Below are positions 1 to 64,000 of a stretch of DNA of 64,000 nt, piece by piece. Both the position numbers and the translations under genes were made by a program. Under the pieces are notes generated by a model that did no database searches, had not been told where the DNA came from, and saw only the letters and a list, made by a program, of their open reading frames with translations. The stretch lies in assembly GCA_964624785.1 (NCBI GenBank), contig CAZUXR010000002.1, positions 363 to 64,362 of the forward strand, written 5' to 3'. This DNA is from an uncultured Candidatus Saccharibacteria bacterium (GTDB lineage: Bacteria > Patescibacteriota > Saccharimonadia > Saccharimonadales > UBA10212). Numbering within the stretch: position 1 is the stretch's first letter; the number at the start of each line of letters is the position of its first letter.

Positions 1-462
1 ATTGTTCGGGTCGTAGTTAATGTCAATTGTTTGCCCAGTCGTTAGCGCACAGGCACTACTGGATCCACTAGATGCTGTCTGTGTATATTCTTTGCCATTT
101 ACTGTATATTTAGCCCTTGCCGTACACGAACCACCAGAATTATCTGTACCGTTTGTACTACTTGTCGGCTGGCTAACATTTACTACTGTAGCTGTTGTGG
201 CCGAAGTTAGTTTGTTTATGCCGAATAAGTTCCCAATTAAACCTATTCCAAAAACAAAGACTAAGCCGACCACAATACCAATCAGCGATCCAAAAACACC
301 GCTGCGTCTCTCGCCGCCTAAAGGATTATCAATACCAATGAAACCATCCAAGATAAGCAGCCCGCCGACTGCTTGCTGAGCAGCTGCAAAGGTTGCCGGA
401 TTATTTTGTTCGTAACCGTTCAAAAATTGCTGAGCATGGTTTTTAATTTTTGTGTAAAGCAT
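1..462 (-). CDS. Hypothetical membrane protein (partial; C-terminus lies beyond window start)
   Basis: Minus-strand reading frame from ATG (complement of 460-462) with AAGGAA RBS 7 nt upstream, open to position 1. Translation MLYTKIKNHAQQF...GIVVGLVFVFGIGLIG... contains a TM helix. The listed + ORF 20..379 is its shadow. Confidence 0.4.
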   Translation of the reverse strand, partial: MLYTKIKNHAQQFLNGYEQNNPATFAAAQQAVGGLLILDGFIGIDNPLGGERRSGVFGSLIGIVVGLVFVFGIGLIGNLFGINKLTSATTATVVNVSQPTSSTNGTDNSGGSCTARAKYTVNGKEYTQTASSGSSSACALTTGQTIDINYDPNN

Positions 463-507
463 TTTTATTTCCTTGTTAACTTACTTTGCGTCCTATTACT
501 TTTGTTT

Positions 508-1551
508 CTAATAAAGCTCAAATATAGCCAGCTTTGGGCTAGTGGTATCATATGTACTATCATGCCAGATCAACTTGCCTTTATCGCCCTGTGGAATTTG
601 GAAAATCAATGAGTGAGTGTCATCTGTCTGCTGTGGTTTAAGAGAGACCGCAATAAGCAGTTCGCGGCCAGTAATAGAAACATTTTTGTTCGGTGATCTA
701 TCGCCAAAAGTATTAGCCGTAATAAGCTCTTTGCCGGCCGCAGTTTGGTAGTAGAAGCCACCCGGTACGAAACCCTCCTGGCTTCCAGCATTGGTAACCG
801 AGAAATCAATTTCTATGTACTGCATGCCTGCATCTGGTTTATCGCCAGTTGTTTGAGGATTTGGAACTACTTTTGTAACCTTAACCACAAAACTCTGCGC
901 GGTGGCGGCAGAACCTAGTGGCGTAGAAGTTGTTACGGACGGAGTTGTTTGTTTTTTGGTAGTGGTACAGACCTCACCATTACAGGAAATAGTCGCTCCG
1001 TTTAGATTACTGATATCGTGGACTGCTTTTTTAAGAACCAAAATATCATATGCACCGAAGGACGCCATACAAAGTAGCCAAACTACCAAGATAACAAGCG
1101 CTGCCTTCCGATTCTTGTTATATCCCCGCAACGGAGTACCGTCTTTAGCTTTCGTGTGGTTACTAAGTATCATAACAATGTCGATTACCGCCCAGATACC
1201 AAAACCACCAAAGGTCATTAGTTTTAGAATACCCGTTCCAGTCTTGCCTAAATAAAATCTATCGACGCCTAACATACCCAGAAATAGAGATAATAGGAAA
1301 GCCGCCAAGAACGATTTTTCGCCAGCATTAGCAGAAGCCTGTTCATGGATTGCTGCTAGTGGGCTGGCGGCAGAAGAAGGTATGGCCCTGGGTTGATATT
1401 GATTAGTGGGTTGACTTGGCATTGTGGGTGACGGATTGAAGAAACTATTATCGGGTACGGTGGGGTTAGGACTCGGTTGGGGGGAATAAACTGTTGGTTC
1501 GGGTGGTGTAGGAGGATTTTGAGCTGGCTGTGTTGGCGATTGAGGATCCAT
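508..1551 (-). CDS. TM2-domain membrane protein with Pro-rich N-terminus and extracellular C-terminal (DUF4352-like) domain
   Basis: Motif FLGMLGVDRFYLGKTGTGILKLMTFGGFGIWAVIDIVMI is typical of a TM2 domain. The N-terminal 60 aa are P/Q/T-rich. A second TM follows, then a ~200-aa beta-rich domain. Confidence 0.6.
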   Translation of the reverse strand: MDPQSPTQPAQNPPTPPEPTVYSPQPSPNPTVPDNSFFNPSPTMPSQPTNQYQPRAIPSSAASPLAAIHEQASANAGEKSFLAAFLLSLFLGMLGVDRFYLGKTGTGILKLMTFGGFGIWAVIDIVMILSNHTKAKDGTPLRGYNKNRKAALVILVVWLLCMASFGAYDILVLKKAVHDISNLNGATISCNGEVCTTTKKQTTPSVTTSTPLGSAATAQSFVVKVTKVVPNPQTTGDKPDAGMQYIEIDFSVTNAGSQEGFVPGGFYYQTAAGKELITANTFGDRSPNKNVSITGRELLIAVSLKPQQTDDTHSLIFQIPQGDKGKLIWHDSTYDTTSPKLAIFELY

Positions 1552-1695
1552 TTTTATTTTTCCTATCTTTTTAAATTTACCTTCAAGTTATCATAACGCT
1601 TACGCTTTTCAAACTTTACGCTATAGTTAACCCCTCTTTAGATTTTACGGGTTAAGGCCTATACTTCTTATGGTAAGCGTTAAGTATAAGGACTA

Positions 1696-3138
1696 TTGTT
1701 GACCGTGCAGCATACTCATACGGCACCGCATGTGCCATTAAAAAACTTTAAGCGAACCAAGATTATCGCCACCATTGGTCCGTCTACACATAGTTATGAT
1801 TCAGTACTTAGCCTAATTAAAGCTGGTGCCAATGGAATCCGGCTTAACTTTAGCCACGGTACGCAGGAAGAACGCACTATGCAGATTGGCTGGATCCGCA
1901 GGGCAAGTCTGGAGCGTGGCAAACCAGTGGCGATTATCCAGGATTTACAGGGACCCAAAATCCGACTAGGCGATTTTGATGGGATTATTAATGTTGCTAA
2001 AGGCCAGGAGTTAGCTTTTGAGTATAAGGCAGATTACGCTGTTAGCGGAAACATCCCAACTCAGTACGACTTGAGCAAAAAAGTTAAAAAAGGCGAGCGG
2101 ATTTATATTTACGACGGCAAAGTGCATACCACTGTAACTGGTGTACAAGCCGGCGTGGTGCACGTGATTGCACAAAATGCTGGGATTCTAATAAAACGCA
2201 AAGGTATGAATCTGCCGGATACCGATTTTGCCGGCGATATTATTACTGCCAAAGATCGCTCAGATATTCTGTATGGATCGACCGAGGATATTGACTATGT
2301 GGCGCTAAGTTTTGTCCAAACCGCGCAAGACATTAGAAACCTACGCGAGCTACTTAAAGGCTTAAACAGCACCGCCCGGATTATTGCCAAAATAGAAACC
2401 AAGGCAGCCGTAGATAATATGGAAGAAATAGTCAAAGTAAGCGACGTTGTTATGATTGCCCGCGGCGACCTGGGAGTAGAAACTCCCTCGGAAAGCGTAC
2501 CCATCGTGCAGCGCAAAATTATCGGCCTTGGGCTGCGACATGCCACTCCTACGATTGTAGCGACGCAAATGCTGGCAAGTATGAGCGAGACCCCGGAACC
2601 TACTCGCGCCGAAGTTTCTGATGTCGCTACAGCGGTATTAGTTGGTGCCGATTGCGTAATGCTAAGCGACGAAACGGCGAGCGGCCAGTACCCGTTAGAA
2701 GCTGTAGAAGTTATGAAAAAAGTCGTGCTGTATACAGAGGGTCACCCTCCGCTCAAGGTTAGCTGGCCCGGTAATGAAGACCACAGTGTACAAAGTGTGA
2801 TCAGTAAGGCTGTGTTGAGCTTAGCCGAGGAAGTCAAAGCCAGCGCAATAGTGGCAGAAACTAAGTCAGGCGCTACAGTGAGGCAAATTGCCTCACTTCG
2901 CCCCAATATCCCGCTAATTGCTGTCGCCAGTGAACTACGGGTCGCCCAACAACTGTCGATAGTGTATGCCGCAAAAAGTTACGTTCGACCAGTCGATGCT
3001 ATGGCCGCCACTAAATTGACTAATTGGCTGCAAGAGAACAAGGTGCTAGCAAGCGCCGATGTAATTGTTACCGCGTCTGGCCGCCATCCAGGAGTAGTGG
3101 GCACAACCGACACTATTAAAGTACGTGTACTCGAATAA
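1696..3138 (+). CDS. pyk: Pyruvate kinase
   Basis: KRTKIIATIGP, NFSHG, MIARGDLG and the C-terminal regulatory domain. Start uncertain (TTG 1696, GTG 1705 or GTG 1729). Confidence 0.9.
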   Translation: MLTVQHTHTAPHVPLKNFKRTKIIATIGPSTHSYDSVLSLIKAGANGIRLNFSHGTQEERTMQIGWIRRASLERGKPVAIIQDLQGPKIRLGDFDGIINVAKGQELAFEYKADYAVSGNIPTQYDLSKKVKKGERIYIYDGKVHTTVTGVQAGVVHVIAQNAGILIKRKGMNLPDTDFAGDIITAKDRSDILYGSTEDIDYVALSFVQTAQDIRNLRELLKGLNSTARIIAKIETKAAVDNMEEIVKVSDVVMIARGDLGVETPSESVPIVQRKIIGLGLRHATPTIVATQMLASMSETPEPTRAEVSDVATAVLVGADCVMLSDETASGQYPLEAVEVMKKVVLYTEGHPPLKVSWPGNEDHSVQSVISKAVLSLAEEVKASAIVAETKSGATVRQIASLRPNIPLIAVASELRVAQQLSIVYAAKSYVRPVDAMAATKLTNWLQENKVLASADVIVTASGRHPGVVGTTDTIKVRVLE

Positions 3139-3174
3139 AACGTGCTAATATAGAGTCAATAAAATCGAGGTGGG

Positions 3175-4476
3175 ATGTTCACTAAAAAAACAATTCGCGA
3201 TATTGACCTTCAGGGCAAAACGGTGCTACTGCGCGCCGATTATAATGAGCCGGAAAAAAACGGTAAAATTAGCGACGATTACCGTATAAAAAAATCTTTA
3301 CCAACAGTTAAATACATCCTGGATCAGCCTGGGGCTAAACTTGTAATTATCTCTCATCTTGGGCGGCCAAAAGACGCTAACGACAAAGAATTTAGCTTAA
3401 AGTCCGTGGCTGTACGGTTAGGTGAATTGCTGGATAAAAAAGTACAGTTTGCACCTGATTGTATTGGCGAGCAAGCCAAAAAAGCGGCCACTGAACTCGG
3501 AGCAGGCGGCGTGCTACTACTAGAAAATGTACGGTTCCACCCGCAGGAGGAAGCTAACGACAAAGACTTTGCCCAAGCTATCGTGGATGCCACAGGGGCT
3601 GATGTATTCGTGCAAGACGGATTTGGTGTAGTGCACCGCAAACATGCTACCACCGACGCTATTGCCCACTTATTACCTTCGGTCGCAGGCTTGCTTGTAG
3701 AAAAAGAAGTAGACGTTATTACTGATGTTATGAGTAATCCAACGCGCCCGTGGGTAACAGTTGTTGGTGGTGCAAAAATTAGTGACAAAGTTGATTTTTT
3801 GAACCAGTTGATTGATAAAGCCGACTGCGTTGCAGTGGTTGGGGCGATCGCCAATAATTTTTTGCTGGCCGAAGGGTTTAAAATGGGCAGCAGCATGGTG
3901 GAACCCGAAGCAATGGATATTACTCTAGAAGTTTTGGAACGGGCGCGGATAGCCGAACGTGAGCGTAACTTTCATTTTATGATTCCCGTCGACGTAGTAG
4001 TCTCTAAGCGCAAAGACGGACTTGGCCCAACGCGCATTGTAGACTTAGCAAGCCACTCAATCGATGACATAGAAGCCTACCCTAAAAAGCCAGAACATGC
4101 TGCATATACAATCGCATCAGATGAGATGATGCTGGATATTGGTCCGGTTAGCGCAGCATATGTGGCGGGCGCAATAAAAATGTCTAACACGGTGGTTTGG
4201 AATGGAACAGCGGGCATAACAGAAGTTGCTGGAATCGGCGGGGCGGCTGCTCCGTATACCCACGGAACTCAAATTATAGTTAGTGCCATGATGGGCGCGA
4301 GTAATCGGCACAAAAACAAATCATTTACACTTGTTGGCGGCGGCGACACAGCCGCGTATGTAGAAGGCGAAGGATTGGTTGACGACTTTAGTCACGTTTC
4401 TACAGGAGGTGGGGCTAGTTTGGATCTAATGGCCGGACGCCCCTTGCCTGGTGTAGATGTGTTGCAGGATAAATAG
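3175..4476 (+). CDS. pgk: Phosphoglycerate kinase
   Basis: RADYNEP, ISHLGRP and GGGDTAA motifs. The full-length two-domain PGK is present. Confidence 0.95.
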   Translation: MFTKKTIRDIDLQGKTVLLRADYNEPEKNGKISDDYRIKKSLPTVKYILDQPGAKLVIISHLGRPKDANDKEFSLKSVAVRLGELLDKKVQFAPDCIGEQAKKAATELGAGGVLLLENVRFHPQEEANDKDFAQAIVDATGADVFVQDGFGVVHRKHATTDAIAHLLPSVAGLLVEKEVDVITDVMSNPTRPWVTVVGGAKISDKVDFLNQLIDKADCVAVVGAIANNFLLAEGFKMGSSMVEPEAMDITLEVLERARIAERERNFHFMIPVDVVVSKRKDGLGPTRIVDLASHSIDDIEAYPKKPEHAAYTIASDEMMLDIGPVSAAYVAGAIKMSNTVVWNGTAGITEVAGIGGAAAPYTHGTQIIVSAMMGASNRHKNKSFTLVGGGDTAAYVEGEGLVDDFSHVSTGGGASLDLMAGRPLPGVDVLQDK

Positions 4477-4545
4477 GCTGGTATGAGCGGGTGTTTACAG
4501 TTACAATAAAATCAGATAAAACATAAGCAATAAGCGAGTGGGCCA

Positions 4546-5325
4546 ATGCAAAAACTTTTAATTGTCGGAAACTGGAAAATGCATATGAATGCAAGCCAGG
4601 CTAGTTTGCTTTTGCACCGTTTGCAAGAGCGCATTAGAATCCACACCGACATAGAAGTAGTTTTGGCGCCGCCGATGCTAACCCTGCAACCACTAAGCGT
4701 CCAGCTCGATAGGCGCAAATTCCGGCTGGCGTCACAAAATGCCTATCACCGGGATGAAGGCGCGTTCACCGGCGAGGTTAGCTTTACTATGCTGCGCGAT
4801 CTGGTGCATTACGGGATTGTTGGCCATAACGAACGCCGCCATATTTTTAACGAAGATTTGCCGATGATCCGCGACAAAGTGGCGGCCGCTACTCGCAATG
4901 GCATCACCCCAATTTTGTGCGTAGGCGAAACAAAGCACGAAAGGCAACAAGGCGAAACCAAAAGGGTGTTGCATGATCAAATCATGAGTGGCCTTAGCAA
5001 TTTAACTGCCCGAGAAGTTCAGTCGGCAGTTATTGCCTACGAGCCAGTCTGGGCAATCGGTAGCGGCGAAGTAGCCACCCCAGACCAAGTAACAAGCGCC
5101 GTTGATTATATAAGAAGTTACGTCCGTGACGTATTCGGTCCAAAAGCCGCAAAATACCTACGCGTTCTTTACGGCGGCGACGTTGAAGAAGAAGTAGTTA
5201 GTGGTATGTTGGATGTCCCCGGCGTAGACGGGTTTTTGGTTGGTCACGCCAGTCTTAATTATCTTAGTTTTGAAAGTATTGTAAGTGCTGCCCGCAAATG
5301 GCAAAGAAACAAAGGAGAAGAATAG
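4546..5325 (+). CDS. tpiA: Triosephosphate isomerase
   Basis: GNWKMH, VGHNERR, AYEPVWAIGSG and YGGDV motifs. Confidence 0.95.
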   Translation: MQKLLIVGNWKMHMNASQASLLLHRLQERIRIHTDIEVVLAPPMLTLQPLSVQLDRRKFRLASQNAYHRDEGAFTGEVSFTMLRDLVHYGIVGHNERRHIFNEDLPMIRDKVAAATRNGITPILCVGETKHERQQGETKRVLHDQIMSGLSNLTAREVQSAVIAYEPVWAIGSGEVATPDQVTSAVDYIRSYVRDVFGPKAAKYLRVLYGGDVEEEVVSGMLDVPGVDGFLVGHASLNYLSFESIVSAARKWQRNKGEE

Positions 5326-5327
5326 TA

Positions 5328-6737
5328 ATGCCAAGAGACGACGACATAAAAGTATTCGATGTGAGCAAACCTCATAAAAGCGAGCCAAGTGCCAGCAGCC
5401 GGCCGGTAATCGTAGGTCACCACCCAACCATGGCCGACCCAATGGTTAGAGAGGCTTTTAAGAGTCACCACGGCGATGGGCCAAAAATAGAAGTTAAAGG
5501 TGATGAGGATAACGAGGAAAAAATCGAAACTCATCACACTTTTGGCAAATTCCCGCTCGGCCTAGAAGAAAGCGCCTTTGGCGAGCACAGTAACTTTGGC
5601 AATAAAGAGCATTCGGATCATGAAGATCACGATGACCATATGTCTGAGCACAAAACCTTCGGTGATCATAGTGACCACAAAGAACCAGAGCCACCGTACA
5701 AAATAGAGATGCCTGGCAGTGACGATGATGGTTTGTATAACAATAAGCCTGCTGGACACAATACTCCATTGTTTGCCGATAAATCAGAAGACGAGCCAGA
5801 ATCCCCCAAGCCAAGTCACACTTTTAACACTCCTAAAATGTCCGACTCTGACCATTCCCTGTTTGGTGGGCACAAATCAGATAGCGATATGGGTTCCAAT
5901 ACTCACCACCCTACCGTAAGAGCCGAAGATTGGGTAGAGCCTTCGCCGTTGCATATACCGCATGGTGCCGGGCCATATCGCCGTTGGCCAAAAGTAATAA
6001 GTTGGGTTTTGATACTTTTACTTCTCGTGGTAATCGGTGGCTATCTGGCAATCGATGCTGGAATTGTAAAATCCAACATGAAGCTACCCTTCCATATTTT
6101 TAACAAGCAAAAAACTTCCACTGTTGCCGAACCTGCGCCAGCTCCAGCGCCGGTAGCTAAAGCTGCTACTCCCGCAGCTTCCGCCCTACCTCAAGGATTT
6201 ACTAAATACTCTGTGCCAGACACGACTTTGTCGTTTGCCTACCCAACCGCTTGGGGGGCACCGACTACAACGGCAGATCCTGGGTTTAGCCAGCGCAGCA
6301 CCAAAGGCAAATCAGACGGCACTTATGCCTATGTCATAAATTTTGCTACCAGCAAAGACGTTCAAATTGCCATTAGCTCATCCAAATACCTATTCACGCA
6401 TCCCGACGCTCATTACTACGATTATCTAAAATGGTGTGTTGGTACAAACGACGGTAAATTCTACAAAGAAAGCTTGCACTTTAATACGACCGCCGGCGTA
6501 GACACTCCAAGTACAGTAGCTTGCGACAAAGGTCCGCTAGACACCGCTGTCAAAGTAGACGCCACTACAATCATGCAGCCTAAATACAAAGAATCCGCCA
6601 AAGACATAACAGGCGATCTTTACACCAAAAACCTAAAAGCCAGCGATTTAACCGTGCTGCGTGTCATGGACCTGGCAATGACCAACGGTGCCCAGGTTAA
6701 ACAGCTTCTTGGCACGGTCAAAGAAACCGCTCAATAA
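5328..6737 (+). CDS. Hypothetical membrane protein with His/Asp-rich FG-repeat N-terminal region
   Basis: ATG 5328 is preceded by AAAGGAGAAG and follows the tpiA stop; the track ORF start at 5298 overlaps tpiA. The N-terminal ~220 aa is acidic and His-rich with repeated xFGxHSDH units, followed by one TM (VISWVLILLLLVVIGGYLAI) and a ~240-aa extracellular domain. Confidence 0.6.
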   Translation: MPRDDDIKVFDVSKPHKSEPSASSRPVIVGHHPTMADPMVREAFKSHHGDGPKIEVKGDEDNEEKIETHHTFGKFPLGLEESAFGEHSNFGNKEHSDHEDHDDHMSEHKTFGDHSDHKEPEPPYKIEMPGSDDDGLYNNKPAGHNTPLFADKSEDEPESPKPSHTFNTPKMSDSDHSLFGGHKSDSDMGSNTHHPTVRAEDWVEPSPLHIPHGAGPYRRWPKVISWVLILLLLVVIGGYLAIDAGIVKSNMKLPFHIFNKQKTSTVAEPAPAPAPVAKAATPAASALPQGFTKYSVPDTTLSFAYPTAWGAPTTTADPGFSQRSTKGKSDGTYAYVINFATSKDVQIAISSSKYLFTHPDAHYYDYLKWCVGTNDGKFYKESLHFNTTAGVDTPSTVACDKGPLDTAVKVDATTIMQPKYKESAKDITGDLYTKNLKASDLTVLRVMDLAMTNGAQVKQLLGTVKETAQ

Positions 6738-6789
6738 ACTCAACCACCGCCCCGACTCTGTGTTTCATAGTCTACTTTGCTACAATTAG

Positions 6790-8952
6790 ATGATGGATTT
6801 AGAGGGTGCAAACCAATATACAGCGTTATTTGAAGGGTTAAATCCCGAACAAAAACGCGCTGTGCAGACAACGGAAGGACCGCTATTGATATTGGCGGGC
6901 GCTGGTAGCGGCAAAACCAAAACTCTAACTCACCGCATCGCTTATTTGCTGGCTACAAAAAAAGCTACGCCTTACAATATTTTGGCCGTAACTTTTACCA
7001 ACAAAGCTGCTGGAGAAATGCGCGAACGCGTTGCTAAACTAACCGGCCATAGCGCCGCCAGCCGTGGATTTATGCCGTTTATGGGCACCTTTCACTCCAT
7101 TTGCGTGCGACTGCTTAGGCAAGATGGCCAAGCGGTGGGGATTCCGCACAACTTTGTGATTTGGGATGAGGGCGACCGGACCGCCGCCGTAAGACAGGCC
7201 AGCAAAAAAGCCGGGATCAACGAAAAGACTTTCCCGCCGCGCATGATCGGGAGTTTAATTAGCAGTGCAAAAAACGCTATGGTTAGTCCTAGTGAGTATG
7301 CTTCCACGGCAAACAGCCCAGCTGCTAACGCTGTTGCCAAGGTTTACCCAATCTACGAAGCCAGTTTGCGCGAATGTTCGGCGCTGGATTTTGACGACCT
7401 AATTAGCCGTATGGTTGATCTACTAAAGGGCCAAAAAGAAATCAGACAGAAATGGCAGGACCAATTTAAGTATGTAATGATTGATGAATACCAAGACACT
7501 AACGCCGCGCAGTACGCTCTGGTCAAATTACTTACCAACAACCAGCGCAATATCGCCGTAGTAGGCGACGATTGGCAGAGCATTTACAGCTGGCGCGGAG
7601 CGGATTTTCGCAATATCTTGAACTTTGAGAAAGATTATCCGGATTGCCAAACTATTAAACTAGAACAAAATTATCGCAGCACAAAAAATATTCTTCGTGC
7701 TGCGCATAACGTTATAACTCGCAACGAAAAACGCAGTGACAAAAAATTATGGACGGCCAGCGCGGATGGTTCGCTCGTGCAAGTTGTGTCCGCTGCCAGC
7801 GAACGATCAGAGGCCGAGACAATCGCCCGGCACCTGCAAAGCCATGTCGACATCGGCGCCCGCGCCTACAAAGATTTTGCGATTTTGTACCGCACTAACG
7901 CCCAAAGCCGTGCAATCGAAGAGGTTCTAATTAACTACGCTATTCCGTACCGTATTGTCGGCGGAGTGCGCTTTTACGATCGCAAAGAAGTCAAGGATTT
8001 GGTGGCGTACTTGCGTTTAATTTACCAGCCAGAAGATTACGCCAGTTTTGAGCGAATTGTTAATGTACCAACTCGCGGGGTGGGGACGCGCTCGGTTCAA
8101 GTTTTTAATTCGTGGCGCGAAGCTAACGGATATAGTTTGAACGAAGCGCTGGGCAAAGTCGGCGCTTGCGGCGACATAACTCCCAAAGCTCGCACGGGAC
8201 TGGCCCAAATTGCCGATATTGTAAATACTTTCCATGAACAGATGGAAGACCTAACTCCCGCGGCACTGATCGACACATTAATTCGCCGCCTGGACTATCA
8301 AAAGTATCTGCAAGACGGATCGGTCCAGGGCGAAGCCCGCGTAGAAAACGTCCGCGAACTTTTGAGTGTTGCCGGGCAATATCAGGATTTAGGCCTATCT
8401 GGATTCTTAGAAGAAGTTTCGTTAATTAGCGACTTAGACAAAGCAGATCTAAATGCCAATTCTGTAACCTTAATGACATTGCATGCCGCCAAAGGCCTAG
8501 AATTCCCCGTCGTATTCATTACTGGGCTGGAAGAGACGGTATTCCCACACAGCCGCGCCCTGTACGACGCCGCAGAGATGGAAGAAGAGCGCCGTTTAAT
8601 GTATGTTGGCATGACTCGTGCCCGGGAAGAGCTATATTTACTGCACGCCGTACAACGAATGCTCTATGGCGGCCGCTTGGCCAATCCGCCCAGCCGTTTT
8701 TTGGCCGACATCGGGCCAGAAGCCAGTATGGCGGGATCACCAGCTTACGGTTTGTCGTCGGCTACCACGCCCAAATTCGCTAGCAATGAGCCACGCTACA
8801 TCCCGGAACTAGCCGAAGGTGACGGAGTAAAACACAATATTTTTGGTATAGGTACAATATTGGAACTAAGCGGAGATATCGCCACAATTTATTTTAAGGG
8901 CAAAGGAACTAAAAAGTTGGATATAGGCTTCGCCCCCTTAGAAAAACTATAA
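6790..8952 (+). CDS. pcrA: ATP-dependent DNA helicase, UvrD/PcrA family
   Basis: Walker A GAGSGKTKTLTHR, the DEYQDTN motif, and a UvrD C-terminal region (VGMTRAREELYL). Confidence 0.9.
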   Translation: MMDLEGANQYTALFEGLNPEQKRAVQTTEGPLLILAGAGSGKTKTLTHRIAYLLATKKATPYNILAVTFTNKAAGEMRERVAKLTGHSAASRGFMPFMGTFHSICVRLLRQDGQAVGIPHNFVIWDEGDRTAAVRQASKKAGINEKTFPPRMIGSLISSAKNAMVSPSEYASTANSPAANAVAKVYPIYEASLRECSALDFDDLISRMVDLLKGQKEIRQKWQDQFKYVMIDEYQDTNAAQYALVKLLTNNQRNIAVVGDDWQSIYSWRGADFRNILNFEKDYPDCQTIKLEQNYRSTKNILRAAHNVITRNEKRSDKKLWTASADGSLVQVVSAASERSEAETIARHLQSHVDIGARAYKDFAILYRTNAQSRAIEEVLINYAIPYRIVGGVRFYDRKEVKDLVAYLRLIYQPEDYASFERIVNVPTRGVGTRSVQVFNSWREANGYSLNEALGKVGACGDITPKARTGLAQIADIVNTFHEQMEDLTPAALIDTLIRRLDYQKYLQDGSVQGEARVENVRELLSVAGQYQDLGLSGFLEEVSLISDLDKADLNANSVTLMTLHAAKGLEFPVVFITGLEETVFPHSRALYDAAEMEEERRLMYVGMTRAREELYLLHAVQRMLYGGRLANPPSRFLADIGPEASMAGSPAYGLSSATTPKFASNEPRYIPELAEGDGVKHNIFGIGTILELSGDIATIYFKGKGTKKLDIGFAPLEKL

Positions 8953-8976
8953 AAATGGTATAATTAGAACTGTTAA

Positions 8977-10203
8977 ATGAGTTTGAAAAATACCAGTATC
9001 TTTAGCGGCTACCACCTTATAAAAGGTCACGGCGCACGACATATAAAAAAACGGCCTTACTTGTTGCCGGTTTTTGGCGCGTTGCTTGGGTTGGTTATTG
9101 TTGCCGGAGTTGTTTCGGCTAACGGCGGGCAAACTTATCAGGCGAATTCTTCCCATGTAGTTTTTTTGTACGATAAGGGTAAAAAGCAAACGCTGGACAC
9201 CAAAGCCAAAACGGTCGGCGAACTTATCAATAAACTAAACATGCATCTTATTCCGCAGGATGTTGTCGAGCCCTCGCGCGATAGCCAGATTGTAGAAGAT
9301 AACTTTAGGGTAAATATTTACCGCGCTAGGCCTGTAACTATTGTGGACGAGGGCGGCAATAAACAGGTTGCCGTAACAGCTCAAAAAAGCCCAAGAGTTG
9401 TTGCCCAAGATGCCGGGTTAAAGGTGTATCCAGAAGACACAGCCTCGTTTGCTCAAGGGTCTTTGCGCGATAATATTGTTGGCGAAAAAGTGGATATTGC
9501 GCGTTCTAAACCAATATTCTTTAATCTTTATGGCACGCCCGTAACGCTGCGTACTCAAGCCAAAACCGTGGCTGATCTGCTTAAAGAAAAGAACGTAAAA
9601 ATCGACAGTCAAGATCAAGTTCACCCCTTGCCAGACACACCTGTAATACCCAGCATGCAAATATTTGTTGTTCGTGCTGGTATGCAAATTGCCATGACCG
9701 AAGAGTCAGTGCCCCCACCAACCCAAACCGTACAAGACGCTAATCTGAGCTTGGGCGCCACCGCTACCCGCCAGACCGGAGCACCTGGGAAAAGAGTCGT
9801 AACTTACCAAGTGCAAAAAGATCCATCGGGCAAAGAAATAGGTCGTTCGATTATCCAAAATGTGGTCGTTCAAGAACCTGTGCCCAATATCATTGTTCGC
9901 GGCACACGAGTGCTGGTTAACGGTGATAAATCGTCATGGATGGCAGAAGCCGGAATTTCGGCCAGTGACTATGGTTATGTAAACTTTGTGATTAGTCACG
10001 AATCCAACTGGAATGTGGGCTCGCTGAACGGTAGCGGGTGTGCCGGGCTGGGGCAGGCTTGCCCGGGGTCTAAGTTAGCGGCCGCTTGCCCTGGCTGGCA
10101 AGGCAATCCAGTTTGTCAGCTTAAGTTCTTTAGCGGCTATTCAAGTAGGTATGGTGGTTGGGGTGGATCGTATAATTTTTGGCTCTCGCACCACTACTGG
10201 TAA
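8977..10203 (+). CDS. DUF348/G5-domain cell-wall protein with C-terminal Rpf/Sps-like transglycosylase-like domain (RpfB/YabE-like)
   Basis: An N-terminal TM is followed by repeated ~60-aa DUF348-like units (KTVGELINKLN..., KTVADLLKEKN...), a G5-like segment (TRQTGAPGKRVVTYQV) and a C-terminal ESNWN...NGSG...GLGQ...YGGWGGSYNFWLSHHYW region. A TATAAT box lies 12 nt upstream of the ATG. Confidence 0.55.
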   Translation: MSLKNTSIFSGYHLIKGHGARHIKKRPYLLPVFGALLGLVIVAGVVSANGGQTYQANSSHVVFLYDKGKKQTLDTKAKTVGELINKLNMHLIPQDVVEPSRDSQIVEDNFRVNIYRARPVTIVDEGGNKQVAVTAQKSPRVVAQDAGLKVYPEDTASFAQGSLRDNIVGEKVDIARSKPIFFNLYGTPVTLRTQAKTVADLLKEKNVKIDSQDQVHPLPDTPVIPSMQIFVVRAGMQIAMTEESVPPPTQTVQDANLSLGATATRQTGAPGKRVVTYQVQKDPSGKEIGRSIIQNVVVQEPVPNIIVRGTRVLVNGDKSSWMAEAGISASDYGYVNFVISHESNWNVGSLNGSGCAGLGQACPGSKLAAACPGWQGNPVCQLKFFSGYSSRYGGWGGSYNFWLSHHYW

Positions 10204-10208
10204 ACTCT

Positions 10209-10997
10209 ATGGCCATAGCAAAAAAATCTTTAGGGCAGCATTGGTTGAATGATCCAGCTAGTTTACAGGCGATGTGTAGCGCTGTTGAACTTAATAACCA
10301 AGACACGGTTTTAGAGATTGGTCCCGGCCTTGGTTCGCTCACAAAGTTTCTTGTTAGGGCCGCCAAACAAGTAATAGCAATTGAGCTGGATGAAGAATTA
10401 GGCAGCATATTGCCGCACATTATCGGTGCGGATAATTTAAAAGTTACTTCCGGCAACATACTAGAATTCAACTTGTCCGAGCTTCCTGCCGGCTATAAAG
10501 TCGTAGCCAACATTCCATATTACCTAACGGGTAAAATTCTGCGCATGTTTGCGGACGCCCATAATCAGCCAGCAATAATTGCGCTCTTGGTCCAAAAGGA
10601 AGTCGCCCAGCGGATCGCTGCAGGCGCGGATCAGATGAGCATATTAAGCGTGGCCGTTCAGCTTCATTACGAAGTTAGGCTAGATAAACTAGTACTGGCA
10701 AAACTATTTAGCCCACCGCCAAAAGTTGATTCTCAAATTATCGTTCTAAGCCAAAGACTCCAACCATTGTTCGATGATATTGATGTAGCTATATATATGC
10801 GGCTAGTCAAAGCGGGTTTTAGCTCTCCGCGCAAAAAGCTGCGCAGTTCGCTAAGCGCCGGCCTTGGAATAGATAAATCTCAGGCCGAGCAGCTGCTGGG
10901 CAAAGCCGGAATTAGCCCGGACGATCGAGCACAAAACTTATCGGTTAGTGATTGGTATAGCCTTTATAAGGCGCACGGGTCGACTGATATAATTTAG
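10209..10997 (+). CDS. rsmA: 16S rRNA (adenine1518/1519-N6)-dimethyltransferase
   Basis: KKSLGQHWL, LEIGPGLGSLT and NIPY motifs. ATG 10209 is chosen so the gene does not overlap the upstream gene, which ends at 10203. Confidence 0.9.
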   Translation: MAIAKKSLGQHWLNDPASLQAMCSAVELNNQDTVLEIGPGLGSLTKFLVRAAKQVIAIELDEELGSILPHIIGADNLKVTSGNILEFNLSELPAGYKVVANIPYYLTGKILRMFADAHNQPAIIALLVQKEVAQRIAAGADQMSILSVAVQLHYEVRLDKLVLAKLFSPPPKVDSQIIVLSQRLQPLFDDIDVAIYMRLVKAGFSSPRKKLRSSLSAGLGIDKSQAEQLLGKAGISPDDRAQNLSVSDWYSLYKAHGSTDII

Positions 10998-10999
10998 GT

Positions 11000-11440
11000 A
11001 TGGAAATAAGTGCAAGTGCCGGGGGTATAATTGTTAGCCCAAAAGGACTGATTGCCGTTACTAATCAAGACGGAGTAAGTTGGTCGCTGCCAAAAGGTCG
11101 CTTAGAGGTTGGTGAAGATGAGCTAACCGCAGCTAAACGCGAAATTCTGGAAGAAACAGGGATTGAGCAGGTAATTCTTATAAAAAAGCTTGGCACCTAC
11201 GAACGTTATAAAATCGGCAAGGGCGGCAAAGGTGAAAACAAAACTATTAAAAAAATAATTACGCTATTTCTTTTTACGACTGACCAGGAAAAATTAGAAC
11301 CCCAAGATCCAGACAACCCCGAAGCCCGGTGGGTGAGTCCGGATAAAGTAACAGAATTTTTAACGCACCAAGCAGACAAAGATTTTTATAACAGCAAATT
11401 ACCAGAAGTTGCCAGATTAATCAAAGCACGTAGGCTGTGA
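11000..11440 (+). CDS. NUDIX hydrolase
   Basis: Nudix box GRLEVGEDELTAAKREILEETGI. Confidence 0.85.
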   Translation: MEISASAGGIIVSPKGLIAVTNQDGVSWSLPKGRLEVGEDELTAAKREILEETGIEQVILIKKLGTYERYKIGKGGKGENKTIKKIITLFLFTTDQEKLEPQDPDNPEARWVSPDKVTEFLTHQADKDFYNSKLPEVARLIKARRL

Positions 11441-11441
11441 T

Positions 11442-11462
11442 GTGCGAGGCCAGGCCTCACAC
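11442..11462. repeat. REP-like palindromic repeat GTGCGAGGCCAGGCCTCACAC (copy 1, intergenic)
   Basis: The same ~21-bp palindrome (core GTGAGGCC/GGCCTCAC) recurs at 50020, 50068 and 52518. Confidence 0.7.
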
Positions 11463-11564
11463 AAAAAAAGAGGGTTAGCTTGGTCTTATGGTATAATATA
11501 CTTAGTTTGATAATTACAATGGTTCATCCGCCGGAAGTGGCTGCAAGAAAATGCAGGGTTTCCG

Positions 11565-11971
11565 GGGGCTGAATTTTAAGCTCGACGTTGGACTTTAACA
11601 ACTTTGCATGGCAGGCCGGGTTGATCTGCACGTTAGCCGGATCAAAAAGATAGTTGCAAAAACTCTATCTCAGCGTGTAAACGCTGCTGCTGCGAACTTG
11701 TTTGCGGCATGTAGCTTTGCACCAACAGCGGCTTAAGTTATATAGGTTGCCGCTGCTCGATCGACACCAGATGAGTCGAAGTAGCGCCATATTATCTGGT
11801 TGCAGGTCTAGGAGTTTATCCGCTCTTGGGCTCTAAGATTTTAGGGTTGCGGAAATCACGCTTTTTGTTTGTTTAACAGCATGGTTACCAAAGATTTTTA
11901 AACAGACTAAGCCTGTAGTCATTAAGGAAGTTAACCGACGGACGCGGGGGAAGTATCCGCCAGCTCCACCA
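11565..11971 (+). ncRNA. ssrA: tmRNA (transfer-messenger RNA)
   Basis: The 5' end GGGGCUGAAUUUUAAGCUCGACG and 3' end GGACGCGGG...CCGCCAGCUCCACCA closely match the E. coli tmRNA acceptor and T-arm, including the G3:U pair. An internal tag frame starts at GCA 11656 (preceded by AAAAAGAUAGUU, as in E. coli AAAAAAUAGUC-GCA) and ends ...FAPTAA at TAA 11734-11736. The T-loop (GGAAGUA) is non-canonical. Confidence 0.8.
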
Positions 11972-12003
11972 AAAAAACACCAATTTGTTTTGGTGTTTTT
12001 TTG
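11972..12003 (+). terminator. Rho-independent terminator of ssrA
   Basis: AACACCAA / TTGGTGTT stem followed by a T7 run. Confidence 0.6.
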
Positions 12004-12161
12004 ATTTCTTTAGCTTTTGCAACAGATAGTTATGTAAGATTTTACTCTTGACTTATGGGAAAGCATATGGTAAAGTTAGAATCAAGAATGCTTTAGTGTT
12101 CTAAGGTCGCACTCCTAACGAGTGCGAGCACATCCCCAACTAGAAAAGTGGTGAAAACGCG

Positions 12162-12542
12162 ATGGAATATCCTCGCCGCAACAGCGACCAGCGCTACACC
12201 CGCAAGGTGACCCTGCCGTCCGGGAAGATCATCGAGATCATCGAGGACACCCCGACAACGGCGGCAGACCTGCACGTCTGCCCCGAGTGTCACTCTGAGC
12301 TCGTGTATCCCGTCGACTGGGACGAGGCCGGTCCCACCAGCTGGGAGGTTAGCCTCCGCTGCCCCAACTGCGAGTGGACGCTCACCGGGATATTCGACGA
12401 GGAATCCATCCAGCGCTTCGACGACATCCTCGACGCCGGCACCGAGGAGCTCGTCGCGCTCGATCGGGCGAACATGGGTAGGGACGTCGGGCTCCTCATC
12501 TCAGCGCTCAGCTGCGACCACCTCCTCCCCGAGGACTTCTAG
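12162..12542 (+). CDS. Hypothetical Zn-ribbon protein encoded in an anomalously GC-rich segment
   Basis: GC-rich codon usage (GCC/GAG/CGC/CTC), unlike its flanks. The protein has a CPECH...CPNC four-Cys motif. The gene sits directly 3' of ssrA and is followed by a hairpin terminator. Confidence 0.5.
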   Translation: MEYPRRNSDQRYTRKVTLPSGKIIEIIEDTPTTAADLHVCPECHSELVYPVDWDEAGPTSWEVSLRCPNCEWTLTGIFDEESIQRFDDILDAGTEELVALDRANMGRDVGLLISALSCDHLLPEDF

Positions 12543-12580
12543 GTCGCCCGCCACCAATGCCCAACCACAATAGGGGATCG

Positions 12581-12639
12581 CCCCCGGAAAGAAGCTAGAG
12601 CTATAACAGCTCGCTACCTCCGGGGGCTTCTTTCTTTTT
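12581..12639 (+). terminator. Hairpin plus T-rich tract downstream of the GC-rich ORF
   Basis: CCCCCGGA...TCCGGGGG stem with an inner GAAAGAAGC/GCTTCTTTC pairing, followed by CTTCTTTCTTTTT. Confidence 0.4.
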
Positions 12640-12651
12640 AAAACCTAAATT

Positions 12652-13515
12652 TTAATGAATCCAAAAATAAACAGACAGCACAAAACCGGCGCTTAGGCAG
12701 TAAATTGCGAAAGGCTTTAGAGTGTTGGTCTGGAAGAATTTAAGCAAAAAGCGGATTGATAAATACGCGGTAACGGCTGCACACAATGCGCCAACTAACG
12801 CTGCTGTGCGCAAATCTGCTGCTTCTGGCTTAAATAACCCCGGCAGTTTAAGCAGTGCTGCCGCGCCAATGATTGGTGTAGCCAGCAAAAAGCTGAATCG
12901 GGCGGCGTTTTCGTTATTAAGTCCCGCTAGCAAACCACCAGCCATAGAAGAACCGGAGCGCGATATTCCTGGAATTAATGCGGCGGCTTGGGCGGTGCCA
13001 ACTAGCGCAGCTTTGCGCCACCCGAGTTTTGAAATTTCTTTGTCGCTACTAGCAGCATCTAGCTTGCCCCGGCTATTATTGCGTCGTAGGGCCTCTGCGC
13101 CCAGTAGAATAAATCCATTGATAAACAAAAATATGGCCGCGCCCTGAGCCGATGAAAATAGCGTTCGTAGTTTATGTTCTAGTCCTAGCCCAATAATTCC
13201 AGCTGGAATAGAACCAACAACAAGTAACCAGCCTAGTTTGGCGTAGGTGTCATCTGCTTTAATACGGCGAGAAACTGCAGATCTAACCAGACCCTGAATG
13301 ATCTTTAGCCAGTCTTTCCAAAAGAACAAAAACAAAACGATGGCGGTAGCCAGGTGGGTGGCAACTAAGAAAGTTAAAAAGTTGGAGTCGTTTTGCTGGA
13401 TGTTCCAGCCAACAAGCTTGGGGAAAATAACGCTGTGGCCCAAGCTAGAAATAGGGAATAGTTCGCTCACCCCTTGCAGGAGCCCTAATATTATCGCTTG
13501 AAAAATCGATATCAT
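12652..13515 (-). CDS. uppP: Undecaprenyl-diphosphate phosphatase
   Basis: BacA/UppP family: SELFPISSLGHS, an eight-TM protein, and the PGISRSG motif. Confidence 0.9.
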   Translation of the reverse strand: MISIFQAIILGLLQGVSELFPISSLGHSVIFPKLVGWNIQQNDSNFLTFLVATHLATAIVLFLFFWKDWLKIIQGLVRSAVSRRIKADDTYAKLGWLLVVGSIPAGIIGLGLEHKLRTLFSSAQGAAIFLFINGFILLGAEALRRNNSRGKLDAASSDKEISKLGWRKAALVGTAQAAALIPGISRSGSSMAGGLLAGLNNENAARFSFLLATPIIGAAALLKLPGLFKPEAADLRTAALVGALCAAVTAYLSIRFLLKFFQTNTLKPFAIYCLSAGFVLSVYFWIH

Positions 13516-13557
13516 TTATGCTTAGCATAGCATACGTTTTTTACAGCAAAAAAAGTA

Positions 13558-13586
13558 TTGATTTTAGGGAGGACAAAGAGTATAAA
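13558..13586 (+). promoter_or_regulatory. Sigma70-like promoter (TTGATT-17-TATAAA) with no annotated gene downstream
   Basis: TTGATT (13558-63), a 17-nt spacer, and TATAAA (13581-86). It faces away from uppP. Confidence 0.35.
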
Positions 13587-13703
13587 ATTAACTATGGTCG
13601 CAAAGCGTATTACAATCTGCCCAATTATGCTCACTCAAGTGAGCTAGTTGCAGTTGTTTGTAAATACGTTTTAAACCAGAATTAAACCAAGAAAACTTAC
13701 AAA

Positions 13704-13738
13704 AGGACTGCAAATCAAACTGCGGTCCTTTTTCTTTG
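13704..13738 (+). terminator. Rho-independent terminator ending a ~145-nt orphan transcript
   Basis: AGGACUGCA / UGCGGUCCU 9-bp stem (one G-U pair), an 8-nt loop, then UUUUUCUUU. Confidence 0.45.
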
Positions 13739-13990
13739 CCACCCGGCCAGTAGACTTTTACTAAAAAAGTTTAGCGGCGGGGCGGTTGCGAAGGTGTCCT
13801 GTATGGCGAAAGCATATCGCTGTATGGGGAACCCTTGGTAAACGTCCCGACCATTTTCGTCTCTTGCGACCTGTGGCTAATCAGGCAGCAAGAGTTAACA
13901 ATTAGGGAGAAGAAAAGCAGCAAAGAAGGCAGTCCCAGAAGTAAAATTCCTGGCGTCAGTGCCCATCTATCATCAAAGGAGAATGTAGCT

Positions 13991-14257
13991 GTGAGCTCGT
14001 TGGTACTCGAAGTAAGCACCGAGGTGGACTTGAAGCGGCAATTGAGGCGTTGTCTAAAGACAGGCGACACTGATGGCGTACTCGGTCTTGCTGGCGCCTA
14101 TGTCGGCTTCTGTACTTCTGAGTCGGAGCACAGAATGTTTCTGCGTAGCATGCGAAAAGTGATATACGATCTTGGGCTTGAGCGCGAGGCCAGAGAGGAA
14201 CTGCTACGGCATTTGTACAGCATGTCGAGCTACGAGGAGTTCTTCCCGGGTGTATGA
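13991..14257 (+). CDS. Hypothetical small protein in a GC-elevated patch
   Basis: GTG 13991 is preceded by AAAGGAGAA at 6-nt spacing; the track ORF 13835..14257 is in the same frame. Product not recognised. Confidence 0.3.
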   Translation: MSSLVLEVSTEVDLKRQLRRCLKTGDTDGVLGLAGAYVGFCTSESEHRMFLRSMRKVIYDLGLEREAREELLRHLYSMSSYEEFFPGV

Positions 14258-14490
14258 CGATAATCTTTCCAAGGAGGGCTGTGCGGTCTGCGAGATCCGC
14301 GGGCTACATTAGTAAGTGCGGCTGGGGGAGATCCCCCCAGCCGCCCCGTCGGGATTACCGCCAGCCTTTGCGGGAATTAGCGCTTTTATAGCTCACCCTA
14401 GCGATAATATCGCTCGGGAGGCTTTTTAAGCATAAAACCGTTACTAATCTTTATCTTCTCCCTCTCTCAACTTTTGATACAATTAAACCA

Positions 14491-14658
14491 ATGAACAAAA
14501 GCCTAATGTATTTAATGATATTCGTAGGCGGAGCAATAGGTTCTTATCTGCCCGTTCTACTTGGTCAGAGTGCGTTTTCGCTAGCTAGTATTATGGGCGG
14601 ATTTATCGGCAGTATTGCAGGTGTTTGGGCGGCTTATAGAATAAATAGTTCAATTTAG
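14491..14658 (+). CDS. Small two-TM membrane protein, GlsB/YeaQ/YmgE-like (Gly-zipper)
   Basis: 55 aa: MNKSLMYLMIFVGGAIGSYLPVLLGQSAFSLASIMGGFIGSIAGVWAAYRINSSI. Not in the ORF track because it is under 60 aa. Confidence 0.45.
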   Translation: MNKSLMYLMIFVGGAIGSYLPVLLGQSAFSLASIMGGFIGSIAGVWAAYRINSSI

Positions 14659-14708
14659 ATCGTTTGATCTATTGACTGGTCCCTGCTTTGTAGCATAGGC
14701 TGGAGCTT

Positions 14709-15983
14709 ATGGTTATCGCAAAAGTCAAAGACTTAAAAGACAAAATTCTATTAAAGGGCCGGCATGATATTTTGACTGCTCATGATGTGCAAACTGCCCG
14801 TAATTATATAGATGGTTATTGGGCTAAGTTGACTCGCAATCACCCCAAGGACGATGACAGTTTGCTGGGTTTGCCGCACCCATATTTGGTACCTGCTCAC
14901 GAAGAAGGCCACGAATTTGACTTTAACGAACTCTATTATTGGGATAGTTATTTTATGGTCCAGGGAATGCTCAAAGACAAAAGACAAAAAGAGTTAGTTG
15001 TTGGCATCTTGGAAAATCTACTAAGTCTTTATGCGCGGTTCAAAATTATTCCTAACGCCTCACGCACGTATTTAACCGGACGGTCGCAGCCACCGCTATT
15101 AACTACTTTTATCCTAGATGTCTACAAGGCTTATGATATGGACAAGAAGTGGTTGAACGAGCACATAGACATTGCTAAAGACGAATATCAGCGCGTCTGG
15201 ATGGGGACTCGCAAACCAAATGTTCGCCAAGTTTACGAAGGTTTAAGTCGTTATTACGATATTAATCACTTGAACGATCTAGCAGAGGCCGAAAGCGGCT
15301 GGGATCACACGACTCGTTTTAACCGCAAATGCCTAAACTACTTACCGGTGGATTTAAATGCGTTGTTGTTTAAGTACGAAATGGATTTTGCGCAGGTCGC
15401 TTTACTGCTTGGTAAAAAAGAAGAAGCCGCCGAGTGGGAAGAAGCCGCACGCTGGCGTCAAGTTACGATGAATAAGCTGATGTGGAGTGATTTTAAAGGC
15501 CTGTATTACGACTACAATTACGCCAAAAAACAGCGAGGCAGCGTGGATTCTTTGGCCGCATACTTTCCGATGTGGGCAGGAATGGTTACCGAAAAACAAG
15601 CCGCCCAGCTAGTGAGTTCGCTGCGAAGATTCGAAGAAAAGGGAGGGCTCGTCACGACAAACTCTACAGCGTTAAGCCAGCTAACACCAAGTCCGATTCC
15701 CGCACAGTGGGCGCATCCGAACGGTTGGGCTCCTTTGCAGTTCATTGCTGTCAAGGGCTTGCAGCGTTATGGCTACCATGACGATGCCCGCCGAATTGCC
15801 CACAAATGGCTTAAATGCAACCTGGACTGGTTTAATGAGCACGGTGTATTTTTGGAAAAGTATAACGTAGTGGCCCCGGATAAACCGCCCGCAAAAGGCG
15901 TTTATCCGTCGCAAGTCGGCTTTGGTTGGACGAACGCAGTTTTTGAAAAACTTTGCCAAGATTTTATAGACCATAAAGGATAG
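14709..15983 (+). CDS. Alpha,alpha-trehalase (GH37), cytoplasmic form
   Basis: Trehalase signature 1 FNELYYWDSYF and signature 2 QWAHPNGWAPLQ. No signal peptide. Confidence 0.85.
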   Translation: MVIAKVKDLKDKILLKGRHDILTAHDVQTARNYIDGYWAKLTRNHPKDDDSLLGLPHPYLVPAHEEGHEFDFNELYYWDSYFMVQGMLKDKRQKELVVGILENLLSLYARFKIIPNASRTYLTGRSQPPLLTTFILDVYKAYDMDKKWLNEHIDIAKDEYQRVWMGTRKPNVRQVYEGLSRYYDINHLNDLAEAESGWDHTTRFNRKCLNYLPVDLNALLFKYEMDFAQVALLLGKKEEAAEWEEAARWRQVTMNKLMWSDFKGLYYDYNYAKKQRGSVDSLAAYFPMWAGMVTEKQAAQLVSSLRRFEEKGGLVTTNSTALSQLTPSPIPAQWAHPNGWAPLQFIAVKGLQRYGYHDDARRIAHKWLKCNLDWFNEHGVFLEKYNVVAPDKPPAKGVYPSQVGFGWTNAVFEKLCQDFIDHKG

Positions 15984-15989
15984 ACTGGA

Positions 15990-16517
15990 ATGGCATTAAT
16001 AAGTTGCGGGATTTTGCTTTATAAGAAAGCAGGTGATGAAGTCGAAGTTTTACTAGTTCATCCTGGTGGTCCTTTTTGGGCTAAAAAGGATTTGGGTGCT
16101 TGGTCATTGCCAAAAGGAGAGAGCGAACAGGGCGAAGACTATCTGAACGCTGCAAAGCGTGAGTTCCAAGAAGAACTGGGTTTTGCCGCACCCGCCGGCG
16201 AGTATCAGGAGCTTGGCGAAACCAAGCTGAATAGCGGCAAAGTTATACATGTTTGGGCGATCAAAGGGGACTTGGACGCCAGTAAAATTACGAGCAATAA
16301 AATTCAAATAGACTGGCCACCCAAAAGCGGTAAAAAAATAGAAATCCCAGAAGTGGACCGGGCGGAGTGGGTAAACATAAATAATGCAATTCCAAAAATG
16401 CATAAAGGACAGGGGGTGTTCGTTGAACGCCTAGCCGGCAAACTGGACATTATTCTAGAAGGATCAAAAGACACGACGACAACGGGGGTCCTTAAAACCC
16501 AACAAACACTCTTCTAA
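15990..16517 (+). CDS. NUDIX hydrolase
   Basis: Nudix box GESEQGEDYLNAAKREFQEELGF. Confidence 0.85.
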   Translation: MALISCGILLYKKAGDEVEVLLVHPGGPFWAKKDLGAWSLPKGESEQGEDYLNAAKREFQEELGFAAPAGEYQELGETKLNSGKVIHVWAIKGDLDASKITSNKIQIDWPPKSGKKIEIPEVDRAEWVNINNAIPKMHKGQGVFVERLAGKLDIILEGSKDTTTTGVLKTQQTLF

Positions 16518-16640
16518 TCTTTTCCACGCAGTACATAATATACATAATCTTGGCATATGTCTTTTTTATGTATCAAATTGCTATGGTGATTATTAACTTT
16601 GGGGCTGATAAAGAGCCAAAAACAGGGTACAATATGTGTA

Positions 16641-18086
16641 ATGAGTAATTTTTATGTGACAACTTCTATTCCGTATGTAAATAGTCCGCCGCATGTTGGA
16701 TTTGGTATGGAGCTAGTAATGGCCGATGTTATCGCGCGCTACGCTCGCGCCCATGATATGCAAGTTTTGTTTTCTACCGGTACCGACGAGCACGGTGGCA
16801 AGATTGCCGAAAAAGCTGTAGAAAATAAAATGACCCCAAAAGAATACGCCGACCAAATCAGTCAGCGGTTTCGCGATTTGTCCGAAAGTCTAAATATTAG
16901 TAATGACTTTTTTATCAGAACTACGGACTCCGGCCATGAACAGCGCGCCCAAAAAATCTGGAAAAACCTAGGCGAACACATATACAAAGGCACATACACC
17001 GGCTGGTATTGCACCGGGGACGAAGAATATTTTCCCGAGCAGGTCGTTAGAGCTAACAAGGGTGTATGCCCAGATCATAAACGTCCCTACGAAGAGTTAA
17101 AAGAAGAAAATTATTTTTTTAAACTTAGCGCCTTTGCTCCAAAGATTAAAGAGGCGATAGAAAGCGAAACCTTGCGCATTGTACCAGGGACCCGCAAAAA
17201 CGAAATTATGTCCGTGATTAACGACGGCCTGGACGACATCAGCATTAGTCGGCCAAAAGATAAAATTTCTTGGGGAGTACCGATTCCAGGCGACTCCGAT
17301 CAGGTTATGTATGTTTGGTTCGAGGCTTTAATGAACTACATCACAGTGCTTGGATATCCGGAAAGTGATAATTTTAAAAAGTTCTGGCCAGCTGACGTGC
17401 AGGTAATCGGCAAAGGAATCCTGCGTTTTCATGCCGCTATCTGGCCGGGAATTTTACTGGCACTTGGGCTCGATCTGCCAAAGAATCTTTATGTACACGG
17501 ATACGTTACCGTAGATAATTCAAAAATGAGCAAGAGCTTGGGCAATACTGTGGCGCCGAATGAAGTGGTAGAAAAGTACGGCGCCGATGCCTTTCGTTAT
17601 TTCTTCCTGCGCCACGTTCCATCTTACGGAGACGGGGACTTTACCTGGGACAAGCTGGAAGCCGCGTACAATAATGAGCTAGCCGACCAACTAGGCAACG
17701 CCGTAAGCCGCACCAGCGCTATGATCGCCAAGTATCAGAATGGATTGATTGGCGATATTCCAGATCCCGATCATGATATTGCCGGCTACGAACAAGCTAT
17801 GGAAGACTTCCATTTTGACCGGGCGCTAAGTGATATTTGGGAACAAGTCAAAGGATTAAACCAATACATAGAAGAGACTAAGCCATGGGAAATTGCTGCC
17901 AGTAACGACCCAGACCATCTGCGCGAAGTACTCGCGTATCTAACCGCTAGTTTGCTGGAAATCGCTGAACTTCTGGCGCCGTTTATGCCCACGACCGCAG
18001 AAAAAATCCAAAGTGTTTTTGCCAGCGGCATACTAAAACCCTTGCCAGAATCTCTGTTCCCAAAGCACGATCAACCAAAAAAATAA
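16641..18086 (+). CDS. metG: Methionine--tRNA ligase
   Basis: PYVNSPPHVGFG (HIGH-like), KMSKSLGN, and an anticodon-binding domain. ATG 16641 is preferred over the track start at 16599. Confidence 0.9.
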   Translation: MSNFYVTTSIPYVNSPPHVGFGMELVMADVIARYARAHDMQVLFSTGTDEHGGKIAEKAVENKMTPKEYADQISQRFRDLSESLNISNDFFIRTTDSGHEQRAQKIWKNLGEHIYKGTYTGWYCTGDEEYFPEQVVRANKGVCPDHKRPYEELKEENYFFKLSAFAPKIKEAIESETLRIVPGTRKNEIMSVINDGLDDISISRPKDKISWGVPIPGDSDQVMYVWFEALMNYITVLGYPESDNFKKFWPADVQVIGKGILRFHAAIWPGILLALGLDLPKNLYVHGYVTVDNSKMSKSLGNTVAPNEVVEKYGADAFRYFFLRHVPSYGDGDFTWDKLEAAYNNELADQLGNAVSRTSAMIAKYQNGLIGDIPDPDHDIAGYEQAMEDFHFDRALSDIWEQVKGLNQYIEETKPWEIAASNDPDHLREVLAYLTASLLEIAELLAPFMPTTAEKIQSVFASGILKPLPESLFPKHDQPKK

Positions 18087-18090
18087 TAGT

Positions 18091-18888
18091 ATGACCCAGA
18101 TTGCCGCTGAACTTTTTGATACGCACTGCCATATTCATTTTGATGATTACGGTTTGGACAAGAACGAGGTTATTCAAAGCGCGCACAACGCTGGAGTAAA
18201 CAAGATGATCTGTGTCGGAACAACTCTAAAAGACAGTGCTATAGCTGTGAAATTTGCTTTTGTTCATGACAATATTTGGGCGAGTGTTGGCATCCATCCC
18301 CACGAAGCAGATGATTTTGACGATTCTTCCGCAGAGATGCTAAAGGATTTAGCTGCACAGGATAAAGTTGTGGCAATCGGCGAGATCGGCCTTGATTATT
18401 ACTATCAAAATAGCAGCAAACAAGCGCAGCTGGACGTTTTAAAAACTCAGATAGAGGTTGGTATTAAGGCAAACTTACCGCTTATTTTTCATGTACGTGA
18501 CAACAAAGAAAACACAGGGGAAGTCTGGCGGGATTTTTGGCGGATTTTTGATTCTTATTCAAACTTGCGGGGAGTGGTCCATAGTTTTAGCGCACATCAA
18601 TCGCAATTGGATCAAATTTTAGGCCGTAATTTATATGTTGGACTGAACGGAATAATGACATTTACTCATGATGAGCGCCAGCTTGCGGCGGCCAAAAAAG
18701 TGCCGCTTGATAAATTAGTTTTAGAAACCGATGCGCCGTTTTTGACTCCCAAACCGTTCCGCGGCAAGGTTTGCGAACCAAAACACGTAGCCAACACGGC
18801 CCGATTCTTAGCGGAACTGCGAGAGGAATCTTACGAAGAACTGGCCAAAGCCACCACAAAAAATGCACTTAATCTGTTTAAACTATAG
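18091..18888 (+). CDS. tatD: TatD-family metal-dependent DNase
   Basis: FDTHCHI, GEIGLDYY, and His/Asp metal ligands. Confidence 0.9.
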   Translation: MTQIAAELFDTHCHIHFDDYGLDKNEVIQSAHNAGVNKMICVGTTLKDSAIAVKFAFVHDNIWASVGIHPHEADDFDDSSAEMLKDLAAQDKVVAIGEIGLDYYYQNSSKQAQLDVLKTQIEVGIKANLPLIFHVRDNKENTGEVWRDFWRIFDSYSNLRGVVHSFSAHQSQLDQILGRNLYVGLNGIMTFTHDERQLAAAKKVPLDKLVLETDAPFLTPKPFRGKVCEPKHVANTARFLAELREESYEELAKATTKNALNLFKL

Positions 18889-18895
18889 TCATAAT

Positions 18896-20035
18896 ATGAA
18901 GAAAATATATATGGACTACGCTGCAGCAACCCCGATGAACAAGCGCGTTGTGGCTGCCATGAAACCCTATTTTAGCGAGCAGTTTTATAACCCGTCCGCA
19001 ACCTATTTAGACGGCCGGGCTGCCAAGCGGTCGCTAGAAGAGGCTCATGGAGTGATCGCTAGTTGGTTAGGCTCAAGACCTTCAGAAATAACTTTCACAG
19101 CAGGCGGAACAGAAGCTAACAACCTAGCTATTCAAGGTGTAATGCGAGCTTATCCAGACGGGGAATTATTGGTAAGCGCCGTGGAGCATGATTCGGTTTT
19201 GGCTCCGGCAAAATTATTTAAGCACAAACAAATTCCGGTAGATGCTCGGGGTATTGTAGATCTAAAAAAATTAGAAAGTATGATTACGCCGTCCACTGTC
19301 ATGGTAAGTGTAATGCAAGTTAATAACGAACTTGGTTCCGTTCAGCCTATAAGAGAAATTTCTAATATCCTTGGCAAAATAAAAAGCGACCGCAAGAGGC
19401 GAGCAAATGCGACGCCGCTCTACTTGCACACAGATGCAGCGCAGGCAGCTAATTTTTTTGATTTGCACATCAGCCGTCTTGGCGTAGATTTACTTAGCTT
19501 AAATGGCGGTAAAATATACGGCCCGAAGCAGACCGGCGCGCTTTATGTAAAAGCCGGCATTGTGCTGCAACCGCTTATCTTGGGCGGCGGCCAGGAACAA
19601 TCTTTGCGCAGTGGTACACAGAATGTAGCAGGGGCGGTCGGACTAGCTAAAGCGCTTGATATAGCTCAAAAAAGCAAAGCCACAGAGGCTGAAAGGCTAA
19701 GAAAACTGCGCAACCTATTTATTGATCTGTTAGAAAAAAATCTCCCAAAAAGCATTATTAACGGATCTACAAAACATTTTTCCCCACATTTGCTGCATAT
19801 TTCGTTTGGGGGGCAGGATAATGAGCGGTTGATGATGCAGCTGGACGAAGCTGGCGTAATGGTGGCTGTGGGCAGCGCATGTAGTGCAAGTTCTAACGAA
19901 CCGTCGCATGTGCTTAAAGCAATTGGCATGAGCGACGAGCAAGCAAGATCAAGCCTGAGATTCAGTTTTGGTAGAAACACTAGCGCTAAAGATATCAAAC
20001 GAACAGTATCACTCCTACAAAAATTTTGTAATTAA
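18896..20035 (+). CDS. Cysteine desulfurase (class V aminotransferase, NifS/IscS-like)
   Basis: YMDYAAATP, a PLP Lys region, and an active-site Cys loop (GSACSA). Confidence 0.85.
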   Translation: MKKIYMDYAAATPMNKRVVAAMKPYFSEQFYNPSATYLDGRAAKRSLEEAHGVIASWLGSRPSEITFTAGGTEANNLAIQGVMRAYPDGELLVSAVEHDSVLAPAKLFKHKQIPVDARGIVDLKKLESMITPSTVMVSVMQVNNELGSVQPIREISNILGKIKSDRKRRANATPLYLHTDAAQAANFFDLHISRLGVDLLSLNGGKIYGPKQTGALYVKAGIVLQPLILGGGQEQSLRSGTQNVAGAVGLAKALDIAQKSKATEAERLRKLRNLFIDLLEKNLPKSIINGSTKHFSPHLLHISFGGQDNERLMMQLDEAGVMVAVGSACSASSNEPSHVLKAIGMSDEQARSSLRFSFGRNTSAKDIKRTVSLLQKFCN

Positions 20036-20075
20036 CTTATAAATAACTATTTTTGCGTTATACTAAAGCTTATAT

Positions 20076-20864
20076 ATGAAGCGGCGGCTAGGTTTACTTT
20101 TACTGATTGTCTCCACGGTTATCGGCCTTGGTTCGGTAGCTAACGCCGACACCATAGTTCGCGGCTTTAAATCACACGGCACGTTGCAGCCAGGAATAGT
20201 AGTCGCGCTGGATAAAAGTGGTTCCGACACCGTTACTCCGGCATCTGCCGATCAGTTAGAAGAAATATACGGAGTAGTTATTGACCCCAACAAAGCTCCT
20301 GCCACAATCCGCCAAACCGGCGAGCAGGTTTTTGTGGCGTCTACAGGGGTATATCCGGTACTTGTAAGCGCCCAGGCTGGCAACATTAGCCCCGGTGACT
20401 ACATATCGTTATCTTCTACCAATGGAATCGGCGCTAAAGCTTCCGACAAACAGTCGACTGTTTTGGGGCGAGCATTAGAGGCATTCGATGGTAAGACGGG
20501 TGCAATAACGACTGGCGCAGATGGTTCCGCTATCGGCCAGGTGGCCGTGAACATCGTTCCAGGCAAAAACCCGCTAGCAAAAGGCGATGTTGCTATTCCA
20601 CAACCCCTTAAGCGGATAGGCGAGGCAATAGCGGGCAAAAATGTCTCTGCTATCAGAATTTACGCATCGTTTGCCGTATTTACCATCACGGCGATCATTG
20701 CAATGGGTGTGCTGTGGATTGGGATAAAAAGCGGCATGATTGCCATTGGGCGTAATCCCTTGAGTCGCAATTCAATCATAAAAAGTTTAATACAGGTAGT
20801 CTCTGTCGCAGTTTTGGTTTTCGCAATTGGCCTTTTTGCGGTATATTTACTACTGAAGCTATAA
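20076..20864 (+). CDS. Hypothetical secreted protein with C-terminal two-helix membrane hairpin
   Basis: A signal peptide, a ~180-aa Gly/Ala/Ser-rich domain, then a helix-RNP-helix hairpin (IAMGVLWIGIKSGMIAIGRNPLS...VSVAVLVFAIGLFAVYLLL). It sits directly upstream of atpF. Confidence 0.5.
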   Translation: MKRRLGLLLLIVSTVIGLGSVANADTIVRGFKSHGTLQPGIVVALDKSGSDTVTPASADQLEEIYGVVIDPNKAPATIRQTGEQVFVASTGVYPVLVSAQAGNISPGDYISLSSTNGIGAKASDKQSTVLGRALEAFDGKTGAITTGADGSAIGQVAVNIVPGKNPLAKGDVAIPQPLKRIGEAIAGKNVSAIRIYASFAVFTITAIIAMGVLWIGIKSGMIAIGRNPLSRNSIIKSLIQVVSVAVLVFAIGLFAVYLLLKL

Positions 20865-20877
20865 GGATAAGAGGATT

Positions 20878-21507
20878 ATGAATACGGGTGGGTTGGTACT
20901 AGTTATAGGATCGTTAACCGCGGCAACAGCGGCTTTCATGTGGTTAGCATGGAAGATCGGTGGCAACAAAAACGCTAAGCATTCAAAGGCAAAATCCGGC
21001 TTGAGTCTGGAAAAATCTGCCGACCAAGATGTAGAACATATATTTAACGATGAATTCCGTGAAGAGCTTCGCAACCGCGGTCGCCTGCACTTTGAAAAAA
21101 TTATTGGCGAAAACGCTATGTTCTTACAACAGGATCTTCGCCAAACTACCAGCCAACTTAACGAGTATATGCGCTCAGAAATTACCCGCACACTGCAAGA
21201 TGAATTTAAAAAATACGAACAATCAATCACAGATGCTAAGCAAATAGCGCTTGGTTCTATCGAAAAGACCATAACCACCATCGACCAACAGCGGGAATTT
21301 ATGGAGCGGCAAATGCAAACACAGGCCGAAAATCAAAAGGTCCGGATTATTGCTAGGTTCGAAGAAGAAATGGCCGGCATTATTAACCACTATGTACTGC
21401 GGGCAATCGGCAACCAAATAGACGTATCTGACCAACTGGAGTATATCCTTGCCGAACTGGAATCCAACAAAAGCGCCATAATCGAGGACGTTAAGCGTGG
21501 AACTTAA
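20878..21507 (+). CDS. atpF: F0F1 ATP synthase subunit b (divergent)
   Basis: An N-terminal TM plus a long charged helix, located before delta/alpha. Assignment rests on operon position and architecture. Confidence 0.55.
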   Translation: MNTGGLVLVIGSLTAATAAFMWLAWKIGGNKNAKHSKAKSGLSLEKSADQDVEHIFNDEFREELRNRGRLHFEKIIGENAMFLQQDLRQTTSQLNEYMRSEITRTLQDEFKKYEQSITDAKQIALGSIEKTITTIDQQREFMERQMQTQAENQKVRIIARFEEEMAGIINHYVLRAIGNQIDVSDQLEYILAELESNKSAIIEDVKRGT

Positions 21508-22012
21508 ACTACCCGCATCTGTAATTAGTCAGATCGATGTTGCTCGCATTTTGCGCGAACTCAATAATTTGAACGATTTTTTTGTAAGTTCCAAGGTTCG
21601 AGTCAGTGGCACGCCTGTGCAGCCGCCGCGACTGAGTCGTTCGTTGGACCTGCTAGCAAGTGATAATAAATGTAACTTGCTAGACGAAAACGACCGCAGG
21701 CAGCTAACCGCTTATCTCAATGTGATATTAGGGCGGGCGCCGCTGCTGCACATAAGTTTTGCGGTCGAGCCTTCGCCCAAAAGCGTAGAAAGAATTTTGA
21801 CGTGGTTTAGGCAAAATATTCATGCCCAAGCACTTCTGCAGGTTGGTTTGCAGCCTTCTATTGCTGCGGGTTGTGTTTTGCGTACACCCAATAAATTCTT
21901 TGATATGAGTATGCGCGCTAACTTAAAACAGCAAGAACCCTACTTGGTTAAATTAATTGCAAGCGCAGCTAGCCGTGGAACTGATTCAGCAAGGAAGGCT
22001 GCCGCCGCATGA
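21497..22012 (+). CDS. atpH: F0F1 ATP synthase subunit delta (divergent)
   Basis: GTG start overlapping atpF. The C-terminal LQVGLQPSIAAGCVLRTP...MSMRANL resembles the delta DPSLIGG...DGSV...L motif. The N-terminal half is divergent. Confidence 0.5.
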   Translation: MELKLPASVISQIDVARILRELNNLNDFFVSSKVRVSGTPVQPPRLSRSLDLLASDNKCNLLDENDRRQLTAYLNVILGRAPLLHISFAVEPSPKSVERILTWFRQNIHAQALLQVGLQPSIAAGCVLRTPNKFFDMSMRANLKQQEPYLVKLIASAASRGTDSARKAAAA

Positions 22013-22168
22013 ATACACTGAACTCATCCCAACTCTCCTCATTACTGCAAAATCCCCTGGCGGCACCAGCCGCCGGTTTTGTTCGTCAATATAACTATGG
22101 TTACACTTCCTCACAAGAACCAGCAGCTGGCACTCACCAGGTAGTTTTTTGCTATAGCGGGGAGAATT
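22009..22168 (+). CDS. Possible 53-aa small ORF filling the atpH-atpA gap
   Basis: Its ATG overlaps the atpH stop (ATGA), and its stop lies 3 nt before the atpA ATG. No similarity recognised. Confidence 0.2.
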
Positions 22169-22171
22169 GAA

Positions 22172-23603
22172 ATGGGTTCAGAGGCAAAACAGCATTTTCA
22201 GCGCTTTGTAGAATCCGGTCAACCAGTCGGCGAAGTGGTGGCAATAAACAGCTTTTTAGTAGAAGCGCGTGGGCTTCAGCCTGTTAATGTCCATGCGCTA
22301 GTTATTTTTGAAGACGGCAGCAAGGGTTTTGTTCAGCATATTTTAGAAGACAAAGTCGTAATCTTGCACCTTGGTGCCGGCGGGCTGCGGGTTGGGATGG
22401 TAGTGGTGTTGCATATGGAAAAGCTTGTTACTAGTGTCGGCAAAGATTTTGTAGGCAGAGTCATATCGGTCACCGGCGATCCTTTGGATGGCAAAGGCGC
22501 TATTGCCGGTGATGCCTCTTGGCCGATATTTAACGAAGCGCCGCCAATTTATGAACGCGAACTTCTAAACGATCAGCTAGAAACAGGCGTAACAATGCTT
22601 GATACTTTGTTCCCGATTGTCCGCGGTCAGCGTTTGGCGTTGCTCGGCGACAGTAAGTCAGGCAAATCTACACTTGCTACTCAAATTGCCATCAACCAAC
22701 GCACCACCGATCAGATTGTTGTCTATGTGTTGATTGCTAAAAAACGTAGCGATATCGACATATTATTGACTCGGCTAGAAGAAAACGACGCTCTGGATAA
22801 GGCGATTGTAGTCGTTTCTACTGTCTTTGAATCTTTGGCGGTGAGTTATTTAGCGCCGTATGTTGGCTGTGCATTGGCCGAATATTTATGGCAGGTGGCG
22901 GGCGTTGATACGATCGTGGTCTACGACGATCTAACCGCCCACGCCCAAATTTACCGCGAAATTGCTTTAATATCCGGTACAACCCCGGGTCGTGATTCTT
23001 ACCCGGGCGATATGTTCCACGCGCATTCGTCTTTGCTTGAACGTGCCGGTAGGCTCAAGAAAAATAAAAAATGCCTAACAGCTATTCCGCTGGCTTTGGC
23101 TTACGGTGGTGACATTACAGCCTATTTACCGACCAACCTAATGTCTATAACCGACGGGCAGTGGATTTTGGATATGGAGATATTTAGGCAAGGGTTGCGT
23201 CCGGCAATCAACGCGGGCTTAAGCGTTACGCGTGTAGGTGGGCGCGGGCATAACGACCGGCAAAAAAGGCAAAACAGCCAGACACTTAAGGCGCTAATTG
23301 GTTATGCTCAGGCTTCGGAATTCGCGCACTTTGGTTCGGAACTTGCCCTGAATACCAAGCAAGATATAACGCTTGGCGAACTGTTATATACTTTGCTGAC
23401 CCAAATTCCCGGGGAAACCTACAGTCTAATGGCTCAGCAGATGATGCTGGATATTATCCTGGCGTTGCCGACCAACGGCACGGTAGATATTGCTAAGCTT
23501 AAGGACGTTGTAATACAGGCCGCTCCAATGGCTAAGAGTGATGCCGATTACGACAATGTCCTGATGGAACTTAAAAGGCAAGTAAGTACAGAGGTAAAAG
23601 CAG

Positions 23604-23617
<14 letters not shown>
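22172..23617 (+). CDS. atpA: F0F1 ATP synthase subunit alpha (divergent P-loop GDSKSGKST)
   Basis: Aligns along its length with alpha ([40 protein letters not shown]). Confidence 0.85.
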
Positions 23618-26025
<2,408 letters not shown>

Positions 26026-26101
26026 CCATCTAGACATCTAACCCAACCACCCAAAATTATCACTAATTCATGCGGCCGCACCAAAGTGTTATAATTGTGG
26101 G

Positions 26102-26692
26102 ATGAAGATGGATCAGAGGGCCAAGGATAATACGGCAGCAGTTATAGATGGGATTTTAAAGTTTGTGGCTGTTGGTGGTTTTGTAACCACAGCCTTGGTG
26201 TTGCAAAATTCCGCTCAGATGTTCGATAAGCCGCTGGACAAAATGCTAAAGATTATGGATAAACGTCAGCAGGAGCGAGAGTTACGCCGGATTATTTATT
26301 ACATGAAGCAAAAAGGCCTTGTAAGATATCAAGCGGGTGATTACGAACACGGCATACAGCTTACCCAAAATGGCAAGCAGCGCTTAAAAAAAGCAAACTT
26401 CGTTGATTTACAAATCCCCAAGCCGTCAAAATGGGATGGCCAGTGGCGACTGGTGTTTTTTGATATACCCGAGACATCAAAGAAAAAGCGCGATTACCTG
26501 ACTTTCAAACTAAAAGAGTTAGGGTTTAAGATGTTGCAGCAAAGTATATGGGTGCATCCTTTTTCTTGTCGCCCCGAGATAGAAATGGTTGGCGAATTTC
26601 TGGGCGTTCGCCGCTATATCAGTTATGTCGAAATAAACCAAATAGACTCCGAGCACATTCTGCGAGAAAGATTTAAAAACCTAATAAACTAA
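26102..26692 (+). CDS. PaaX-family-like transcriptional regulator (wHTH plus PaaX C-terminal-like domain)
   Basis: KWDGQWRLVFFDIPE...KRDYLTFKLKELGFKMLQQSIWVHP parallels the PaaX motif WDGKW..L...K.L...GFG.L..S. Leaderless, with TATAAT 6 nt before the ATG. Confidence 0.55.
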   Translation: MKMDQRAKDNTAAVIDGILKFVAVGGFVTTALVLQNSAQMFDKPLDKMLKIMDKRQQERELRRIIYYMKQKGLVRYQAGDYEHGIQLTQNGKQRLKKANFVDLQIPKPSKWDGQWRLVFFDIPETSKKKRDYLTFKLKELGFKMLQQSIWVHPFSCRPEIEMVGEFLGVRRYISYVEINQIDSEHILRERFKNLIN

Positions 26693-26699
26693 GCACTCT

Positions 26700-27713
26700 C
26701 TAATTGATGATAATATAGTCAAAGATGTAGGTTGTGGCGGCGGTGGGCGGTGTGGCGGTGCAGATGCTCATGCTGCTATTTGTCCTATTGGTGTAATAGT
26801 TTAAAAGTCCAGCACTAGAATTGCTGGGGCTAACTACGGCGTGCGGCACACCGCTAAAAGCTCGCACGAAATTTATAGTCACAAAACACCCGGCTGGCGG
26901 GCTGCCACCGGTATTTATGGTTACAGTTCCGGCAGTGTCGCCGCCACTAACAGATACGGTGCCGCCGCCGCCAACCGCAGATCCTGCTGTGCGTCCAGGT
27001 GTGCCGCCGCCAGCAGTCAAGTGCCGGTTTATAACTAAGTCGCCCGAAAGTTGCAAGTTAGATACATTTAACACCCCGGCAGACAAAGACCCATTGATAG
27101 TCGCGGACCCAGCTACGGTGAGGTTCTTCTGCACATTTAGCTGCCCTTGCAAGTTGGTTGTGCCATTAACCGACAAGCTATCCGTAACTTGAATTTGCCC
27201 AAAACTGCTAGACCCACCAACCGTTATCGCTGGCAAAGACAAAGTTCCGCCAACTTTTATAGACCCGGCTACATCCAAATTATTACGCATCAATACCTGG
27301 CCTTCAAATACAGAGTTACCTTGTATGTCCAGTACGCCCTGTGCATCGCCCACAATCGTTGTGCTGCCTTTTAAAGCCGCTAGTTGCTTATCGGTCAGCG
27401 ACTGGGTTTTTTGCTGTTTAACTGTCGTGTCTTTTTTTGCGGCTTTGGACGCGGCATAAACCATCCCGGCAACGATTAATATTAGGACTACAAAAACCAC
27501 AAGGTAAAAGTTGCCAAAATTCTTGATACGCTTTAGCAAACCCGGGTGTTTTGGGGCGTCTTCTGTATTTTTGGTTTTGGGTTCTTTTTCTGCCTTGGGG
27601 TCGCTGGGCACGTTACTGTCTGGCTGACTTTCTTGCTCCCCACCGTTAGATGGCTCGACAATTGTCGAACTTTCTTCTAGCGACTGCTCTTCTAGCGACT
27701 TATTTTCTTCCAT
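26700..27713 (-). CDS. Hypothetical membrane-anchored protein with beta-solenoid-like repeats
   Basis: An acidic N-terminus, one TM, then repeated L.V.G...V.G.L.V units (LDIQGNSVFEGQVL..., LSVNGTTNLQGQLNVQKNLTVAGSATINGSL...). Confidence 0.5.
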   Translation of the reverse strand: MEENKSLEEQSLEESSTIVEPSNGGEQESQPDSNVPSDPKAEKEPKTKNTEDAPKHPGLLKRIKNFGNFYLVVFVVLILIVAGMVYAASKAAKKDTTVKQQKTQSLTDKQLAALKGSTTIVGDAQGVLDIQGNSVFEGQVLMRNNLDVAGSIKVGGTLSLPAITVGGSSSFGQIQVTDSLSVNGTTNLQGQLNVQKNLTVAGSATINGSLSAGVLNVSNLQLSGDLVINRHLTAGGGTPGRTAGSAVGGGGTVSVSGGDTAGTVTINTGGSPPAGCFVTINFVRAFSGVPHAVVSPSNSSAGLLNYYTNRTNSSMSICTATPPTAATTYIFDYIIIN

Positions 27714-27789
27714 AACTACTGCATAAATAATATACGAACCAAGCTATAAAGCGTAATCATTAATGACTATTATTGATATAATAACAAGC

Positions 27790-28527
27790 ATGAGGGGTTT
27801 ATTGGCGAGTTTGGCATTATTAGCAGTGGCGGTTTTTTTGCCAGCAGGCGAAGCCTACGCACAGTACACGTCCCCCAGCTACAAAGTCAACGAGGCATTT
27901 TTTGGAGTCGGCGGCGAACTAAGCGACGCTTCTGCCAACTACCAGGCAAAAATCGCCTTGGGCGAACTTGGCATAGATCATTCATCTAGCGCCAACTTCC
28001 AGGTTTATTCCGGATTCAACACCACTGACAGGCCCTTGCTAGAAGTTGCCGTAACCGGTGGCACCTTTGATTTTGGTCAGCTTAGCTCTACTACGGTGTC
28101 GGCAATAACTACTGTTTTTACAGTGCGGAACTACCTATCTAGCGGCTACACCGTGCGCTTAGGTGGCACCCCACCAAAGAACAGCGGCACAAGTTATACA
28201 CTAAGCAACATGAGCAGTTCTAGCGCCTCTGCCCCAGGCACGGAACAGTTTGGTGTTAACCTGGCAGCTAACACTCTGACTGGTCCGGGTACCTTTGGCG
28301 CCGTGCCCGCTCAGGTGCCGGATTCCACATTCGGTTTTGGTGTGGCAAATGCCGGGTACAATACCACCAACCTATTTAAATATGTAGAAAACGACCCCTT
28401 CGCCAGCAGCCCAAAAAGTAGCGGCACAACTCAGTACACCATGTCGGCAATAGCCAATATTAGCAAAACTACCCCGGGGGGCAGTTACGGAACGTCCCTA
28501 TTTGTTAACGTCCTCCCCACGTTTTAA
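27790..28527 (+). CDS. Secreted Ser/Thr/Gly-rich beta-rich protein (paralog family A-1)
   Basis: Sec signal peptide (MRGLLASLALLAVAVFLPAGEAYA). The C-terminal strand ends ...TSLFVNVLPTF. Paralogous to the 28951 and 30302 genes. Confidence 0.5.
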   Translation: MRGLLASLALLAVAVFLPAGEAYAQYTSPSYKVNEAFFGVGGELSDASANYQAKIALGELGIDHSSSANFQVYSGFNTTDRPLLEVAVTGGTFDFGQLSSTTVSAITTVFTVRNYLSSGYTVRLGGTPPKNSGTSYTLSNMSSSSASAPGTEQFGVNLAANTLTGPGTFGAVPAQVPDSTFGFGVANAGYNTTNLFKYVENDPFASSPKSSGTTQYTMSAIANISKTTPGGSYGTSLFVNVLPTF

Positions 28528-28604
28528 GTCCAGTTAATCCGAATTTCTAAATCCTAAACAAAACTTCAAATCATAAGTTTTAAAATCCAAACTTTTCCGA
28601 GCTA

Positions 28605-28774
28605 AGAGCTAATCCACATCTATCCGTTGATAGCGAATCTCAAGCAGCTGCCATGATTTGTCATTTGTTTTCTCGGCTTTTGGTCGTAGCCATAGCTACG
28701 AACCGAAAATGAAAAACAGATGGCAAGTGGCAGACCTTGGGATTCTAGCCGACAGATAGATGTGGATTAGCTCT
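28605..28774. repeat. 170-bp palindromic element with 20-bp perfect terminal inverted repeats
   Basis: AGAGCTAATCCACATCTATC (28605-24) and its exact reverse complement (28755-74). The arms are imperfectly palindromic throughout, with a central GGTCGTAGCCATAGCTACGAACC palindrome. Confidence 0.6.
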
Positions 28775-28950
28775 AAGGCTGTTTGAAAATTAGAATTTAT
28801 AGTTTGGATCCCGCCGAACCGTTTACAGTGAGCCTGTCGAACTGTGGATAACTTGCCTATAAAATTATTAGATTATGCTTGCGTTTAATATACATTTAAT
28901 GCTACGATCGGTTTGAGTAATAAAAATAAACGTTTTAAAGAGTAAAAAAT

Positions 28951-30261
28951 ATGAATAAAATTATTGATTTATCTAAGCGCGCTTCATCATTATTCGCAGC
29001 AATCCTGTTGGTGGTAGGCGTATCGATCCCTGTATTTGTGCCACAACAAGCCCACGCCGCCCAATTAACTTCGCGCAAATTGTCGCTTAGTTCTTCTGCG
29101 AATGGCAGCATAAGCACAGACGCCGGCGGTAATGCCGTCACGGCTGGAGCGGGCGGTAACGGTACTAAAGCCCAGCATGTAGTGACTTTTACTATGGCTT
29201 CCTCGGGCGCTACAGTTGGCTCGATAGTAATTATGTATTGTACTAGCCCGATAGCTCAAACTACTTGTACAACTCCTACTGGATTAAACGCCGCGAACCT
29301 GACTAGTGCTACGGTGGCCGGACTTACTGGGGCCGGCGGATTCGCTCTAGATACAACCACAGCTAACACCTCATTAGCGCCAGCGGCAATGGGTGTTTGT
29401 AACGGTGCTGGTACTACCAGAACTAACTGTGTAGCGGTAAAGCACGCGAGCGGCCAGGTTCAAACTGCTACACCAACAGCAACGATTACTTATGGTGGCG
29501 GATCAAGCAACTATATTACCAACCCAACCACAGATAACTACAGCTTCTATGCACGTATAGCAGTATTTTCCGACACAGCCTTCACTACCCAAGTTGACTA
29601 CGGCGGAGTAGCGGCTTCTACCGCTCAGCAGATCGACATTACGGCTAAGGTACAAGAAGTTTTAAACTTCTCTGTAGGTTCAACCGTTACTGCCCCCAGT
29701 ACGACTTGCGTACCATTTAGTGATACTGGTGCGCTAACACTTGGTGATGCAAATGGGGTATTGAGTACTAGTACCGCATTCGATAATCACTCATACTTTA
29801 GAGTCAATACCAACACTTTAAATGGTACGGTTGTGTATTATTCCGGCGATACGCTTAAGAGTGGCTCCAACTCTATAACTTCTGTCGGTCTTGGCGGCGG
29901 CGGCGGAGTTAACGGTGTAAGTAGCACGCCTGGTACTTCACAGTTTGGCTTGGCCCTTGACTCTAGCGACACACAGAGTGGCAGCGGCTACAGTTTTACT
30001 AATCTTGCAGCTAACGATGGAACCAACATAGCATCACACCTATTCAAGTATAGTGCTGGAAACGGAACAATAACCACCGCCGGTACAGCAAAATTCCAAT
30101 TTGATACTGCTAGCACTACCACTCCTAGGCCAATAGCATTTTCAACCGGGGGAATAACTTGTGACACCGGCTCAGTACGCTACTTGGGCAACATCAGCAC
30201 AGCAACCGTAGCCGGCATTTACACCACTACAATAACCTACATAGCCACCGGCACTTACTAG
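28951..30261 (+). CDS. Secreted Ser/Thr/Gly-rich beta-rich protein (paralog family A-2)
   Basis: A signal peptide, a 400-aa T/S/G/N-rich sequence with no Trp, and a C-terminal ...TTTITYIATGTY. Confidence 0.55.
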   Translation: MNKIIDLSKRASSLFAAILLVVGVSIPVFVPQQAHAAQLTSRKLSLSSSANGSISTDAGGNAVTAGAGGNGTKAQHVVTFTMASSGATVGSIVIMYCTSPIAQTTCTTPTGLNAANLTSATVAGLTGAGGFALDTTTANTSLAPAAMGVCNGAGTTRTNCVAVKHASGQVQTATPTATITYGGGSSNYITNPTTDNYSFYARIAVFSDTAFTTQVDYGGVAASTAQQIDITAKVQEVLNFSVGSTVTAPSTTCVPFSDTGALTLGDANGVLSTSTAFDNHSYFRVNTNTLNGTVVYYSGDTLKSGSNSITSVGLGGGGGVNGVSSTPGTSQFGLALDSSDTQSGSGYSFTNLAANDGTNIASHLFKYSAGNGTITTAGTAKFQFDTASTTTPRPIAFSTGGITCDTGSVRYLGNISTATVAGIYTTTITYIATGTY

Positions 30262-30301
30262 AGTCGTATCAACAAATCCTGTTTTCCGTTATGCTTATTG
30301 T

Positions 30302-31321
30302 ATGAGTTTAAAGTTAACATTGCCAATTGTCTTATTTGTAGCTTGGTTATGTTTGAGCGCGCAATCTGTAGTTAGTGCGGTGTATTTGCCGCAGCGTAGT
30401 TTGGATATTAGGAGTTCTACGGCCAGTGTTACTACCCAGCATACTGTAAGCTTTACTTTTCCGGGCAGTGCCAGCGTGGGGTCAATTAAGTTCGAATATT
30501 GCGACAGCCCACTAGAGGTGCTGTCCTGTGTTGCTCCGCCGGGCGTGGACGCTGCCGCAGCCGTATTGACTGCCCAGTCTGGCGAAACGGGCTTTAGTGT
30601 ATTATCTCAAACATCAAACGAAGTCGTGCTAACCCGCGTGCCAGCTGCCACGGGGTCTCAACTTAATTCTTACACCTTAAACGGCGTAAAAAACCCCAGC
30701 AATATAGGATCGTTTTATTTGCGCATAAGTTCTTATGCCAGCATCAACGCCACCGGACCCAGCATAGACTTTGGCGGTACCGTTGGCGCTATAACCCAGG
30801 GCATTAGCATTAATACAGAGGTCCCGCCTATTCTGGAATTTTGCGCAGCCGTGAGCATAACCTCTACTTGCGCGTCGGCCAGCGGCAATTTTGTAAATTT
30901 GGGCACGTTTAGTTCTAATTCTACGGCTACTGGCACAACTCAATTTTTAGTTGGCACGAACGCCAACTTTGGTTACGTGGTAACGCTTAATGGTAACACT
31001 TTAACTTCTGGTAACGATGTTATTGCGGCACTTAGCACGTCTGGCTCAAGCCAAAAAGGTCAATCGCAATTTGGTATGAATTTGCGGGCAAATTCTAATC
31101 CGCCGGTGGGTTCTGACCCGGCTGGCGGCAGCGGCAGCCCCACCGCAAATTACGGTACGCCGAACATCTTTAGATTTAATAACGGAGAAATCGTGGCTAG
31201 CAATTCTACCGTGTCGGATATTCAAATATATACGGCAAGCTATATTGTGAATATAGGCGGCGGCCAAGCGCCCGGAGTATATAACACTACACTAACCTAT
31301 GTAGCAACAGCCACTTTTTAG
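30302..31321 (+). CDS. Secreted Ser/Thr/Gly-rich beta-rich protein (paralog family A-3)
   Basis: A signal peptide, shared internal motifs (QFG.NL.AN, NTT.TY.AT.TF), and a C-terminal ...TTLTYVATATF. Confidence 0.55.
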   Translation: MSLKLTLPIVLFVAWLCLSAQSVVSAVYLPQRSLDIRSSTASVTTQHTVSFTFPGSASVGSIKFEYCDSPLEVLSCVAPPGVDAAAAVLTAQSGETGFSVLSQTSNEVVLTRVPAATGSQLNSYTLNGVKNPSNIGSFYLRISSYASINATGPSIDFGGTVGAITQGISINTEVPPILEFCAAVSITSTCASASGNFVNLGTFSSNSTATGTTQFLVGTNANFGYVVTLNGNTLTSGNDVIAALSTSGSSQKGQSQFGMNLRANSNPPVGSDPAGGSGSPTANYGTPNIFRFNNGEIVASNSTVSDIQIYTASYIVNIGGGQAPGVYNTTLTYVATATF

Positions 31322-31323
31322 AC

Positions 31324-31445
31324 AGAAACTACGCATTTGGCACATTTTGGCCCAAAAACTGCGCTCCGCGCTCACCGTACTATTTAGTACGATTCGCTTA
31401 CGGTGCTCTTTTTTGAACCAAACTGCACTCAAATGCGTAGTTTCT
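31324..31445. repeat. MITE-like element, short copy (16-bp perfect TIRs AGAAACTACGCATTTG)
   Basis: The termini are inverted repeats. Its internal sequence is shared with the 59053-59337 copy (GGCACATTTTG..AAAACTGCG..CGTACTATTTAGTACG..TTTTGAACCAAACTGCACTCAA). Confidence 0.65.
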
Positions 31446-31553
31446 CGGTTGCTATAGTTATGTTTTTTCATGCATCGGCCCAAATCTGCACATACAGAAC
31501 AAGTAATTCTTGTGTTAGAATGGGTAGTAATTATGTTTAAACGAGGGAGTTCT

Positions 31554-32564
31554 ATGAAATTTAGATTGGTACGAATTGTTGTTCCTGTTTTATTATTCAC
31601 AGTACTTTTAGTGCACGATCTGCCGGCCGCTGCTCAGTCCAACGGCCTGGGGATTACGCCAAAACTAAGCTACACAGTTAACGCTGGGGAACAGCGCAGC
31701 GACACTCTGTATGTAAATAACCTTAGTACTTCGCAAGTTCTTAACCTTAAACTCAAAGTTATAGACTTTAAGCCGCAAGACGAAACAGGCGCTCCAAAAC
31801 TTTTGCAAGCTAGTGATGAACCGCTTACTCCGTGGTCGCTAAAACCATACATGACCCTTCCGGACAGAGTAACTATCGAACCCGGTAAATCCAAACTTAT
31901 ACCATTTACGATTAAAATTCCAAAAAGCGTAGGGGCAGGCAGCTACTACAGCGCCGTTCAGTACACCGCTGTGAGCGATTTTGACCAAGAAAAGGTGAAC
32001 GTTGCCGCTAGCAGTGCTTCGCTGATATTCGTAACAGTTCCTGGTGACGCTTCTGAGCTGCTTAACCTGGTCCAGTTCGGGCCATATGAGGGCGGTAAGT
32101 TCCAGACTATGTTTGCATCTAAACCCCCGGCCAGCTTTGCCTACCGAATTAAAAACAGCGGCAATATTAGCGAAAGTCCTAGCGGCAGCATTGTGGTCAA
32201 AAACTTTTTTGGCCATGTGGTGCGCAGTATAGACAACGCCAACCCGCTAGGCCAACTGGTTATTATCGGCCAAACCCGCCGGTTTGAAGTCTGCGCTCCA
32301 AAAAGCGACAAGCAAGAAGACCTAGGCAAGCCATCTAACTGCAAGCCGCTAAAACTTATGCCCGGCAGATACACCGCTCAGATAGAACTGCTATACGGTC
32401 AAAACGGCAAAACTAACCGCCAAATTGGCGCTACAAGTACATTTTGGTATTTGCCAATTTGGTTTGTGATCCTGGCGCTGATTGTGTTGACTGCTATAGT
32501 CTACGGTGGTTGGCGCTTGTACAAAAAGCTCGTTGCTCCGCGCCACCGTCGCACCAAACGATAA
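31554..32564 (+). CDS. C-terminally membrane-anchored two-domain surface protein (DUF916/DUF3324-like architecture)
   Basis: ATG 31554 follows GAGGGAG. A signal peptide is followed by two Ig-like beta domains, a C-terminal TM (WYLPIWFVILALIVLTAIVYGGW) and a basic tail (RLYKKLVAPRHRRTKR). Confidence 0.5.
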   Translation: MKFRLVRIVVPVLLFTVLLVHDLPAAAQSNGLGITPKLSYTVNAGEQRSDTLYVNNLSTSQVLNLKLKVIDFKPQDETGAPKLLQASDEPLTPWSLKPYMTLPDRVTIEPGKSKLIPFTIKIPKSVGAGSYYSAVQYTAVSDFDQEKVNVAASSASLIFVTVPGDASELLNLVQFGPYEGGKFQTMFASKPPASFAYRIKNSGNISESPSGSIVVKNFFGHVVRSIDNANPLGQLVIIGQTRRFEVCAPKSDKQEDLGKPSNCKPLKLMPGRYTAQIELLYGQNGKTNRQIGATSTFWYLPIWFVILALIVLTAIVYGGWRLYKKLVAPRHRRTKR

Positions 32565-32608
32565 GCACTTAACTTGTAAGCCCGGTTAATCTGTATTATG
32601 GTTATGTT

Positions 32609-33496
32609 ATGACTTTTAAGCTAAAGCTAGCGGTTGTTTTTGCGCTGAGTATTTTGGGGGTTGGCACGAGCATTTCCGTGGTGCAAGCCGCCGCACCGCC
32701 AGCGCCCAACCCACAAGCAGGATCGTTAGGTCTGGAGGGCCAAGTTGGCGGTGGTCCGCCTACAACACCCGCCACTATTACGGTTCCCGGTAATGGCCAG
32801 GTGTTTAACAGTGTGCCTATAACTGTTTCGGGCATTTGTACTAAAGGGCTACTGGTGGAGGTTTTTAGTAACGGCGTCTTTGTGGGATCGGCGCAGTGTA
32901 GCAGTGGCAGCTTTTCATTACTTATCGATCTATTTAACGGCCAAAATGATTTAGTTGTCCGTCAGTACGATGCGCTTAATCAATCTAGCCCAGATTCTAA
33001 CACCGTGAGCGTAACTTACAATAGCCCTTCGCCTTCCGGAGTTTCGCGCCCAACGCTTACGACCGCCTATGCCAAGCGTGGAGCCGATCCTAAGACCTCG
33101 TTATCGTGGCCAATGACAATAAGTGGTGGCAGCGGCCCATACGCCATTAGTATTGACTGGGGCGACAAAACTCAACTGGATCTGCTTAGCCGCAAAAGTG
33201 CAGGGGGATTTAGTATAGAACACACTTACAATCAGTCGGGTATTTTTAATGTAACGGTCAAAGCTGTAGATTCTAACGGAGCGGCAGCGTTTTTGCAGCT
33301 AGTAGCTATTGCTAACGGGCCGATTCAGCAAGGTGGGGTTAATAGTAGTTCTGCTCAACCCAAAGCTGAGCGCGTGTTTGTTTGGTGGCCGGTGGCATTA
33401 ACTTTTTGTCTAACCTTCGTAGCTTTTTGGCTTGGTAAAAAGCACCAGCTAGAAACAATTCGCAGTCGTTTGCGCCGCGGCGAGCGCCCCATCTAA
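32609..33496 (+). CDS. Membrane-anchored surface protein with PKD-like domain
   Basis: A signal peptide, Ig-like segments, a PKD-like motif (ISIDWGDKT...HTYNQSGIFNVTVKAVDSNG), and a C-terminal TM plus basic tail. Confidence 0.55.
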   Translation: MTFKLKLAVVFALSILGVGTSISVVQAAAPPAPNPQAGSLGLEGQVGGGPPTTPATITVPGNGQVFNSVPITVSGICTKGLLVEVFSNGVFVGSAQCSSGSFSLLIDLFNGQNDLVVRQYDALNQSSPDSNTVSVTYNSPSPSGVSRPTLTTAYAKRGADPKTSLSWPMTISGGSGPYAISIDWGDKTQLDLLSRKSAGGFSIEHTYNQSGIFNVTVKAVDSNGAAAFLQLVAIANGPIQQGGVNSSSAQPKAERVFVWWPVALTFCLTFVAFWLGKKHQLETIRSRLRRGERPI

Positions 33497-33544
33497 GATC
33501 CGTTTAACTTCTCAACAACAGATAAATATCCTATACTTACCTAG

Positions 33545-34648
33545 ATGAATAAGGGTAAAGCGGTTTTTGTTGGGCTAAGTGGGGGAGTAGACAGTTCCGT
33601 TAGCGCCGCGCTGCTTAAGCGGCAGGGCTACAACGTTATTGGCGTGTACATGAAGAATTGGAGTCGCGACTTGCCAGGAATGCCCTGCCCATGGCAAGAC
33701 GACTACCAGGACGCTAAGCGCGTGGCCGTTCAGCTTGGCATAGGCTTTAAAGTTTACGATTTTCAAAAAGATTATCAGCAACGAGTGGTCGATTACATGA
33801 TTGATGGGTTTAAAAAAGGCCTTACGCCAAATCCGGATGTGATGTGCAACCAAGAAATCAAGTTTAAATTGTTTTTGGACACCGCTCTAGAAGACGGTGC
33901 CGATATGGTAGCTACCGGCCATTACGCTAAAGTAGCAACTAGAAATCAGGAAACAGCAAATAGCAAACTCCAGACCAAATCGGGCAAACTTAACCACCAA
34001 CCACCACATCTTTTGTGTGCAAAAGATGTGAGTAAGGATCAGACCTACTTTTTGTACCGGATTACGGCCGAGGCTTTGGCTAAAACCATTTTTCCGCTCG
34101 GCGATTTAACCAAACCAGAAGTCCGCAAACTAGCAGCTAAATACAAGTTGGTGACAGCTACCAAAAAAGAAAGCATGGGAATCTGCTTTGTTGGTAAGGT
34201 TGGAATAAAAGAATTTTTGCAGCAGTTTGTAGAAACTTCGCCAGGAGCAGTAATTGATCAATCCGCTGGCCAGCGGAGGCAAATTGGCGAGCACGATGGG
34301 GCGATATTCTACACAATCGGTCAACGCCACGGTTTAGAGGTTGGCGGGGGTTTGCCGTATTACGTCACCGGCAAAGATATGGATAAAAACGAAGTTTACG
34401 TCACCACCAACTTGGATGATAAAAAACTTTGGAGCAAAGAGTTCAATATTACAAGCGTTCATTGGATCAATCCGCCCGCAGCAGAACAAAAACTATCTGT
34501 ACGCTTACGGCATCGTGGCCAACTTATTTCGTGCAAACTCGAAGGTAGTAAAGTAACTCTAGACGACGAACAACGTGCCCTAACGCCTGGCCAATCCGCC
34601 GTATTCTACGCGGACTCGGAATGCCTGGGCGGCGGGATAATCTGTTAA
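33545..34648 (+). CDS. mnmA: tRNA-specific 2-thiouridylase
   Basis: PP-loop VGLSGGVDSSV, with MnmA central and C-terminal domains. Confidence 0.9.
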   Translation: MNKGKAVFVGLSGGVDSSVSAALLKRQGYNVIGVYMKNWSRDLPGMPCPWQDDYQDAKRVAVQLGIGFKVYDFQKDYQQRVVDYMIDGFKKGLTPNPDVMCNQEIKFKLFLDTALEDGADMVATGHYAKVATRNQETANSKLQTKSGKLNHQPPHLLCAKDVSKDQTYFLYRITAEALAKTIFPLGDLTKPEVRKLAAKYKLVTATKKESMGICFVGKVGIKEFLQQFVETSPGAVIDQSAGQRRQIGEHDGAIFYTIGQRHGLEVGGGLPYYVTGKDMDKNEVYVTTNLDDKKLWSKEFNITSVHWINPPAAEQKLSVRLRHRGQLISCKLEGSKVTLDDEQRALTPGQSAVFYADSECLGGGIIC

Positions 34649-34659
34649 AATAGTTAGTA

Positions 34660-36600
34660 ATGACAGCGGAAGAAATTAGACGAGCTTATTTGGATTTTTT
34701 TGCCAAGCGTGGGCATACGGTGATTCCGCGAGCTCTTTTAGTACCGCAAGATGATCCAACTACTTTATTTACAGGCTCCGGCATGCAGCCGATGGTTCCG
34801 TATTTACTGGGAGAAACCCACCCCGAAGGCAAACGAATCACCAACAGCCAAGTGTGTTTTCGTGCTCAGGATATAGAAGAAGTCGGAGATAGCGAACATA
34901 CAACAACATTCGAAATGCTTGGCAACTGGAGTTTGGGCGACTATTACAAAACCGAGCAAATCGCTTGGATTAGCGAGTTTTTATTTGACGTTGTGGGGTT
35001 AGACCCGCAAAAATTTTATGTGTCGTGCTATATCGGCAACGAAAAGTACAGTATTCCGCGGGACGACCAGGCAATTGAACTGTGGCAGCAAGAATTTAAA
35101 AAACGCGGCATAGACGCCAAAGTGGTAGAAATCGGCTCGGCAGAAAACGGCTCTAAAACTGGCATGCAGGGCGGGCGAATATTCTTATACGACGGAAAAG
35201 AAAACTGGTGGAGCCGCAGCGGCGACGAAGAAGGTACGATGGTGGGCGACCCGTGCGGGCCAGACAGCGAGATGTTTTACGATTTTGGGCAGCAGTACCA
35301 CGATGAGCAAAAGTGGGGCAAAGCTCACCCGGCCAGTGATTCGCCTAGATTTTTCGAAATAGGCAACAACGTTTTTATGGGTTATCGAAAAACGAGTGAT
35401 GGTTTCGAAAAACTGGAACACCCCAACATTGACCACGGGTCGGGCTTGGAACGAATCGCGGCCGCCAGTCTTGATAATCCAGACGTGTTCAAAATTAGCT
35501 TATTCAAGCCAATTATTCAGAAGATTGAAGAAATTTCTGGCAAAAATTATGAAAACCACAAAGAAGCTTTGCAGGTTATTGCCGATCACCTGCGCGGCGC
35601 GGTATTTTTGGCCGTTGATGGCGTAGCGCCCAGCAACAAAGAGCAGGGATATGTGGCCCGCCGGTTGATGCGCCGTGCAATGCTAAAGGCGCACAATCTG
35701 GGTATAGTAAATGTTTTTATAGAGAAAATTGTTCCAGTGATTGCTGATCTGTACCAGGACGATTACCCAGAGATAGTCCAAAAACGTCAACAAATCATCG
35801 ACATTCTTGCAAAAGAAGAAAAGATTTTTTTGGTTACGCTAAAAAAAGGAGTTGCCGAACTTCAAAAATACATTAAAAATAATCAGGCAAAATACGGCAA
35901 AAACAAAGTCGTTATCCCCGGGGATGTAGTCTTTTTTCTTTACGACACCTGCGGTTATCCGCCCGAATTAACCCAGGAAGTGGTGGCCATACTTGATAAC
36001 GGAGTGTTGTCTACAGATTGGAAACAAGATTTCGACCGGCTAATGAAGCAGCAGCGCGAGCGGAGTCAGACGGCTGGCAAAGGCGTGTTTAAGGGAGGGC
36101 TAGCAGATCATTCGGATGAGACTAAAAAATTACATACCGCCACGCACTTGATGTACGAGGCCTTGCGCCGGGTTTTGGGTGACCATGTGGTTCAGCGCGG
36201 ATCCAATGTAACCGCAGAACGCACTCGCTTTGACTTTAGCCATGACCAAAAAGTCACTCGCGAGCAATTGGACGAAGTAGAAAAAATCGTAAACGAACAG
36301 ATCGACAAAGACCTTACAGTAAGCTGGCAAGAACAGCCAACCGACGAAGCGTTTGCTAACGGTGCCAAAGGCGCGTTTGGCGACAAATACGGCGACAAAG
36401 TAAAAGTCTACACCATGGGAATTCCTGGCGAAAAACCATATTCCATAGAAATTTGCGGCGGGCCACACGTAGAACACACTGGCCAGCTAGCCGTGGATTC
36501 GATAAACTCACCATCTGCGAAAGGCAAAAGAAGGTTCAAAATAACCAAAGAAGAAGCCAGCTCCGCCGGAGTCCGAAGAATAAAAGCGATTCTACAGTAA
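34660..36600 (+). CDS. alaS: Alanine--tRNA ligase, short form lacking the C-Ala domain
   Basis: N-terminal class II catalytic motifs (FTGSGMQPMVPY, GNWSLGDYYK) and the editing-domain HxxxH (HTATHLMYEALRRVLGDHVVQRGS). 646 aa, compared with ~870 for canonical AlaRS. Confidence 0.85.
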   Translation: MTAEEIRRAYLDFFAKRGHTVIPRALLVPQDDPTTLFTGSGMQPMVPYLLGETHPEGKRITNSQVCFRAQDIEEVGDSEHTTTFEMLGNWSLGDYYKTEQIAWISEFLFDVVGLDPQKFYVSCYIGNEKYSIPRDDQAIELWQQEFKKRGIDAKVVEIGSAENGSKTGMQGGRIFLYDGKENWWSRSGDEEGTMVGDPCGPDSEMFYDFGQQYHDEQKWGKAHPASDSPRFFEIGNNVFMGYRKTSDGFEKLEHPNIDHGSGLERIAAASLDNPDVFKISLFKPIIQKIEEISGKNYENHKEALQVIADHLRGAVFLAVDGVAPSNKEQGYVARRLMRRAMLKAHNLGIVNVFIEKIVPVIADLYQDDYPEIVQKRQQIIDILAKEEKIFLVTLKKGVAELQKYIKNNQAKYGKNKVVIPGDVVFFLYDTCGYPPELTQEVVAILDNGVLSTDWKQDFDRLMKQQRERSQTAGKGVFKGGLADHSDETKKLHTATHLMYEALRRVLGDHVVQRGSNVTAERTRFDFSHDQKVTREQLDEVEKIVNEQIDKDLTVSWQEQPTDEAFANGAKGAFGDKYGDKVKVYTMGIPGEKPYSIEICGGPHVEHTGQLAVDSINSPSAKGKRRFKITKEEASSAGVRRIKAILQ

Positions 36601-36693
36601 GCTATTTTTGGCGATTATATATTTAACACACCTAAGCAGATAAAAATAATAATAGCACTTGACACACCCATTCTTGTTTGATACACTGTATAT

Positions 36694-37581
36694 ATGCAAG
36701 AGATGACAAACCTAATCGAGTTTTATAACCGCTTTAATGATGAGCAAACTTGTAGAGATTACCTCGAGAAGGCACGTTGGGGTGACAAGATAACTTGCCC
36801 TCACTGTGGAATTATCGGGAATGCCTATAAATATAAGGACGGACGGCTGTTTAAGTGTAAGGACTGCCGAAAGCAGTTTACTGTTCGTGTTGGCACTATC
36901 TTTGAGGACAGCAAACTACCCCTGCAAAAGTGGTTTCTAGCTATTTACTTGGCTACCAGTTTGAAAAAAGGCATTAGCTCAATTCAGCTTAGTAAATACT
37001 TAGGCATCACTCAAAAAACCGCGTGGTTTATGCTTCACCGTATTCGCCACGCTGTTGAAACCAACAATTACGATAAGCCGTTAGATGGTGATGTTGAAAT
37101 GGACGAAACGTATATTGGCGGTAAGACCACCGTGAAGAAAAAGTTTGATAACAAAACGCCTGTAGTCGGCGCAGTTGAGCGTAAAGGACGTGTGGTCGCA
37201 AAAGTTACTGATGACGCGTCATCAACTACCTTACAGAGCGTAATACGCGAGCGTGTTCCGGCAGATGCAAACCTGTACACAGACGACTGGAAAGGCTATC
37301 ACAGGGCAAGTCGCTTAGTGTTCATGCACCGTGCGGTCAATCACTCTAAGAAACAGTGGGCTGTTGGACAGGCGCACACCAATACAATTGAGGGCTTTTG
37401 GGCACATCTTAAGAGAGGTATAGACGGTATTTACCACCACGTTAGCCCCAAGCATCTGCAACGCTATTGCGATGAGTATCAGTATCGCTACAATACTAGA
37501 GAGATGAGTGACGGTGAACGCTTTAACGACTATTTCGCGAGCATACACACTAGACTAGAATATAAGGAGCTATTAGCATGA
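36694..37581 (+). CDS. IS1595-family DDE transposase
   Basis: N-terminal Zn-ribbon (CPHCG...CKDCRK), DDE region (MDETYIGG, YTDDWKGY), and a C-terminal HTNTIEGFW..LKRG..G.YHHVS.KHLQRY..E...RYN motif. Confidence 0.9.
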   Translation: MQEMTNLIEFYNRFNDEQTCRDYLEKARWGDKITCPHCGIIGNAYKYKDGRLFKCKDCRKQFTVRVGTIFEDSKLPLQKWFLAIYLATSLKKGISSIQLSKYLGITQKTAWFMLHRIRHAVETNNYDKPLDGDVEMDETYIGGKTTVKKKFDNKTPVVGAVERKGRVVAKVTDDASSTTLQSVIRERVPADANLYTDDWKGYHRASRLVFMHRAVNHSKKQWAVGQAHTNTIEGFWAHLKRGIDGIYHHVSPKHLQRYCDEYQYRYNTREMSDGERFNDYFASIHTRLEYKELLA

Positions 37582-38558
37582 AAAAAGAAGTTAGAAATAC
37601 TAGTAACCAGAGCGTGGGCAAGAAAATTCCGCGAGCGACTTTTAGCGGAACTTTGGAAATTGGCGACACCAACTCGTTACCTTGTTATGTACTTGAAGAT
37701 GGCCGCCGGATTTTTAGTACCAAGGGTATGATAGAAAGCCTCGGATATAAAGGAAACGCGAACGCGAACGAGATTTTCAGCAATAGAACCTTAGTACCGT
37801 ACCTCATGGCGCACGGCGACCCTTATCATTCTGGCAACTTGGTTGACTTTATTACTGACAGAGGAACTCCGGCCAAAGGTATTGATGTAGAGAAGTTCAT
37901 GGATGTTTGCCATGCTTACTCCGAGGCTTTGGACAGTGGAACACTGAAAGGCAGGAACGCGGACGCGGCCTTGCAAGCCAACGCCATTATCCGTGCTTCA
38001 TCTAAACTAGGTATTGTCGCTCTCGTTGATGAGGTTACAGGCTACCAGTATGTTCGAGCCGAGGACGCACTGCAATTCAAGCTAAAACTGTTTTTGGCAG
38101 AAGAAATGCGCGGTTGGGAAAAGACATTCCCCGATGAACTATGGATAGAGTTTGCACGCTTAACCCAATGGGAAGGACAACCAACTAAAAACCGCCCACG
38201 CTACTGGGGTTATTTAGTTATGGACTTGATATACCGTTATTTAGACCCCGAAGTCGCGAGCTATATAAAAGAGAATAAACCCAAGCCACGCAAGGGTCAG
38301 AATTATCACCAATGGTTTAACGATGACTACGGCATGAAACGACTGATTGAACATATCAACCGTGTCATCGGTATGGCTCAAGGCTGTGACACAATGGACG
38401 AGCTGAAAAAGAAAATGCACCACCGCTATGGTGGTCAACCGATACAGCTTGAAATGTTTATAGATGACCACGATAAGCGTGAGATACCCACTAAGATTGA
38501 TATGCCCTTTGATGAAGCTCTAGCAAAAATTGCCAAAGCCGACCCACCGAAGAAATAG
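37578..38558 (+). CDS. IS passenger protein of unknown function (possibly phage-related; P63C-like resemblance is unverified)
   Basis: Its ATG overlaps the transposase stop (ATGA). 326 aa with motifs VDEVTGYQYVR and W.KTFPDELW.EF.RL..W...RPRYWGY. No transposition motifs. Confidence 0.45.
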   Translation: MKKEVRNTSNQSVGKKIPRATFSGTLEIGDTNSLPCYVLEDGRRIFSTKGMIESLGYKGNANANEIFSNRTLVPYLMAHGDPYHSGNLVDFITDRGTPAKGIDVEKFMDVCHAYSEALDSGTLKGRNADAALQANAIIRASSKLGIVALVDEVTGYQYVRAEDALQFKLKLFLAEEMRGWEKTFPDELWIEFARLTQWEGQPTKNRPRYWGYLVMDLIYRYLDPEVASYIKENKPKPRKGQNYHQWFNDDYGMKRLIEHINRVIGMAQGCDTMDELKKKMHHRYGGQPIQLEMFIDDHDKREIPTKIDMPFDEALAKIAKADPPKK

Positions 38559-38795
38559 TTACCGCTTTATGCCGAGAATTGCGCCGAGTACAAACGAGCC
38601 GATGAGTAGAAGTATAGCGTGTGAGAGTTTATAGCTAAAGAACGCCCAGACAACACCACCAAGCCATACAATGCCACCTAATGAGCTGAGATATAGATTT
38701 AACTTGGGTTTACGGTGAGCGTCAGGCTGTAGCTTGTCAGAGAAGGCTACCAGTACAACCCCGATGATAATCAATGCGATTGGCATAACTGACAT
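38559..38795 (-). CDS. Small two-TM membrane protein encoded inside the IS (antisense orientation)
   Basis: 78 aa, hydrophobic (MSVMPIALIIIGVVLVAF...ILLLIGSFVLGAILGIKR). Lies wholly within the TIRs. Confidence 0.35.
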   Translation of the reverse strand: MSVMPIALIIIGVVLVAFSDKLQPDAHRKPKLNLYLSSLGGIVWLGGVVWAFFSYKLSHAILLLIGSFVLGAILGIKR

Positions 38796-38878
38796 TATAC
38801 ATTAGGTGTGTTAAATATATAATCGCCCTATTTTTCATAATCCCGACAGAGAGCAAATGTGCTATAATCAATCTGATT

Positions 38879-39292
38879 ATGCCCAGTAGTAGACTTTCGA
38901 GTTATTCCGCTGAAGCGGAATCTGCGTCTCGCCAAAAACGAGTCGGTCTCGAAAGGTCACTACCGGGCCAACCTAGTAGTGAGCTTTCTGTAACGTTCTG
39001 TTACGTCTACATTTTAAGATCATTCTCTACCGGCAATTTTTACATTGGATTTACTCATGATTTACGAAGGCGGGTAACAGAACATAAAAAAGGTTTAAAT
39101 CGTTCGACTAAAGCATATGCATCATCGTGGGAACTGGTATACTATGAAGCACATAGAAGCGAAATCGACGCGCGTAGGCGCGAGCAGTATCTCAAGACTA
39201 CGGCGGGCAATAGAGCGCTTAAGAAAATGATGCGAGAACAGTTACTAATGTACGATTTAAACAACAGAAAGTCTACTACTAGGTATGCTTGA
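38879..39292 (+). CDS. GIY-YIG nuclease family protein (small, UPF0213-like) with ~45-aa N-terminal extension
   Basis: YVYILRSFSTGNFYIGFTHDLRRRVTEHKKG...WELVYYE is the GIY-YIG core. TATAAT lies 10 nt upstream of ATG 38879 (leaderless), and there is no in-frame alternative start before the core. Confidence 0.65.
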   Translation: MPSSRLSSYSAEAESASRQKRVGLERSLPGQPSSELSVTFCYVYILRSFSTGNFYIGFTHDLRRRVTEHKKGLNRSTKAYASSWELVYYEAHRSEIDARRREQYLKTTAGNRALKKMMREQLLMYDLNNRKSTTRYA

Positions 39293-40586
39293 AAAGGCCA
39301 AAACTCTAAAAAGTAAATTACCAAGCGTTAAGGGATCGGGACGCCCCAGTCGTGCTATTGGCCAATACATCGTGGCGCTGGATATTGGCACGGAATTCGT
39401 AAAAGCGCTTGTTGGGCGCGTGGTTGGCGAGCAGATAGAAATTATCGGCGTGGGCAAAACCCATCAGCAGCTAACAGATATGCAAGCTGGGGCTATTGCC
39501 GACATCGCGGCGGTAGTTAATAATTGCGACAAAGCTTTAGCGGCCGCCGAACAACAAGCCGGTGTGAGCGTGCGTACAGCAGTAATTGGCATTGCCGGCG
39601 AACTAGTCAAAGGCACTACATCTACGGTTCGCTTTACCCGCAAAAATTCTAGCCAAGAAATTGGCATAGAAGAAATGGGCCGAATAATCGAACTCGTACA
39701 AGAACGCGCCGAAGCCAAGGCTCGCAAAGAGCTAGCTTGGGAACTTGGCGGCAAAGACGTGGATGTGCGATTGGTTAACAGCGCACTGGTGCGCATAGAC
39801 ATCGATGGTTACAAAGTAACTAATCCGGTTGGATTCCAGGGGCGAGACATAGTTGTAGAAATGTACACAGCGTTTGCGCCGATGATTCACATTGGAGCAT
39901 TGGAGCGAACCGCCGCGGAGCTCGACCTGGAGTTGCTTGCTGTGGCCGCAGAGCCATTCGCCGTAGCTAGGTCTATGGTTGGCGATGATCCAAACGCTAG
40001 TATTAGTGCGATTTTAATGGACGTAGGCGGTGGCACAACCGACATTGCCGTTATTAACGAAGGGGGCGTAGAAGGAACCAAGATGTTTGGCATTGGTGGC
40101 CGAGCCTTTACTCACGCCATTGAGCGTGAACTCGACATTGACTTTAATCAGGCAGAAGCCGTAAAAATCGCGCTGGATACTGACCGTGTAGGGCATAAAC
40201 AAAAAGAAGATTCCAAAAAAGCTCTAACCAAAACCTTGAATGTTTGGGCGAATGGGGTAGAACTGGCTCTGTCCGAATTCAACAAACTCGACCACCTGCC
40301 GCATCGCATGTTACTCTGTGGGGGAGGTTCCAGCTTGGAAATGTTGATGGAAAAACTAGATTCCGACGACTGGCACAAGGTGCTGCCATTTACCCGCAAA
40401 CCGATTATTCAGTATATTAAACCCGACGAAGTAGCAGGAATTACCGACACAACTGGCGACGTTACCGACCACACATTTATTACAGCGATGGGCTTGCTGC
40501 GAGTTGGCATGGACACGCTCAGCAATGGCGCAGCCGACAGCCCAGGAACAGTTAAGGATAAACTTAATAGAATATTAAAGATATAA
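39285..40586 (+). CDS. ftsA: Actin-like ATPase, FtsA-like (PilM-like not excluded)
   Basis: IVALDIGTEFVKALVG, MDVGGGTTDIAV, and LCGGGSS. Its 433-aa length fits FtsA. Confidence 0.6.
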   Translation: MLEKAKTLKSKLPSVKGSGRPSRAIGQYIVALDIGTEFVKALVGRVVGEQIEIIGVGKTHQQLTDMQAGAIADIAAVVNNCDKALAAAEQQAGVSVRTAVIGIAGELVKGTTSTVRFTRKNSSQEIGIEEMGRIIELVQERAEAKARKELAWELGGKDVDVRLVNSALVRIDIDGYKVTNPVGFQGRDIVVEMYTAFAPMIHIGALERTAAELDLELLAVAAEPFAVARSMVGDDPNASISAILMDVGGGTTDIAVINEGGVEGTKMFGIGGRAFTHAIERELDIDFNQAEAVKIALDTDRVGHKQKEDSKKALTKTLNVWANGVELALSEFNKLDHLPHRMLLCGGGSSLEMLMEKLDSDDWHKVLPFTRKPIIQYIKPDEVAGITDTTGDVTDHTFITAMGLLRVGMDTLSNGAADSPGTVKDKLNRILKI

Positions 40587-40589
40587 AAT

Positions 40590-42308
40590 ATGACTGCAAA
40601 TAAACCTACCCACTCCGCAAAACCCAGCAAAGACACGATTTATTTGGATGTAGACGACGAAGTAACTTCTATTATCGACAAAGTAGAAAGCGCCAGCCAA
40701 AAAGTTGTAGCCCTTGTGCTACCTAAACGTGCGACAAGCCTGCAGAGCATTGTTAACATGCGACTTTTAAAGCGCAGCGCGGACAATGCTGGCAAAAACG
40801 TGGTGCTAATTACAAGCGAGGCCGCTCTAATGCCGTTGGCCGGAGTTGCTGGTTTGCATGTTGCCAAAAGTCTGCAAAGCAAACCGGTTATTCCTCCGTC
40901 TCCGCTTGGTAGCGCTGTGCAGCCTGCGGTAATCGAAAATGCTAGCCTGGATGATCAGATCCCAGAAGAAGAGATAGATTTAGATAATGCCAAGCTAGAT
41001 TACGATCAACCAATTGGCGAACTGGCCGCAGTTCCTGCAGAAGAAGCCACTATTGCCCTAGGCGACGAAGCGTCAGAAGCTGCAGCGGCAAAACCGCCAA
41101 CCAAAAAGCCTTCTAAAAATAAAAAGTTAGGAGTACCTAATTTTGACAGGTTTAGATTATTACTGATTTTGGGAGGGGCTGGAATAGCCGGGCTATTCAT
41201 ATTTATCTGGTTGGCTGTTGGCGTTTTGCCGCACGCGAAGATTGTTTTGCATACGTCTAGTACGCCTGTTTCTGCTGATTTTAAGCTAACTGCTAGCGGA
41301 GCTGCCAAGACTCTGGATGAAGTCAAAAAAGTCATTCCATCTTCGCTTAAATCTGCCGATCAAATCAGCACTCAGCAAGCTCAAGCGACTGGCCAAAAGA
41401 ATCTCGGCGAGAAAGCCAGCGGCAGCGTCTCTATGTCCGCCACTAAATGCGCGCCAAATATTGGGCAACCGTCCGATGTTCCAGCTGGTACAGGCATTAG
41501 TTCGGGTAGTCTTACATACATAACCCAAACCACAGTAACATTTACGATTAACGGCGGATCGGGAAGCTGCGTAAATTACAAAGGAACTAGCTCAACTACA
41601 GTAACTGCTCAAAAACAAGGCTCCCAGTATAATATCGGAAAAAGTGACTTTACGGTTTCGGGTTATTCGGGGATCAGCGCTAATGGTGGGCCAATGAGTG
41701 GAGGCACCGATAATATCGTCACCGTTGTAACCGATCAGGATATTGCCACAGCCAAAGCTAAGCTAACAAGTGCGGATACCGACAAGTTCTCCAAAGACTT
41801 TCAAGACAAATTAGGGGACGATGTTTATGCGCTTACTTCTACTCTAAAAATTAGCGACCCGGCAGTTACATCTTCCCCAGCGGTTGGCCAGCAGGCTAGC
41901 ACTGCTACGGTAACAATAAAAATTACTCACACTATTTTGACTTTGCAAAAGGCCGACCTGGAAAAAATTCTAACCACCGAACTTACCAATCAAATAGATA
42001 AAACCAAGCAGCGCCTAAGCCCGGGCGATGTTCTTGATGGCATAAACATATCGATTCAAAACCAAGCTTCGCCTACCGATGCAGCACTTAGTGTTAGCAA
42101 AGACACAACTGCCGTTCCGATCATTGACGACGTTTCTATAAAGAATCAGGTAAAAGGCAAAAAGAGCGGCGATATAAAAACTATGCTCGCTAGCTACCCC
42201 GGCGTCAAGAGTGTAGATGTACACCTTAGCCCGTTTTGGGTTTCTAAGACTCCCAACAAAATCAGTAAAATAAAAGTAGTTTTACAAGAAGTTAAACAGA
42301 GCAAGTAG
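40590..42308 (+). CDS. Hypothetical bitopic membrane protein (cytoplasmic N-domain, TM, large T/S-rich extracytoplasmic domain)
   Basis: A single TM near residue 195 (FRLLLILGGAGIAGLFIFIWLAVGVL). No recognised domain. Confidence 0.45.
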   Translation: MTANKPTHSAKPSKDTIYLDVDDEVTSIIDKVESASQKVVALVLPKRATSLQSIVNMRLLKRSADNAGKNVVLITSEAALMPLAGVAGLHVAKSLQSKPVIPPSPLGSAVQPAVIENASLDDQIPEEEIDLDNAKLDYDQPIGELAAVPAEEATIALGDEASEAAAAKPPTKKPSKNKKLGVPNFDRFRLLLILGGAGIAGLFIFIWLAVGVLPHAKIVLHTSSTPVSADFKLTASGAAKTLDEVKKVIPSSLKSADQISTQQAQATGQKNLGEKASGSVSMSATKCAPNIGQPSDVPAGTGISSGSLTYITQTTVTFTINGGSGSCVNYKGTSSTTVTAQKQGSQYNIGKSDFTVSGYSGISANGGPMSGGTDNIVTVVTDQDIATAKAKLTSADTDKFSKDFQDKLGDDVYALTSTLKISDPAVTSSPAVGQQASTATVTIKITHTILTLQKADLEKILTTELTNQIDKTKQRLSPGDVLDGINISIQNQASPTDAALSVSKDTTAVPIIDDVSIKNQVKGKKSGDIKTMLASYPGVKSVDVHLSPFWVSKTPNKISKIKVVLQEVKQSK

Positions 42309-42309
42309 C

Positions 42310-42723
42310 GTGGAAGCAGACGAGTTTTTGAGCCTGGATGTGGGGTTAAAACGCACTGGTATTGCCCGCGGTTCAACACTAGCCAAAATGGCCGAACCGC
42401 TCGAAACTGTAGAAACAGAAAAAGTGATAACCAGGTTGGGCGAACTTGTGAATAACTATGGTGCGATAGGCATAGTTGTAGGCTTGCCGCGTAATTTATC
42501 CGGCAACGACACGGCGCAGACCAGCTGGGTTCGTGATTGGGTTAACCACGCAAAACGCAAAATCGACCTACCATTTTATTGGCAGGACGAGGCATTAACC
42601 AGCAAAATTGCCAACGCTCGCCAAAAAGTTTACAAAAAAATTCACGACATTGATTCGCTTGCAGCTGCTATAATTTTGCAAGACTTCCTCGATTCAGACG
42701 AAGCAAACAGGGTATTAGTATGA
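42310..42723 (+). CDS. ruvX: Holliday-junction resolvase-like YqgF/RuvX
   Basis: LSLDVGLKRTGIA, GIVVGLP.NL.G. GTG start. Confidence 0.85.
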   Translation: MEADEFLSLDVGLKRTGIARGSTLAKMAEPLETVETEKVITRLGELVNNYGAIGIVVGLPRNLSGNDTAQTSWVRDWVNHAKRKIDLPFYWQDEALTSKIANARQKVYKKIHDIDSLAAAIILQDFLDSDEANRVLV

Positions 42724-43760
42724 AAAAGTCGTATCAATTTGGTAAAAAGCGCAGCAGCCGGGTAGCAATTTGGCTGCTAGCTTTTGTTGCGGTTATTACA
42801 ATCGGAGCCGTTGGGGCATTCCATCACTCATACACCAATAACTTGCGTCCCGTTTCGAGCAGTCAGCAAACAGTATTTTTTACCGTTTCTTTTGGCGACA
42901 CAAAACATCAAATTGCCATGAACTTAAAAAATGCTGGTTTGATACGCAATACTCGCGCATTTGAGATTTATGTACGGGGCAGCGAGTTCCAGAATTTGCA
43001 GGCGGGGACTTATACGTTAAGCCCTTCAATGAGCGCTCAAAAAATCGTCAAAAAAATTGCAACCGGGGACGTTACAAAAAACTTAATCACAATTTTGCCC
43101 GGCAAACGACTAGATCAAATTAAAAAAGTATTTACGGACAACGGTTACAGCGCCTCGGATGTTGATCAAGCATTTAACCCAGCCACCTACGCGGGCCACC
43201 CGGCTTTAGCTAGTTTGCCAGCAAGTGCTTCGCTAGAAGGTTATTTGTATCCAGATTCGTTCCAAAAAGAAATTGGAACTCCAGCCACTAAAATTATCCG
43301 CGAATCGCTGGACGAAATGCAAAAAAAATTAACCAGCGACGTTATTGCTGGGTTTAGCGCCCAAGGGCTCGATACTTACAAAGGAATAACTTTAGCGTCG
43401 ATTGTTGCACAGGAGTCATCCGTTCCGGCAGACCAAGCAGTAATCGCCCAAGTATTCTTGCTGCGTTTAAAACAAGGGATGGCGCTTGGTTCTGATCCGA
43501 CTGCGGCATATGCTTCCGCGATTGCAGGTCAGCCACTAAGCTTTAAGATTGATTCGCCATATAATACTCGCGTTAGCGTTGGCTTGCCGCCTGGGCCCAT
43601 TGGAAATGTCACGCAAAACTCCTTGCAAGCGGTGGCTCACCCGTCTAATACTAGTTATCTTTATTTCTTGAGTGGTGACGACGATAAACTCTACCCATCA
43701 TATACAGAGCAGCAACACGAAACGATGATAGAACAGCATTGCCAAAAGAAGTGCAGTTAG
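42720..43760 (+). CDS. mltG: Endolytic murein transglycosylase MltG (YceG family)
   Basis: An N-terminal TM and a YceG domain (GTYTLSPSMSAQKIVKKIATGDV, ...LPPGPIGN). The alaS..ruvX-mltG neighbourhood is conserved in Firmicutes-like genomes. Confidence 0.85.
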   Translation: MKKSYQFGKKRSSRVAIWLLAFVAVITIGAVGAFHHSYTNNLRPVSSSQQTVFFTVSFGDTKHQIAMNLKNAGLIRNTRAFEIYVRGSEFQNLQAGTYTLSPSMSAQKIVKKIATGDVTKNLITILPGKRLDQIKKVFTDNGYSASDVDQAFNPATYAGHPALASLPASASLEGYLYPDSFQKEIGTPATKIIRESLDEMQKKLTSDVIAGFSAQGLDTYKGITLASIVAQESSVPADQAVIAQVFLLRLKQGMALGSDPTAAYASAIAGQPLSFKIDSPYNTRVSVGLPPGPIGNVTQNSLQAVAHPSNTSYLYFLSGDDDKLYPSYTEQQHETMIEQHCQKKCS

Positions 43761-43979
43761 CCCCTCGAATTGCCGATCAGCACAGGGATTTGCTATAATA
43801 AGGTGGCAATTTGCGGATAGAATTACCCATTAAGAGTGTGAGAGCTGCATTTTGCCCCCAACGGAAGCAAAGTTCCTTTAGGAGTCAATATTAGTAACAG
43901 ATCAAAATTTTCGATAATTAACCGCAAGAGTAAAGGTAATTCGCTTTCCGAACTGTCTATTCCTTCTTTTACTCCAAAA

Positions 43980-45014
43980 ATGAACAAACGCAGCAAGCGC
44001 AAACTAATCCGCTGGAGCATAATTAGCGGCAACGTCATGCTACTTTTAATAGTAGCTTTGTTTGTATTAGTTAACCGTACGGCAAGTCAAACTATCAGAA
44101 GCAGCACTTTGGGCGGCGCAACGGCAACAGCCAGTTCTCTGTCTAGTCCGCTCGACCAGCTATCGTCCGAGCAAATTGCCCTGCAAGCTGCGCAAATGGC
44201 TAAAATGCCCGAACTTACAATGGTGCGTAACCGCGCCGATTCCGCGACTGCCGTATTGGCTTCTGCTGCTAACGATTCAACGATTTTAGCAAAACCCCAG
44301 GTAGTATCCACCGCTCAAAAATCCAGAAGGGATATTATCACTTACACCTCGCAGCCGAACGACTCCGTAACTTCGTTGGCTGTAAAATTTGGCGTTAGCG
44401 CCAATGCTATCAAATGGTCCAATGGTTTAAATACGGATGCTATTAAACCTGGCACAAAACTCGTCATCCCCCCAGCCGAAGGAATCGTTTACATGGTTAA
44501 GGCGGGCGATACAGCAGATAGTTTGGTAACGCGCTATCAAGCCAACAAAGATACGCTTATAACTGTAAATGATGCCGAAGGCGGTTTGCCGGTGGGCCAA
44601 TACATATGGATACCAAATGCTATTCAGCCTATTACCACCGTCCGCGGTTTATCAATATCTTCGCTACCAAGTACCGGAGCGCACAGGTATGGTTCGTGCA
44701 GTTTAGGGGTTAATAATGGGTACTTTTGTGGCTGGTGTACTTGGTGGGCGGCATATCGCCGTGCTCAAATAGGCCATCCTGTACCGTCTAATCTGGGTGA
44801 TGCGTATACTTGGGGGCTTGGTCTGCCGCAAAGCCACAAGCCATCCGCTGGTGCAGTTCTTTGGCTTCCAAGAGTTAATCACGTTGGTTTTGTGGAATCC
44901 GTCGGGGCCGACGGTAGCGTATATGTTTCGGAAATGAATCATCAAGGATGGGACGTTGTTAGCTACAAAACTATCCCAGCCGATCAAGCCTCTTCTTGGA
45001 CATACCTTTACTAA
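43980..45014 (+). CDS. Peptidoglycan hydrolase, LysM-LysM-CHAP
   Basis: An N-terminal TM, two LysM repeats (YTSQPNDSVTSLAVKFGVSANAIKWSN; YMVKAGDTADSLVTRYQANKDTLITVN), and a CHAP domain with Cys (CTWWAAYRR) and His (NHVGFVESV). Confidence 0.75.
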   Translation: MNKRSKRKLIRWSIISGNVMLLLIVALFVLVNRTASQTIRSSTLGGATATASSLSSPLDQLSSEQIALQAAQMAKMPELTMVRNRADSATAVLASAANDSTILAKPQVVSTAQKSRRDIITYTSQPNDSVTSLAVKFGVSANAIKWSNGLNTDAIKPGTKLVIPPAEGIVYMVKAGDTADSLVTRYQANKDTLITVNDAEGGLPVGQYIWIPNAIQPITTVRGLSISSLPSTGAHRYGSCSLGVNNGYFCGWCTWWAAYRRAQIGHPVPSNLGDAYTWGLGLPQSHKPSAGAVLWLPRVNHVGFVESVGADGSVYVSEMNHQGWDVVSYKTIPADQASSWTYLY

Positions 45015-45031
45015 CCGTGTAGTGTGTAGAT

Positions 45032-46306
45032 ATGTTTGTAGATAGAGTTAGTTTAACATTACAGGCCGGCGATGGCGGCGACGGCATTGTTAGCTTTCAT
45101 CACGAAAAGTCTTTGTCTATGGGCGGACCAGACGGCGGCGATGGCGGCGATGGCGGCGACATTATCTTTAGATCAAGTCGCAACCAAGATACACTGGCAG
45201 CCTTCCGTTACAAAAAATTTGTAAATGCGGATAGCGGAAAGCCGGGCAGCAAGACAAAATGTCACGGCAAAAACGGCAAAGACTTAATAATAGATGTTCC
45301 GGTCGGAACAGCGGTAATGGATAAAGACGGAAAATTATTAGCTGATTTAGTTAACGACGACCAAGAAGCCAAGCTTGCCCAGGGCGGTAGAGGCGGATTC
45401 GGTAATGCACACTTTATAAGCTCTACACGTCAAGCTCCACGTATTGCGGAAAAAGGCGAAAAAGGCAGAATTATAGAAACCGTTATGGAGCTAAAAATGA
45501 TAGCAGATGTAGGGATAGTTGGGCTGCCAAATGCCGGAAAATCCACACTTTTATCAGTTATTAGTAACGCTAAACCAGAGATTGCTAATTATCCATTTAC
45601 AACCTTGCACCCCAACTTGGGCGTAGTGGATGTTGATGGCAAGACTAGCTTACTTGTAGCAGATATTCCAGGCTTAATCGAGGGCGCAGCAGACGGCAAG
45701 GGTTTGGGCGATGAGTTTTTGCGCCACGTAGAACGTACCAGTGTTTTAGTGCACCTAATAGATGCGTACAACGAAGATATAAAAGAAGCATACACGACCA
45801 TCATGCATGAACTGGCCGCTTACAGAGTAGACCTAAGCACCAAGCCGCAAGTGGTCGCTCTAACCAAAACAGAAGGTATGGACAAAGAGCAGATTGCCGA
45901 TTTGGTTAGTCAAGTCAGCCCATTGGTGCCAAAAGGAACAAAGGTAACCTCGATATCCAGTGCTAGTGGTGCAGGCGTTAAAGAGTTGCTGCGGACCTTG
46001 CAGAAAATCGTTATCGCTGATCGCCAGAAGCATGCTAAAACCGAAGAATCAAAGGTCCCAATAATAACTATAGAAGAAGACGAAGACACCTGGAAGATTA
46101 CAAAAACAGAAGAAGGCTACGTGATAACAGGGAGGAAGGTGGAACGCTTTGCATCCAGAACGCACTTTGATGATTATCACGGGCTGCAGCGCTTGCGCGA
46201 TATCTTGGGGAAAATGGGCATATTACGAGAGCTGCACAGGCAGGGAATCGAGGCTGACCAAAAAATCATAATCGGCAACCCCTCAATAGGCACCCTAGAT
46301 TACTAA
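45032..46306 (+). CDS. obg: GTPase Obg
   Basis: An Obg fold with Gly-rich repeats, G-domain motifs (GLPNAGKST, DIPGLIEGA, TKTE), and a C-terminal OCT-like domain. Confidence 0.9.
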   Translation: MFVDRVSLTLQAGDGGDGIVSFHHEKSLSMGGPDGGDGGDGGDIIFRSSRNQDTLAAFRYKKFVNADSGKPGSKTKCHGKNGKDLIIDVPVGTAVMDKDGKLLADLVNDDQEAKLAQGGRGGFGNAHFISSTRQAPRIAEKGEKGRIIETVMELKMIADVGIVGLPNAGKSTLLSVISNAKPEIANYPFTTLHPNLGVVDVDGKTSLLVADIPGLIEGAADGKGLGDEFLRHVERTSVLVHLIDAYNEDIKEAYTTIMHELAAYRVDLSTKPQVVALTKTEGMDKEQIADLVSQVSPLVPKGTKVTSISSASGAGVKELLRTLQKIVIADRQKHAKTEESKVPIITIEEDEDTWKITKTEEGYVITGRKVERFASRTHFDDYHGLQRLRDILGKMGILRELHRQGIEADQKIIIGNPSIGTLDY

Positions 46307-46350
46307 AAGTAGTCACAAAGTTCACCATCTTCTACCAGTATAATTAATAC

Positions 46351-46367
46351 ATAAAAAGAACATATGC
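46351..46367. repeat. Inverted repeat arm CATAAAAAGAACATATG (left) flanking the PaaX-like gene
   Basis: Its exact reverse complement is at 46978-46994. An extended imperfect match of ~35 bp includes a shared ATTATGTATA. It contains the AACATATG(TT) dyad. Confidence 0.6.
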
Positions 46368-46416
46368 AGGATTATGTATAAAATTATAGCTTGTTATAGA
46401 AATGTTGAAACGTAGG

Positions 46417-46968
46417 TTAACTCAAGTCGGGGAAGTGTTTAATTAGTCTGCGAGTAGAAAGCTCGTCAAAACTGCTGATCTCTACAAGAGAACAGTGCCT
46501 CAGCACATTATAATGTCCGGCAAGCTTTTCTATTTGCTTAAAACATGGGTAGGGGTGGACCCAAACACTTTTTTGCAGCATTACAAAACCCAATGACTTT
46601 AATTTGGCTGCGAGTATTACTCGGCTGCGTGATTGGCTAACGGGCACATCAAACATCACCGCTCTCCATGTCCCATCCCATTTTGCAAGCTTTGGAATTT
46701 CTATTTCGTCAATTGCGACTTGCTGTAAACGGTAGGCGCCAGCAGGAGTTAAGCCAAATGTTATCTTATCCCCGTTCTTAGAAATATGCACAAGATCCTG
46801 GCGCCGTAGCTCGGCCAGGATACGATGATTCTGGGGACCCTTGTTGCCCAGAAGGCTATTTAATCCTGCCGCGGTACTAGTAGCCCTAGCACTAACACCA
46901 GAAAATCCAGCCATACCGATAACTTTTAGTGCAGAATTAATTTCTTGAGTCATTCTAGCCATATACAT
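46417..46968 (-). CDS. PaaX-family-like transcriptional regulator (paralog of 26102..26692)
   Basis: KWDGTWRAVMFDVP...RVILAAKLKSLGFVMLQKSVWVHP, with an N-terminal wHTH. Confidence 0.55.
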   Translation of the reverse strand: MYMARMTQEINSALKVIGMAGFSGVSARATSTAAGLNSLLGNKGPQNHRILAELRRQDLVHISKNGDKITFGLTPAGAYRLQQVAIDEIEIPKLAKWDGTWRAVMFDVPVSQSRSRVILAAKLKSLGFVMLQKSVWVHPYPCFKQIEKLAGHYNVLRHCSLVEISSFDELSTRRLIKHFPDLS

Positions 46969-46977
46969 AATTTTAAC

Positions 46978-46994
46978 ATATGTTCTTTTTATGT
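46978..46994. repeat. Inverted repeat arm CATATGTTCTTTTTATG (right), in the divergent promoter region between the PaaX-like gene and sbcB
   Basis: Reverse complement of 46351-46367. Contains the perfect 10-bp palindrome AACATATGTT. Confidence 0.6.
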
Positions 46995-47054
46995 AGATAT
47001 TCAGTCAATATATATTTGGATGATTTGGGCTTTGTGTCATATTCTTAAGTAGGT

Positions 47055-48479
47055 ATGACTTTTTATTTTTATGACTTAGAAACTAGCGGGTTTGATCCGC
47101 GCAGAGCTAGAATTATGCAATTTGCCGGGCAGCGAACAGATATGGATCTAAAGCCGGTTGGCGACCCGGACAATATTTTAATAAAGATGACACCAGATGT
47201 ATTGCCAGAACCCGATGCAGTATTGGTGCACGGAGTCACTCCGCAGCAGACCCTAACTGACGGTTTGAGCGAAGTAGAATTTGTCAAATATCTGAACAAG
47301 GACGTATTTAAGCCCGACACGATCTTTGTAGGCTATAACAATATACGCTTTGACGATGAGTTTATGCGCTTTACCTTGTGGCGTAATTTTAACGATTCAT
47401 ATGAATGGCAATGGAAGGATGGGCGTAGTCGATGGGATATGCTGGATGTGGCCCGAATGATCCGCGCGCTTAGACCAGAAGGAATTGAGTGGCCATTTGC
47501 AAGCGACGGTTCACCCAGTAATCGTTTGGAACTTCTAGCGTCAGTCAACAAGCTGGATCATGAATCGGCGCATGATGCGTTAAGCGATGTTCAGGCAACA
47601 ATAGCACTAGCCCAGTTATTTAAAGATAAACAGCCAAAAATATTTGACTACCTATTAAACATTCGAGATAAAAATAAAGTTACCGCCTTAGTAAATAGTG
47701 GACAGTCATTTGTATATACTAGCGGTCGCTACCCCGGTGATTACGAAAAAACTACAGTCGTAATAAAGGTCGGAGAAAACTCTACCAAAAATAACGCGCT
47801 TGTTTACGACCTTAGAATCGACCCAACGCCATTTTTAAAAATGAACATAGAAAAGCTAGCCGAGTTATGGGGGCTGCGGGGTCGTGAGGCACCGTATTTC
47901 CCAGTAAAACAGCTTAGCTACAACAAGGCTCCTGCAATTGCGCCTGTTAGCGTGCTTGATAAAAAAACCCAGGATCGACTAAAAATTGATATGCAAGAAA
48001 TTGAAAAAAATCGAAAAACTTTACTGGCGGATAAAGATTTTGGGACTAATCTTGCAGCGGCGCTGGATATCAATATGCCCGGAAAACAAGCCGCCTTAAC
48101 TGTTGATCCCCAAAAGGTGGACGAGCAACTATACGATGGTTTTGTTAGTTCGGAGGATAAGACAAAAATGAGCGCCGTGCGGGCAGCAGATGCACATGCG
48201 TTAGCTAAACTGCATTTAGATTTTAAGGACATGCGTCTTAAAGAGTTACTACCGCTATACAAAGCACGCAACTTCTCAACGGTGATAACGGACGAAGAAC
48301 AAGAAGCCTGGGAAAAATTTAAAGTAACAAGACTACTTAGTGGCGGCGAAGCTAGCGCGGCGGCTAAGTACTTTAAACGCATCGGTGAACTCGGCTCTAA
48401 CGGTGCGCTAGACGAACAAACCAGGTACCTGCTAGAAGAGCTAAACCTATACGGCCAGTCAGTCGTCCCGCTCGAATAG
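47055..48479 (+). CDS. sbcB: Exodeoxyribonuclease I
   Basis: FYDLETSG, GYNNIRFDDEFMR, SRWDMLDV, and ALRPEGIEWP closely parallel E. coli ExoI. Confidence 0.85.
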   Translation: MTFYFYDLETSGFDPRRARIMQFAGQRTDMDLKPVGDPDNILIKMTPDVLPEPDAVLVHGVTPQQTLTDGLSEVEFVKYLNKDVFKPDTIFVGYNNIRFDDEFMRFTLWRNFNDSYEWQWKDGRSRWDMLDVARMIRALRPEGIEWPFASDGSPSNRLELLASVNKLDHESAHDALSDVQATIALAQLFKDKQPKIFDYLLNIRDKNKVTALVNSGQSFVYTSGRYPGDYEKTTVVIKVGENSTKNNALVYDLRIDPTPFLKMNIEKLAELWGLRGREAPYFPVKQLSYNKAPAIAPVSVLDKKTQDRLKIDMQEIEKNRKTLLADKDFGTNLAAALDINMPGKQAALTVDPQKVDEQLYDGFVSSEDKTKMSAVRAADAHALAKLHLDFKDMRLKELLPLYKARNFSTVITDEEQEAWEKFKVTRLLSGGEASAAAKYFKRIGELGSNGALDEQTRYLLEELNLYGQSVVPLE

Positions 48480-48546
48480 CCAAATTACCCCGGATTACAA
48501 CCGCGGAAAGAACCTTATTTGAACTGTATTTTGCTATAGTTAGGTC

Positions 48547-49452
48547 ATGAAACATAGACCTACTCCCGGACAGGAATTTATCGGTCCTGCGAGTCTGCTT
48601 AGTGTTGGTGTGTTGTATGGTCTTTCAGCCGTAATAGTCAAGTATTTGTCAGATTCGATAGACGCATATCAGGTAGTCGAATACAGGTTTGGCATTGCAC
48701 TTATCGGGGCGCTATTTGTGCTCATTTTCTTTAAACAGAAGTTTGAGTTTAAGGAGCTCAATAAAAGGGTATTGGCGGCTTTCGCCATCACGTTTCCCGC
48801 TTCGGCTATATTGTTCACATTCTCTATTTTTCATGCATCTGTTGCACTTGCAGTATTTTCGTTCTACACGGCAAATCTGGTGACCCAATTTGTATTAGGT
48901 CGAATATACTTCGGCGAAAAAATAGATTTGTTGAGGCAGCTGGCGTTTGTGGCTTCGGTGTTGGCGCTTATTTCTTTTACGGATCCATTTAATAATTTCT
49001 CGGTAACGCTTGGTCTAGTTTTTGGTCTCATCTCGGGAGTGGTACAGGGCGTTGCATCGAGCTTCCAAAAACTACTCAGCAACTCTTCAAATAAGTGTAG
49101 CTTGCTCGTTATCCAAGCCTTTACGGGTGCCGCTATGGCTTTTACGATTTTACTGATAACCGGTCAACCCATAGCTCCGGATCTTAGTGGCATGCAGTGG
49201 CTTATTACGACGCTCTTTGGACTGAGTATGTTAGCAATTATGTATTTGTTCTTAGTCGGCTACAAATACACGAATCTAAACGTAGGTAGCATATTGGTAT
49301 CGAGCGAGCTATTATTCGGCCCCCTCTTTGCATTCCTGTTGCTATCGGAGCATGTATCGGCAAGTATTATTGTTGGCGGCATCTTTACAACTATTGCCGC
49401 AGTATTAGCAAGCATACGTCCACATGGTCAAAGATTACGGGCGACGGCTTGA
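48547..49452 (+). CDS. DMT-superfamily (EamA-like) transporter
   Basis: A 10-TM profile with duplicated EamA-like halves. Confidence 0.7.
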   Translation: MKHRPTPGQEFIGPASLLSVGVLYGLSAVIVKYLSDSIDAYQVVEYRFGIALIGALFVLIFFKQKFEFKELNKRVLAAFAITFPASAILFTFSIFHASVALAVFSFYTANLVTQFVLGRIYFGEKIDLLRQLAFVASVLALISFTDPFNNFSVTLGLVFGLISGVVQGVASSFQKLLSNSSNKCSLLVIQAFTGAAMAFTILLITGQPIAPDLSGMQWLITTLFGLSMLAIMYLFLVGYKYTNLNVGSILVSSELLFGPLFAFLLLSEHVSASIIVGGIFTTIAAVLASIRPHGQRLRATA

Positions 49453-49593
49453 GTATAACTATAGACTCCGTATCTGTTTTTAGTGTATAATTACCCAGCA
49501 CTAAAAACTTGAAATTCCACAATCTGATTACAGACTGCTCTATTCAGGTTTGTAATGCTTGGGCATGTTCGACTTATATTATTGGAGGTTTGA

Positions 49594-52473
49594 TTGACAG
49601 ATTTTATTTCTATAAAAGGGGCGCGGGAACACAATTTAAAAGACATTAGTCTTGATATTCCGCGTGGTCAATTGGTGGTTATAACTGGGCTTTCGGGATC
49701 CGGCAAGTCCAGCCTTGCTTTTGATACCATCTACGCCGAAGGCCAGCGGCGATATGTAGAAAGCCTGAGCGCGTACGCCCGGCAATTTTTGGGTTTGATG
49801 GAAAAGCCCGATGTCGACCAGATTGACGGTTTAAGCCCGGCGATTAGCATTGATCAGAAATCGACCAGTCGTAATCCACGCAGCACAGTCGCGACCGTCA
49901 CAGAAATTTATGATTATTTGCGTTTGCTTTTTGCTCGTGTTGGCACGCCGCACTGCCCAGTCTGCGACAAAGCTGTCACCCGCCAAACAACCGCGAATGT
50001 TATCGACCAAGTTGCGAATGTGCGAGGCCAGGCCTCACACCGTGGAGTGTCACCTCAAGAAAATGCGTTAGGCCAGGCCTCACACAAGGATTCCGAAGGG
50101 AGCAGATTAATCATTCTGGCCCCAGTTATTTTGGATAAAAAAGGCGCATTTGAACATATTCCGGAACAGTTCATGCGCGCTGGTTTTGCGCGCGCAAGAG
50201 TAGACGGAATAATCTACGCGCTAGACGAATTCCCAGAACTAGATAAAAACTATAAGCACAAAATAGAAATAGTAGTTGATCGGCTGGTAAATTCCACAGA
50301 AAACCGTGGCCGCTTGGCGCAGAGTGTCGAGCAAGCTTTTGATCTAGCCAATGGTTTGATGATCGTAAACGATGCCGATTCAAATAAAGACACCCTTTAT
50401 TCACTTAAATACGCGTGTGTTGATCATCCGGACGTGGCAATTCCAGAACTAGAGCCGCGTACATTTAGCTTTAACAGCCCCCATGGTGCCTGCCCAGTAT
50501 GTACTGGCCTGGGTAACCGGTTAGAAGTTGACCCCGAACTGGTCATACCAAATGGCCGGCTAACTTTGGCAGAGGGCGCAATCCGCCCATATAACCGTGT
50601 TAACACAGACGCTTGGTATATGAAGAAGCTGCAGGCCGTGGGTGATCGTTATGACTTTAGCTTGCATGTGCCAACTGCCGAACTAAGTGACAGTCAGCAA
50701 AATAAGATTCTTTATGGAACTGGTGACGAAAAGTACAAGATTAGGCTGGGTCATGGGCGGACTTTCGAGACAACCTACGAAGGTGTAATCCCAAACCTAG
50801 AACGCCGTCACAAAGAAACAGACAGTGATTTTATGCGCCGTGACATAGAACGATTTATGCAAGAGCGCCCGTGCCACACCTGCAAAGGCCGCCGCTTAAA
50901 GCCAGAGGTTTTGGCGGTTACAGTAGATGGGCAGAGTATTATGGATATTTGCGAACTCAACATCGATGAATCTATAGAATTCTTTAAAACTATCAAACTG
51001 GATACAACCGGTGTGAGCATTGCCAAGCAAATACTAAAGGAGATTAACGCTCGGCTGGAATTTTTGCGCGATGTCGGGCTAAACTATCTGAATCTTGCTC
51101 GGAGTGCGGTGAGTTTAAGCGGTGGCGAAGCGCAGCGGATTCGCCTGGCGACACAGATCGGTAGCGGCTTGCAAGGGGTTTTATATGTATTGGATGAACC
51201 TAGCATTGGCTTGCATCAGCGTGATAACGAGCGGCTGTTAAAAACACTGGAGCGCCTGCGAGATTTAGGCAATAGTGTGATTGTAGTGGAGCACGACGAG
51301 GAGACAATTCGGGCTGCTGATTTTTTAGTAGACATTGGTCCGGGAGCAGGAATACACGGCGGCAGAGTGGTGGCAAGCGGCACGCCGGCAGAGGTCGCTA
51401 AATCCAAAATAAGCATCACGGCACAATTTCTGCGCGGCGATAAAATTATAAGTACTCCAAAAAAACGCCGCCCGGGCAACGGAAATAAGCTATCGATTAT
51501 AGGTGCAGCCGAACACAATCTAAAAAATGTAGATGTGGATATTCCACTCGGCCAGCTGGTTGTAGTGAGTGGCGTCAGCGGATCCGGTAAGTCTAGCTTA
51601 ATTAACGATATTCTGGCACGCGAACTCAGCGCCAGACTCATGCGAGCCAATGCAAATCCCGGCCGCCACAAAGAGGTTCAAGGGATCAAAAATCTAGATA
51701 AGGCAATCGTGATAGATCAATCGCCGATCGGGCGTACACCGCGGTCCAATCCGGCAACTTACACAGGTTTATTTACGCCAATCCGCGATCTATTTTCGCA
51801 GATGCCAGAAGCTAAACTGCGTGGATACAACCCTGGCCGCTTTAGTTTTAACGTTAAAGGTGGGCGCTGCGAAAATTGCGCGGGCGACGGTGTTATAAAA
51901 ATAGAAATGCACTTTTTACCTGATGTTTACGTGCCGTGCGAAGTCTGCCACGGCAAACGCTACAACCGCGAAGCACTGGAGATTCACTACAAAGGCAAGA
52001 CAATCAGCGATGTGCTGGATCTGACCTGCGAACAAGCTCTAGATTTTTTTGAAAATATTCCGGCAATTGCTCGCAAACTGCAAACTTTGGTAGATGTGGG
52101 TTTGGGCTACATTGCGCTCGGCCAACCTGCCACGACTTTATCGGGCGGGGAAGCTCAGCGTATAAAGCTGGCAAGCGAACTATCGCGTCGACCAACCGGA
52201 CGCACACTCTACATCTTGGATGAACCAACCACTGGGTTACATATGGCGGATGTAGCTAAGCTGCTTGATGTTTTGCATGCGCTAGTAGACACCGGCAACA
52301 GTATGGTGGTGATCGAGCATAACTTGGATGTTATAAAGTCCGCTGATCACATCATAGATATGGGTCCAGAGGGCGGTGAGGCAGGCGGTCGGGTTGTAGC
52401 TAGCGGCACGCCAGAACAGGTAGCCAAGATTTCTGCCAGCTACACCGGCCAATACCTATCCAAAGTTCTCTAA
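49594..52473 (+). CDS. uvrA: Excinuclease ABC subunit A, carrying a 23-aa in-frame insertion encoded by two REP-like repeats
   Basis: Two ABC ATPase modules ([18 protein letters not shown]), Zn fingers ([12 protein letters not shown]), and signature LSGGEAQR twice. The extra segment [23 protein letters not shown] corresponds to 50020-50088. Confidence 0.95.
50020..50088. repeat. Two REP-like palindromes (GTGCGAGGCCAGGCCTCACAC ...30 nt... GGCCAGGCCTCACACAAG) inside the uvrA coding frame
   Basis: The sequence matches the intergenic copies at 11442 and 52518. The insert is 69 nt, which is 23 codons, so it stays in frame. Confidence 0.75.
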
Positions 52474-52517
52474 ACTACTAACTATTTGCGCAAAACCCAC
52501 ATTACTTTGCACTTTAC

Positions 52518-52545
52518 GCGTGAGGCCAGGCCTCACGCAAGGATT
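52518..52545. repeat. REP-like palindromic repeat GCGTGAGGCCAGGCCTCACGCAAGGATT (copy 4, intergenic after uvrA)
   Basis: It shares GGCCAGGCCTCACRCAAGGATT with the 50068 copy. Confidence 0.7.
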
Positions 52546-52606
52546 GTGATGCGCGAATCAGACTTGGGATTTTGCGGGTGATGAGTTGCTAGAGGGGTCT
52601 AAAAGT

Positions 52607-53257
52607 TTACTTTTTGCGTTTAAACAGTAGTTGCATCTCTTCGCGTAGCGCTTCTTTTAAGATTTCGCGCCGTTGTTTTGTGCGCAAAATTTCTAATAAT
52701 CCTCCGCCGGTGGTGATTAGCATTCCGCCAACCAGCAAAATAACTAAATATTTATCTAAGTTGGGGAGCCTGTGTCCAAGCCAGTAAGCTGCCAGAATCA
52801 CACTGGTTGTCCACATTACGCTACCAATGACATTATAAAAAAGGAACTTCTTCTTACCCATCTTGCCCATGCCCGCCATGAGCGGTAGGATTGTCCGCAC
52901 AATAACAATAAAGCGGGCTAACAAAATAGATTTGCCACCGTGCTTTTTAATAAAAGCTTCGGTACGGTCGCGATATTCTTTACGGAACAGGACCCCCTCA
53001 CTACGTTTAAACAGGCGTGGTCCGGCTCGCTCACCGATCAAATATCCGACTTGGTAACCTGCGATTGCCGCAATTGGCGCCAGTAGCAGAGTGGCTTCTA
53101 GTGGCAGTTTGTTTTGGCTTGCAAAAATCCCAGCGGCAACCAAAAGCGTATCTCCAGGTAGGAAAAATCCAATCAGTAGACCTGTCTCCGCGAAAAGTAT
53201 AAGCAGAATTGCTATTAGGCCGCCAGCTTGGATTATATGGTTTACATCTAGAAACAT
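52607..53257 (-). CDS. DedA-family (SNARE-associated) membrane protein
   Basis: LIGFFLPGDTLL and the GYQVGYLIGER motif of DedA/TVP38. Confidence 0.8.
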   Translation of the reverse strand: MFLDVNHIIQAGGLIAILLILFAETGLLIGFFLPGDTLLVAAGIFASQNKLPLEATLLLAPIAAIAGYQVGYLIGERAGPRLFKRSEGVLFRKEYRDRTEAFIKKHGGKSILLARFIVIVRTILPLMAGMGKMGKKKFLFYNVIGSVMWTTSVILAAYWLGHRLPNLDKYLVILLVGGMLITTGGGLLEILRTKQRREILKEALREEMQLLFKRKK

Positions 53258-53333
53258 AAGCTACGTTAATTGTACCATTCGGCGGCGATCTGGTATAATT
53301 GACGAAACACGCAAGTAATTAAGGAATTTACCA

Positions 53334-54002
53334 ATGACTGATGTGGACAAACCACTGCAACTGCAAAAACGCGAAATAGTAGGCAAGGGCCTAAGTGCTA
53401 TTCGCAGCCAAGGACTAGTGCCTGCTGTAATTCATAACCATGGCAAAGATTCGCTACATGTTATGTCTAGCGAAGTAGAACTTACAAAAATCTACAAAAT
53501 CGCTGGCAAGCACCACCCCCTAAATTTAGTTGTTGGGTCCGATAAGTTCCTAGCACTTATCAAAGACGCGCACTTTAACCCTATCAAGCGCCGCTTGCAA
53601 CATGTTGTGTTCCAGGCAATTCGCCAGGACGAAAAAGTTGAGGCAGAAGTTCCAATCCACCTAGAAGGCGAAATTCCAGCAGAAAAAGTTGGCCTAATGA
53701 TATTACACCAGTTAGACCATGTGCAAATAGAAGCGCTGCCAAAGGACTTGGTAGACGAACTAAAAGTGGACGCTACCAAACTAGTTGATTTACAAGACAG
53801 AATTACAGTCGCAGATTTGGTTGTTCCAAAAGGCGTGAGCGTTTTGACCGAGGCAGACCACCCAATAGCCGTAGTCGTAGAAACCAAAGCCCAAATGTCC
53901 GAAGAGGCAGAAGAAGCCGAATCCGCCGAGGGCGGAGAAGCTGCCGAAGGTGAACCTGCGAGCGAAGAATCCACCGACAAAAAACCCGAACCTAACAGCT
54001 AG
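53334..54002 (+). CDS. rplY: 50S ribosomal protein L25 / general stress protein Ctc
   Basis: An L25 N-terminal beta-barrel (REIVGKG..RSQGLVPAVI) plus a Ctc C-terminal domain and an acidic tail. Confidence 0.8.
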   Translation: MTDVDKPLQLQKREIVGKGLSAIRSQGLVPAVIHNHGKDSLHVMSSEVELTKIYKIAGKHHPLNLVVGSDKFLALIKDAHFNPIKRRLQHVVFQAIRQDEKVEAEVPIHLEGEIPAEKVGLMILHQLDHVQIEALPKDLVDELKVDATKLVDLQDRITVADLVVPKGVSVLTEADHPIAVVVETKAQMSEEAEEAESAEGGEAAEGEPASEESTDKKPEPNS

Positions 54003-55774
54003 TCTTCTAAAAATCCGCCCGACTGATGTGCCCAAAGCCCCGCGTATACACCTTCTTTTTTCAGTAATTCAGCGTGACTTCCATCTTCGACAACCTCTCC
54101 TTTATCAAAGACAATAATGCGGTCAAGTTTAGCGATTGTAGAAAGGCGATGAGCTATTACGATTGATGTACGCTGCTCCATCAGTTCAGCTAGCGAAGAC
54201 TGGATAAGCTGTTCACTCTCACTATCTAGCGAAGAAGTTGCTTCGTCCAGGACTAAGATGGGTGATTCTTTTAGAATAGCCCGTGCTATGGCGATGCGCT
54301 GGCGTTGTCCACCACTTAATTTTACTCCTCTTTCACCAACTAAGGTGTTGTATCCATCTTGCGTGGCAGAAATAAACTCATCTGCATGAGCTTTTTTGGC
54401 GGCATCTATAATTTCACTTATTGTAACTTCGCGATCTGCTGCATAAGCAATATTATCGGCTAAGCTGCGGTGGAACAGACTTGTATCCTGAGGTACGAAA
54501 GCGATTAATTTGGATAATTCAGAAGGGCTGATAATTGAGTTATCGAGTAGCACACCACCAGAACTGGGTGGATAGTACCCAAGTAGTATTTTGGTCAGTG
54601 TAGTCTTACCGCTACCACTTTTGCCAACTATTCCAATTTTTTCACCGTGACTTATCTTTAGGTTAATATCCGACAAAACCATTGTGTGGTTTTTATCGGG
54701 GTAGGCAAAACTAATGTTATCTAGCTGCAGTAGTTTATTGAACGCAGGCGTAGGTGTTTTATTCGGCTGTTTTTCCTGAAAAGCTTTGACGATGTTTGTA
54801 TTACCAAAAATATAACAGTGAGCTTCTTCTATACGAGCAACCTTTAAATTAAATGTTGAAATAGTCCACACCGTTCCCCATATAAAGTCTGAGAACAGAA
54901 CCATCACAGACAAAACGGTAGTGAACTCAGCTATGGAAATCATATGCCTGTTGAGTAGCCAAATGTTTAAAACGATTGTCACTGGCCAAATGAACAATCG
55001 GACAAATATACCGACGGAACCCCAAAAGATAATATTCCAAAAGAAAGATTGGTTTCCAATTTCAGCATTAATCTTGATTTGTTGGTTGATTACCTTGGTT
55101 TCGATATCTTCTTTCCTGAAAGACTTAACATTGGCGAAGTTCGCAATAATATCAACGACCTTACCAGTTTTGGTTGAGCTGGCGTCAGTTTCTTTTCTCT
55201 TATACTTTGCGCTGTTTTTTATGGTTATTCTGCCAGTGACAATCATGAGGAATATGCCAATAACGAACACTAAACCTGTCTGGATGTTCATACTGCTAAG
55301 AATAAGTACCACTGATATTAGTCGTACGATTTCGACCAGGTAGCTATAAAATATTGTTTGCAAGAAATCTTGAAATTCTTGATCAAGGATCGAAATATTC
55401 GCCGAGACTTTACCAGTAAATTTATCGATAAAGTATGGATACGGTTTGCGGATAACTTCAAAAAAAAGTATTTTTTCATATGCGTAACCAAGCGGTCGGA
55501 GAAGTTTCATGAATACAAACTCTGATCCGTGCCACGTTATCCAGTGCAGAGCACTGCAAGCAATTAATATGCCAGCATAAACCGTAACTAGGTGACTATC
55601 TGGTGCTGGTCGGGCCAACTGACCCACCAGAAGTCCTATGAATACGGGTATAATGGCTAGAAAAATGTTTGCAATAATAAAACAAATCGCAGTCACAAAC
55701 ACTCGTAGTTTATAGTCAGATAAGTATGTAAGGAACGATATTAAAGCAAAGTATTGTTTATTTTTTTTATCCAT
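53999..55774 (-). CDS. ABC transporter, fused permease/ATPase (exporter type)
   Basis: A 6-TM domain, then Walker A GKSGSGKTT, signature LSGGQRQRIAIARA, and Walker B ILVLDEATS. Confidence 0.85.
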   Translation of the reverse strand: MDKKNKQYFALISFLTYLSDYKLRVFVTAICFIIANIFLAIIPVFIGLLVGQLARPAPDSHLVTVYAGILIACSALHWITWHGSEFVFMKLLRPLGYAYEKILFFEVIRKPYPYFIDKFTGKVSANISILDQEFQDFLQTIFYSYLVEIVRLISVVLILSSMNIQTGLVFVIGIFLMIVTGRITIKNSAKYKRKETDASSTKTGKVVDIIANFANVKSFRKEDIETKVINQQIKINAEIGNQSFFWNIIFWGSVGIFVRLFIWPVTIVLNIWLLNRHMISIAEFTTVLSVMVLFSDFIWGTVWTISTFNLKVARIEEAHCYIFGNTNIVKAFQEKQPNKTPTPAFNKLLQLDNISFAYPDKNHTMVLSDINLKISHGEKIGIVGKSGSGKTTLTKILLGYYPPSSGGVLLDNSIISPSELSKLIAFVPQDTSLFHRSLADNIAYAADREVTISEIIDAAKKAHADEFISATQDGYNTLVGERGVKLSGGQRQRIAIARAILKESPILVLDEATSSLDSESEQLIQSSLAELMEQRTSIVIAHRLSTIAKLDRIIVFDKGEVVEDGSHAELLKKEGVYAGLWAHQSGGFLED

Positions 55775-56059
55775 AATGAAAAAGGTCCTTTTGTTAGTAT
55801 GACATTAGTTGGTTGGTCGTTTAGTTTAAATTAATTTTTGGGTTTTTGTCTAAAAAGAGGCGGAAGGGGCCGGCACTCTTATAGACGCAGTTTGGTTTGT
55901 AGCGATTTTTGACATTTTTTGGCGCAGCCCTTTCCTTTAAATCAGTAATATTGACCACAATTGTACCATTAACAACAACCATAAACCAAACAATTTTTAC
56001 TTTTCGTCCGATCGGACAAAAAAGGGAAATTTTATGGGGTTTGATATAATCTAGGATAG

Positions 56060-56938
56060 ATGAACAAGGTGATTTTGTATTATAAGTTTGTGCCGTTGGA
56101 CGATCCTGGTATGGTTATGCGCTGGCAGCGCGAGCTGTGCCAAAGATTAGACCTAAAGGGCAGGGTAATTGTTGGACCACACGGAATTAATGGCACGCTC
56201 AGTGGCGAGGTCGAAAATTTGCGCAAATACAAACGCGAAATGAATGCGTCTGGAACATTCCGCGGAATTATGTACAAATGGAGCGATGGAACCGGCCAGG
56301 AATTTCCGCGATTAAGCGTTAAAGTTCGTGATGAGTTAGTAACCTTTCGAGGATCGGACGAAATTGAAGTTGATGAGAGCGGCGTTAAAAACGGCGGCAA
56401 GCATTTAAAACCCGGGCAAGTTCATAAACTAATAGAAGAGCGCGGCGACGACGTGGTGTTTTTTGACGGCCGCAATGGCTACGAGGCGGCTGTTGGCAAG
56501 TTCAAAAACGCTGTAGTGCCAGATACTAAAACCACTCGCGATTTTATTAAAGAGCTAGATAGCGGCAAGCATGACAAGCTCAAAGACAAACCGGTTGTTA
56601 CATATTGTACCGGTGGAATTCGCTGCGAAATTTTGAGTGTTTTGATGAAGAATCGCGGTTTTAAAGATGTTTATCAAATGGACGGCGGAGTGGTAAAGTA
56701 TGGCGAAAAGTTTGGTGACGATGGTTTGTGGGAAGGGTCGTTATATGTTTTTGACGGCCGAATGAATCACCGATTTTCCGACAAGTCCATAGACATTGGG
56801 CAGTGTGTGCATTGCGCTGGTCGCACCAGCAACTACGAAAACTGCGCCGACAAATTATGTAATCGCCTTGTCCTAATGTGCGACAGCTGTAAGCAAAAAA
56901 ACACCTTTTGCGAGCAGCAACATACGGTCGCTGTATGA
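56060..56938 (+). CDS. trhO: Rhodanese-domain tRNA uridine(34) hydroxylase TrhO/YceA family
   Basis: ILYYKF, GINGT, YCTGGIRCE, and a C-terminal Cys cluster. Leaderless: TATAAT lies 9 nt before the ATG. Confidence 0.8.
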   Translation: MNKVILYYKFVPLDDPGMVMRWQRELCQRLDLKGRVIVGPHGINGTLSGEVENLRKYKREMNASGTFRGIMYKWSDGTGQEFPRLSVKVRDELVTFRGSDEIEVDESGVKNGGKHLKPGQVHKLIEERGDDVVFFDGRNGYEAAVGKFKNAVVPDTKTTRDFIKELDSGKHDKLKDKPVVTYCTGGIRCEILSVLMKNRGFKDVYQMDGGVVKYGEKFGDDGLWEGSLYVFDGRMNHRFSDKSIDIGQCVHCAGRTSNYENCADKLCNRLVLMCDSCKQKNTFCEQQHTVAV

Positions 56939-58431
56939 TATCCAAAAAGCTAGAAGAAAAGCTTAAAGGTTTGCCGAGCGGTCCTGGGATTTATTTTCAC
57001 AAGGATTCTAGCGGTGCGATTATTTATATTGGCAAGGCCGCGAATTTGCGCAATCGAGTGCGGCAGTATTTTCAGGCTAGCCGAACGCGTGATCTTAAAA
57101 CCGACGCGCTTGTGGCAGAAATTGCCGACACGGATTGGACAGAGCTAGAAACCGAAGTCGACGCTCTGGTTGTAGAGGCTGAAATGGTTCGCCGCTACCA
57201 ACCTCGTTACAATATTTTGCTACGCGACGACAAAAGCCAATCCTACATTCGCATTGATTATAAAAGCGATTACCCAACAGTTAAGCTAACTCGCCGTCCG
57301 CTGGATGATGGTGCCGAATATTTTGGGCCGTATTTTAATAGCTTTGCTATAAAACGGGCGCTACGGTATTTGCGTCGAGCGTTCCCATATGCGACGGCCA
57401 AGCCGGTTAATCAAAAAAGAGTTAGCCTGCATTATCACCTAAAACTCGATCCGGGGCTGGAAGAAGGCCGCACTAGCCTAGCGCAGTATCGCTCTAACTT
57501 GAGCAAACTCATGCAGTATTTGCGCGGCAAACGCCAGTCGATAATTAAAGAAATTGAACGAGATATGAAACGTGCTGCAAAAAATCAGCAGTTTGAAAAA
57601 GCCGCACATTTGCGCAACCAACTGGTTGCTCTGCGCCAACTAAGCCAGCAGTCTTTGTTTGGCGACCACGAAAGGCTAGACGCCAGCCTGGACCAGGCGC
57701 TTGTAGAGCTATCGTCGATTTTGGAATTATCAAAGCCCCCGCAAAAAATAGAAGGGTTTGATATAAGCCACATGAGCGGTACCGACACTGTTGCCAGCAT
57801 GGTTGTATTTGTGAATGGCTTGCCAGATAAGGCCGCTTACCGCAAATTTAAGATGATTTTAAAGGGCAATGACGATTTTGCCCATATGGCAGAGGTGATT
57901 ACCCGCAGATTTTCTGATCAAAATCGCAAAAAATGGCCGCTGCCAGATTTGGTTTTGATAGACGGCGGCAAAGGTCAATTGTCGGCTGCGCTGGGTGTGA
58001 TGGACGGGCTAGGCATAAATATTCCATGCATTGGGCTGGCTAAACGGTTCGAACAAATCATTGTCAATAAATTAGCAATTAGCGATCAGCAATTAGTAAC
58101 TAGCAATACAAAAAAATTGGGCGGTCACATGCATGATTCGGATAATTTTCTAACAATTGATCTGCCGCACAGCAGCAATGCGGTTAAATTATTGCAACGA
58201 ATACGTGATGAATCGCATCGTTTTGCCGTTAGTTACCATTCTACACTTAAAGTTAATCGCCAGACCGCCAGCGTGCTGGACGATATTCCTGGGGTTGGCC
58301 CCGCCACTCGCAAAAAGATGCTGCGCAAATTTGGATCTGTGCGGGGCATTAAAACGGCCAACTCAAAAGATCTAGAAGAAATTCTTGGCAAGGCAAAGGC
58401 CGAAATCGTGTCGGATTATCTTAAGGATTAA
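56935..58431 (+). CDS. uvrC: Excinuclease ABC subunit C
   Basis: GIY-YIG (GIYFHKDSSGAIIYIGKAANLRNR), a UvrBC-interaction region, an RNase H-like domain, and a C-terminal HhH (IPGVGPATRKKMLRKFGS). The ATG overlaps the trhO stop (ATGA). Confidence 0.9.
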   Translation: MISKKLEEKLKGLPSGPGIYFHKDSSGAIIYIGKAANLRNRVRQYFQASRTRDLKTDALVAEIADTDWTELETEVDALVVEAEMVRRYQPRYNILLRDDKSQSYIRIDYKSDYPTVKLTRRPLDDGAEYFGPYFNSFAIKRALRYLRRAFPYATAKPVNQKRVSLHYHLKLDPGLEEGRTSLAQYRSNLSKLMQYLRGKRQSIIKEIERDMKRAAKNQQFEKAAHLRNQLVALRQLSQQSLFGDHERLDASLDQALVELSSILELSKPPQKIEGFDISHMSGTDTVASMVVFVNGLPDKAAYRKFKMILKGNDDFAHMAEVITRRFSDQNRKKWPLPDLVLIDGGKGQLSAALGVMDGLGINIPCIGLAKRFEQIIVNKLAISDQQLVTSNTKKLGGHMHDSDNFLTIDLPHSSNAVKLLQRIRDESHRFAVSYHSTLKVNRQTASVLDDIPGVGPATRKKMLRKFGSVRGIKTANSKDLEEILGKAKAEIVSDYLKD

Positions 58432-58457
58432 GTTTCAAAGTCCTATATAATATAAGT

Positions 58458-58838
58458 ATGAAGAAAACGCAGCAACAAAGTTTTGCTACAAAATTTGCGG
58501 TTCGTTGGTTGGTATCTGGCTTAGGGCTTTGGATCGCGTCGGGTCTGCTTGGACCTGAGCGTTTGAGCGTGGGACATAACTGGGAAACGGTAGTTGCGGC
58601 CGGATTTTTCTTGGCATTGGTTAATATGTTTTTAAAGCCGATTTTACTGCTTCTTTCGATCCCGGCGATTTTACTGAGCCTGGGACTATTTGTATTAGTA
58701 GTTAATGGATTTTTAATAATGATTGCTAGCTGGCTGTATAATCCCTTCTACGTTAAAAACTTTGGCGTGGCAGTGATTGCGGGAATGATAGTTGGCTTGG
58801 TAAACTACTTAGTAACAAAGATATTGGAGGATCTATGA
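58458..58838 (+). CDS. Phage-holin-4_2 / DUF360 family membrane protein
   Basis: A 126-aa, four-TM protein with duplicated halves, each ending in an L.N.L motif. Confidence 0.55.
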   Translation: MKKTQQQSFATKFAVRWLVSGLGLWIASGLLGPERLSVGHNWETVVAAGFFLALVNMFLKPILLLLSIPAILLSLGLFVLVVNGFLIMIASWLYNPFYVKNFGVAVIAGMIVGLVNYLVTKILEDL

Positions 58839-59050
58839 CAATCTGGAACTATATAACAATTGTGAGCATGGCACTGCTGACTATTTTAATTTTGATTCAA
58901 ACTCGCGGGGCGAGCCTGGGCGCGGGGCTTGGCGGCGGCGGAGAAGTTCATACGGAGCGCCGCGGATCAGATAAAAGCATACATCAGCTAACTATAATTT
59001 TAGTTTTCATTTTTTGTGCAAGTATAATCATCAACATCGTAGCCAAATAG
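58835..59050 (+). CDS. secG: Preprotein translocase subunit SecG
   Basis: 71 aa. TM1-LLTILILIQTRGASLGAGLGGGGEV-...-TM2 is the SecG hallmark (Q..GKGxGLGxxFGGG). Confidence 0.7.
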   Translation: MTIWNYITIVSMALLTILILIQTRGASLGAGLGGGGEVHTERRGSDKSIHQLTIILVFIFCASIIINIVAK

Positions 59051-59052
59051 AA

Positions 59053-59337
59053 GGAGCTGCGCACTTGGCACATTTTGTCCTAAAATCTGCGATCCGCATT
59101 CAACGTACTTATGAGTACGCCTCATTTGCGGTTCTCGATTTTATAGCAACCCCAAAACAAAACTCGCATTTTGAACCGCGCCTCGCCAGCCAAAAATCGT
59201 CATTCCTCGTTCAACGTATCTACAGATATGCCTCTCTTGGAAATAACGATTTTTGGCTCAGACGATCCATCATTTCAAATTTACAAGTTTTGTCTTGGGA
59301 TTGCTATAGAACAAACTGCACTCAAGTGCGCAGCTCC
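59053..59337. repeat. MITE-like element, long copy (15-bp perfect TIRs GGAGCTGCGCACTTG)
   Basis: The same family as 31324-31445, with ~140 extra internal bp and internal duplicated modules (CAACGTACTTATGAGTACGCCTCATTTGCGG / CAACGTATCTACAGATATGCCTCTCTTGG). Confidence 0.65.
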
Positions 59338-59362
59338 TTATCGCGAACTATGGTGGCTAAAA

Positions 59363-61156
59363 ATGGTTAGTTTGGATACCAAAAAAACTCGCAAGAATTT
59401 GCGTAAGCGATTTAAGCATCACCACAAGGGCGCCGTAGAGTTGGGCCAGCAGGCCGACCAGCAGATAGAAAAGTTTTTGATTCGCCGATTTGACCGGCTA
59501 ATGTCTGTGCGGCGTTTTGTAATGTTATGGACAAGCCTGTTTGTTCTGCTTTTATTTTGCGCGGTAATGCAGCTTAAAGCACTTACACCGTATTATCAGC
59601 AACTCAAACCGGTTCCTGGCGGGATTTATAGTGAGGGGATTATAGGCAAATTCAACAACGCCAACCCGCTTTATGCTAGCAGCGCGCCAGATACAGCCGT
59701 AAGCCGCTTAGTATTTTCTGGCCTATTCAAGTTCGATAATAACAACAACCTCTCTGGGGATTTAGCTAGCGATTTCGCTCTAAGTACTTCCCAGACCCGT
59801 TACGTGGTTCACTTAAAAAAGAATATAACTTGGCATGACGGCGCGCAGTTTAAGGCCGACGACGTGGTATTCACCTACCAGACGATTCAAAATCTCGAGG
59901 CCCAGTCGCCGCTTTATGCTAACTGGCAAGGTGTAAAAGTAAGCAAACTAAACGATTATGCCGTAGTTTTTAATCTACCAAACCCACTTAGTTCGTTCCC
60001 GTATTCGCTCACGAATGGGATTTTGCCAGCACATCTTCTTAAAAATACTCCCGCCATCCAACTAAGAAGCGCGCAGTTTAATTCGCAGCCAATTGGTACC
60101 GGTCCGTTTAGGTGGAAGTTTGTGGAACTAAACGGCTCCAACGGTGTTGATCGTCGCCAGCATGTTGCGCTTTCGGCTTTTGAAGGGTATTCGGCAGGCA
60201 AACCAAAACTAGACGGAATTAACATAACAACATTTAAAGACGATCAGCAAATGCTAAGCGCATTCAAAAAAAAGCAGTTAAATGCGATGAGCGGGCTGGA
60301 ATCTTTGCCAGCCGATATGTCTAGCGACAATAGCATACACCCATACACTACTCCGCTAACCAGCGAGGTTATGGCGTTCTTTAATAACTCTCATCCGCCA
60401 CTTAGCGATTTAGCTGTACGCCAGGCTTTGGTTAGTGGCGCAAACCGCTCGCAAATTCCATCGCTTTTGCCCTACCCTGTAAATATAATCGGTTCGCCGC
60501 TGTTACGCGGGCAGCTCGGCTATGATTCCTCGATTATGCAGCCCGCCTATAACCAGGCTGCAGCCACTGCCGCGTTAGACAAAGCGGGTTGGGTGATCGA
60601 TCCGAGTACTGGGCAGCGGGCAAAAGGCGGTCAGCCTTTGCGTATTCTGATGGCTTCGCAAGATACGCAGGAATACACTCTTGTGGCGCATTTTTTGCAA
60701 AAAGAGTGGAGTAAGCTGGGGATAAAACTTGATGTGCAATATTACCCAAGCGACGATCTGCAGTCCCAAATAATCGCCAACCATGATTACGATATTTTGC
60801 TTTACGGAATCAACATTGGCACCGATCCCGACGTCTTCGCGTATTGGGACAGTAAGCAAGCAAGTGTAGGAACATCTGGCCACCTAAACTTGAGCGAGTA
60901 TAAATCAGCAGTGGCTGACCAGGCGCTAGAAGCCGGCCGGACCCGCGCGGATGCCAATCTTCGAGCGGCAAAGTACAAGGCTTTTCTAACTTCGTGGGCA
61001 GCAGATTCACCGGCACTGGCTTTATACCAACCCAATTATTTATACGTTACGCGTGGCAGCGTTTTTAATTACGAGCGCAAAGCAGACAATGTGGCTGCCG
61101 ATAGATTTTATAACGTAAACCAATGGATGGTCCGCCAACGCCACCAAAATTTGTAA
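59363..61156 (+). CDS. ABC transporter substrate-binding protein, family 5 (peptide/nickel type)
   Basis: SBP_bac_5 features (...NITWHDGAQFKADDVVFTYQ...) and an N-terminal TM/signal anchor. ATG 59363 is chosen because the track start at 59171 lies inside the MITE-like element. Confidence 0.8.
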   Translation: MVSLDTKKTRKNLRKRFKHHHKGAVELGQQADQQIEKFLIRRFDRLMSVRRFVMLWTSLFVLLLFCAVMQLKALTPYYQQLKPVPGGIYSEGIIGKFNNANPLYASSAPDTAVSRLVFSGLFKFDNNNNLSGDLASDFALSTSQTRYVVHLKKNITWHDGAQFKADDVVFTYQTIQNLEAQSPLYANWQGVKVSKLNDYAVVFNLPNPLSSFPYSLTNGILPAHLLKNTPAIQLRSAQFNSQPIGTGPFRWKFVELNGSNGVDRRQHVALSAFEGYSAGKPKLDGINITTFKDDQQMLSAFKKKQLNAMSGLESLPADMSSDNSIHPYTTPLTSEVMAFFNNSHPPLSDLAVRQALVSGANRSQIPSLLPYPVNIIGSPLLRGQLGYDSSIMQPAYNQAAATAALDKAGWVIDPSTGQRAKGGQPLRILMASQDTQEYTLVAHFLQKEWSKLGIKLDVQYYPSDDLQSQIIANHDYDILLYGINIGTDPDVFAYWDSKQASVGTSGHLNLSEYKSAVADQALEAGRTRADANLRAAKYKAFLTSWAADSPALALYQPNYLYVTRGSVFNYERKADNVAADRFYNVNQWMVRQRHQNL

Positions 61157-61169
61157 ACAAAGTTATCTT

Positions 61170-61256
61170 TGGTGGGGATGAGAGGACTTGAACCTCCACG
61201 AACAAATGTTCACTACGTCCTGAACGTAGCGCGTCTACCAATTCCGCCACATCCCC
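61170..61256 (-). tRNA. tRNA-Leu (anticodon CAG)
   Basis: Reverse complement: GGGGAUG-UG-GCGG-AAUUGGUAGA-CGCG-CUACG-UUCAGGA-CGUAG-UGAACAUUUGUUCGU-GGAGG-UUCAAGU-CCUCU-CAUCCCC-A-CCA. It has a class II long variable arm, is nearly identical in its arms to E. coli tRNA-Leu(CAG), and encodes its CCA. Confidence 0.9.
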
Positions 61257-61352
61257 GTGCCAATCTAAATAATTGTATCAGATATCCCTAATCAGTGGAC
61301 GAACATGTTATTATGAATAGTAGGAAATCATTAGAGTTATCAGGGGAACAAT

Positions 61353-62984
61353 TTGAGCAAAGTAGCTAATTATTTGCAGGAACACTTGATTGGCGAAGTT
61401 TCGTCTAGCCCAGAGGTACGCAAGCACTTTTCTGGCGATGCCAGTATTCTGCGCCTTGCGCCAGCCATTGTAGTATATCCACGAAACGAAAACGATATTC
61501 GCAAAACCGCCCGCTTTGCCTGGCAGCTGGCAGAACGTGGCAAAGTACTGCCAATTACAGCTCGCGGCGGTGGCAGCGACACATCTGGCGCGGCTATCGG
61601 TAGCGGCATCTTGCTAATATTTACCGCTCACATGAACAAAATCCTTAGCCTTGATTCAAAAAAAGAATTTACAACAGTAGAACCAGGTGTAACATACGAC
61701 AAATTAGAACAAACCTTGCATACTCACGGGCTATTCTTCCCGCCATATCCGGCGTCTAAACATTACGCTACAATCGGTGGCGGCTTAGCCAACAATGCAA
61801 TTGGCGAAAAGTCCGTTAAATACGGCGCTACAGGCGATTACGCTGAACGCTTACGCGTTGTGCTAGCTAACGGCGAGATTATAGAAACTGGCCCGCTAAC
61901 TAAGCGTGAACTCAACAAAAAACTGGGATTAACCACACTAGAAGGTGACATATATCGGGCCGTAGATAAACTCCTAGAAGAAAATGCTGATTTTATCGCG
62001 GAGCAAAAGCGTCGCCACCGCGCTGTTCGCAATGCTGCTGGTTACAATATTTTTGATGTCAAAAAAGGCAAAAGCTTCGACCTCACTCCGTTAATAGTTG
62101 GTTCTCAGGGGAGTTTGGGGATTATTACAGAGGCCACATTAACCGTTCGCGGCTACAATCCAGTTGCCAAACTAGCCATGGCCAGCCTAGAAGACCTTAA
62201 CGACTTACACGAAGTTTTGCCAAAAATCCTTGCTCTAAAACCCAGCATGTTCGACATGGTCAATCGTGCCGTGATCGACCAGGTGAACAAAGTTAATCCT
62301 AACCAGCTTGCTGGGCTACTGGGTAGGCCAAAAGCTGCCGTGCATCTGTTTGTGGAATTCGACGACCACAAAGAACTTACGCAAAAAAAATCCATGAAAC
62401 AGCTCAAAAAGATTATCAGCAAAGCCGGCGGCCACTGCGCAATCGCAGAAAATCCCGAAGATCAAGAAAAAATTCGCAAAGTTAGACAAAGCGTAACTAC
62501 AATTTTGACTCACCAGGTTGGCCAGAGCAAAGCCGTGCCGGTGGCAGAAGACGTTGCCGTGCCAATTGCTAACATGGTGGAATTTTTACATAAAGCCGCT
62601 GAAATTTATGCCGAGCAAGGCCTGGCTTCGCCCGCCTGGGGGCACGCAGGCGACGGAGTGATACGCATGCAGCCTGTTTTGGATCTTGGGCAACTTGGTG
62701 ACCGCCAAAAACTCTTTAAACTGTCAGACTCGATTTACAAGTCTATCATGAAGATGGACGGCAGCTTGTCGGCCAGCGCAGGCGACGGACGGACCAGATC
62801 ACCCTATACGCCGGATTATTACGGCACAGAACTCCACAGTCTAATGATGCAGGTAAAAAAAGCTTTTGATCCGCACGGAATTTTGAATCCAGGAGTAAAA
62901 ACAGCTAGCCTAAGTGATGTAAAAGCCTTGCTGCGCGGTGATTATAGTCAAGCGCACCGTCACGAACACCTTCCGAGAAGCTAG
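61353..62984 (+). CDS. FAD-binding oxidoreductase (PCMH-type; GlcD / D-lactate dehydrogenase-like)
   Basis: An FAD_binding_4 N-terminal region (PAIVVYPRNENDIRK...ARGGGSDTSGAAIG) and a C-terminal FAD-oxidase domain. Confidence 0.8.
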   Translation: MSKVANYLQEHLIGEVSSSPEVRKHFSGDASILRLAPAIVVYPRNENDIRKTARFAWQLAERGKVLPITARGGGSDTSGAAIGSGILLIFTAHMNKILSLDSKKEFTTVEPGVTYDKLEQTLHTHGLFFPPYPASKHYATIGGGLANNAIGEKSVKYGATGDYAERLRVVLANGEIIETGPLTKRELNKKLGLTTLEGDIYRAVDKLLEENADFIAEQKRRHRAVRNAAGYNIFDVKKGKSFDLTPLIVGSQGSLGIITEATLTVRGYNPVAKLAMASLEDLNDLHEVLPKILALKPSMFDMVNRAVIDQVNKVNPNQLAGLLGRPKAAVHLFVEFDDHKELTQKKSMKQLKKIISKAGGHCAIAENPEDQEKIRKVRQSVTTILTHQVGQSKAVPVAEDVAVPIANMVEFLHKAAEIYAEQGLASPAWGHAGDGVIRMQPVLDLGQLGDRQKLFKLSDSIYKSIMKMDGSLSASAGDGRTRSPYTPDYYGTELHSLMMQVKKAFDPHGILNPGVKTASLSDVKALLRGDYSQAHRHEHLPRS

Positions 62985-62991
62985 TTTAGAT

Positions 62992-63513
62992 ATGAGCGGC
63001 GGCGCGGAAAATTTTGATCCTAAACCAACATTCGAAGTTATTGAACAATTGCCAGAATTGGACGGGGAAGAGGCGCTAAAACTCGAACCTGATGCCAGGG
63101 TATGCTACATGCTGACTCGGTGCGAGCCCTTTGCCGATGTTGAATCGATGATTCAGACATTGATGGAGCGGACCGGGCTAGAGGAACCGGTGATTAGCTT
63201 TGCGCTGCGCAGCCTGGCAACCAGTGAGTTAAGAGAAATTCGCTGGGGAGTTGATGACGATGGTGAGCCGGTATTTTCTATAGTCTTAGAAAAGAGATTG
63301 CAGGCATGGTTAGAAGGTAGTATTAAGGAAGTTAAACCAAAACCCGCCGCGCCCAAAGTATCTGATCGTATAAAAAGACTTGCAGCAGAAACGCCTATAC
63401 CAGGATATAAGGGCGAGGTACCTTTGCGCATTCCTTCTGACCACATGCACTATAAACCTGGTGCAATTGGTGGCAAAAAGCAGCGCAAGTACAATCCACC
63501 CCCAGAATATTAA
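62992..63513 (+). CDS. Hypothetical protein
   Basis: ATG 62992 (MSGGAENF...) follows the upstream stop at 62984. No recognised motifs. Confidence 0.4.
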   Translation: MSGGAENFDPKPTFEVIEQLPELDGEEALKLEPDARVCYMLTRCEPFADVESMIQTLMERTGLEEPVISFALRSLATSELREIRWGVDDDGEPVFSIVLEKRLQAWLEGSIKEVKPKPAAPKVSDRIKRLAAETPIPGYKGEVPLRIPSDHMHYKPGAIGGKKQRKYNPPPEY

Positions 63514-63668
63514 AATTTATAGGTTATTAAAAAACATATAGTGACTATTGACAAATTACTCCTCCTCCTCCTCCTCTAGTATTTGTAACTAGCCCTGTGG
63601 GCTGGACCTGATATTTAGTCCAGCTAAGTACCGGAGCAGGAACATATCCTAGCAGGAGGTAGTTACAA

Positions 63669-64000
63669 GTGGCACGACAGCCCAAGAAGTTTGTGCGCGG
63701 ACCTGACAATCGAATGATCGCGGCCGGATCGGATCCTCGCGATTGGAAGCGGCCGATGACGGAGGACGCTGTTCGCGTGCTGGAGTACATCAACGAGCGG
63801 CACGGAGGCTGTCCGTTCACCGCCAACCGCAAGTGGCAGCTGGTGGCGGCGCAGCGTCTGCTGCTCGGTCCCGACTTCGTGGAGGGAGCCGATATGGAGG
63901 TGGTGGAGGAGGCGAAGCGCAAGGCGACGCGCCAGGCGCTGACCGTCCTCTTCGAGAACGGTCGCCTGTACCCCGTGTACAGCAAGACGGTGTCGGTCAC
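63669..64000 (+). CDS. Hypothetical protein (partial, 3' end beyond window) in GC-rich, foreign-looking DNA
   Basis: A strong SD AGGAGGT (63654-60) lies 8 nt before GTG 63669. The frame stays open to the window end with GC-rich codons (VARQPKKFVRGPDNRMIAAGSDPRDWKRPMTEDAVRVLEYINERHGG...). The listed minus ORF 63545..64000 is a high-GC shadow. Confidence 0.45.
   Translation, partial: MARQPKKFVRGPDNRMIAAGSDPRDWKRPMTEDAVRVLEYINERHGGCPFTANRKWQLVAAQRLLLGPDFVEGADMEVVEEAKRKATRQALTVLFENGRLYPVYSKTVSV

Follow-up and report, generated by a model that had tools for sequence, protein, structure and literature searches.

The locus described here lies in a window of 64 kb, the whole stretch of DNA that was analyzed, from a contig of an uncultured Candidatus Saccharibacteria bacterium. 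Between the tmRNA gene (ssrA) and the uppP gene for undecaprenyl-diphosphatase, the window carries a short open reading frame (ORF) whose 126-aa product has four cysteines arranged as CPEC...CPNC. The features of the locus and the methods by which they were located are listed in Table 1.

An earlier note, made from the letters of the sequence, had described a tmRNA gene, the 126-aa ORF, an AT-rich region upstream of it and a G/C-rich hairpin 3' of it, and calculation bore out each of these features. Rfam matched the tmRNA over the full model at 87.6 bits (gathering score 47), but ARAGORN did not detect a tmRNA at 11565-11971. The intrinsic terminator of ssrA folded at -17.6 kcal/mol (z = -5.6). 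A promoter-like TTGACT-17-TAAAGT with a TG extension was found at 12048-12076, inside the AT-rich spacer, and the ORF begins approximately 190 nt 3' of ssrA with an SD-like GGTGA located 9 nt 5' of its ATG. Beyond the ORF, the G/C stem of the hairpin occupies 12580-12627 and is followed by UUCUUUCUUUUU (fold of -33.7 kcal/mol, z = -3.1). An Rfam E-value scan of the 5' leader and the 3' region of the ORF returned no known RNA. Lying between an AT-rich promoter-like site and a hairpin terminator, the zinc-ribbon gene could be expressed.

Table 1. Features between ssrA and uppP, with positions numbered from the first letter of the window
Feature	Position	Strand	Basis
tmRNA (ssrA) gene, native	11565..11971	+	Rfam RF00023, full-length
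Intrinsic terminator of ssrA, native; 14-bp stem and U-run	11970..12003	+	Terminator scan
AT-rich spacer	12004..12103	+	28-33% GC in 40-nt windows up to ~12080
GC-rich block, ~525 bp; probable extent of foreign DNA	12104..12628	+	GC profile, 40-nt windows
Leader hairpin, 8-bp, G/C-rich (GUCGCACUC/GAGUGCGA)	12105..12129	+	RNA fold, leader z = -2.6
Zinc-ribbon ORF, 126 aa, Solirubrobacteraceae type	12162..12542	+	
Sole stretch nucleotide-similar to donor loci	12170..12556	+	blastn vs 80 donor loci
Terminator-like hairpin; 9-bp GCCCCCGGA/UCCGGGGGC stem, inner hairpin, U-rich tail	12580..12640	+	RNA fold
uppP (undecaprenyl-diphosphatase, BacA), convergent with the ORF	12652..13515	-	Pfam PF02673

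The same note had called the ORF GC-rich in a manner unlike the rest of the window, and the ORF is in fact the strongest compositional outlier of the 64 kb. Its GC content was 64.3% (62, 43 and 88% at codon positions 1, 2 and 3, respectively) compared to 46.4% for the whole window. When GC was calculated in sliding windows of 381 nt (mean 46.3%, SD 3.7%), the maximum of 65.9% fell on the ORF, approximately 5 SD above the mean. Likewise, the GC3 of the ORF was 0.88 compared to 0.466 ± 0.075 in 56 long ORFs, a difference of approximately 5.5 SD. Another GC-rich ORF begins at 63669 and extends beyond the end of the window; its 139-aa product (P0241) is an ORFan for which relatives could not be detected, and an exact-product look-up gave no record.

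Relatives of the zinc-ribbon protein

The earlier note had proposed that the ORF was foreign, possibly from a high-GC actinobacterium, and had suggested a search for homologues in that direction. Homologues of the protein numbered 1323 and were approximately 135 aa long; the best was 73% identical (E = 4e-51), and none of the 1323 was an identical copy. Among the best 120 of these, all homologues bearing names were from Solirubrobacteraceae metagenome-assembled genomes (MAGs). With one genome per GTDB species, 409 places encoded a relative of the protein, and the best 80 of the 409 all belonged to Actinomycetota lineages, labeled Solirubrobacteraceae, Solirubrobacterales, Paraconexibacter, Thermoleophilia or Actinomycetota. 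In a tree of 121 proteins, built by neighbor joining (NJ) only and carrying no support values, the window copy was sister to P0001 within a 16-member clade of Solirubrobacteraceae type, and the clade around these two proteins included one from a Solirubrobacteraceae MAG.

The single stretch of nucleotide similarity to donor loci had its best match, 77.5% in an alignment, in a Solirubrobacteraceae MAG (L006). The regions upstream of the donor genes are conserved among donors, but they were not found in the window. The donor gene is a syntenic chromosomal core gene that is divergent from tatC/tatA and convergent with a polyprenyl synthase gene; farther neighbors encode a UbiE-type methyltransferase, cytochrome b/c, a Rieske protein and a class-III aminotransferase that was read as HemL. 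None of this synteny accompanies the window copy. A sigma-factor gene considered as a co-oriented downstream neighbor in the donors was rejected, as it consisted of spurious antisense ORFs from gene calling. The phage collection gave no match to the zinc-ribbon protein and the plasmid collection gave one distant match (31%), on an 815-kb replicon of Miltoncostaea, also a member of Thermoleophilia; therefore, no mobile vector was evident.

Donor copies of the gene had a mean GC of 66.0% and a mean GC3 of 88.5%, and the donor loci averaged 71% GC. Since GC and GC3 of the window copy equal those of the donor genes, the copy has not been ameliorated. Taken together, the homologues, the nesting in the tree, the donor-like composition and the absence of the gene at the same site in relatives of the recipient (see below) support a foreign origin from a high-GC actinobacterial lineage, as had been proposed, which can now be refined to Solirubrobacteraceae-like Thermoleophilia. 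The closest sampled donor was 73% identical in amino acids and 77.5% in nucleotides, which means that sampling has missed the true donor lineage, and it is solely from composition that the transfer is called recent.

The protein contains C40, C43, C67 and C70, a long helix at residues 80-117 and a C-terminal LPEDF. Searches of Pfam, NCBIfam, PADLOC and PHROGs returned nothing above cut-off and only generic zinc-ribbon matches, and a profile search against PDB sequences returned nothing significant. The four cysteines, W53/W61/W72, FD..LD.GTE and the C-terminal LPEDF are common to the window copy and a CxxC...CPNC/LPEDF family of Solirubrobacterales, and 36 columns were invariant in an alignment of 59 family sequences that included the window copy. 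In contrast to the family, the window copy lacks the near-invariant MQEFE..PDH, an SF dipeptide and a DLRx helix turn, and it carries E106G, R111L and F112L; with the MQEFE..PDH motif diverged and the DLRx helix segment deleted, it is a divergent member. In a profile search the family reached at least 1418 clusters at the 50% identity level, and most members were stand-alone proteins with lengths of 105-150 aa. Its oddities were one tandem duplication and one protein, P0346, fused to sigma-70 regions 2-4. This fusion is a lead toward a transcription-factor partner and not evidence for one.

An AlphaFold2 model (mean pLDDT 72, core 86-90) predicted a three-stranded zinc ribbon at residues 49-79, preceded by a low-confidence N-terminus and followed by the long helix at 80-117. 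The DNA-binding zinc ribbon of NrdR was the only structural neighbor, superposing on 42 residues with an rmsd of approximately 1.5 A (Foldseek E = 0.04). Although the N-terminal zinc ribbon of NrdR resembles the predicted ribbon of the window protein, the latter has no ATP-cone by Pfam, a single long helix instead, and no sequence match to NrdR. Membership in NrdR was rejected on the missing ATP-cone and the E-value, leaving a resemblance in fold only. With low confidence, we suggest that the protein may be a small zinc-ribbon adaptor whose partner, a nucleic acid or a protein, would be bound by the helix and the acidic tail.

The position beside uppP in Saccharimonadales

After a 100% match on an NCBI contig of 64,748 bp, the next-best matches to the UppP of the window were 64-73% identical, and those with names were from Candidatus Saccharimonadales or Saccharibacteria, several of them on contigs of 0.77-0.85 Mb, as large as a whole genome in these bacteria. 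Four JGI contigs (L002-L005), with UppP 72% identical to that of the window, share with it the order UvrD-G5-RsmA-x-tmRNA-slot-uppP, where the slot is the position held by the zinc-ribbon gene in the window. They are also syntenic with the window on the other side, in the order NUDIX-MetRS-TatD-aminotransferase. Based on the named uppP homologues and this synteny, the recipient genome is that of a member of Saccharimonadales (TM7).

The spacer between tmRNA and uppP measures 282 nt in L002 versus 680 nt in the window. A small membrane-protein gene occupies the slot in L002-L005, encoding in L002 a protein of 83 aa (MKKSYTPILIIIGVLF...WLPGYE...KHLKHG...CFIWAWFASG). Such a gene (77-86 aa) adjoins uppP, usually in convergent orientation, in 22 of the 45 recipient-type loci searched, and one further copy was found on a named Saccharimonadales contig of 813 kb. 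The small membrane-protein gene was not found anywhere in the 64-kb window (best tblastn E = 0.4), and tblastn found the zinc-ribbon gene in none of the 45 recipient-type loci, of which the nearest relative has approximately 72% UppP identity. Because the slot gene is kept by relatives and missing from the window, these results support replacement of a conserved native membrane-protein gene by the foreign gene, in the same place and the same orientation beside uppP. Adjacency of tmRNA and uppP was found only in the window and in L002-L005. Since most uppP relatives have no adjacent tmRNA, it is uppP together with the small gene that forms the conserved landmark, and ssrA is incidental.

These results indicate one scenario above the others, to which we assign a probability of roughly 80%: a recent transfer of a single gene from a Solirubrobacteraceae-like actinobacterium to the chromosome of a soil Saccharimonadales bacterium, where it displaced the slot gene and may persist as a nearly neutral passenger. 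The donor would be a Solirubrobacteraceae-like member of the class Thermoleophilia with approximately 71% GC, and the recipient a Saccharimonadales bacterium with 46% GC. Approximately 0.5 kb of donor DNA with one core donor gene would have landed between ssrA and uppP, and the landing would have displaced the 77-86-aa membrane-protein gene that relatives keep beside uppP. The DNA was probably taken up from a host or neighbor and then joined by illegitimate recombination, and not by an ssrA-specific integrase. The transferred gene would now stand behind the AT-rich promoter-like site and ahead of the hairpin terminator, where its expression is possible.

State of the gene copy and route of entry

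The ORF is intact, and the four cysteines, the tryptophans, FD..LD.GTE and the LPEDF tail have all been kept. The window copy also diverges far more than any other family member. In the NJ tree its terminal branch was 0.283 compared to a donor median of 0.049 and a donor maximum of 0.163, and 18 of the 81 columns conserved at 90% or more were changed in it, whereas donors had a median of 1 changed column and at most 7. Three in-frame deletions, of 9, 6 and 12 nt, are private to the window copy. The dN/dS between the window copy and the closest donor gene (L129) was 0.54; most within-clade donor pairs had values of 0.16-0.35, with up to 0.51 for pairs that included L009. A three-taxon decomposition gave dN 0.17 and dS 0.23 for the window branch, a ratio of approximately 0.76, compared to 0.15-0.18 for the two donor branches. 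Changes specific to the window were distributed 15/15/20 over codon positions 1/2/3 and had a mild GC-to-AT bias (18 vs 12). These values point to a probable recent arrival and strongly relaxed constraint on the window copy, and our best guess is that the gene, although intact, is carried as a nearly neutral passenger and has not become established in a new function. The in-frame deletions and retained cysteines suggest some remaining selection, which fits uneasily with a neutral passenger. With its core preserved, the gene may have kept its function or shifted to another.

Alternatively, the transfer could be real and the gene functional and adapting, kept because a copied host protein serves the epibiont; the copy could, for example, engage the partner of the host's zinc-ribbon protein, either to interfere with it or to plug into it. 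We consider this rather unlikely. It would be consistent with an intact ORF that has kept its four cysteines, zinc-ribbon core and LPEDF tail, with three private indels that are all in frame (approximately 1/27 by chance), with changes that cluster in the N-terminal MQEFE..PDH, SF, DLRx and EEDVERF, and with the presence of a promoter-like site, the SD-like GGTGA and a terminator. Substitutions amounted to 8% at columns conserved at 99% or more versus approximately 65% at variable columns; however, this depletion may predate the transfer, and both the dN/dS of the window branch and the distribution of changes over codon positions are near neutral. Furthermore, no second Saccharimonadales copy is known among the best 80 of 409 genome matches or the best 120 of 1323 protein matches.

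The transfer that we favor would not have involved ssrA as a target. Islands with tyrosine integrases are known to target ssrA, and the foreign block is the first thing 3' of ssrA in the window. The earlier note had regarded ssrA as an integration hotspot and had suggested a search for a partial duplication of its 3' end. One conceivable origin is an actinobacterial element with an integrase that entered at the ssrA 3' end and eroded over time until one gene was left, but this scenario is very unlikely and has been largely refuted. A second copy of the ssrA 3' 20-mer was not found in the 64 kb when up to 3 mismatches were tolerated. A Pfam scan of the ORFs at 6790-16517 detected UvrD, G5, RsmA, NUDIX, BacA, trehalase and NUDIX, and no recombinase or integrase. 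The 3' end and terminator of ssrA are intact and contiguous, and they align with L002 up to approximately 12010. The terminator is also kept in that relative, and the 5' part of the window tmRNA is 77% identical to the tmRNA of L002 over 238 nt, with a second matching segment. Approximately 130 nt separate ssrA from the foreign GC-rich DNA, which begins at approximately 12104; a counterpart of the spacer at 12004-12103 was found neither in L002 nor in donor loci.

The locus resembles islands that target ssrA or tRNA genes in having compositionally foreign DNA immediately 3' of ssrA. It differs from them in that an integrase and an att duplication are absent, the 3' end of ssrA is undisrupted, and the cargo is a single core chromosomal donor gene. 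Donor homology is limited to this gene, with no phage match and the single distant plasmid match, and the tmRNA-uppP adjacency is confined to the window and L002-L005, in contrast to the widespread pair of uppP and the small gene. A repeat scan of 11400-13000 found short repeats only, at chance level. Two candidates for an att or target-site duplication, an AGGTCGC direct repeat at 12104 and 12541 and a match of 10-11 nt to the tmRNA 5' end within the terminator, were rejected as chance-level. An integron cassette was also rejected, with the integrase absent and no attC-like core sites seen by eye in the 3' region. The overall interpretation in the earlier note was supported for the actinobacterial foreign origin and was not supported for the ssrA hotspot mechanism.

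An independent assembly bears on whether the junctions are real. A Logan contig (L001, run SRR9179560) reproduced positions 12437-13517 at 100% identity. It spans the tail of the ORF, the terminator and the junction of the GC-rich block with uppP, and thus confirms the right junction. Toward the left junction (approximately 12100), Logan contigs L123 and L124 end at approximately 11594, and the right junction alone was covered. Run SRR9179559 contains the recipient organism as well. Both neighboring genes of the same NCBI contig are recorded as called genes, but the ORF is not. An artefact of assembly or binning, in which reads of an abundant Solirubrobacteraceae genome were mis-joined into a Saccharimonadales contig, would fit the exactly donor-like composition, the missing gene record and the breaks of the Logan contigs at 12437 (inside the ORF) and 11594, but it is very unlikely and the least probable of the scenarios, as host-type DNA lies on either side of the block in one contig, an independent assembler recovered the block/uppP junction, the block is cut down to a single ORF that has a promoter-like site and a terminator of its own, and the in-frame deletions and substitutions private to the window copy, absent from 120 homologues, would not arise from mis-joined donor reads.

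Solirubrobacteraceae and soil Saccharimonadales

A second connection between the two lineages came from UppP itself. Proteins 59-67% identical to the UppP of the window are encoded on high-GC contigs (L130, L088, L089, L093 and L100). L130 belongs to a Solirubrobacteraceae MAG and has 72.7% GC, with a GC3 of 95% in uppP; copies on Solirubrobacteraceae contigs such as this one are approximately 66% identical to the window's UppP. The small membrane-protein gene lies beside uppP in L088, L089, L093 and L100, but not in L130. An NJ tree nested the high-GC UppP copies within the low-GC ones of Saccharimonadales. These sequence relationships point to a probable older exchange of the uppP module between Solirubrobacteraceae and Saccharimonadales, one that would by now be fully ameliorated.

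Saccharibacteria in culture grow as epibionts of Actinobacteria, and their hosts have been guessed from gene transfer (PMC11659515, PMC12102498). The hosts of soil Saccharimonadales are an open question (PMC11659515). The present case is like known transfers between Actinobacteria and Saccharibacteria or other Patescibacteria in that an actinobacterial gene is found in a reduced Saccharimonadales genome. It differs from known inter-phylum transfers in being a single-gene replacement of approximately 0.5 kb with unameliorated composition. The donor clade is one of soil Solirubrobacteraceae, whereas the co-culture hosts named in two papers are described as Actinobacteria, with Actinomyces odontolyticus as the example (PMC11659515, PMC12102498).

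The zinc-ribbon gene could be the footprint of a physical pairing, as epibiont and host, of this soil Saccharimonadales lineage with Solirubrobacteraceae, with genes moving repeatedly between both. We put this forward tentatively; the probable uppP-module exchange makes Solirubrobacteraceae more likely as the physical host, but only to a level at which the pairing is a possibility to be kept in view and not an expectation. In a bolder extension, the epibiont may keep a copy of a regulatory adaptor of its host in order to interfere with that host.

Inter-phylum transfer into Patescibacteria is a kind of event already known, and one transferred hypothetical gene is unsurprising in itself. The points of note in this case are its freshness, the replacement of a conserved native gene and the possible use of the gene as a host marker. 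A very early stage of transfer into a reduced Patescibacteria genome appears to have been caught, with donor composition intact and constraint relaxed. The analysis also flags a family for which there is no Pfam or NCBIfam model, the Solirubrobacterales zinc ribbon of at least 1418 clusters. Together, the unameliorated donor gene and the probable exchange of the uppP module would provide a specific host hypothesis for a lineage of soil Saccharimonadales, one that may lead to the Solirubrobacteraceae, a family known here almost entirely from metagenome-assembled genomes.

The uppP module in two lineages

We compared loci of uppP, the undecaprenyl-diphosphatase gene, on contigs of high GC content (L130, L088, L089, L093, and L100) and low GC content (L002, L086, L087, L094-L099, and L125-L127). 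UppP of the type encoded in the window at 12652-13515 (59-73% identity) was found in Saccharimonadales and on genuine high-GC contigs of Solirubrobacteraceae, such as L130, which had a contig GC of 72.7% and a uppP GC3 of 95%. In a neighbor-joining tree, the high-GC uppP clades were positioned within the low-GC radiation.

Adjoining uppP is a conserved, unannotated gene for a two-helix membrane protein of 77-86 amino acids, with the pattern MKK...YYW..A.SLPHWLPGYE..S..KHLKHG...LG.GCFIWAWFASG. The gene was mostly convergent with uppP and overlapped its 3' end in some loci. It adjoined uppP in each of the high-GC loci except L130, and the window lacked it. A Pfam search assigned the protein to no family and yielded only a weak match to DUF998 (E = 0.003). 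Taken together, the UppP type common to both lineages, the small gene adjoining uppP in high-GC loci, and the placement of the high-GC clades suggest that the module of uppP and the small membrane-protein gene was exchanged between Saccharimonadales and Solirubrobacteraceae in an older event and has since been ameliorated.

Coordinates and supporting details of the features
Feature	Sequence	Position	Strand	Details
Trehalase gene	window	14709-15983	+	PF01204, E = 1e-89
Second GC-rich ORF	window	63669-64000, continues past window end	+	GC ~60% vs 46% for window
Small membrane-protein gene	L002	6836-7084	-	
Small membrane-protein gene	L125	1460-1720	-	
Small membrane-protein gene	L126	5865-6098	-	
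Small membrane-protein gene	L131	10855-11100	-	

The tmRNA and the zinc-ribbon family

The Saccharimonadales tmRNA (11565-11971) scored 87.6 bits with Rfam and was not detected by ARAGORN; its predicted tag reading frame ends in ...FAPTAA and a stop. Independent Logan assemblies of runs SRR9179560 and SRR9179559 (contigs L001, L123, and L124) broke at approximately 11594, in the 5' part of the tmRNA, in both runs, and a second break was located at 12437 within the GC-rich zinc-ribbon ORF. The assemblies may have broken because these places have k-mers in common with other tmRNAs and with genes of Solirubrobacteraceae that co-occur in the sample.

The profile search recovered two unusual members of the zinc-ribbon family. 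P0346 was joined to sigma-70 regions 2-3-4, either by genuine fusion or through a run-on in gene calling. P0243 carried the whole zinc-ribbon/helix/LPEDF unit duplicated in tandem and, judging from its amino acid composition, probably derives from a lower-GC organism.

The GC-rich ORF at the window end and the trehalase gene

The second GC-rich ORF has a GTG start with AGGAGG 9 nt ahead. Its product, P0241 (139 amino acids, same NCBI contig), is an ORFan, with zero homologues in 5.8 billion proteins and no match in Pfam, PADLOC, PHROG, phage, or PDB searches. The AT-rich region 5' of the ORF (63545-63668) contains a (TCC)n run; a 9-bp inverted repeat, TTGTAACTA/TAGTTACAA, flanking approximately 70 nt, also lies 5' of the ORF, and Rfam found no match in this upstream region.

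The trehalase gene, positioned between a NUDIX gene and uppP, is native in composition and was absent at that place in the syntenic region of L002, a relative. Trehalose is a sugar typical of actinobacteria, and the trehalase may therefore be relevant for an epibiont lifestyle.

Follow-up and report, generated by a model that had tools for sequence, protein, structure and literature searches.

The cluster at 26700–33496 comes from a bacterium of the Saccharimonadales (CPR/Patescibacteria), and its five plus-strand genes very probably constitute a Pam pilus operon in its minimal form. Coordinates are positions within the window, the whole stretch of 64,000 nt analysed from an uncultured Candidatus Saccharibacteria bacterium. 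Saccharibacteria are ultrasmall, host-attached bacteria. The operon is assigned to the minimal five-gene form because mnmA follows pamR after 48 nt, without a PamB/PamC module. Six ORFs had been located here in an earlier note on this DNA, and all of them are present at those positions. The surface fibre system considered there was borne out, and the bacterium, a Saccharimonadales relative, is of the epibiotic type; the suggestion that the system might be novel was not. The cluster is real, but the Pam system was described in 2026 (bioRxiv 10.64898/2026.03.03.709456), as an operon of Ca. Mycosynbacter amalyticus, and release 20 of NCBIfam already contains the models NF058578 (CPR_pilus_PamR), NF058579 (CPR_pilus_PamT), and NF058581 (Pam_pilin_C).

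In Mycosynbacter, the Pam filaments were solved by cryo-EM at 2.8 and 3.6 Å, and they polymerise by donor-strand exchange, the donated strand being the linker that joins the two pilin domains (bioRxiv 10.64898/2026.03.03.709456). The component set reported in that preprint matches the one in the window, including chaperones with a C-terminal membrane helix, an RbmA-like PamR, and atp and tail-fibre-like neighbours. The names PamA, PamE, and PamD are used herein according to position, protein size, and the accession order of the preprint, rather than from sequence comparison with the Mycosynbacter proteins. For the organism of the window, the formation of filaments, the order of the subunits, and what PamT and PamR do in them are proposed by orthology and from AlphaFold complexes obtained by others.

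The pilin subunits

The first gene, pamT (27790–28527, + strand), encodes a single-domain tip pilin composed only of the C-terminal pilin domain. Its ORF opens at 27763, but the most likely start, in agreement with the earlier note, is Met10 at 27790, giving a protein of 245 aa, while its homologues are 243–250 aa long. PamT scored 284.6 bits against NF058579 (cut-off 240), covering positions 5–241 of the 241 in the model, and 137 bits against Pam_pilin_C (cut-off 55).

The next two genes encode two-domain pilins that also carry Pam_pilin_C. The larger (28951–30261, + strand; 436 aa) is PamA-like by position and similarity, and is composed of an N-terminal beta-sandwich, a conserved linker at residues 234–242 (VQEVLNFSV), and the C-terminal pilin domain, which scored 82.7 bits (cut-off 55). 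Its scores against the second-position pilins of related loci were 98–437 bits, versus only 27–38 bits against the sixth-position pilins. The smaller (30302–31321, + strand; 339 aa), PamE-like by position, has an N-terminal domain at residues 33–164, a linker at ~171–183 (EVPPILEFC), and a C-terminal domain at 209–337, with a score of 162.6 bits (cut-off 55). We found 438 homologues of this protein; C67, C76, C181, and C190, the four cysteines, are invariant in the family and all lie in the mature protein. The AF2 model (pLDDT 86) shows two beta domains with the linker between them, the N-terminal one being a beta-sandwich, and its fold matches are two-domain adhesins, for example FimH, FocH, PapG, CfaE, and MSCRAMMs.

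The three secreted proteins are paralogous, as had been noted, since Pam_pilin_C is common to all and hhalign between their C-terminal domains gave 98.5%–99.9%; instead of falling into an unrelated intracellular family, they pass the curated Pam pilin models. Ser, Thr, Gly, and Asn indeed make up 41%–46% of their residues, and two of them are free of Trp, the exception to the earlier description being the 339-aa pilin, whose single Trp sits in the signal peptide. Sec-type export signals, also expected for the three paralogs from the earlier reading, were recognised in all five plus-strand products as a hydrophobic stretch at the N terminus with an AXA-type site after it; the cleavage sites, read from the sequence rather than called by a predictor, are, in order, AYA↓Q, AHA↓A, VSA↓V, AAA↓Q, and VQA↓A.

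The most conserved segments of the pilins are the linker, a QFGxNL motif, and the C-terminal strand, the same three that are most conserved in the pilins of the preprint (bioRxiv 10.64898/2026.03.03.709456), and the linker segments rank among the top three for conservation in both two-domain pilin families. The C-terminal strands singled out before (TLTYVATATF, TITYIATGTY, and LFVNVLPTF) are present, and in the family of the 339-aa pilin this strand ranks with the best-conserved segments, its final residue being invariant. Their suggested use as donor strands, however, does not agree with the orthologous cryo-EM structures, in which it is the inter-domain linker that is donated. The pilin subunits are incomplete Ig-like proteins, for which assembly by strand complementation is expected.

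Two readings other than a Pam pilus bear on these proteins. Surface-layer or wall structural proteins that form no pili, with a likeness to the Pam models due to composition only, would fit their low-complexity-like, Ser/Thr/Gly/Asn-rich character and their lack of a Pfam family of their own. This reading is already disfavoured and is very improbable, because the bit scores exceed the curated cut-offs by a wide margin, with matches over the whole length of the models, the conserved motifs and paired cysteines are position-specific, and defined Ig-like domains are seen in confident structure models. Sortase-dependent pili and type IV pili are both known from monoderm bacteria and Saccharibacteria; nevertheless, LPXTG motifs are absent from all five plus-strand proteins, the family matches of the cluster proteins include no sortase, prepilin peptidase, or assembly ATPase, and the signal peptides look like the ordinary Sec type and not the prepilin type, so that we give either kind of pilus hardly any credence at all.

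The membrane-anchored chaperone, PamR, and the WxL connection

The fourth gene (31554–32564, + strand) encodes a 336-aa protein that we identify by AF2, Foldseek, and hhalign as a membrane-anchored pilus chaperone, PamD-like by position. NCBIfam has no chaperone model, and the gene therefore has no curated name. Its true start at 31554 is Met29 of the ORF, with GAGGGAG upstream, and an independent gene call concurs. The two-domain architecture with a C-terminal transmembrane segment and basic tail described earlier was recovered: a signal peptide is followed by two Ig-like domains, a hydrophobic helix at residues 302–327, and a basic tail, and the AF2 model (pLDDT 86.4) consists of two beta domains. 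The most conserved motif is GAGSYYSA[IV], at residues 127–135. In Foldseek searches with this model, the top match, at 1.5e-9, was the Enterococcus faecium WxLIP (PDB 9i1y and 9i25), and next came three chaperones, CfaA, CupB2, and CsuC; the chaperones FaeE and DraB were also among the PDB matches. RbmA chains, too, appeared among the fold matches of the chaperone model.

The parallel with Gram-positive WxL/DUF916 loci drawn in the earlier note is borne out here. Although the chaperone of the window scored only 18.9 bits against Pfam DUF916 (PF06030; cut-off 27.3), its family did match this profile: 28 of 35 members in one scan and 25 of 42 in another, the best E being 3.8e-9. Aligned with Firmicute WxLIP ectodomains, the family gave an hhalign probability of 97.5% (E 5e-12), and its N-terminal domain 97.6% (E 3e-12), versus 0.2% for reversed controls. 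The second domain alone reached 14%, yet at the expected position, and Pfam DUF3324, the second domain of WxLIP, matched 0 of the 77 chaperone family members scanned; of the profiles that had been suggested, then, DUF916 was found at the family level, while DUF3324 and WxL had no Pfam match. The chaperone is a member of the DUF916/WxLIP lineage, its family and Firmicute WxLIP being homologous. For the pilins, the alignment of the C-terminal domain with the WxL domain is colinear but weak (46%, E 2e-4), both Trp are replaced by Tyr, and neither the pilins nor the homologues scanned matched Pfam WxL; homology of these two domains is, from their sequences, only suggestive. The absence of WxL motifs had been remarked on before, and no W-x-L was found in the pilins. 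The chaperone and, less certainly, the fibre subunits thus look like distant relatives of Gram-positive WxL surface-protein clusters, a connection that we did not find stated in the literature searched.

The Firmicute WxL/WxLIP system (PMC10599100; PDB 9i1y, 9i25) shares with Pam an anchored two-Ig protein with a C-terminal helix and a basic tail, a small protein consisting of one domain only besides larger proteins with the same domain at the C terminus, the C-terminal motif YxTT[IL]T[WY], and a strand of the anchored protein predicted to insert into its partner. The Pam pilins, however, have Tyr rather than Trp at both WxL motif positions, and the small LPXTG protein of the Firmicute clusters was not found among the five plus-strand proteins. 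Pam subunits also possess a donor linker and polymerise, while WxL proteins are not known to form filaments. Given these likenesses, the cluster might instead encode a non-filamentous complex in which the DUF916-like protein holds the secreted beta-rich proteins at the surface without polymerisation, as is proposed for the Firmicute clusters. We consider this improbable: the Mycosynbacter orthologues form filaments, the linker donated in them is among the most conserved segments here, and the proteins pass the curated Pam models while failing Pfam WxL and DUF3324.

The fifth gene, pamR (32609–33496, + strand), encodes an RbmA-like protein that scored 375.1 bits against NF058578 (cut-off 300); it has two Ig/FnIII-type domains and is anchored in the membrane at its C terminus. 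The mature N terminus carries a conserved extension, PNPxxGSxGxEG, and a hydrophobic helix at residues 255–276 precedes a basic tail. The earlier description of a PKD-like protein with the same type of anchor holds for the anchor, while PKD itself scored 22.9 bits, just under the Pfam threshold, and Glucodextran_B was above its own, with 31 bits. PamR shares tandem FnIII/Ig-type domains with RbmA of Vibrio cholerae, but it is membrane-anchored and has the conserved N-terminal extension, whereas RbmA is a secreted biofilm matrix protein. We propose PamR as the terminator and anchor of the pilus.

Proposed assembly and comparison with chaperone-usher pili

Judging from the signal peptides, all five products would be exported by Sec, and the chaperone would stay on the cytoplasmic membrane through its C-terminal helix. 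There, as its fold and WxLIP/PapD-type homology suggest, it may lend a beta-strand to the incomplete Ig-like C-terminal domain of a pilin, the best candidate for the lent strand being the one that starts at the invariant GAGSYYSA motif. Orthology and conservation, together with the cryo-EM structures from Mycosynbacter, suggest that during polymerisation the conserved linker strand of each newly arriving pilin is inserted into the groove of the subunit next to it. PamT, with an acceptor domain only, would cap the distal tip of a shaft built of the 436-aa PamA-like and the 339-aa PamE-like pilins, and PamR, with its N-terminal extension and membrane anchor, would stop growth and hold the fibre on the cell surface. 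The probable role of the fibre is to bring the cell into contact with its host bacterium. Neither an usher nor an ATPase is encoded in the cluster.

The proposed mechanism resembles that of the chaperone-usher pili (Pap/Fim, CFA/I, and Csu), in which incomplete Ig-like subunits are completed by a two-domain chaperone and then by the neighbour subunit, the tip subunit is domain-only or an adhesin, and extracellular assembly proceeds without ATP; the fold of the Pam chaperone also matches those of CfaA, CupB2, CsuC, FaeE, and DraB. This likeness is at the fold level only, as neither the cluster proteins nor the chaperone family matched the PapD families in sequence. Likewise, the usher family had no match among the cluster proteins, and the only match to Pfam Fimbrial was sub-threshold, a PamE-family member at E 0.054. 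Unlike chaperone-usher pili, the Pam system has no outer membrane and no usher, its chaperone is membrane-tethered, its donor strand is an internal linker and not an N-terminal extension, each shaft subunit has an extra N-terminal domain, and the fibre is extended instead of coiled.

Gene order, neighbours, and intergenic hairpins

Of 122 related loci found, we kept 80, all of them from Saccharimonadales. The order common to them is the atp operon, a divergent beta-helix gene, pamT, a large pilin, a pilin of ~355 aa, the chaperone, and pamR, which is followed by an optional pilin with a second chaperone and then by mnmA. This conserved position between the atp operon and mnmA/alaS is at odds with the earlier designation of the cluster as accessory. 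The five-gene form was observed in 31 of the 76 scorable related loci, and since the PamB/PamC module is missing in so many, it is optional and not a defining part of the system. The window and Mycosynbacter share PamT, pilins of two domains of which one is the Pam C-terminal domain, the chaperone with its membrane helix, and PamR, in the order T, A, E, D, R, as well as the atp operon and the beta-helix "tail fibre-like" gene as neighbours, the conserved linker, and the paired cysteines. The two differ in the PamB pilin/PamC chaperone module that follows pamR in Mycosynbacter, and because this module is absent here, the fibre must be unlike the one of Mycosynbacter, which has two parts. In extended Pam loci (e.g., L054 and L075), the second-position pilin is also longer, with 534–555 aa versus the 436 aa of the PamA-like pilin.

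The divergent gene (26700–27713, − strand) encodes a 337-aa protein in which a long acidic N-terminal tail and a single membrane helix (~62–93) precede a bactofilin-like beta-helix and a small domain at the C terminus. Its score against Pfam Bactofilin was 26.8 bits, just below the cut-off of 27.9. The bactofilin-like domain comes after the membrane helix and, provided that the tail is cytoplasmic, would be extracytoplasmic, unlike bactofilins. A divergent beta-helix gene adjoins pamT in 53 of the 55 scorable related loci, and a conserved tail fibre-like neighbour is named in the preprint (bioRxiv 10.64898/2026.03.03.709456), of which the gene in the window, judged by Pfam, hydrophobicity, and neighbourhood, is probably the counterpart.

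Also unlike Mycosynbacter, the window has two spacers enlarged by long hairpin inserts. Repeat elements had been reported at 28605 and 31324 as bracketing the locus; they do exist, but they are two unrelated hairpins that lie inside it and flank genes 2 and 3. The first, a near-perfect hairpin of 180 nt (28600–28780; MFE −100.2 kcal/mol, z −11.8) has arms of 26 nt that are 92% complementary and unique in the window. It occupies the enlarged spacer between pamT and the large pilin, which in most related loci is ~100–145 nt long (range 14–151) and weakly structured; rather than being conserved with the operon, this hairpin is inserted sporadically. The second, of 125 nt (31321–31448; MFE −48.6 kcal/mol, z −6.2), has perfectly complementary arms of 16 nt and is found directly 3′ of the stop codon of the 339-aa pilin, where the spacer to the chaperone gene in most related loci is ~35–60 nt. 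This hairpin is one of a small family of intergenic repeats, and a diverged second copy lies near 59050–59140 (76% identity over 96 nt).

Identity and gene content of the cluster

An ORF listing confirmed the six genes proposed in the earlier note: a divergent beta-helix gene (26700-27713, - strand) and five + strand genes, namely gene 1 (27763 or 27790 to 28527), gene 2 (436 aa, 28951-30261), gene 3 (339 aa, 30302-31321), gene 4 (31470 or 31554 to 32564), and gene 5 (32609-33496). The start of gene 4 is Met29 (31554), which is preceded by GAGGGAG and gives a protein of 336 aa; a separate gene call, made on a public contig of identical sequence, gave the same start. On the 5' side of the cluster are atpG, atpD, atpC, and a small PaaX/Cas2-like gene, and on the 3' side are mnmA and alaS. 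The PaaX_M/Cas2-like protein (26102-26692, 196 aa, Pfam 76 bits), encoded between atpC and the beta-helix gene, has an N-terminal hydrophobic segment; its gene has moved, since the homologue in the closest related locus (L002) sits on the opposite strand, downstream of alaS.

The cluster proteins were named with the models of NCBIfam release 20 and their curated cut-offs. Gene 1 matched CPR_pilus_PamT (284.6 bits, cut-off 240) and CPR_Pam_pilin_C (137 bits, cut-off 55), genes 2 and 3 matched CPR_Pam_pilin_C at 82.7 and 162.6 bits (cut-off 55 for both), and gene 5 matched CPR_pilus_PamR (375.1 bits, cut-off 300). No curated model exists in NCBIfam for the product of gene 4, whose 353 homologues, most of them from Saccharimonadales, all lack names.

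The source of the models is the pilus system of Candidatus Mycosynbacter amalyticus (bioRxiv 10.64898/2026.03.03.709456, hereafter the Pam preprint), whose filaments were shown by cryo-EM to be polymers of the pilins PamA and PamB, the C-terminal domain of a neighbor being completed by the linker of the adjoining subunit. According to the same preprint, the operon also encodes a third pilin (PamE), a domain-only tip protein (PamT), two chaperones that resemble PapD/FimC and carry a C-terminal membrane helix (PamC and PamD), and the RbmA-like, membrane-anchored PamR, proposed to be the terminator; the conserved neighbors it describes are the atp genes and a gene for a tail fibre-like protein. 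By position and similarity, we class the 436-aa protein as PamA-like, the 339-aa protein as PamE-like, and gene 4 as PamD-like; PamB and PamC have no counterparts in the cluster. The locus order is also the one in which the preprint's accessions run (T, A, E, D, R, B, C). Because the Mycosynbacter genome is absent from the 80 related loci returned by our genome scan, orthology to its named proteins was assigned by position and size. The locus is an additional, minimal member of the known Pam system. The earlier note had read it as a possible novel surface fibre; that observation was real and well read, but the system has been known since 2026 (Pam preprint).

The products of genes 1-3 share 22-29% pairwise identity over their full length, and their C-terminal domains match one another at 98.5-99.9% in hhalign, which bears out their proposed paralogy. 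Ser, Thr, Gly, and Asn make up 41-46% of their residues. As had been claimed, the mature proteins are free of Trp, but the signal peptide of the 339-aa protein contains a single one. Read from the sequence, all five + strand products carry an N-terminal hydrophobic segment closing in an AXA-type site, and the last two, from genes 4 and 5, have a membrane helix at the C-terminus followed by a basic tail. PDB sequence searches with the two large pilins and a PamE-family profile returned only antibody light chains (E > 0.1), and a PHROGs search with the beta-helix protein gave only weak matches to proteins of unknown function.

Gene order and intergenic hairpins

We scanned species-representative genomes and located 122 related loci, of which 80, nearly all labelled Saccharibacteria or Saccharimonadales, were kept and annotated with the window proteins. 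One order recurred in these 80 loci. The atp genes (atpA, atpG, atpD, atpC) come first, then the divergent beta-helix gene and pamT; next are a large pilin of 384-722 aa and one of ~355 aa, followed by the chaperone and pamR, optionally a further pilin and second chaperone, and lastly mnmA and alaS. The cluster, which had been called accessory, is therefore conserved. In 53 of 55 scorable loci, the beta-helix gene is the divergent neighbor of pamT; since synteny extends over the whole neighborhood, adjacency by itself is no proof that this gene or the atp genes act in the pilus.

The five-gene form seen in the window occurs in 31 of 76 scorable loci and the extended form in 41, four loci being unscorable. 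The second pilin-chaperone pair is thus dispensable, and the core machinery is narrowed to one chaperone. The operon is also modular beyond these two forms, as L020, L029, and L048 have two large (PamA-like) pilin genes in tandem and L017 and L038 place the chaperone before the pilins. In one parasitic CPR bacterium that has been cultured, Pam pili rank among the most abundant proteins and their role is thought to be first contact with the host cell, and spotting the operon in more genomes tells which lineages can use this route.

The repeat elements reported at 28605 and 31324 proved to be real, as two different long hairpins (28600-28780, MFE -100.2 kcal/mol, z -11.8; 31321-31448, MFE -48.6 kcal/mol, z -6.2). 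They do not bracket the locus, however, since only the two large pilin genes are flanked. The hairpins enlarge the spacers in which they lie to 423 and 232 nt; the same spacers measure ~100-145 and ~35-60 nt in most related loci. Similar structured inserts occur at other positions in other loci (L055, L058, and L036), and a diverged copy of the second hairpin lies near 59050-59140, indicating a small intergenic repeat family. A contig of a public short-read assembly starts exactly at the second hairpin (31322).

No Rfam family was found for either hairpin, the best match being a spurious plant microRNA (E 0.07), and promoter and terminator scans performed no better than on shuffled sequence. 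The sole Rfam matches at the gathering threshold in the window are a tmRNA gene (11565-11971, 87.6 bits) and one tRNA gene (61173-61256). We rejected the possibility that the hairpins are invertible promoter switches, because the entire element is self-complementary and not its ends alone, and also that they are conserved operon regulators, because related loci lack hairpins at these positions. They look like sporadic palindromic intergenic elements and might, speculatively, influence how stable the pilin mRNA is. In many extended-type loci, a spacer of ~100-125 nt after the PamA-like gene folds strongly, at about -0.3 kcal/mol per nt (for example, 8677-8795 of L054, and L061), and may be an attenuator setting the pilin-to-chaperone ratio. 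The corresponding spacer in the window has only 40 nt.

Pilin motifs, chaperone fold, and proposed assembly

In both two-domain pilin families, the three best-conserved segments are the linker (VQEVLNFSV at 234-242 of the 436-aa pilin and EVPPILEFC at 173-181 of the 339-aa pilin), the QFGxNL motif, and the C-terminal strand, a pattern shared by the pilins of the Pam preprint. PamT has no separate N-terminal sandwich domain, the first domain of PamR is preceded by the conserved extension PNPxxGSxGxEG, and four Cys are conserved in the mature part of the 339-aa pilin. On the basis of these features, we adopted the published assembly model for this locus. The cluster products would be exported by Sec, and the membrane-tethered chaperone would then capture the pilins, which would polymerize by donor-strand exchange via the inter-domain linker, with PamT placed at the tip and the base formed by PamR. 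What is shown here is confined to sequence features, and the strand exchanges are inferred.

The AF2 model of the chaperone (pLDDT 86.4) contains two beta-sandwich domains plus a helix spanning 302-327. Its best-conserved segment, GAGSYYSA[IV], opens the last strand of domain 1, which is where the donor strand of PapD-type chaperones sits. The top Foldseek matches of the model in the PDB were Enterococcus faecium WxLIP, free (9i1y) and bound to a long WxL protein (9i25), with an E of 1.5e-9, followed by the pilus chaperones CfaA, CupB2, CsuC, FaeE, and DraB.

Relationship to WxL loci

The likeness to WxL/DUF916/DUF3324 loci put forward in the earlier note is solid for the chaperone, which is homologous to WxLIP, but only suggestive for the pilin domain. 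Pfam PF06030 (DUF916) matched 28 of 35 close and 25 of 42 distant members of the chaperone family, some of which carry the NCBI annotation DUF916. The family is very large (5580 cluster representatives, E <= 0.001). Against PDB sequences, a first, narrower profile (A1) had no match, while the best matches of the broad profile (A4) were to EfmWxLIP1 (E 0.007). For comparison, twelve Firmicute WxL loci were taken from plasmids, and signal peptides and membrane helices were trimmed before hhalign. Pam chaperones aligned with WxLIP at 97.5% (E 5e-12, 214 columns), with the N-terminal domain alone at 97.6% and the second alone at 14%; reversed templates gave <=0.4%. Membership of the Pam chaperone in the WxLIP lineage is well supported. 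This placement, along with a tentative equation of the pilin C-terminal domain with the WxL domain, is what this analysis adds. The Pam preprint makes no mention of WxL/DUF916/DUF3324 clusters, and in the literature searched we found no paper linking WxL to chaperone-usher systems, save incidental co-mention in two general reviews. In a published WxLIP analysis, a DUF916 hairpin is predicted to insert into the WxL domain.

On the pilin side, none of 41 PamE-family members scanned matched Pfam WxL, and PDB searches with the pilins did not return a WxL chain. When 78 Pam C-terminal domains were aligned with 21 WxL domains, hhalign gave 46% (E 2e-4, score 33.4), a figure that required the broader Firmicute set, the narrow WxL alignment giving only 6-10%. 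The reversed control gave 0.1%, and a block-shuffle null scored 11.7 +/- 2.6 (maximum 19.1, n = 80). A relaxed alignment was colinear over 131 columns and paired GYxV with the first GWTL motif, QFGxNL with GxxLxF, and aGiYTTTiTYia with YtTTiTWnL. The second Trp is also missing in some Bacillus and Listeria plasmid proteins at the WxL position (LTYSIV and VTVAVV), those of Listeria being annotated as hypothetical only. Homology of the pilin C-terminal domain to the WxL domain is only suggested by these alignments.

Tentatively, and with slightly less than even confidence, we propose that the Pam pili of CPR and the WxL/WxLIP clusters of Firmicutes may have branched from a single ancient monoderm system. 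In each, a membrane-tethered chaperone of two Ig domains would complete an unfinished beta-domain that stands alone in a small protein and is C-terminal in larger ones. We found no paper making this connection in the literature searched. The pilin C-terminal domain would then be a WxL domain with Tyr for both Trp (GYxV for GWTL and TTLTYxA for TTITWNL), and WxLIP would serve as a chaperone; Firmicute WxL proteins might exchange strands or form short fibres, possibly including the copies in pXO1-type conjugation regions. If the link were confirmed, chaperone-assisted strand complementation would be a testable mechanism for the WxL/DUF916 loci that have long been a puzzle in enterococci, lactobacilli, Listeria, and Bacillus plasmids, and the CPR pilus would gain an evolutionary origin outside CPR.

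Two further observations concern plasmids. A plasmid record labelled Klebsiella pneumoniae (CP069367.1) contains an unannotated segment (102183-102591) with 74% identity to WxLIP1 of E. faecium; a Gram-positive surface protein would not be expected in this host, and contamination or misassignment may be the cause. In pXO1-type Bacillus plasmids, a trio of small WxL, WxLIP, and large WxL genes lies inside the conjugation region, directly after a CpaF/VirB11-type ATPase (4217-5978 of locus L086, from B. anthracis pXO1, and 4241-7960 of locus L090, from B. mycoides p226), a position that hints at a role in mating contact.

Follow-up and report, generated by a model that had tools for sequence, protein, structure and literature searches.

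Two spacers in a 64,000-nt stretch of DNA from an uncultured Candidatus Saccharibacteria bacterium (hereafter, the window) contain a pair of look-alike palindromes, the ends of which differ between the copies and pair perfectly within each copy. What kind of element is this, and is the pairing of its ends kept for recognition of terminal inverted repeats (TIRs) by a transposase, or for an RNA hairpin? An earlier note, made from the sequence of the window, called the pair a MITE-like family and named both options. The look-alike pair is real and lies at the positions noted, sharing the motifs TTGGCACATTTTG and CAAACTGCACTCAA and an ungapped block of 98 nt; for the second copy, the location stands, with the limits better placed at 59051–59339 (17-bp perfect arms) than at 59053–59337. 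The features of the two loci are:

31319–31321, plus strand: TAG stop codon of the upstream open reading frame (ORF, 30302–31321), 2 nt before the stem base of copy 1
31324–31445, minus strand under structural selection: copy 1, a complete single-module element of 122 nt
31324–31339: left arm of the copy 1 outer stem, AGAAACTACGCATTTG, pairing with 31430–31445 over 16/16 bp
31430–31445: right arm of the copy 1 outer stem, CAAATGCGTAGTTTCT
31337–31349: copy 1 motif TTGGCACATTTTG, the minus-strand reading of which, CAAAAUGUGCCAA, is the 3′ half of the conserved bulged helix
31419–31432: copy 1 motif CAAACTGCACTCAA, the minus-strand reading of which, UUGAGUGCAGUUUG, is the 5′ half of the conserved helix
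31374–31393, minus strand: apical GUAC stem-loop of copy 1, within the conserved inner module
59048–59050, plus strand: TAG stop codon of secG (58835–59050), 0 nt before the stem base of copy 2
59051–59339, minus strand: copy 2, a composite of 289 nt with outer stem, conserved helix, inner module and a nested second hairpin
59051–59067: left arm of the copy 2 outer stem, beginning right after the SecG stop and pairing with 59323–59339 over 17/17 bp
59323–59339: right arm of the copy 2 outer stem
59065–59077: copy 2 motif TTGGCACATTTTG
59312–59325: copy 2 motif CAAACTGCACTCAA
59078–59143, minus strand: standard inner module of copy 2, homologous to the copy 1 interior
59144–59306, minus strand: nested 163-nt hairpin in the copy 2 inner stem (internal inverted match 59139–59311)

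Over their first 98 nt, the two copies align at 74% identity (BLASTN E = 2e-15). The terminal complementarity described earlier is indeed perfect, extending over 16 bp in copy 1 and 17 bp in copy 2, and because each of the 4 differences between the left arms has its complementary counterpart in the right arms, all four changes are compensated, just as the matching substitutions had been read. Both copies fold far better than dinucleotide shuffles (z between −6.8 and −14.4), and in both the minus strand is the better folder, with RNA minimum free energies of −66.5 versus −48.5 kcal/mol on the plus strand for copy 1 and −148.6 versus −110.9 kcal/mol for copy 2. The latter sequence is present in identical form in an independent SRA assembly. 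At both sites, the next gene lies on the same strand as the upstream gene.

The two window copies belong to a much larger family, with further members in metagenome and GTDB loci. A GTDB-wide 18-mer scan, in which the window's own genome is apparently not a species representative, returned 51 loci, two of them real (L015 and L049, from genomes labelled Candidatus Saccharimonadales and Saccharibacteria) and 49 chance matches. A metagenome scan requiring both motifs 52–82 nt apart yielded 63 loci, nearly all with the same architecture; since the pattern demanded both exact motifs, the invariance of the motifs in this set is partly built in. Three pattern matches (L068, L084 and L089) fold unlike the family and were set aside as atypical. 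A covariance model (R1) built from 56 aligned copies recovered 74 copies in the loci collected (~0.49 Mb) plus the window, some of which do not match the pattern used for the scan; as many as 4 copies lie within 13.7 kb. Pattern scans and model together added ~75 copies to the two of the window. Under R1, copy 1 scores 120.9 bits and copy 2 50.6 bits, and the apical module of the nested hairpin (~59191–59244), a diverged GUAC module, gives a partial match of 14.3 bits. After discounting the copy by which each locus had been selected, the density is ~1 copy per 27 kb of flanking sequence, or an estimated 30–40 copies per Mb; the window itself holds 2 copies in 64 kb, 28 kb apart, and neither BLASTN nor an unfiltered covariance-model scan detected a third. 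Against Rfam 15, the window produced no match at gathering score and six loci produced none at E ≤ 1; the lone match at E ≤ 10 was a spurious snoRNA hit. In viral contigs, the left-end pattern produced only chance matches and the two-motif pattern none, and a search of the literature on the motif and on repeats and structured RNAs of Saccharibacteria/Patescibacteria found nothing relevant. We are apparently dealing with an undescribed, large and uncatalogued family of small non-coding palindromic repeats.

The element, mostly 122–135 nt long (~125 nt; nested composites reach about 290–400 nt), is a long bulged hairpin with four parts, which we describe on the best-folding strand (the minus strand of the window). 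The outer stem of ~16 bp (12–17 bp) has no conserved sequence and is paired. It is followed by an invariant helix, 5′-UUG-A-GUGCA-G-UUUG / CAAA-A-UGUGC-CAA-3′, with a bulged A, tandem U·G/G·U pairs and a G·A mismatch (in copy 1, within the 5′ half at 31419–31432), then by a variable inner stem of 8–13 bp, and finally by a conserved apical module composed of CCGY/GCGG, an AA bulge, 2 covarying pairs, a tandem G·A and the GUAC stem (7 bp, with a loop of 4–5 nt).

The earlier note had proposed that selection maintains the pairing of the termini and had suggested a covariance model as a check; across ~65 aligned copies, the covariation is strong. Pairing is retained in 93.8% of cells in the 65 model-aligned copies, compared to 75.5% in shuffles and 29–45% with slid partners, and 410 cells carry compensated changes where 124 are expected. 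Double-sided changes affect 20 of 32 pairs in the aligned family, the columns of the copy 1 outer stem covary family-wide, and helix 3, the apical stem, is 97.5% paired with all five of its five pairs covarying. The formal covariation test covers the outer stem, the conserved helix, the 2-bp helix and the apical stem; a single structure string for all inner stems was dropped because the subtypes are offset in the alignments. Copies found without the search pattern replace UUG/CAA by AUG/CAU, and a copy in locus L131 replaces GUGCA/UGUGC by GUGUA/UACAC. Since even the 'invariant' helix covaries in such pattern-free copies, it is a true helix. These observations show that the hairpin is under purifying selection, and its copies are defined by shape more than by sequence. 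Of the two options named at the outset, the hairpin fits the evidence better, whereas recognition of TIRs by a transposase finds no support: the outermost 12–17 bp are the least conserved part of the element, and the invariant motifs lie further inwards and do not form a perfect inverted repeat.

Three aspects absent from the earlier note are the asymmetry of the strands, the abutment to stop codons and the occurrence in two phyla. In all 63 copies tested, the better fold is on the strand antisense to the upstream gene (the complement of TTGGCAC...), with a mean folding energy of −57.0 kcal/mol versus −43.3 kcal/mol for the other strand. The structured strand contains threefold more G·U pairs (442 versus 148), an excess that outside the invariant helix is only ~2:1. 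It is also purine-rich (GC skew +0.20 and AT skew +0.09, compared to −0.05 and −0.02 in the flanks); among its unpaired bases, A accounts for 49%, G for 31%, U for 11% and C for 10%. The known deamination biases linked to replication and transcription would drive the composition in the reverse direction, so we read the asymmetry as selection on the structured strand. The few differences among paralogs of 88–94% identity again create G·U pairs on this strand. Taken together, these data show that the strand antisense to the upstream gene is the one under selection; as the asymmetry is kept under DNA energy parameters, it does not discriminate between RNA and single-stranded DNA.

Of 51 cases, 43 have a locus GC skew with the sign of the weak strand and 38 a coding bias that agrees with this strand, which makes the structured strand usually the template of transcription and, by inference from skew, the leading-strand template. 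GC skew and coding bias are confounded with respect to whether replication or transcription causes this orientation bias. The orientation has exceptions; at 7877–7990 of L130, for example, the strong strand is in the mRNA.

The placement of the copies is equally constrained. An ORF stop lies at the stem base on the weak-fold strand in 44 of 74 copies, mostly 0–4 nt away, and in a stricter count restricted to metagenome and GTDB loci, with the window excluded, the weak orientation is in the mRNA 35 times versus 7 for the strong one. The distance from the end of the stop codon to TGGCAC is 12–22 nt (mode 13–17); all three stop codons are used (TAG 19, TAA 18, TGA 5), so the element is not the supplier of the stop. 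The upstream genes are mostly housekeeping genes, namely tuf (three loci), ftsA, rnj (RNase J), a gene for a G5-domain protein and cyoC (two loci each), as well as infB, gyrB, pyrG, secY, rpsM, rpsK, rpsE, rplY, atpE, atpH and secG, and the surface or transport genes that had been noted beside the window copies are incidental. Downstream, either the ribosome-binding site of the next gene follows within 0–30 nt or there is a sigma-70-like promoter. This shows that the copies are placed between the stop codon and the signals of the next gene.

No T-run or U-tract was found on either side of the element, which rejects an intrinsic terminator in the sense direction, and an antisense terminator was likewise discarded, with no enrichment of A before the stop codon (0.315 versus 0.294). 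For the structured strand, no conserved −10/−35 promoter was detected in 60 aligned upstream flanks, and scans of the window remained at chance level. The left motif resembles a sigma-54 promoter (TGGCAC-N5-TTGC); its −12 GC is present in one subtype only, and inspection of the sequences led us to reject this candidate. Flanking target-site duplications, one of the marks that the earlier note proposed to look for, are absent from the ~60 copies inspected and from pairs of empty and filled sites, which instead reveal clean insertion after the stop codon.

Such pairs document turnover. The junction between the G5-domain protein gene and rsmA is empty in the window (TAA ACTCT ATG) and filled in L064 and L087, and at the secG/SBP site the window and L129 carry the element, which is missing from L127 and L128 (spacers of 46 and 27 nt, respectively), in genomes of comparable distance. 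Locus L098 contains three copies and the syntenic L124, at 70–73% nucleotide identity, none. Within one sample, unrelated loci carry copies that are 88–94% identical. Since L082 and L090 have a common interior and two copies of L098 common termini, interiors and termini appear to have different histories, pointing to recombination between copies; nested and truncated copies occur as well, and so do bursts specific to single lineages. Viewed through such comparison rather than direct observation, the genomes show proliferation and turnover, with multiplication within lineages and gain or loss between relatives; no excision or insertion intermediates were seen in these loci.

The carriers seem to fall into two phyla. 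Judging by the names of protein clusters, on which the taxonomy of the loci rests, EF-Tu and AtpE of several loci belong to clusters named Saccharimonadales or Ca. Mycosynbacter amalyticus, while in L105 and L122 S11 is annotated as Oscillospiraceae and the nearest named homologues of SecY are from Clostridia. On this basis, the hosts include Saccharimonadales, of the Candidate Phyla Radiation (CPR), and at least one termite-gut lineage of Oscillospiraceae. Nothing else in the protein collection exceeds 69% identity to the UvrC protein of the window, the nearest named relatives of which are Saccharimonadales. In the clostridial contig L130, which comprises L105 and L122, the spc–alpha ribosomal-protein operon carries copies after L5, L14 (truncated), S5, L15 (in the opposite orientation), S13, S11 and RpoA. 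A second palindromic family, in which the GUAC module recurs, is present in the operon too, and several of these elements are nested composites of 250–400 nt. Its relative L131 (77% SecY identity) has spacers of 1–38 nt at most of those junctions and retains only the S13/S11 copy, with compensated changes.

A partner that could mobilize the family, another of the checks proposed in the earlier note, was not found in the window or the loci analysed. The 64-kb window encodes no RAYT, integrase or reverse transcriptase, no neighbouring gene recurs in 393 kb of loci, and all-against-all clustering of 975 mechanically called ORFs from 57 loci recovered only housekeeping genes. A phmmer search with approximate TnpA/RAYT query sequences detected one IS200 TnpA, in L097, in ~0.5 Mb of loci; its hairpins are unrelated to the family. 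The IS1595 element of the window (36610–38827), with 26-bp TIRs and a clean 8-bp duplication, likewise has ends unrelated to the family. It provides an example of a true TIR element in this genome.

How, then, does the family compare with known palindromic repeats? The ERIC/IRU elements of enterobacteria are imperfect palindromes of ~127 nt that lie between genes in transcribed regions; a genome holds a few dozen of them, some variants contain internal insertions, and their effects on mRNA depend on orientation. Our family is likewise an intergenic, multi-copy imperfect palindrome of similar length with internal-insertion variants. It differs in lacking any sequence similarity to ERIC (no Rfam match) and in being conserved mainly in structure, whereas ERIC copies are conserved in sequence; moreover, we know of no fixed distance to stop codons described for ERIC. 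The Correia elements (NEMIS) of Neisseria, with which it shares a size of ~100–150 nt, the potential to form hairpins and co-transcription with neighbours, are bounded by conserved TIRs of 26 bp and duplicate a TA target, and neither feature is present here. Rickettsia palindromic elements, also ~100–150 nt long, have in a comparable manner invaded reduced genomes of bacteria that depend on a host, with essential genes and operons among their targets; they insert in frame within coding sequences, in contrast to the position of our family just outside the stop codon. A separate small GC-rich palindrome of the window lies in frame in uvrA.

Integron attC sites are situated directly 3′ of an ORF and work as a folded bottom strand with extrahelical bases and variable length, and those of chromosomal integrons have a reported orientation relative to replication. 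All these traits recur in our family, including the better-folding bottom strand and the same orientation relative to replication. However, the R″/R′ core sites (RYYYAAC ... GTTRRRY) are missing from the window copies and the aligned family, there are no cassette arrays and, in the 64-kb window, no integrase, and the paired outer stem is an additional feature. The IS200/IS605-derived PATEs have left- and right-end hairpins in direct orientation and an active top strand on the lagging-strand template, unlike the single long palindrome described here, of which, in 43 of 51 cases, the structured strand complements the strand rich in G and in genes.

The closest parallel is provided by REPINs, REP doublets that form hairpins and are mobilized by RAYT transposases (Bertels & Rainey 2011, PMC3116915). 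In REPINs, two invariant inverted motifs enclose a spacer of which only the length and the potential to form a hairpin are conserved, compensatory changes being common (PMC3116915). Our family also has two invariant inverted motifs (~70 nt apart) and a compensating spacer; both are extragenic, multi-copy, lineage-specific families that leave no target-site duplication, and both are proposed to act as folded single strands. Each end of a REPIN is a REP palindrome of 20–40 nt, with a GTAG or CGTC tag (PMC3733652 for the tag). By contrast, TTGGCACATTTTG and CAAACTGCACTCAA are not self-complementary, and our family has no fixed end tetranucleotide and no GTAG/CGTC tag. Beyond the motifs it carries an extra, variable, paired stem of 12–17 bp, and neither the window nor the loci analysed here yielded a RAYT. 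Further differences from REPINs are the abutment to stop codons, the marked asymmetry of the strands and the hosts (CPR bacteria and Clostridia).

We consider it probable, with some reserve, that the elements form a new REPIN/ERIC-like family of structure-defined repeats that act or spread as a folded single strand. As to the mechanism, we infer that it is in the form of a folded single strand, either single-stranded DNA or an RNA of the structured polarity, that the element would spread or act, and that a putative trans-acting protein would recognize the invariant bulged helix and the GUAC module. The surviving orientation would put the weaker hairpin, with its mismatches, into the mRNA and onto the template of the lagging strand, where it may be tolerated even inside ribosomal-protein operons. 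Several observations sit uneasily with this reading. Neither a mobilizing enzyme nor a target-site signature was found in the loci analysed. Purine-rich loops and G·U pairs classically mark an RNA that is transcribed and structured, and yet the structured strand has no conserved promoter in the flanks examined. Copies behind tuf, ftsA and rnj recur across species, and the structure is kept at old sites; this recurrence and the kept structure fit a function for the host at least as well as selfish spread.

A role in the sense mRNA, to which the spacing from the stop codons and the repeated occurrence after highly expressed genes point, is a serious rival, even if we regard it as rather unlikely. 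The hairpin would then be a cis-acting element at the 3′ end of a cistron that protects against 3′ exonucleases, marks a processing site or brings stop and start into proximity for translational coupling, with pyrimidine-rich loops and A·C mismatches selected against sequences resembling Shine–Dalgarno or start signals and for keeping the stop reachable by ribosomes. In line with such a role, the tight distance holds for all three stop codon types, copies inside ribosomal-protein and ATP-synthase operons are necessarily co-transcribed, a ribosome-binding site or sigma-70-like promoter often comes next, and the sense strand, too, keeps a strong fold (mean −43 kcal/mol, z = −6.8). Nevertheless, G·U pairs, energy and loop composition all favour the other strand, there is no U-tract, close relatives do without the element at the same junctions and show no visible replacement, and identical motifs in two phyla are hard to square with vertical conservation of a regulatory site. 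Were the structured strand instead the source of an independent small RNA or a cis-antisense RNA, convergent with the upstream gene, its structured-RNA signature (covariation, G·U pairs and unpaired bases that are 49% A and 31% G) would be readily understood, as would the way in which the 3′ base of the hairpin adjoins, and rarely overlaps, the neighbouring coding sequence. But for a free-standing RNA gene, the lack of a conserved promoter or −10 box on that strand weighs heavily, as does that of a terminator tract; at tight operon junctions, a promoter would fall inside the next gene, and ~30–40 copies per Mb with variable interiors, some nested or in opposite orientation, are not what such a gene would predict. 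We therefore judge this explanation improbable.

The remaining alternatives invoke recombination enzymes. As a classical MITE, the family would be a deletion derivative of an insertion sequence, mobilized in trans by a DDE transposase via its TIRs, and the label 'MITE-like' stands in the loose sense that the copies are small, non-coding, multi-copy, palindromic and proliferating; an IS1595 transposase is even present in the window. In its strict, transposon-derived sense, however, the label fails and this origin is essentially excluded: the termini are the most variable part, with the outer 12–17 bp free to vary and covarying and the invariant motifs subterminal, the IS1595 copy differs in its TIRs and its 8-bp duplication from the duplication-free insertions of the family (~60 copies and the empty/filled pairs), and a strand-specific structural signature has no role in cut-and-paste of double-stranded DNA. 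Equally far-fetched is an attC-like scenario, in which a structure-specific recombinase would move the adjacent gene or element by means of folded bottom-strand sites. The position 3′ of an ORF, a folding strand that is the complement of the coding strand and lies on the template of the leading strand, and an imperfect palindrome whose length varies and in which extrahelical bases and only short boxes are conserved would all agree with it; but the RYYYAAC/GTTRRRY core sites are wanting, the paired variable stem outside the boxes would not be preserved by crossover inside them, the upstream genes are essential and syntenic rather than cassettes, and neither arrays nor, in the window, an integrase are seen. 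A bolder version of the preferred reading of a folded single strand, built on analogy, would make the elements bottom-strand substrates (single-stranded DNA hairpins or RNA scaffolds) of a putative structure-specific enzyme, inserted precisely at gene ends and carried between CPR bacteria and Firmicutes. We deem it doubtful; if true, it would constitute a new class of structure-guided mobile element, comparable to the attC/IntI or REPIN/RAYT systems and unlike them in its recognition logic.

The genomes of Saccharibacteria are tiny, densely packed and usually described as repeat-poor, which makes a dense structured repeat, present even in ribosomal-protein and ATP-synthase operons, unexpected. 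With dozens of divergent copies, strong covariation, a strand signature that points away from the mRNA and carriers in what seem to be two unrelated phyla, the family amounts to a clean natural experiment, and families of this kind can reveal a new RNA- or DNA-binding protein or mechanism of mobilization. Ca. Mycosynbacter amalyticus, a close relative of a carrier (its AtpE shares at least 90% identity with that of locus L070), has been cultured, which opens the question to experiment. The covariance model can already be used for annotation, where it avoids mis-calling these elements as small RNAs, terminators or MITEs, and the presence of the family affects how gene ends, operons and intergenic spacers are to be read in these genomes.

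The window carries a complete insertion sequence of the IS1595 family at 36610-38827, bounded by perfect terminal inverted repeats of 26 bp (GGCGATTATATATTTAACACACCTAA) and flanked by an 8-bp target duplication (CTATTTTT). We found the hairpin family, the structured repeats of about 125 bases that abut stop codons, to be unrelated to this element. At a locus outside the window (L097), a hairpin-family copy has an IS200-type element 450 nt away. This element carries GC-rich hairpins at its left end and its right end, and they likewise bear no relation to the family motifs. The coding and element coordinates are as follows.

Window 36694-37581, DDE transposase of the IS1595-family element
Window 37578-38558, passenger ORF with a P63C domain, within the same element
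L097 2250-2800, IS200-type element
L097 2340-2744, its Y1 TnpA

A small GC-rich palindrome, RTGYGWKAGGCCAGGCCTCACRC, constitutes a distinct second repeat in the window, with one copy directly behind the stop codon of a NUDIX gene and another behind uvrA. Within uvrA, two further copies lie in frame and are translated as two ..GQASH.. segments, a situation that we liken to the in-frame palindromic elements of Rickettsia. The palindrome copies are listed here with two routine Rfam matches.

Window 11440-11462, 50018-50040, 50063-50085 and 52516-52538, RTGYGWKAGGCCAGGCCTCACRC palindrome
Window 11565-11971, plus strand, tmRNA gene
Window 61173-61256, minus strand, tRNA gene

A pair of paralogous proteins, each bearing a PaaX central (Cas2-like) domain, is also encoded on opposite strands of the window (26102-26692 and 46417-46968).

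Palindromes of more than one kind also occur together in a ribosomal-protein operon that carries family copies.

L130 2395-15258, ribosomal-protein operon region of the termite-gut Oscillospiraceae contig Ga0131853_10000168

Here, spacers of 110-400 nt separate the genes at about 13 junctions, and the long spacers are occupied by nested palindromic elements of at least two families, the second of which has ends AAATTTGCGTSAAAT... and is present in both orientations; in a relative (L131), spacers measure 1-38 nt at most of these junctions within its coverage. Separately, four termite-gut loci (L066, L102, L105 and L122) show an unusually strong GC skew of 0.17-0.37 across 4-11 kb.

Tandem repeats adjoin or overlap several matches to the two-motif search pattern: a 117-nt unit repeated 2.3 times (L089 485-755), which includes both motifs yet has no hairpin fold; repeats near the element in L113, as (TTAGTTC)n, and in L119; and a 14-nt duplication (L129 11905-11960). 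Finally, two spacers of L098 (~3560-3585 and ~5520-5545), downstream of two neighbouring hairpin-family copies and before the next promoter, share the motif AGAAAAACTCTTWAAG, possibly a further repeat or a site of regulation.

Follow-up and report, generated by a model that had tools for sequence, protein, structure and literature searches.

Architecture of the IS1595-family element

An intact IS1595-family element of 2,218 bp lies at 36610–38827 of the window, the whole 64-kb stretch of Saccharibacteria DNA that was analysed, and contains the two open reading frames singled out in a first-pass annotation of this DNA, encoding proteins of 326 and 78 aa. The features are listed in Table 1. The first gene of the element encodes a transposase that matches the Pfam families Zn_ribbon_IS1595 (PF12760, E = 7e-16) and DDE_Tnp_IS1595 (PF12762, E = 4e-41), both over their cut-offs, as well as NCBIfam NF033547 (E = 7e-63; 212 bits, cut-off 75; profile positions 2–215 of 215). 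Comparison with other copies of the IS gave a transposase pN/pS of 0.12–0.34, consistent with purifying selection.

Table 1 Features of the IS1595-family element and its flanks, in window coordinates
Feature	Position	Strand	Basis or remark
TSD, left copy, 8 bp, CTATTTTT	36602–36609	.	Identical to 38828–38835
IRL, GGCGATTATATATTTAACACACCTAA	36610–36635	+	26 nt, 100% complementary to 38802–38827
Second promoter-like site, TTAACA-16-AATAAT	36623–36650		Within and just past IRL; consensus match only
Promoter-like site, TTGACA-17-TACACT	36659–36687	+	Ends 6 nt 5' of the transposase ATG; consensus match only
IS1595-family DDE transposase, 295 aa, apparently intact	36694–37581	+	PF12760, PF12762, NF033547
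ORF2, 326-aa P63C-family protein, ATG start	37578–38558	+	ATG overlaps the transposase TGA (ATGA, 37578–37581); AAGGAG 9 nt upstream
N-terminal beta/alpha domain, possibly Bro-N-like (residues about 18–141)	37629–38000	+	AF2 model; weak BFVD matches to Bro/Bro-N proteins (E 0.01–0.07)
P63C domain (residues 170–256), within all-alpha C-terminal domain (about 146–283)	38085–38345	+	PF10546; AF2 helices
ORF2 tag, TKIDMPFDEALAKIAKADPPKK, 22 aa, short helix on flexible linker	38490–38555	+	AF2; HMM of related IS loci
78-aa small membrane-protein gene, ATG start	38559–38795	−	Variable slot beside IRR; Met4 (38786) is a possible true start
IRR	38802–38827	−	26-nt perfect partner of IRL; outer 23 nt identical to the IRR of L001
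TSD, right copy, 8 bp, CTATTTTT	38828–38835	.	Direct repeat of 36602–36609

The element has the hallmarks of the IS1595 family, namely an N-terminal zinc ribbon joined to an ISXO2-like DDE transposase, and terminal inverted repeats (IRs) flanked by an 8-bp target site duplication (TSD), the length typical of this family (ISfinder). Five related copies with readable ends (L001, L003, L010, L011 and L013) each have an 8-bp TSD of their own and share the terminus GGCGATTATATA of the left IR (IRL). The window termini, GGCGATTAT, agree with ggnnatTAT, the consensus of the ISNwi1 subgroup, to which the element may belong (ISfinder/'Everyman's guide' table). The nearest named transposase relative seen was ISPepr2, with 39% identity; relatives on plasmids bear generic names only ('IS1595 family transposase'). 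The interval 36610–38827 is thus, with high confidence, an intact IS1595-family insertion sequence with the 326-aa ORF as its second gene (ORF2). The promoter-like matches ahead of the transposase gene were no more numerous than expected from shuffled sequence. The element is inserted at an alaS/GIY-YIG junction. No second copy of the IS was found within the 64-kb window, tRNA and Rfam scans of 36000–39600 gave no match, and exact-sequence look-ups returned no record of either the 326-aa or the 78-aa protein.

Members of the ISNwi1-like subgroup, including its longer passenger-gene derivatives, resemble the window element in that their one transposase, of the DDE type, has an N-terminal zinc ribbon, their terminal IRs come with an 8-bp TSD, and additional genes lie between the transposase and the right IR (IRR). 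Unlike them, the window element carries as its extra gene an ORF2 that is conserved, overlaps the transposase stop with its own start, recurs across phyla and ends in a clade-specific 22-aa tag. Neither P63C nor a tag of this kind was found described in the IS1595 literature that was searched.

ORF2 encodes a P63C-family protein

The 326-aa ORF is a real gene rather than a chance ORF, with more than 1,300 homologues and, against other IS copies, a pN/pS of 0.09–0.28 with saturated synonymous sites. The first-pass annotation had guessed at a P63C-type or phage antirepressor-like DNA-binding protein with no recognisable catalytic motifs. The P63C part of the guess was borne out by a match to PF10546 (E = 1.4e-23; 83.7 bits, cut-off 26.1) spanning profile positions 3–93 of 93, and all 67 aligned homologues match the same family. 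A full-length match to phrog_2384 was also obtained (E = 6.7e-74; residues 10–299 against profile positions 33–337 of 338). P63C is the sole Pfam match, leaving no recognisable catalytic domain, and no housekeeping enzyme was matched in Pfam, NCBIfam or the PDB (best PDB E 0.23). Searches of NCBIfam for the P63C protein, and of PADLOC-DB v2 at E ≤ 0.1 for both this protein and the 78-aa protein, gave no family; neither sequence searches of the PDB (single and profile) nor Foldseek found a related solved structure.

ORF2 combines an N-terminal beta/alpha domain, perhaps Bro-N-like, with an all-alpha P63C domain and, at the C terminus, a 22-aa helix. In the AF2 model the N-terminal domain has a pLDDT of 90–97 and strands at residues 19–28, 32–39, 44–47, 88–92 and 98–103. 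Fold comparison with BFVD placed many Bro/Bro-N proteins among the top 50 matches (E 0.01–0.3, probability up to 0.99, low TM-scores), and Mx8 p63 was the second-best fold match. The supposed likeness to phage DNA-binding proteins holds in that the protein has its relatives among phage proteins and in that its N-terminal half looks, weakly, Bro-N-like by fold, but not at the level of Pfam: neither Bro-N (PF02498) nor KilA-N (PF04383) was matched by the window protein (E ≤ 0.1) or by the 67 homologues (E ≤ 0.05), and comparing the P63C alignment by hhalign with a small set of Bro-N/KilA-N proteins gave no significant match (probability 0.55%). Nor was an ANT/KilAC C-terminal domain or a helix-turn-helix (HTH) detected in the window protein.

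The reading frame is intact and full-length, and 34 columns are invariant across 67 P63C sequences, including D151, E152, T154, G155, Q157, R160, K168, W180, W189, R206, W210 and H259. Given the conserved D/E/H/W/Y/R residues, an enzymatic activity that went unrecognised is conceivable. A literature search for P63C retrieved no experiment on any P63C protein, and nothing on its function or on a link to IS.

A small gene beside the right end

The 78-aa ORF is likewise a real gene rather than a chance ORF; two homologues (P0121, 67% identity; P0122, 73%) give a pN of about 0.2 and a pS of about 0.78 (saturated), and it is under purifying selection. Described earlier as having two transmembrane segments, its product has three hydrophobic segments (residues 4–18, 36–53 and 58–75), not clearly two. 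The gene is convergent with ORF2 and abuts it, with the TAG of ORF2 at 38556–38558 followed directly by TTA (complement of TAA) at 38559–38561. It does lie on the opposite strand, but the two genes do not overlap, so the term 'antisense' would apply only with transcript read-through. No match to the 78-aa protein was found in Pfam, PHROG, NCBIfam or PADLOC. A TATAAT close to the IRR is a candidate promoter element for the gene.

The small gene is absent from all five other IS copies with a readable right end. In L001, whose element measures 1,954 bp, the IRR begins 7 nt past the P63C stop, while L010 and L013 have a gene for an HNH homing endonuclease instead. Its two homologues reside at loci from which P63C is absent: at L008 the homologue adjoins 5S/23S rRNA (read by eye), and at L009 it belongs to a cassette that lacks a transposase and in which its neighbour is another protein, of 165 aa. 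The 78-aa gene is a separate, recently gained passenger between ORF2 and the IRR, acquired independently of P63C.

Transposases and their ORF2 modules across genomes

The transposase–P63C pair was found in six further Saccharibacteria-type copies, namely the five with readable ends and L007, in which the contig stops short of the right end. The P63C gene overlaps the transposase gene as a conserved ORF2 in 7/7 copies examined, and is not occasional cargo in this lineage. Transposase/ORF2 overlaps of 4–11 nt were seen in the five readable copies and also in L061, L073, L076 and L077, which are elements of Acidobacteriota, Firmicutes and Alphaproteobacteria. More broadly, an IS1595-type or IS1-like DDE transposase lies within 600 bp in about 45 of 80 species-representative P63C loci (about 56%), and two-gene units bounded by IRs and TSDs were delimited at L023, L053, L075, L035, L065 and L077. 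P63C proteins thus repeatedly accompany IS1595 and IS1-like transposases.

Modules have been shuffled (Spearman 0.17). In a metagenome scan, P63C was present with only about 10 of about 70 informative transposase relatives (41–53% identity), which led us to reject the idea that P63C belongs to a core that every member of the transposase clade must have; because most equally related transposases lack it, P63C is not needed for transposition. Other relatives carry, in the same coupled slot, a PF02086 Dam methyltransferase, Bro-N, KilA-N or PLDc_2. P63C is therefore one of several interchangeable ORF2 modules, which comprise P63C, Bro-N, KilA-N, Dam-class and N4/N6 DNA methyltransferases and a PLD-domain protein. 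Genuine members of the Bro-N/KilA-N proteins of DNA viruses (PF02498, PF04383) fill the ORF2 slot of sister IS, with the same tag as the window protein. The N-terminal domain of the latter gives weak Bro-N fold matches and no match by sequence; its homology to these proteins is putative. P63C can also outlast its transposase, as seen at L005/L006, L067, L085 and L088, in addition to about 34 loci without a transposase.

A tag common to ORF2 proteins

The 22-aa C-terminal motif of ORF2 forms a helix at residues 311–320 of the AF2 model, after a low-confidence linker, and is common to many, not all, otherwise unrelated ORF2 proteins of related IS. An HMM of the tag gave 49 matches of at least 10 bits in IS loci, of which 34 instances formed the model-building set and about 10 were new; there was no match in a reversed control or in phage loci. 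The tag occurs at either end of ORF2 proteins and also free-standing, as a very basic ORF2 of 50–75 aa directly 3' of the transposase, for example at L168. A cis-acting DNA site was considered and rejected, given the occurrence at either ORF2 end and the saturated synonymous sites of the tag codons (pN 0.10–0.37).

The tag may be the IS clade's own adaptor, to the transposase or to the IS DNA. A modular ORF2 system is conceivable, in which the basic helical tag (residues 305–326) would serve as a transposase or transpososome adaptor with interchangeable DNA-directed domains grafted at either end, namely P63C, Bro-N, KilA-N, Dam and N4/N6 methyltransferases and possibly the PLD-domain protein; we consider this unlikely. 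Such an IS would supply the transposition site with a DNA-binding or DNA-modifying partner of its own, and P63C would be a widespread, previously unrecognised class of transposase partner, also serving IS1-like elements and prophage immunity regions. A peptide common to unrelated IS passenger proteins would, if it is an adaptor, represent a new principle of IS organisation.

P63C genes in phages and prophages

P63C is a large family. More than 1,300 clusters were found, as were matches in about 590 species genomes; Shiga-toxin phage 933W and P22-like Salmonella phages are among the carriers. The P63C proteins of temperate phages (PF10546; Myxococcus phage Mx8 p63, the namesake; 933W L0095; ST104 orf23; phrog_2384) are full-length homologues of the window protein, with 25–45% identity over residues about 18–300. 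In contrast to the latter, phage and island members have no accompanying transposase, often bear an N-terminal Cro/YdaS-type HTH, and lack the C-terminal tag.

In prophages, P63C genes are repeatedly found just downstream of the CI-type immunity repressor. It lies directly 3' of the repressor and co-oriented with it in Erwinia phage Midgardsormr38, Salmonella phages SI8 and ST104, Gordonia phage Kuwabara and Streptococcus phage Javan515, the last with the order repressor–P63C–integrase, and a Peptidase_S24 repressor is the upstream neighbour in 12 of 71 viral contigs. The P63C gene of 933W belongs to the nin region, where it has a methyltransferase on one side and Roi on the other. The position directly downstream of, and co-oriented with, cI is also that of exclusion genes expressed in lysogens, namely lambda RexAB, Gordonia phage CarolAnn gp43/gp44 and 933W Stk (PMC6426606). 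P63C has no sequence relationship to these systems (no DUF4747, no kinase), and is a single gene with no conserved small membrane partner at the P63C loci of phages and genomes that were searched. CarolAnn gp43/gp44 were considered as P63C-like and rejected, being DUF4747/RexA-like.

Proposed role of the P63C protein

We propose that translation of ORF2 is coupled to that of the transposase, so that the P63C protein would be made whenever the resident element is expressed. The protein would act as a nucleic-acid-binding accessory factor, not as an enzyme or toxin, and its core activity would be independent of the transposase, since the family thrives in prophages and islands and survives the decay of an adjacent transposase. 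As its role we favour interference with other incoming mobile DNA, i.e. exclusion or regulation in trans, a role that genes co-transcribed with a prophage repressor usually have. That the P63C protein is a DNA-directed accessory factor is probable; with no related solved structure, the attribution of DNA binding draws on the weak Bro-N-like fold matches and the HTH domains of relatives. An exclusion-type role is a tentative proposal: no exclusion phenotype is reported for P63C, and, as a point against it, a defence gene would hardly be expected to depend for its expression on coupling to a transposase that is normally weakly expressed. The best explanation as a whole, uniting the IS anatomy with a DNA-directed accessory protein of exclusion type, appears to us nearly evenly balanced, leaning slightly towards doubt.

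Alternatively, ORF2 may serve the IS itself as a transposition modulator or adaptor, with the tag docking it on either the transposase or the ends of the IS, and its P63C/Bro-N-like body binding DNA; by analogy with InsA of IS1 and Dam control of IS10, it might act on transposase expression, end synapsis or target choice. The start/stop overlap with the transposase is kept across phyla, the alternative ORF2 modules all act on DNA, and the linkage of about 56% of P63C loci to IS1/IS1595-superfamily transposases persists despite module shuffling. The tag, confined to ORF2 proteins of this transposase clade, free-standing basic forms included, and absent from phage P63C, points to some physical link to the IS machinery and thereby favours such a modulator. 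Most related transposases do without P63C, however, the family abounds in transposase-less prophages and islands, and P63C stays intact after transposase decay, so that its core function cannot be transposase-specific; we judge a modulator somewhat unlikely. It is improbable that the protein is an antirepressor or anti-defence factor, a Bro-N-type protein neutralising a host's or competitor's regulator or defence protein in the manner of Ant and so aiding establishment or induction of the element. The weak fold likeness to Bro and 'repressor domain' proteins would fit, as would the gene order in Javan515, where P63C occupies the position corresponding to that of the ImmA-type antirepressors in ICEBs1, the placement of the 933W gene, and the orphan methyltransferases, classic anti-restriction cargo, of sister IS. 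Against it, the window protein has no ANT/KilAC or Bro-N Pfam match, several of the adjacent repressors are self-cleaving S24 types that need no antirepressor, and co-transcription with the element's own repressor would be unusual for such a factor.

The first-pass annotation had proposed a toxin/membrane pair or phage-exclusion module made up of P63C and the convergent 78-aa protein. The abutting stop codons of the convergent genes and purifying selection on both would suit a two-gene module, and RexAB-type systems do pair a cytosolic with a membrane protein beside cI (PMC6426606). Yet the small ORF occurs in none of the five other readable IS copies, being simply absent from three (L001, L003 and L011) and replaced by the homing endonuclease gene in two; its only two homologues do not adjoin P63C, and the phage and genome P63C loci that were searched showed no conserved small membrane partner. 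Because the 78-aa gene is missing from the other IS copies checked and occurs elsewhere without P63C, the partner-pair idea fails, as the annotation itself had foreseen for a small ORF not conserved among copies of the IS; such a module, RexAB-like or otherwise, is barely conceivable. A defence or exclusion role of the P63C protein alone is possible from the prophage context. That the P63C gene is a passive hitch-hiker with no current function in the host would agree with its being optional for the transposase clade, but is very improbable in view of the strong purifying selection (measured against copies with saturated synonymous sites), the intact frame with its invariant columns, and the conserved overlap with the transposase.

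The variable slot

Among passenger-carrying IS the element is fairly ordinary, and the 'toxin/membrane pair' does not exist. The small IS in the reduced genomes of Saccharibacteria combine a fixed core of two genes with a variable cargo slot, which holds an HNH homing endonuclease in some copies and a small membrane protein in others. The cassette at L009 (219–1007), a related locus distinct from the window element, resembles mobile insertion cassettes and MITE-like non-autonomous IS derivatives in having IS1595-like IRs, an 8–9-bp TSD and no transposase. It carries the small membrane-protein gene and hints at the route by which this gene arrived in the window IS.

An insertion sequence encodes a P63C protein

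The 326-aa and 78-aa ORFs described in the first-pass annotation were confirmed in position, with abutting stop codons (TAG, then TTA). They are part of an insertion sequence (IS) of 2,218 bp with clear limits: 26-bp perfect inverted repeats bound it, and the 8-bp direct repeat CTATTTTT flanks it on either side. An alanyl-tRNA synthetase gene (34660-36600) adjoins the IS on one side and a GIY-YIG gene, then ftsA, on the other; there is no second copy within the window, and the closest relatives of the element are all from Candidatus Saccharibacteria MAGs, which makes this group the probable source of the window. Because the start of the 326-aa gene (ORF2) overlaps the transposase stop as ATGA, with AAGGAG 9 nt upstream, its translation is probably coupled to that of the transposase.

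Coordinates of the window genes and of related features at other loci
Feature	Locus	Coordinates	Strand	Basis
IS1595-family transposase, apparently intact	window	36694-37581	+	Pfam zinc ribbon and ISXO2-like DDE domain; NCBIfam NF033547, full length
326-aa ORF (P63C, ORF2)	window	37578-38558	+	ORF listing
78-aa ORF	window	38559-38795	-	ORF listing
Terminal inverted repeats	window	36610-36635 and 38802-38827		perfect, 26 bp
Tag	window	38490-38555		
Tag, example	L105	3914-		
Tag, example	L152	1114-1962		
Tag, example	L168	1033-1278		
HNH homing endonuclease with homing-endonuclease repeats	L010	4990-5661	-	PF01844 + PF18780
HNH homing endonuclease with homing-endonuclease repeats	L013	4953-5684	+	PF01844 + PF18780
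Two-gene IS1-like element	L023	2850-5239		inverted repeats, 8-bp TSDs
Two-gene IS1-like element	L053	2848-5178		inverted repeats, 8-bp TSDs
Two-gene IS1-like element	L075	2792-5199		inverted repeats, 8-bp TSDs

The annotation's guess that the 326-aa protein belongs to the P63C family was correct: it matches Pfam P63C (PF10546) at residues 170-256 (E=1.4e-23) and PHROG family 2384 at residues 10-299 (E=7e-74). Searches of NCBIfam, PADLOC and PDB sequences gave no match. A confident AlphaFold2 model (alignment of 67 homologues, mean pLDDT 83) predicts an N-terminal beta/alpha domain (residues ~18-141), an all-alpha domain that includes P63C (~146-283) and, after a disordered linker, a short terminal helix (311-320). 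Foldseek found no fold match in the PDB (best E=0.68); in a viral library an unnamed protein scored best together with Mx8 p63, from which P63C takes its name, and below them came many weak matches of the N-terminal domain to Bro/Bro-N proteins. Profile-profile comparison with Bro-N/KilA-N proteins was not significant, and a Bro-N-like N-terminal domain is a lead from the model, not established. More distant homologues (~50% identity) have an extra N-terminal Cro/YdaS/CI-type HTH, absent from the window protein. Conserved acidic, histidine and aromatic residues could conceal an unrecognised activity.

The same transposase-P63C arrangement was present in every related Saccharibacteria copy fetched (L001, L003, L007, L010, L011 and L013), with P63C proteins 67-91% identical to that of the window. 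In the five copies with readable ends the termini read GGCGATTATATA..., and every one is flanked by an 8-bp target-site duplication (TSD) of its own (TTAGATTT, TTAGAGTT, ATTGAATG, CTATACTT and TACTTCTG). Purifying selection is strong on the transposase and P63C genes alike (pN/pS 0.09-0.34, synonymous sites saturated). Decayed copies were also seen: at L005 (185-1546; identical to L006) the transposase is reduced to its 118-aa zinc-ribbon part beside an intact P63C gene, and the homologous protein P0016 is an in-frame fusion of a transposase fragment with an internally deleted P63C protein.

P63C is a recurrent but optional partner of transposases

We examined the best 80 species-representative P63C loci from an iterative search, counting transposases within 600 bp. 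An IS1595-type transposase was found in ~19, truncated copies counted, and a distantly related IS1-like DDE transposase (HTH + DDE_Tnp_IS1) in ~25, an assignment for which 5 of 9 proteins tested exceed the Pfam cut-off. Gene orders were tandem, reversed or divergent. Five two-gene units, the three tabulated together with L035 and L077, are bordered by inverted repeats and 8-bp TSDs; L065 is bounded likewise, the direct repeat detected being 6 bp. Pairwise identities of transposases and P63C proteins correlated poorly (Spearman 0.17): the modules have been shuffled among IS lineages, the partnership nonetheless persisting. The elements that pair an HTH + IS1-like DDE transposase with HTH-P63C form a second class, seen also at L014, L015, L018 and others; their inverted repeats begin GGTAGTG/GGTGGTG, and their hosts are Chloroflexi, Proteobacteria, Acidobacteria and other phyla. 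P63C also persists beside decayed transposases (L005/L006, L067, L085, L088), and ~34 P63C loci have no transposase, their neighbours being integrases, Prim-Pol, DUF4747, Fic and SocA.

P63C is optional for the clade of the window transposase. A metagenome scan with this transposase returned 80 loci (41-53% identity); P63C was downstream in only ~10, and ~60 with enough flank had none. Some ORF was coupled to the transposase stop in ~30 of the 80. Besides P63C, the coupled ORFs encoded Dam-class N6-adenine methyltransferases (PF02086, E=1e-57), other DPPY methyltransferases (motif recognised by eye), Bro-N proteins, KilA-N proteins, a PLD-domain protein and small uncharacterised proteins. Since other proteins occupy the coupled slot, P63C is one of several interchangeable, DNA-directed ORF2 modules.

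Unrelated ORF2 proteins share a short tag

The window protein ends in a 22-residue tag (305-326), TKIDMPFDEALAKIAKADPPKK, that is also found in unrelated proteins whose genes directly follow those of related IS1595 transposases (loci L098-L177). The tag is ~20 aa long, with a consensus of roughly phi-x-phi-x-x-F-D/N-E/K-x-L-x-K/R-I/A-A/L-x-x-x-P-basic. In related IS, ORF2 proteins of the P63C, KilA-N and small uncharacterised kinds have it at the C-terminus; it is N-terminal in methyltransferase and Bro-N ORF2s and in alphaproteobacterial P63C proteins, and also free-standing, as a very basic 50-75-aa ORF immediately after the transposase. Searching IS loci (1.68 million six-frame residues) with a tag HMM gave 49 matches scoring 10 bits or more, ~10 of them independent of model building; all were on the transposase strand, at N-terminal, C-terminal or free-standing ORF2 positions. 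A reversed control peaked at 8.2 bits, and phage loci, whose P63C proteins do not carry the tag, at 8.4 bits over 0.72 million residues; neither gave a match at the 10-bit level. Because synonymous sites are saturated at a pN of 0.10-0.37, selection acts on the tag peptide, not on its DNA. The tag may bind the transposase or DNA. No description of the motif was found in the searchable literature.

The 78-aa gene occupies a variable slot

The 78-aa protein has three hydrophobic segments and two homologues, at 67% and 73% identity. Because nearly all synonymous sites differ and few non-synonymous ones do (pS ~0.78, pN ~0.2), the ORF is a genuine gene. The annotation had named a lack of conservation in other IS copies as refuting its functional reading, and conservation is indeed lacking: the stretch from the P63C stop to the right inverted repeat (IRR) varies, measuring 7 nt in L001, ~35 nt in L011, ~120 nt in L003, 243 nt in the window, with the 78-aa ORF, and ~710-745 nt in L010 and L013, which carry HNH endonuclease genes there in opposite orientations.

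Neither locus with a homologue of the 78-aa protein (L008, L009) has P63C beside it. In L008 the homologue abuts a 5S/23S rRNA operon (read by eye). The L009 homologue is found immediately within one end of a 789-bp cassette (219-1007) that lacks a transposase but has IS1595-like inverted repeats (GGCGACTAT...; 31 nt, 81% complementary), a direct repeat forming an 8-9-bp TSD, (C)AGTCGAGT, and an unrelated 165-aa ORF with a hydrophobic C-terminus. The window and L009 agree in having TATAAT at a distance of exactly 28 nt from the end of the element, with the ATG following 6-7 nt later. Most likely, the window IS gained its 78-aa gene by exchange with an L009-type cassette. Such close spacing of TATAAT and ATG points to a leaderless transcript that would begin near Met4; the transposase mRNA may likewise be leaderless, its ATG lying only 6 nt beyond a promoter-like TTGACA-17-TACACT at 36659-36687 (window 36659-36693). 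L008 also has TATAAT 6-7 nt before the small-ORF ATG.

P63C genes of temperate phages lie beside immunity repressors

Prophages are the second recurrent context. Full-length homologues occur in 61 phage records, all of temperate phages or satellites. The P63C gene is immediately downstream of the immunity repressor and co-oriented with it in five unrelated lineages: Erwinia phage Midgardsormr38, Salmonella phage SI8, ST104 (orf23), Gordonia phage Kuwabara (gp48) and Streptococcus phage Javan515 (order repressor-P63C-integrase). The upstream neighbour at 71 viral-contig loci was most often a Peptidase_S24 repressor (12), then a Cro/CI-type HTH protein; IS1595 transposases made up 4-5. In the nin region of 933W (L090, record positions 16823-19455), P63C has a DNA methyltransferase on one side and, on the other, Roi, which the record annotates as roi/anti-repressor; methyltransferase and P63C are both also among the ORF2 modules of the IS clade.

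Known repressor-adjacent genes are typically lysogen-expressed exclusion systems, such as lambda rexAB and 933W stk. The phage P63C genes share this position with them and with CarolAnn gp43/44. The latter is a lysogen-expressed exclusion system (PMC6426606). We propose that P63C is a nucleic-acid-binding accessory protein that would be produced while a mobile element is resident and, through its coupling to the transposase, translated with it. The reading we favour, tentatively, is that it acts in trans against other incoming DNA, by exclusion or regulation, although the lack of a match in PADLOC, a defence database, counts against it. A role in modulating transposition ranks second and is rather unlikely, and a role as antirepressor or anti-defence factor, third, is improbable. 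The toxin/membrane pair that the annotation had made of P63C and the 78-aa protein is essentially excluded, as the small ORF varies between IS copies and its homologues are not beside P63C. The literature searched held no experiments on any P63C protein.

As first written, the finding was modest: a passenger-carrying IS1595-family element with a Pfam-recognisable protein. Three points are added, namely the breadth of the P63C-transposase partnership and the repressor-adjacent prophage pattern, neither of which was found in the searchable literature, and the shared ORF2 tag.

Other features in and beside the window element

A terminator-like hairpin with a T-run (38419-38435, - strand), 125 nt beyond the small-ORF stop and within the P63C gene, may end the small-ORF transcript; by eye, the L007 codons at this position form no hairpin. 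Inside the IRR, a TATACA-16-TATAAT match (38796-38823, + strand) directed towards GIY-YIG/ftsA could be an IS-borne outward promoter, the count of such matches in the region being not above shuffled expectation. The 137-aa GIY-YIG ORF (38879-39292; PF01541, E=5e-14, the domain beginning only at residue 41) overlaps the ftsA start (39285) and is flanked by 20-21-nt inverted repeats (38879-38898 with 39267-39286; 38971-38991 with 39264-39284), with which it may form a small mobile or structured unit.
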